From Candidatus Helarchaeota ASGARD archaeon Hel_GB_B (lineage in GTDB: Archaea; Asgardarchaeota; Lokiarchaeia; Helarchaeales; HEL-GB-B): 15,906 bases of DNA. The stretch spans positions 1-15,906 of the forward strand of contig SUPR01000081.1 of the NCBI GenBank assembly GCA_005191425.1, written 5' to 3'. The position numbers and the translations under genes were made by a program. The notes under the pieces are model-generated. The model made no database searches and was not told where the DNA came from. It saw only the letters and a program-made list of their open reading frames with translations. Below, one piece after another: positions 1 to 15,906 of this stretch (within the stretch, counting starts at the first letter, position 1; every line of letters begins with the position of its first letter).

Positions 1-1593
1 CATTCAATGTTTGTTACTGGATTTATGAGCGGATTAGGGAGTAGAAATCTATACAATGCTGGATCGGTCGATAATAACAACTTATTCGTAGCACAGCATT
101 TTCTTTTTGGTAATTCAATAGTGATGCCAATACCTGATTTACCAAATACTGATTTGCTCATAATAATTGGGTCAAATCCAGCTGTGACCAATTTAAGTCT
201 CGTTACTTGCGCTAATGTGATTAAAGTTCTTAAAGGAAATAAAAATAAAGGCGGTGAGATTTATGTTATCGATCCAAGAAGGAATGAAACAGCTAAAATG
301 TTTGCAAAAGATGACGAATATTATATTCTAATTTATCCAAATACTGTTATTCTTTTGTTATTTTCAATGATTAACATTATTCTTAAAGAGGAATTAGAAG
401 ATAAAGAATTTCTTAAAAAGAATACAGTAGGATATGAAAAGTTAAAAGAGTTATTTGGTGGATTTACTCCTGAAATTGTAGAGAAATTTTGTAGAATACC
501 TGCAGATAAAATATATAAACTTACTCATAAGTTTGTAAAAGTCCGAAAATCTGTTATATATGGGCGGTTAGGTATATGTTTATCTGAATTTTCGACTTTA
601 AACGCTTGGGCTGTTTATACACTAAACATAATTGCAGGGAAATTGGATCGACCTGGTGGACTGATTTTCGGGTATAATGTAATAAATATTGCAAAACTAG
701 GTAAATTAATCGGAATTGGCGGATTTAATAGATATAGAAGCCGGGTTGGGAATTATCTTGATGTAATGGGCACTTTTCCAGTCGGGTCTTTGGCTCGAGA
801 AATAATGTTTCCAATAAATTCTATTAAAGCTTTAATAATTTCAGCGGATAATCCCGTACTATCTGCCCCAAATTCTAATGAATTTGAAATGGCTTTAAAA
901 AAATTAGATTTATGTGTTGTATTAGATTTTTATACTAATGAAACAGCTTTAATAGCTGCTGATTATATTCTACCTGTAAATACACCACTTGAAAATTCTA
1001 ATTATTCTATATTTTCTCTAAATTATCATATTTTTCCTCATATTGATTATACTCCGCCAATAGTGATTTCAGAAAAATATGGCCCCAAACCTGAGTGGGA
1101 AATTTTACTCGCTTTGACAAGATTATTGAGATTAAAATTCATGAACAATAACGCATTTAATTTAATTTTAAAATTTTTTCAATTTATTAATAAGAAATTT
1201 GACCTTGAAATTATAGTTAGAATTTTTCTTTTTTTAGGACAAATATTTGAAAAAAGATTTCCATATTTATCAAAAAATGCATTAACATTCAGAAAACTTA
1301 AGAAAAATAAATTTATTATCGCAAGGAAAAATGAGTATAATGTAATTAAAAAGTATTTACAGACTAAAAATAAAAAGATTAATTTTTTAAATTCCCAAAT
1401 TATTGAGCAAATTAATCTATGTTATGATTTTTTGAAAAAAATAGATAAAGAAGGGAAAAACAATGAATTTGTTTTAATTGGAGGCAGAATGACAAAATCT
1501 ATGAATTCTTGGATGCATAATGTTGAATTTTTATGTGAAAAAAAAAAACAAATACCAAAATTACTAATCAATTCTAATGATGCAAAAAATTGA
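1..1593 (+). CDS. Molybdopterin (bis-PGD)-dependent oxidoreductase, main part; 5'-partial and separated from its C-terminal domain by a frameshift
   Basis: The frame is open to base 1 (CAT TCA ATG), so the ATG at 7 is probably internal. DMSO-reductase-superfamily motifs are present: DLLIIIGSNPAVT, GGEIYVIDPRRNETA, GKLDRPGG, LDLCVVLDFYTNETA..ADYILP, PKPEWEI, SMNSWMHN. The ORF stops in the middle of the molydopterin dinucleotide-binding domain (LLINSNDAKN*). No TAT signal or Fe-S motif lies inside the window. Confidence 0.9.
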   Translation, partial: HSMFVTGFMSGLGSRNLYNAGSVDNNNLFVAQHFLFGNSIVMPIPDLPNTDLLIIIGSNPAVTNLSLVTCANVIKVLKGNKNKGGEIYVIDPRRNETAKMFAKDDEYYILIYPNTVILLLFSMINIILKEELEDKEFLKKNTVGYEKLKELFGGFTPEIVEKFCRIPADKIYKLTHKFVKVRKSVIYGRLGICLSEFSTLNAWAVYTLNIIAGKLDRPGGLIFGYNVINIAKLGKLIGIGGFNRYRSRVGNYLDVMGTFPVGSLAREIMFPINSIKALIISADNPVLSAPNSNEFEMALKKLDLCVVLDFYTNETALIAADYILPVNTPLENSNYSIFSLNYHIFPHIDYTPPIVISEKYGPKPEWEILLALTRLLRLKFMNNNAFNLILKFFQFINKKFDLEIIVRIFLFLGQIFEKRFPYLSKNALTFRKLKKNKFIIARKNEYNVIKKYLQTKNKKINFLNSQIIEQINLCYDFLKKIDKEGKNNEFVLIGGRMTKSMNSWMHNVEFLCEKKKQIPKLLINSNDAKN

Positions 1594-1856
1594 ATTTAAG
1601 AGATGATGATCTAATAAAAATTAAAAACACTTTCGGATCAATTATTGTCCCAATAAAACTTTCTGAAGATATAATGCAAGGTGTATTATTTTATCCACAT
1701 GGGTGGGGCCATAGAAATCCAAAATTATCGGTCGCTGATAGGCATCCCGGAGAGAATGTTAACAAATTAACTGATTCCCATAAATTAGAAAAATTATCTG
1801 GAATTCCATTAATGAATGGATACAAGGTAGAATTGGAAAAAATAAGAAAATATTAA
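1590..1856 (+). CDS. C-terminal molydopterin dinucleotide-binding domain fragment of the upstream oxidoreductase (-1 frame); probably not an independent gene
   Basis: LNLRDDDLIKIKNTFGSIIVPIKLSEDIMQGVLFYPHGWGH...NVNKLT directly continues the Molydop_binding pattern (inP.DA..lgl.dgd.v.v....G.i...v......GV...PHGWG) that the upstream ORF begins. Confidence 0.85.
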   Translation: MNLRDDDLIKIKNTFGSIIVPIKLSEDIMQGVLFYPHGWGHRNPKLSVADRHPGENVNKLTDSHKLEKLSGIPLMNGYKVELEKIRKY

Positions 1857-1866
1857 GCCAAAAAGA

Positions 1867-2292
1867 TTAACATTTACCACATAAAAAATATACTTCTTTA
1901 ATTTTATCTTCAACTTTTATTATCTCGTTTTTTGCATTTAATTTTTTATAGAATTCTACTGATTTCTTATAAAATTTGAGTGCATCTGAATAATTCCCTC
2001 TCATGTGATAAACATTTCCGATATTATATGTTGAAATTGCAGTGTTTAATATATTTCCTATTGGTTCATTTGTCTCAAGCGCTCTTTCATAAAATTTTAA
2101 AGATTCGTCCAATCGACCGTTATTTTTGTAAATACTTCCAATATAATTATAACATTCGCCTAAAATTTCATAATATTTTTCCCTTTTAGCAAGTTCACTT
2201 GCTTCTTTAAAACTATTTAATGCTACTTCATCATTTCCACTATTATATGCTTTAATTCCCTTCTTAAAAAGGGCTTTAATTTTCGTTTCCAA
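1867..2292 (-). CDS. Tetratricopeptide repeat protein (about 3 TPRs)
   Basis: Repeats such as YNYIGSIYKNNGRLDESLKFYERALE and YNIGNVYHMRGNYSDALKFYKKSVE fit the TPR consensus. TTG start, 12 nt downstream of the CapA-family stop, so likely the same operon. Confidence 0.85.
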   Translation of the reverse strand: METKIKALFKKGIKAYNSGNDEVALNSFKEASELAKREKYYEILGECYNYIGSIYKNNGRLDESLKFYERALETNEPIGNILNTAISTYNIGNVYHMRGNYSDALKFYKKSVEFYKKLNAKNEIIKVEDKIKEVYFLCGKC

Positions 2293-2304
2293 ATAAAATC
2301 CGTC

Positions 2305-3315
2305 CTAATTATTAATTTCTATTTTCTTGAAATACTTACAATCGTCAACTAACTCTATTTTTGTAATTAATTTATCGATATGGCAAATTTTCAAAAATTT
2401 CCATTCAACCTTTCCTATTTGCCATTTACCAGCTTTATTATTACCTAAATTGATCTTAACAACTAAACCATTTAAGAGTTTCTTATATTTCATACAAGAA
2501 CAAAAATTTCCTAATGAATAAACTATCAACTTCTTTTCACTATCTAATTTATAGGTTGTTATTGGCTGTGGCACATGGGGATGAGTACCAATAATCAAGT
2601 CCCACTTTTTAAGTATTTTTTTCCCCAGTTCAATCTGTCTAGGATTTGGATATAATTGCATTTCATATCCCCAATGAGGGCATAAAATATTAAATTTATT
2701 ATCGTAAACATTAAATTGGTCTATATCTTTTAAATAAGAAATATAATTACAAGGTTGATTTGACCAATTTGAAACATTTGTTATATTAACTTGTTCATTT
2801 AATAAGAATGATGGTTGATCTCTTCTTCCTATTGTAATAAACCCATTCTCCTTTAATAATTCATAGGATTTATTGAATTCAGTCCATCCAAAATCACCTG
2901 AATGATTGTTCGCGCAAGTAAGAATAAATTTATTAGGTGGGAATAGCTTTTTTAGGTCATCAATAATTTTTTCAGAGTGATCTTGTGCAAAAAATACTTT
3001 TTTTCCTTTACTTATTGTCCCTTCAAAATTTCCTATTAAATAATCAACATTAAGAAAATCAATTAAATTTCTATCATATGTTATACTTCTTTTACCCATT
3101 CGCATTATATCTCCAATGAATCCCAGCTTTATTTTTATTGAAATCTTGTTTAATTCTATCTTTTGAGGAATAAATTTGGTAATATTGCTGAATCTTCGTG
3201 ATGGTCCAAAAAGAAAATTTTTGATCCAAATTATATCTTCTTTTAAATTATAGGGTGTTGAAAACCTTTTACGCGGTATATCTTGCGCCCAATTTTCATT
3301 TCCATTACTTGACAT
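2305..3315 (-). CDS. CapA family (PGA_cap) metallophosphoesterase-fold protein
   Basis: Motifs in the expected order: GFIGDIM, GNFEG, ANNHSGDFG, PHWGYE, IGTHPHVPQ, YSLGNF. No N-terminal hydrophobic anchor seen. Confidence 0.88.
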   Translation of the reverse strand: MSSNGNENWAQDIPRKRFSTPYNLKEDIIWIKNFLFGPSRRFSNITKFIPQKIELNKISIKIKLGFIGDIMRMGKRSITYDRNLIDFLNVDYLIGNFEGTISKGKKVFFAQDHSEKIIDDLKKLFPPNKFILTCANNHSGDFGWTEFNKSYELLKENGFITIGRRDQPSFLLNEQVNITNVSNWSNQPCNYISYLKDIDQFNVYDNKFNILCPHWGYEMQLYPNPRQIELGKKILKKWDLIIGTHPHVPQPITTYKLDSEKKLIVYSLGNFCSCMKYKKLLNGLVVKINLGNNKAGKWQIGKVEWKFLKICHIDKLITKIELVDDCKYFKKIEINN

Positions 3316-3529
3316 ATTTTAGCACTTTTTTAATTCAAGCAATACAATCGAATAAATTTAATAAAAAGATAAAAAATTTATCTATAAAAAACGATTAAAA
3401 ATTTAAATTTCTTTTTAACTTTAATGTAGGCAAAAATGTAAATTAAAATAATAACATTTTATTTTTTTTAAAAGCAGGTCTAATTAAAATAGGAATTTCT
3501 AAAGATAGTATAAAATAGGTATGGTCTAA

Positions 3530-4615
3530 ATGAAAAAAATGTATTATTATTTTCTAATTTTATTATTATCAATTATTTATATAAATTTAATTATAAATCA
3601 ATCAGTTTCGCATAGTTCATTTAATTCCTTATCTCAATTTTCAGTATCAGGTAAAATAAATAGTGGGATTTTTAACTTATATGTAGAAGAAAAAGATAAA
3701 ATAGACATCCCAAATATTTACAATTATTCTTACACATGCAATAAAACAATTATAAATGAAATTAACCAAACAATGAATTTATCTGCAATAAATATTAAAA
3801 TTACAAATTTACAAGACCCACCATATTCGATAATAATTAACAGAAATACGACTAATTCTATATTTGCTGTTAATGAGCAAGAACTCAATGCTAAAAAGCC
3901 CCAATTAGCCCAATATTTCAAAATTGATAACTTTTCTTTAATTCAAACAATTGGTGTCTATTTAAATTATACAGTTTCAGGTTTTTTTCCCAGTCCAAAA
4001 GTCAGTATTGATATTTATAATGCTTCGAACTTTAATGTCGGACCAATTAATGTAAAAAATCATACAGCGAATTTGGGGTTTGGAAATCATATTGAATGGA
4101 TTAAAATACCTATCAATGAATATTTAGGAAAAGGTGAATATTATGCTATATTTAATAGCTGGGTCATAGGTTTAGGTAAAATGAATAATAATAGTTGGCA
4201 AATAAATAAATATAATAATAAATCATTCGATAAAGGGCCAAGTTTATTTCAAAATGCATCCGGTTGGTTCCCTATTCAAAATGATTCCCTTAATGATTTT
4301 TTAATGTATATTAACCTAACTCATTTTGATACTCCCTATGAAGTAAATCTTTCAGTATTTTTGGATAATGAAAAAATAGAGTTGAATCATAAGAGTGATT
4401 ATTCTGTAAAATCTTTAACTTTTGGAAAACCTATTTGGGATAGCGAAATCCTTTATTATTTAGATGCGGTTCCCGACCACGATATTATTATTTCTATAAA
4501 AACAAACAGGTCAGATACTATTGCCTCAATCACAATAGGGGGACGTTATTTCTATTTGGAACCTGCAAATGGTACTTTTTCAGTAAATCATATTTCTAAT
4601 AAATTTGGATATTGA
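3530..4615 (+). CDS. Secreted/surface glycoprotein ectodomain; probable N-terminal half of a receptor-like membrane protein continued in 4605..5870
   Basis: N-terminal MKK followed by a hydrophobic stretch (signal peptide or anchor). Beta-rich and Asn-rich, with at least 15 N-x-S/T sequons and no C-terminal anchor. Overlaps the next ORF by 11 nt. Confidence 0.7.
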   Translation: MKKMYYYFLILLLSIIYINLIINQSVSHSSFNSLSQFSVSGKINSGIFNLYVEEKDKIDIPNIYNYSYTCNKTIINEINQTMNLSAINIKITNLQDPPYSIIINRNTTNSIFAVNEQELNAKKPQLAQYFKIDNFSLIQTIGVYLNYTVSGFFPSPKVSIDIYNASNFNVGPINVKNHTANLGFGNHIEWIKIPINEYLGKGEYYAIFNSWVIGLGKMNNNSWQINKYNNKSFDKGPSLFQNASGWFPIQNDSLNDFLMYINLTHFDTPYEVNLSVFLDNEKIELNHKSDYSVKSLTFGKPIWDSEILYYLDAVPDHDIIISIKTNRSDTIASITIGGRYFYLEPANGTFSVNHISNKFGY

Positions 4616-5870
4616 TTATAAAAAAATCAACTCTTCGTCAACTTTAAAAGTGTTCTTTATGCATCCTTATGACTGGTCAATTAAAAAACTTTATGATAAA
4701 AAATTTGGAAACGAAATTTACGAATATGGTATATATTACAGTTATATATATGGCGATCGTGGAAAAGCAATTTGGTATGAGGAAGGTGGTGATGGAACTG
4801 AAGAATTTAATTATGAAGCTATATTTAATTCACCTAATTATATATCCAATACTAAACTTTGGAAAAAATCAATATATTCAAGTCAGTATCAATCAGCCTT
4901 CAATGTTTATATTGGTGATGCTTTTAAAATTCAAGCCCAAATTAAAAATTCTGAAGGTGAATCTATCAAAAATGGTAAATGTAGTTTTAATTTATACAGT
5001 CCAAGTGGTAATAATATTTTTTCAAGTAATTCAACTAATTATAATGGAATTATAGAGTCAAATGATGTGATTACAAATGGCTGGACTCCTGGAATTTATT
5101 CAATGGTAATATATTGGAGTAATGGGGAAGAATTTGGTATTATAATTTATTATATATCAGTATCTCTATCACCATGGATTTATACTATAATCGTTGCAGT
5201 GATAGTTGGCATATCTATTGCGTTATCCTTAACTTATATAAAAAAGAAACTCCAAGAAAGAAATTGGGTGAAATCTATACATTATCTATTAGTTTTAAAT
5301 AAAAAGGGAGGTACTCCCATGTATAGTTATTCTTTTGGGGCAATTATTAAAGATTCAGCATTAATATCCGGAATGATTTCTGCAATCTCTGATTTTGTAA
5401 AAGATACCATTGGAAGCAAAAAAATGTTACGCGTCATTGACCAAGAGGATAAAAAAGTTATTTTATCACACGGAAAATTCTCAACAATTGCAATACTAGG
5501 CGATAAGAACCTACCAATTATCCATACTCGGTCTGAAAAATTTCTGAACGATTTCGAAGAAAAATATGCTGATAAAATTACCAAATGGACTGGCGATATG
5601 AGTGTATTTAAGGGAGTAAATAAAATTATAGAAAAATATTTCCCCATAAGCATGGAAGATAAATTAATTAATAAACTTGGATATGAATTAGAGACATTAA
5701 ATGAAAGAATTCAAACAGCCACAAACCCGGAAGAAATAGCTAAAATATTGAATGAAGTAACTACATTAACTGATCAATATCAAGATTTAATAATTAAGAA
5801 TTACAATTCATTATTAATTGAAATAATGAAGGAAGCAAACAAAAAATTAAAATCAAAAAATGAAAAATGA
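4605..5870 (+). CDS. Single-pass membrane protein with cytoplasmic longin-like domain and helical tail; probable C-terminal half of the split gene
   Basis: No signal peptide. An Ig-like beta region (PGIYSMVIYW) precedes one TM helix (WIYTIIVAVIVGISIALSLTYI, ~5175-5240) and a basic KKK stop-transfer. The following domain (~5265-5645) aligns by eye with the C-terminus of the MFS protein at 8656-9045. A ~75 aa helical tail ends the ORF. Confidence 0.75.
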   Translation: MDIDYKKINSSSTLKVFFMHPYDWSIKKLYDKKFGNEIYEYGIYYSYIYGDRGKAIWYEEGGDGTEEFNYEAIFNSPNYISNTKLWKKSIYSSQYQSAFNVYIGDAFKIQAQIKNSEGESIKNGKCSFNLYSPSGNNIFSSNSTNYNGIIESNDVITNGWTPGIYSMVIYWSNGEEFGIIIYYISVSLSPWIYTIIVAVIVGISIALSLTYIKKKLQERNWVKSIHYLLVLNKKGGTPMYSYSFGAIIKDSALISGMISAISDFVKDTIGSKKMLRVIDQEDKKVILSHGKFSTIAILGDKNLPIIHTRSEKFLNDFEEKYADKITKWTGDMSVFKGVNKIIEKYFPISMEDKLINKLGYELETLNERIQTATNPEEIAKILNEVTTLTDQYQDLIIKNYNSLLIEIMKEANKKLKSKNEK

Positions 5871-5880
5871 AAAATGAAAA
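5860..5880 (+). repeat. Tandem 7-mer ATGAAAA x3 at the stop/start junction
   Basis: Read directly: ATGAAAA at 5860-5866, 5867-5873 and 5874-5880. Confidence 0.85.
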
Positions 5881-6637
5881 AATAAGTCAAGAACATATTG
5901 CAGTATTTGCAGCTCATCCTGATGATGAAGGGTCTGTTTGGGGGACATTACAAAAATATTATGAATTTGGGTCAAAAATATCCTTAATTTGGATGACCTG
6001 TGGTGATAAATTCATAGCTTCTGTAAAAAAATATGTTAATTATTTACCACTTTTGATAAAATCCTTTTATTCAAAAAAAATTCAAGAAAAATTATCAATT
6101 AGAATATCCGAAATCCGTAAAAAAGAAGCAATTATGGTAGCTAATTTGATTAATGCCACACCATATTTCCTTGAATTTAAAGATACAGAAATTCCTTCCT
6201 TTAAAGATAAAATTGCCTTAAAAAAAATTGTCGGACTTATTAGAAAAATCAAACCCACTATTATACTTACTCATTGGAACAATGAGCTTCACAAAGATCA
6301 TAAAAACACGTCAAATCTTATAACTAAATCATATTTTCTTTCGGATAATCCTAATATTATCACAGACCACGCTCCTTACAAGCCTAGAATATTGGCTTTT
6401 TGGGACGAACGAGGAAAAAATTTTAAGCCTAATTTCTTTCTAAATGTATCTGATCAAATTTCTTATATCAAGAAATGGGGAAAATATTACAATTCCCAAT
6501 CTTTTAGAATTGTTGGAAGGTTTGTAAAATTTAGATATAGTATTAATGCGAAAAAAACTCCATATAGTTATGCAGAGGCTTATTATATTTATAATAAAAA
6601 AAGCGGTAAAAGTTTCGGCCAATTCTTTCCTAAATGA
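5867..6637 (+). CDS. PIG-L/LmbE family N-acetylglucosaminyl deacetylase (BshB1-like)
   Basis: AHPDDE metal-binding motif, RKKEA..A, PTIILTHW and HKDH. ATGA overlap with the upstream gene indicates translational coupling. Confidence 0.88.
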   Translation: MKNEKISQEHIAVFAAHPDDEGSVWGTLQKYYEFGSKISLIWMTCGDKFIASVKKYVNYLPLLIKSFYSKKIQEKLSIRISEIRKKEAIMVANLINATPYFLEFKDTEIPSFKDKIALKKIVGLIRKIKPTIILTHWNNELHKDHKNTSNLITKSYFLSDNPNIITDHAPYKPRILAFWDERGKNFKPNFFLNVSDQISYIKKWGKYYNSQSFRIVGRFVKFRYSINAKKTPYSYAEAYYIYNKKSGKSFGQFFPK

Positions 6638-6681
6638 GTTTTTATCGTAGGCAATAAAATTTACATCATTTTAACATATGT

Positions 6682-7398
6682 TCACACATTCTTATAGATT
6701 ATTGAAAAACCAATACCCATTAATATTGCACCTAAAGACTCTGCAATCGGATTAAAATAATGCAATAATATACCTGGAATATTTTGTACAAAAATATATG
6801 ATTCTGGAAGATCACCTATCACACCAAGAAGAAAAAATAGAAATCCAATCGTATTTATTATCCAAGCGATTTTATTTGATAAGTATAACCCTTTTATTGA
6901 AAGATAAAGAAATAATATTATTGGAACTATCGCAACACCAAAAAATAAAATTACAACTATCGTAAAATTCCAGAATGCTTCTGCTGTAAAGTATAATAAA
7001 CAAGAAAAAATACCTTCTAAAGAGGAACTGACAGTAATCAAAAATTTCGTCTTTTTTTCCATAATATATTTCTCAAATACAAAGAAAAAAACCGTAATTC
7101 CAGTCCACGCTATTATATAATAACTTAACCGTAATAATAAATTTATTCCAGTAATTGTAAAATTACTATCTACGATATCATAATAATCATTTATGTAAAA
7201 ATATCTTCTAATTGTTTCTATTAATCTTGCTATTGCAAAAGTAATGCTAAAAATGATAAGACCAAAAATAAATGACCTTCCTTCCGGCTCAATTTTTCTA
7301 TATTTATAAATAAAGTAAACAGCAAAAATACAAAAAATAATTGATACCATTAACCATAAGGTTGGTTCCATTACTGGATCATAGAACCTATTTACCAA
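6682..7398 (-). CDS. Hypothetical integral membrane protein with about 7 TM helices
   Basis: Seven hydrophobic segments separated by short charged loops, with no soluble domain. TTG start preceded by GAGATGGT; the ATG at codon 10 is an alternative start. Confidence 0.75.
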   Translation of the reverse strand: MVNRFYDPVMEPTLWLMVSIIFCIFAVYFIYKYRKIEPEGRSFIFGLIIFSITFAIARLIETIRRYFYINDYYDIVDSNFTITGINLLLRLSYYIIAWTGITVFFFVFEKYIMEKKTKFLITVSSSLEGIFSCLLYFTAEAFWNFTIVVILFFGVAIVPIILFLYLSIKGLYLSNKIAWIINTIGFLFFLLGVIGDLPESYIFVQNIPGILLHYFNPIAESLGAILMGIGFSIIYKNV

Positions 7399-7609
7399 TT
7401 AGACCATCTCTTTTATTAAATTCCAGAATATTTGAGAATTAAGTCCTTTTTTGGTTTGATTTAATAAATTTTAACCTTTCATATTTAAATGATTAAGATC
7501 AAAATTTATTTATTGAGATTTTTTATTTATTAACTTTAAATTTTTTCCTTTTATCATTTATGTATTTATGAAAAAATTATCGATACCAATTAATTTAACT
7601 GTGATAATA

Positions 7610-14892: not shown

Positions 14893-15843
14893 CTAGTTTA
14901 AAGATTTTTTAAAAGGATTATTTATTAATAATACTGCAATTATTATTAAAGGAAATGCAATCAATAATGCAAGAGTAGGAACTTCAAATAATATTATAAA
15001 TGAAAAAATTGTTGCAATCACTGGTTTAAATAATGCTAAACTAATGCCTTTAGATACCTCAATTTTTTGTACGCCTTTAAAAAATAGGTAAATACTTAAT
15101 GCAGTTGAGGTCGTTCCTAAAATTAATATGATTATCCATTCTTCCCATGTATAAATTAAAAAGTTATTAAATTCGGACGTAAATCCTATCAAAACAAAAT
15201 TCGGAAGCGCTGCTAGAAAACACGAAATCAATGTATATTTTATTTCGATATTTTTAATATTATTTGCCCTATTGAAAATAACTTTTCCAATAACTGAATA
15301 TATAGACCAAATTGCTGCTGCAGAAACGATCAAAATATTTCCCAATATATTTTGTGGGTCAATTAGCAAATTAATTTGAAAATTAGTAATTAAAATAGTA
15401 GTCCCTGTAATTCCAATTAAAAAGCCAATACTTTTTAATTTTAAATTTGAACGCTCATTTAAAATGAATACGCTGTAAATTGAAATAAAAATTGGATATG
15501 TGGTATATAAAGCTGAACCTACATTTGCTTGGGTAAATTGAAGTCCTATAAAATACAGTAAATTCGAAATACCAAACCCAAAAATGCCCCCAAAAATAAA
15601 TAACCACTTGTATTTCCTCAATAAAGTTCCAAGATCTCTTAAATTTTTAATTGAATTCCTTCTAAATCCTATCATCCCTAATAAAAACATACCTCCAATA
15701 AAAAATCTCAAAAATGATAACGAAATAGGTCCAATCTCTCCTTGAAGAAATTTTACTATTATCTCAGTAAAAGACCAAATAAATACACCAATAAAACACA
15801 ATATATATCCTTTAATTATGCCTTTCAATTTCTCAAAAACCAA
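14893..15843 (-). CDS. EamA/DMT family transporter
   Basis: About 10 TM helices in two repeats, with IWSFTEIIVK...GPISLSFLRF, GLQFTQANVGSALYTTYPIF, LNER and GNILIVSAAAIWSIYSV. TTG start. Confidence 0.92.
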   Translation of the reverse strand: MVFEKLKGIIKGYILCFIGVFIWSFTEIIVKFLQGEIGPISLSFLRFFIGGMFLLGMIGFRRNSIKNLRDLGTLLRKYKWLFIFGGIFGFGISNLLYFIGLQFTQANVGSALYTTYPIFISIYSVFILNERSNLKLKSIGFLIGITGTTILITNFQINLLIDPQNILGNILIVSAAAIWSIYSVIGKVIFNRANNIKNIEIKYTLISCFLAALPNFVLIGFTSEFNNFLIYTWEEWIIILILGTTSTALSIYLFFKGVQKIEVSKGISLALFKPVIATIFSFIILFEVPTLALLIAFPLIIIAVLLINNPFKKSLN

Positions 15844-15906
15844 TTTTTTCTCAATATTTCTATTTAAATGCTTAAATATTTTAAATTATCATTATTTTTT
15901 TTTTTT

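Follow-up and report, generated by a model that had tools for sequence, protein, structure and literature searches.

The genomes of Asgard archaea contain small GTPase genes by the dozen and are equally rich in genes for longin and roadblock proteins. At positions 3530 to 5870 of the stretch of DNA analysed here (the window, 15,906 nucleotides), a surface protein is encoded that is predicted to carry a longin domain on the inner face of the membrane, which raises the question of the partner of this domain. The initial annotation suggested that the locus could encode a receptor coupling extracellular binding directly to a small GTPase. All parts of this locus given below lie on the forward strand.

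Gene structure and the interrupted allele

With 2341 bases, the region from 3530 to 5870 cannot be divided into whole codons, and it does not form a single open reading frame (ORF) in the window. ORF A (3530 to 4615, frame 2, 361 aa) contains 356 N-terminal receptor residues followed by 5 out-of-frame codons and ends with a premature stop, TGA, at 4613 to 4615. ORF B (4605 to 5870, frame 0, 421 aa) contains the remaining ectodomain, the transmembrane (TM) helix, the longin domain, and the helical tail. The frameshift site is located at 4597 to 4598, where two bases, 'AC', are absent compared to other strains. Contigs of the runs X1, X2, and X4, from three metagenome studies, carry 'AC' behind position 4597, and the contig of run X3 is, like the window, without it. 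Restoring 'AC' leads to a single ORF of 780 codons. This uninterrupted frame, broken in the window, is intact in the three other metagenome assemblies as well as in the orthologues, which are found in about 25 Asgard genomes as single ORFs of 760 to 810 aa. The alignment of ORF A with the 780-aa orthologue P0003 covers residues 26 to 353 with 44% identity, that of ORF B covers residues 361 to 778 with 60% identity, and P0003 is colinear across the junction of the two ORFs. The single-ORF orthologues, the colinearity of P0003, and the three assemblies carrying 'AC' indicate that 3530 to 5870 is one gene, for a predicted type I surface glycoprotein of roughly 780 aa. The earlier description of one protein across this region thus holds for the intact alleles and the orthologues and fails for the window, where the frameshift had been overlooked. 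Because the missing 2 bp put the sequence after 4597 out of frame, the receptor allele in the window is probably inactive. A PIG-L gene overlaps the receptor gene in the window, and listed RNA data covering this stretch were not found.

The deletion may be real in the population, in which case the window copy would be a pseudogene or dead allele from which no functional receptor is made; this comes close to an even chance without quite reaching it. The window and the separately assembled X3 contig are both without 'AC', ORF B by itself lacks a signal peptide, a second genomic copy (C137) could assume the role, and two further genes of the window also look interrupted. Against this stands the depth of X3 of only 4.3. 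X3 may moreover be the source sample of the MAG, so that it does not count as independent support for the deletion. Neither reading frame shows further damage, and three broken genes per 16 kb could equally mean consensus errors in a low-coverage MAG. Two genes by design, a secreted lectin-like glycoprotein (ORF A) and a membrane protein (ORF B), or a programmed frameshift would be in line with the 11-nt overlap of the ORFs and a possible TTG start for ORF B, but this highly improbable reading is rejected because every orthologue is a single ORF and the near-identical strains with 'AC'-bearing contigs are in frame, differing by a plain 2-bp indel; moreover, 190 residues of ORF B would have to cross the membrane with no signal peptide to direct them. 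Elsewhere in the window, an in-frame TGA at 10015 to 10017 appears as a second gene interruption, and the molybdopterin oxidoreductase gene is split at 1590.

Ectodomain and membrane anchor

The protein opens with a predicted signal peptide or N-terminal anchor (3530 to 3601) consisting of MKK, a hydrophobic stretch, and NQSVSHS. Hydropathy places the hydrophobic segment at residues 3 to 27 of ORF A; a similar segment opens all orthologues and forms a helix at residues 2 to 27 of the orthologue model. The many sequons first noted in the ectodomain exceed expectation: 19 N-X-S/T sequons are found in 517 aa, compared to 9.05 expected (5000 shuffles, p about 4e-4). Their density is 3.7 per 100 aa of ectodomain versus 0.84 for the genome as a whole, and sequons are absent from the cytoplasmic part. 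The excess is located in ORF A, with 17 observed versus 6.1 expected, and the membrane-proximal 187 aa of the ectodomain show no enrichment. The orthologue likewise has 19 sequons, with 9.03 expected. By this excess, confined to the outside, the receptor qualifies as a putatively N-glycosylated archaeal surface protein.

The folds of the ectodomain were modelled on the closest intact orthologue, which is 44% identical, and not on the window protein. The outer, sequon-rich domain (3815 to 4327, ORF A residues ∼96 to 266, a position transferred from the orthologue alignment) is predicted as a lectin-like β-sandwich of the Cwp84 type. Residues 96 to 266 of the model superimpose on 4ci7_A (Cwp84) with a Z of 14.6 and an rmsd of 3.1 over 150 aligned residues. 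The ESM Atlas gives PF18560 (Lectin_like) as a lead for this domain; at the sequence level, PF18560 has no Pfam match at an E of 0.1 or below. The closest structure is the lectin-like domain of Cwp84, an S-layer-associated protease of Clostridioides difficile. The receptor differs from Cwp84 by having no protease domain, and carbohydrate binding is only putative in both. The middle region (4328 to 4826), which spans the frameshift, corresponds to residues 267 to 432 of the orthologue model; it is all-β with a pLDDT above 85, and a domain-level structural match was not found for it. The membrane-proximal region (4827 to 5171, ORF B residues ∼75 to 189) is modelled as a macroglobulin (MG)/Ig-like β-sandwich. 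Residues 433 to 547 of the orthologue model match the MG domains of C5, C3, and α2-macroglobulin with a Z of 11.5 to 12.4 and an rmsd of ∼2.0 over ∼100 residues, and Foldseek matches this stalk domain to 2p9r (TMt of 0.73 to 0.75). A Foldseek search with the whole 780-aa model gives, except for one MG domain, only low-TM matches to multi-β-sandwich proteins (phage baseplate, complement). According to these models, the ectodomain would consist of a Cwp84-type lectin-like domain, further β-sandwiches, and a macroglobulin/Ig-like stalk.

A single TM helix at 5175 to 5240 (ORF B residues 191 to 212) shows a hydropathy of 2.4 and is directly followed by KKK, in agreement with the positive-inside rule and with the one TM helix named in the initial annotation. 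It corresponds to the helix at residues 548 to 577 of the orthologue model. The juxtamembrane motif KKKLQERNWVKS (5241 to 5273) is conserved, and its RNW core contains an arginine and a tryptophan, R70 and W72 in the orthologue alignment A2, that are invariant among the orthologues. The type I layout, with a predicted signal peptide, one TM helix, and the C terminus inside, is the same in all orthologues. Hydropathy and the KKK after the TM helix support the type I topology proposed before for the intact allele; the frameshifted window copy does not realize it.

Cytoplasmic longin domain and helical tail

The cytoplasmic α/β domain of ∼125 aa, previously drawn at 5265 to 5645, is placed at 5274 to 5648 (ORF B residues 224 to 348) and is modelled by AF2 with a pLDDT of 94.9. 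The model of the whole cytoplasmic part has a pLDDT of about 95 and shows the order ββ-α-βββ-α-α. DSSP assigns strands to residues 15 to 22, 28 to 33, 67 to 70, 73 to 79, and 83 to 89 and helices to residues 41 to 59, 94 to 116, and 128 to 135. This is the five-stranded antiparallel sheet in the longin order β1-β2-α1-β3-β4-β5-α2-α3. In the longin layout, α1 lies on one face of the sheet and α2 and α3 lie on the other.

Comparison by VIA gives Fuzzy (7q3d_C) with a Z of 12.7 and Bet5 (3cue_C) with a Z of 12.2, followed by VAMP7 and AP μ (11.7), Sec22 (11.3), and the Lokiarchaeota longin 8yqg_B (10.4). Further structural matches are AP σ, Mon1/Ccz1, and SRX. The longin superpositions span model residues 14 to 138, with many solved longins at a Z above 10. 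A repeat with the orthologue model gives a Z of 13.6 for Sec22 and 13.3 for VAMP7, and Foldseek returns the same set of longins with a prob of 1.00. At the sequence level, the query shows no match reaching the gathering score of the Pfam Longin, Sybindin, Sedlin_N, and Intu and Fuz longin families. Subthreshold matches to Intu_longin_1, Fuz_longin_1, or Sybindin (E of 1e-4 to 1e-3) occur in 3 to 4 of 126 homologues and in some paralogues, and a profile run against PDB sequences finds only weak matches, to dynein roadblock (E of 0.1) and Trs23 (E of 0.36). With the high pLDDT and the whole-domain alignment to solved longins, the cytoplasmic domain is, as modelled, a true longin fold, as had been proposed from pattern recognition.

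It is very unlikely that the domain is instead a PAS- or GAF-like small-molecule sensor or a roadblock of the MglB type and no longin platform. These folds share a common core with the longins, roadblock chains match at a Z of 9 to 11, and the weak profile match to dynein roadblock points in the same direction. However, the roadblock alignments end at model residues 105 to 117, whereas the longin alignments reach residue 138 and include α3. The model has only helical turns of 4 to 6 residues before β1 and two helices after β5. The Roadblock/LC7 order α-β-β-α-β-β-β(-α) is therefore rejected, as a full N-terminal helix is missing and a second C-terminal helix is present. PAS and GAF chains, named earlier as the folds that would overturn the longin assignment, are absent from the top 50 structural matches.

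The C-terminal tail (5652 to 5867, ORF B residues 350 to 421) forms a three-helix bundle in the model. Its helices, at ORF B residues 350 to 371, 375 to 391, and 393 to 420 (model residues 140 to 161, 165 to 181, and 183 to 210), have a pLDDT of 96 to 98 and coincide with the three peptides quoted in the initial annotation as amphipathic helices. The MIT-like character suggested there for the tail finds no support: the query has no match to Pfam MIT, and the structural matches are generic to helical bundles. The top matches, the CorA cytosolic domain, C-Ala, and BAG, do not exceed a Z of 10, and for helical folds this lies below the noise of the comparison tool. A SNARE identity of this generic bundle is rejected, there being no match to a SNARE or synaptobrevin profile. 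DUF7809 (PF25100), with an E of 0.01 on the tail, is rejected as well because the match is below the cutoff and nothing in the genome passes it.

Proposed role and relation to known systems

The longin domain is the most conserved region of the protein, with a mean pairwise identity of 59% compared to 30 to 38% for the ectodomain, and its helix α1 is highly conserved. This difference, together with the invariant arginine and tryptophan, suggests a conserved intracellular partner. A homologue search gives 1135 representative hits, and look-alikes are also seen on proteins of Thermoplasmatota and bacteria. The longin family comprises about 45 ORFs in the source genome. It is found at the C terminus of three single-pass giants of 1500 to 1700 aa and of several multipass proteins, including the MFS-like gene at 8653 to 10014, and this occurrence on other membrane proteins points to a modular docking role. 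One paralogue (C131:21456-22346) shows the longin domain fused to an Arf-like GTPase, with 28% identity over the whole domain (E of 6e-10); another carries an NPRL3-type HTH.

The reading that best explains the whole, to which we give about even odds, is an outside-binding glycoprotein with a longin docking platform for a longin, roadblock, or Arf-like partner. Here, the fast-evolving ectodomain would bind something extracellular, most plausibly glycans or neighboring cells, and the strongly conserved, membrane-tethered longin domain would tie a cytoplasmic partner to the plasma membrane. The likeliest partner would be another longin, a roadblock protein, or a longin-fused Arf-like GTPase such as the one encoded in the genome, pairing through the usual longin α1/β-edge. 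Such docking would resemble that of Ragulator with the Rags or of SRX with SR-β. Longin and roadblock dimers are known as GTPase platforms (PMC10933270). Since the allele is frameshifted, it may be without a role in the window's own strain.

The gene context gives no support for a coupling of the receptor to a GTPase. GTPase, roadblock, or other signaling genes were not found on the 15.9-kb contig, and none of the window neighbors, including the PIG-L gene, recurs at 29 related loci, which were found with the orthologues only. The neighbors that recur in subsets of the loci, an MFS transporter, an LRR-HEAT protein, a HAD hydrolase, an acyltransferase, and a RuBisCO-like protein, seem to reflect synteny within a lineage and not partnership. 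The source genome encodes 42 Ras-superfamily proteins. Ras-family genes occur within 6 kb at 5 of the 29 loci, about the chance rate, and within 2 kb of 5 of the 45 longin-family ORFs of the source genome, which is no enrichment over a background of 6.1%. No FLCN/NPRL2-type GAP arginine stands out as conserved in the alignments. A two-copy complex prediction of the cytoplasmic part reaches 0.26 versus a mark of 0.42, a value that counts neither way on binding. The sole positive hint at a GTPase comes at the family level, from the Arf-like GTPase fusion of the paralogue, which may be read as a Rosetta-stone link. The shared fold shows no shared function, as longins also serve in SNARE regulation and as coat adaptors.

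A structural or adhesive surface glycoprotein, S-layer associated or acting in cell-cell adhesion, is a possible but less likely alternative. Its longin tail would then only direct the protein to its site, sort it, or gather it in clusters, and no GTPase would take part; self-association or contacts with cytoskeletal, ESCRT, or adaptor proteins are examples of how this could work. The lectin-like domain with its best match to the S-layer-associated Cwp84, the Ig/MG-like domains of a kind usual in adhesins and S-layer proteins, the heavy sequon decoration, and a gene context linking no GTPase are consistent with this role. Eukaryotic longins also bind adaptors, as VAMP7 does with AP-3 or Hrb (4afi and 2vx8, both matched here). 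On the other hand, the conservation of the longin domain is about twice that of the ectodomain, a longin of this family is joined to an Arf-like GTPase in one protein of the source genome, and the module also occurs on transporter-like multipass proteins, which are no adhesins. Less likely still is the receptor-to-GTPase device, in which an ectodomain sensing glycans or cell contact would control, through the one TM helix, a membrane-tethered longin domain. Longin-fused Arf-like GTPases would be recruited by this domain or be subject to its GEF or GAP action. If true, this would provide a membrane anchor for Asgard GTPases without lipid modification and a precursor of the membrane docking known from SR, Ragulator, or TRAPP.

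Among known systems, Fuzzy-Inturned (CPLANE), Mon1-Ccz1 (Mon1/Ccz1 Z of 10.4 to 11), and Bet5/Trs23 of TRAPP (TRAPPC1/C4) show the same fold over the whole domain. These longins are soluble parts of multisubunit GEFs, whereas the receptor longin sits behind the TM helix of a surface glycoprotein and is in this way covalently linked to the membrane, and sequence identity is 12% or below. In the signal recognition particle (SRP) receptor, the SRX longin of SR-α (SRX chains match at a Z of 10.1 to 10.4) pairs with the Arf-like SR-β at the membrane. In that system, the GTPase has the TM helix and pairs with a soluble longin; in the protein described here, it is the longin that bears the TM helix, and an SRP-type function is not implied. 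Ragulator (LAMTOR1 to -5) similarly holds the roadblock-bearing Rag GTPases by membrane-anchored modules of the roadblock/longin superfamily, and LAMTOR chains match the cytoplasmic model at a Foldseek E of about 1e-3. It differs by its roadblock instead of longin domains, its lipid-modified LAMTOR1 anchor, its lysosomal location, and the lack of an ectodomain. The longin SNAREs Sec22, VAMP7, and Ykt6 are also membrane anchored, and in them, too, a helical region comes after the longin domain. In contrast to the receptor, in which the TM helix precedes the longin domain, they have an N-terminal longin domain, a SNARE motif, a C-terminal TM helix, and no ectodomain. A longin SNARE is rejected for the receptor, which shows no match to a SNARE motif and no C-terminal tail anchor.

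The expansion of longin and roadblock proteins in Asgard archaea concerns the same organism group and the same domain superfamily, with the Loki Roadblock-Longin structure 8yqg as an example. Lokiarchaeum has 41 longin domains, and 130 asCOGs belong to the Roadblock/LC7 superfamily (PMC4917890, PMC10933270, bioRxiv 10.1101/2020.10.19.343400). The longins described in these studies are soluble or are fused to GTPases, TRAPPC3, two-component domains, or NPRL2-like tails (PMC4917890, PMC10933270, bioRxiv 10.1101/2020.10.19.343400). A description of a TM-anchored Asgard longin on a glycosylated surface protein was not found in the literature, with an earlier mention possible in Klinger et al. 2016 (MBE). 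CAAX motifs and prenyltransferases are both absent from Lokiarchaeum (PMC4917890, Table 1). A longin domain on the inner face of the membrane, carried by surface glycoproteins and transporter-like proteins, is a testable candidate anchor for such lipid-free Asgard GTPases, and fixed to the membrane, it is a candidate link from the cell surface to switch machinery of the eukaryotic type. The proposed role of the longin receptor is drawn from its fold and family context, the window allele itself being broken. With its small size of about 210 aa, its confident model, and its good conservation, the cytoplasmic module offers a practical pull-down bait for cultured Lokiarchaeia.

Reading frame and orthologues of the receptor gene

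The receptor gene at 3530-5870 (+) spans 2341 bases and was described in the initial annotation as a single coding interval. Under translation table 11, it contains two ORFs instead of one: ORF A (3530-4615, +, frame 2), encoding 361 aa of the N-terminal part, and ORF B (4605-5870, +, frame 0), encoding 421 aa of the C-terminal part. In frame 0, the open stretch begins only at about 4587, and the single interval had been read through a frameshift. Logan contigs from four metagenome runs cover most of this stretch. Three of these runs, from three different studies of hydrothermal vent samples, show AC inserted behind 4597 together with a T>C exchange at 4584. The remaining run, X3 (marine sediment, depth 4.3), is without AC, in agreement with the window. 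Addition of AC to the window restores one 780-codon ORF reading ...FSANHISTINLDIDYKK..., colinear with the closest intact orthologue, P0003 (...FFANSSITRWTVDYKK...), and the window therefore has a 2-bp deletion. Judged from sequence, the receptor gene is one gene, broken in the window by this deletion. Either the deletion is real and marks an allele that is inactive in one population, or it is an error common to the window and its source sample; two further genes in the window look interrupted, which fits both explanations alike. The MFS-like gene (8653-10266, -) is divided into an 83-aa ORF with an MFS_1 match, an in-frame TGA at 10015-10017, and a 453-aa ORF. The molybdopterin oxidoreductase (1-1856, +) consists of overlapping ORFs in different frames, 1-1593 (Molybdopterin) and 1590-1856 (Molydop_binding), and is either a third interrupted gene in this contig of 16 kb or truly a gene in two parts.

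Orthologues were sought among 1.84 billion representative proteins, with 1135 matches at an E value of 0.001 or better. The best match, P0003 (780 aa), shows 44% identity with ORF A over its residues 26-353 and 60% identity with ORF B over residues 361-778. Sixteen more orthologues and the ORFs of 29 Asgard loci each correspond to a single protein of ∼750 to 810 aa that opens with a signal-like segment. Among 301 sampled genomes of the phylum, full-length matches (E value of 1e-93 or better) lie in open frames of ∼715 to 813 aa with one or two per genome, most of them in a single family within the same class. The window's own genome contains a second closely related copy on contig C137, ended by the contig edge. 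By MAG name, the related loci belong to Promethearchaeota, Helarchaeota, Hodarchaeota, Hermodarchaeota, Odinarchaeota, Sigynarchaeum, and one "Bathyarchaeota." The Helarchaeota MAG LW55_61 contains two orthologues in tandem (821 and 799 aa; L032:2671-7566), the product of a recent duplication.

Longin fold of the cytoplasmic domain

The cytoplasmic part (ORF B residues 211-421) was modeled with AF2 from a 126-sequence alignment (pLDDT of 94.9, pTM of 0.83). The model shows the order b-b-a-b-b-b-a-a followed by three long helices; the alpha/beta domain and the helices lie where the initial annotation had placed them. In an exhaustive structural comparison, the top matches are longin domains aligned over model residues 14-138, with Z scores of 12.7 for Fuzzy (7q3d_C), 12.2 for Bet5 (3cue_C), and 10.4 for a Lokiarchaeota longin (8yqg_B); AP mu/sigma, VAMP7, Sec22, Mon1/Ccz1, and SRX also match. 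Foldseek retrieves the same families, and the outcome is repeated with an orthologue model. The predicted structure thus identifies the fold as longin, in agreement with the earlier pattern-based proposal. PAS, GAF, and roadblock identities are ruled out, with roadblock proteins reaching Z scores of 9 to 11 in alignments that end near residues 105 to 117. No Pfam family is matched above threshold by the domain sequence; subthreshold matches to Intu/Fuz longin, Sybindin, and Longin occur in a few homologues and paralogues. The C-terminal tail forms a three-helix bundle with generic helical matches only (Z scores of 10 or below), and Pfam and structural comparison show neither the MIT relation suggested previously nor a SNARE relation.

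Ectodomain and conservation

The other listed elements of the surface architecture are present. ORF A opens with a hydrophobic signal-like stretch, and ORF B contains one strong TM helix (residues 191-212) followed by KKK. The ectodomain is rich in sequons, with 19 in 517 aa where shuffled sequences would give 9.05 (p about 4e-4), a density of 3.7 per 100 aa versus 0.84 genome-wide, and zero in the cytoplasmic part; the closest orthologue repeats this pattern. The ectodomain model was built from P0003 with 40 sequences (mean pLDDT of 85.7, >90 over most of residues 40-545), and its folds are placed on the window via alignment. The predicted P0003 ectodomain consists of beta structure throughout. 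Its residues 96-266 have a structural match in Cwp84, an S-layer-associated protein, at the lectin-like domain (4ci7_A; Z score of 14.6, 150 residues aligned), and ESM Atlas leads likewise point to PF18560 Lectin_like. Residues 433-547 resemble macroglobulin/Ig-like domains of C3, C5, and alpha2-macroglobulin (Z score of about 12, rmsd of about 2.0). The region between these two yielded no match to a known fold. Among 38 full-length orthologues, the mean pairwise identity is 30% for the lectin-like domain, 34% for the middle region, 38% for the MG-like domain, 59% for the longin domain, and 42% for the three-helix tail. In the juxtamembrane RNW motif, neither R nor W varies.

In an ESM Atlas shape search, look-alikes of the cytoplasmic module (TM scores of 0.55 to 0.58, leads only) are carried by DUF11/CARDB surface proteins of Thermoplasmatota and by OmpA-family and SH3_3 proteins of bacteria. 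A surface domain joined through a TM helix to a longin- or roadblock-like tail may thus also exist outside the Asgard archaea.

Longin family, gene neighborhood, and putative function

A domain profile search found 45 ORFs with a longin domain in the Hel_GB_B genome (3.54 Mb, GC content of 28%). About 9 to 10 of these are membrane anchored with a TM helix directly ahead of the domain, comprising the receptor gene, its copy on C137, three giant single-pass proteins (1500 to 1700 aa), and several multipass proteins; soluble proteins are found among the rest. The 453-aa ORF of the multipass MFS-like gene (8653-10014, -) carries the longin module at its C terminus (residues 316-452, E value of 7.5e-38 to the family profile). 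A 296-aa paralogue (C131:21456-22346, L040) combines a longin domain (residues 4-127; 28% identity with that of the receptor over the whole domain) with an Arf-like GTPase (Pfam Arf, E value of 8e-17); it could be a partner of the membrane-anchored longins or a Rosetta-stone link to them. Another paralogue has an NPRL3-type HTH. At C56:45909-47221, a Ras-family GTPase gene lies 51 nt ahead of that of a 257-aa protein with an N-terminal longin of the same family and a hydrophobic segment, a possible GTPase-longin pair.

The best-supported reading is a surface protein, glycan-binding or adhesive, whose membrane-tethered longin serves as a docking platform; the points in its favor are the longin fold, the strong conservation of the inner module, its reuse on unrelated membrane proteins, and the Arf-like GTPase fusion in a paralogue. 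Coupling of this longin to a GTPase is a tentative and rather doubtful proposal, and true transmembrane signaling is less likely still. Earlier publications cover the expansion of longins in Lokiarchaeum (41 domains, some GTPase fused) (PMC4917890), 130 Roadblock/LC7-superfamily asCOGs in which domains are extensively shuffled (bioRxiv 10.1101/2020.10.19.343400), and structures as well as models for roadblock and longin proteins from Asgard archaea (PMC10933270). A literature search, with incomplete coverage of earlier work, found no description of a glycosylated surface protein that has a longin after its TM helix.

The 15.9-kb contig contains no GTPase or roadblock gene, the related loci share no conserved neighbor of the receptor gene, and GTPase genes are not enriched near the longin family. 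The last result agrees with the remark that GTPase genes of MK-D1 generally share no operon with genes for roadblock or longin proteins (PMC10933270). The ATG of a PIG-L family (GlcNAc-PI de-N-acetylase-like) gene (5867-6637, +) overlaps the receptor TGA by 4 nt (ATGA), suggesting translational coupling; this pairing is absent from all 29 related loci. The junction of the two genes contains a short direct repeat, ATGAAAA-ATGAAAA-ATGAAAAAA, at 5859-5885.
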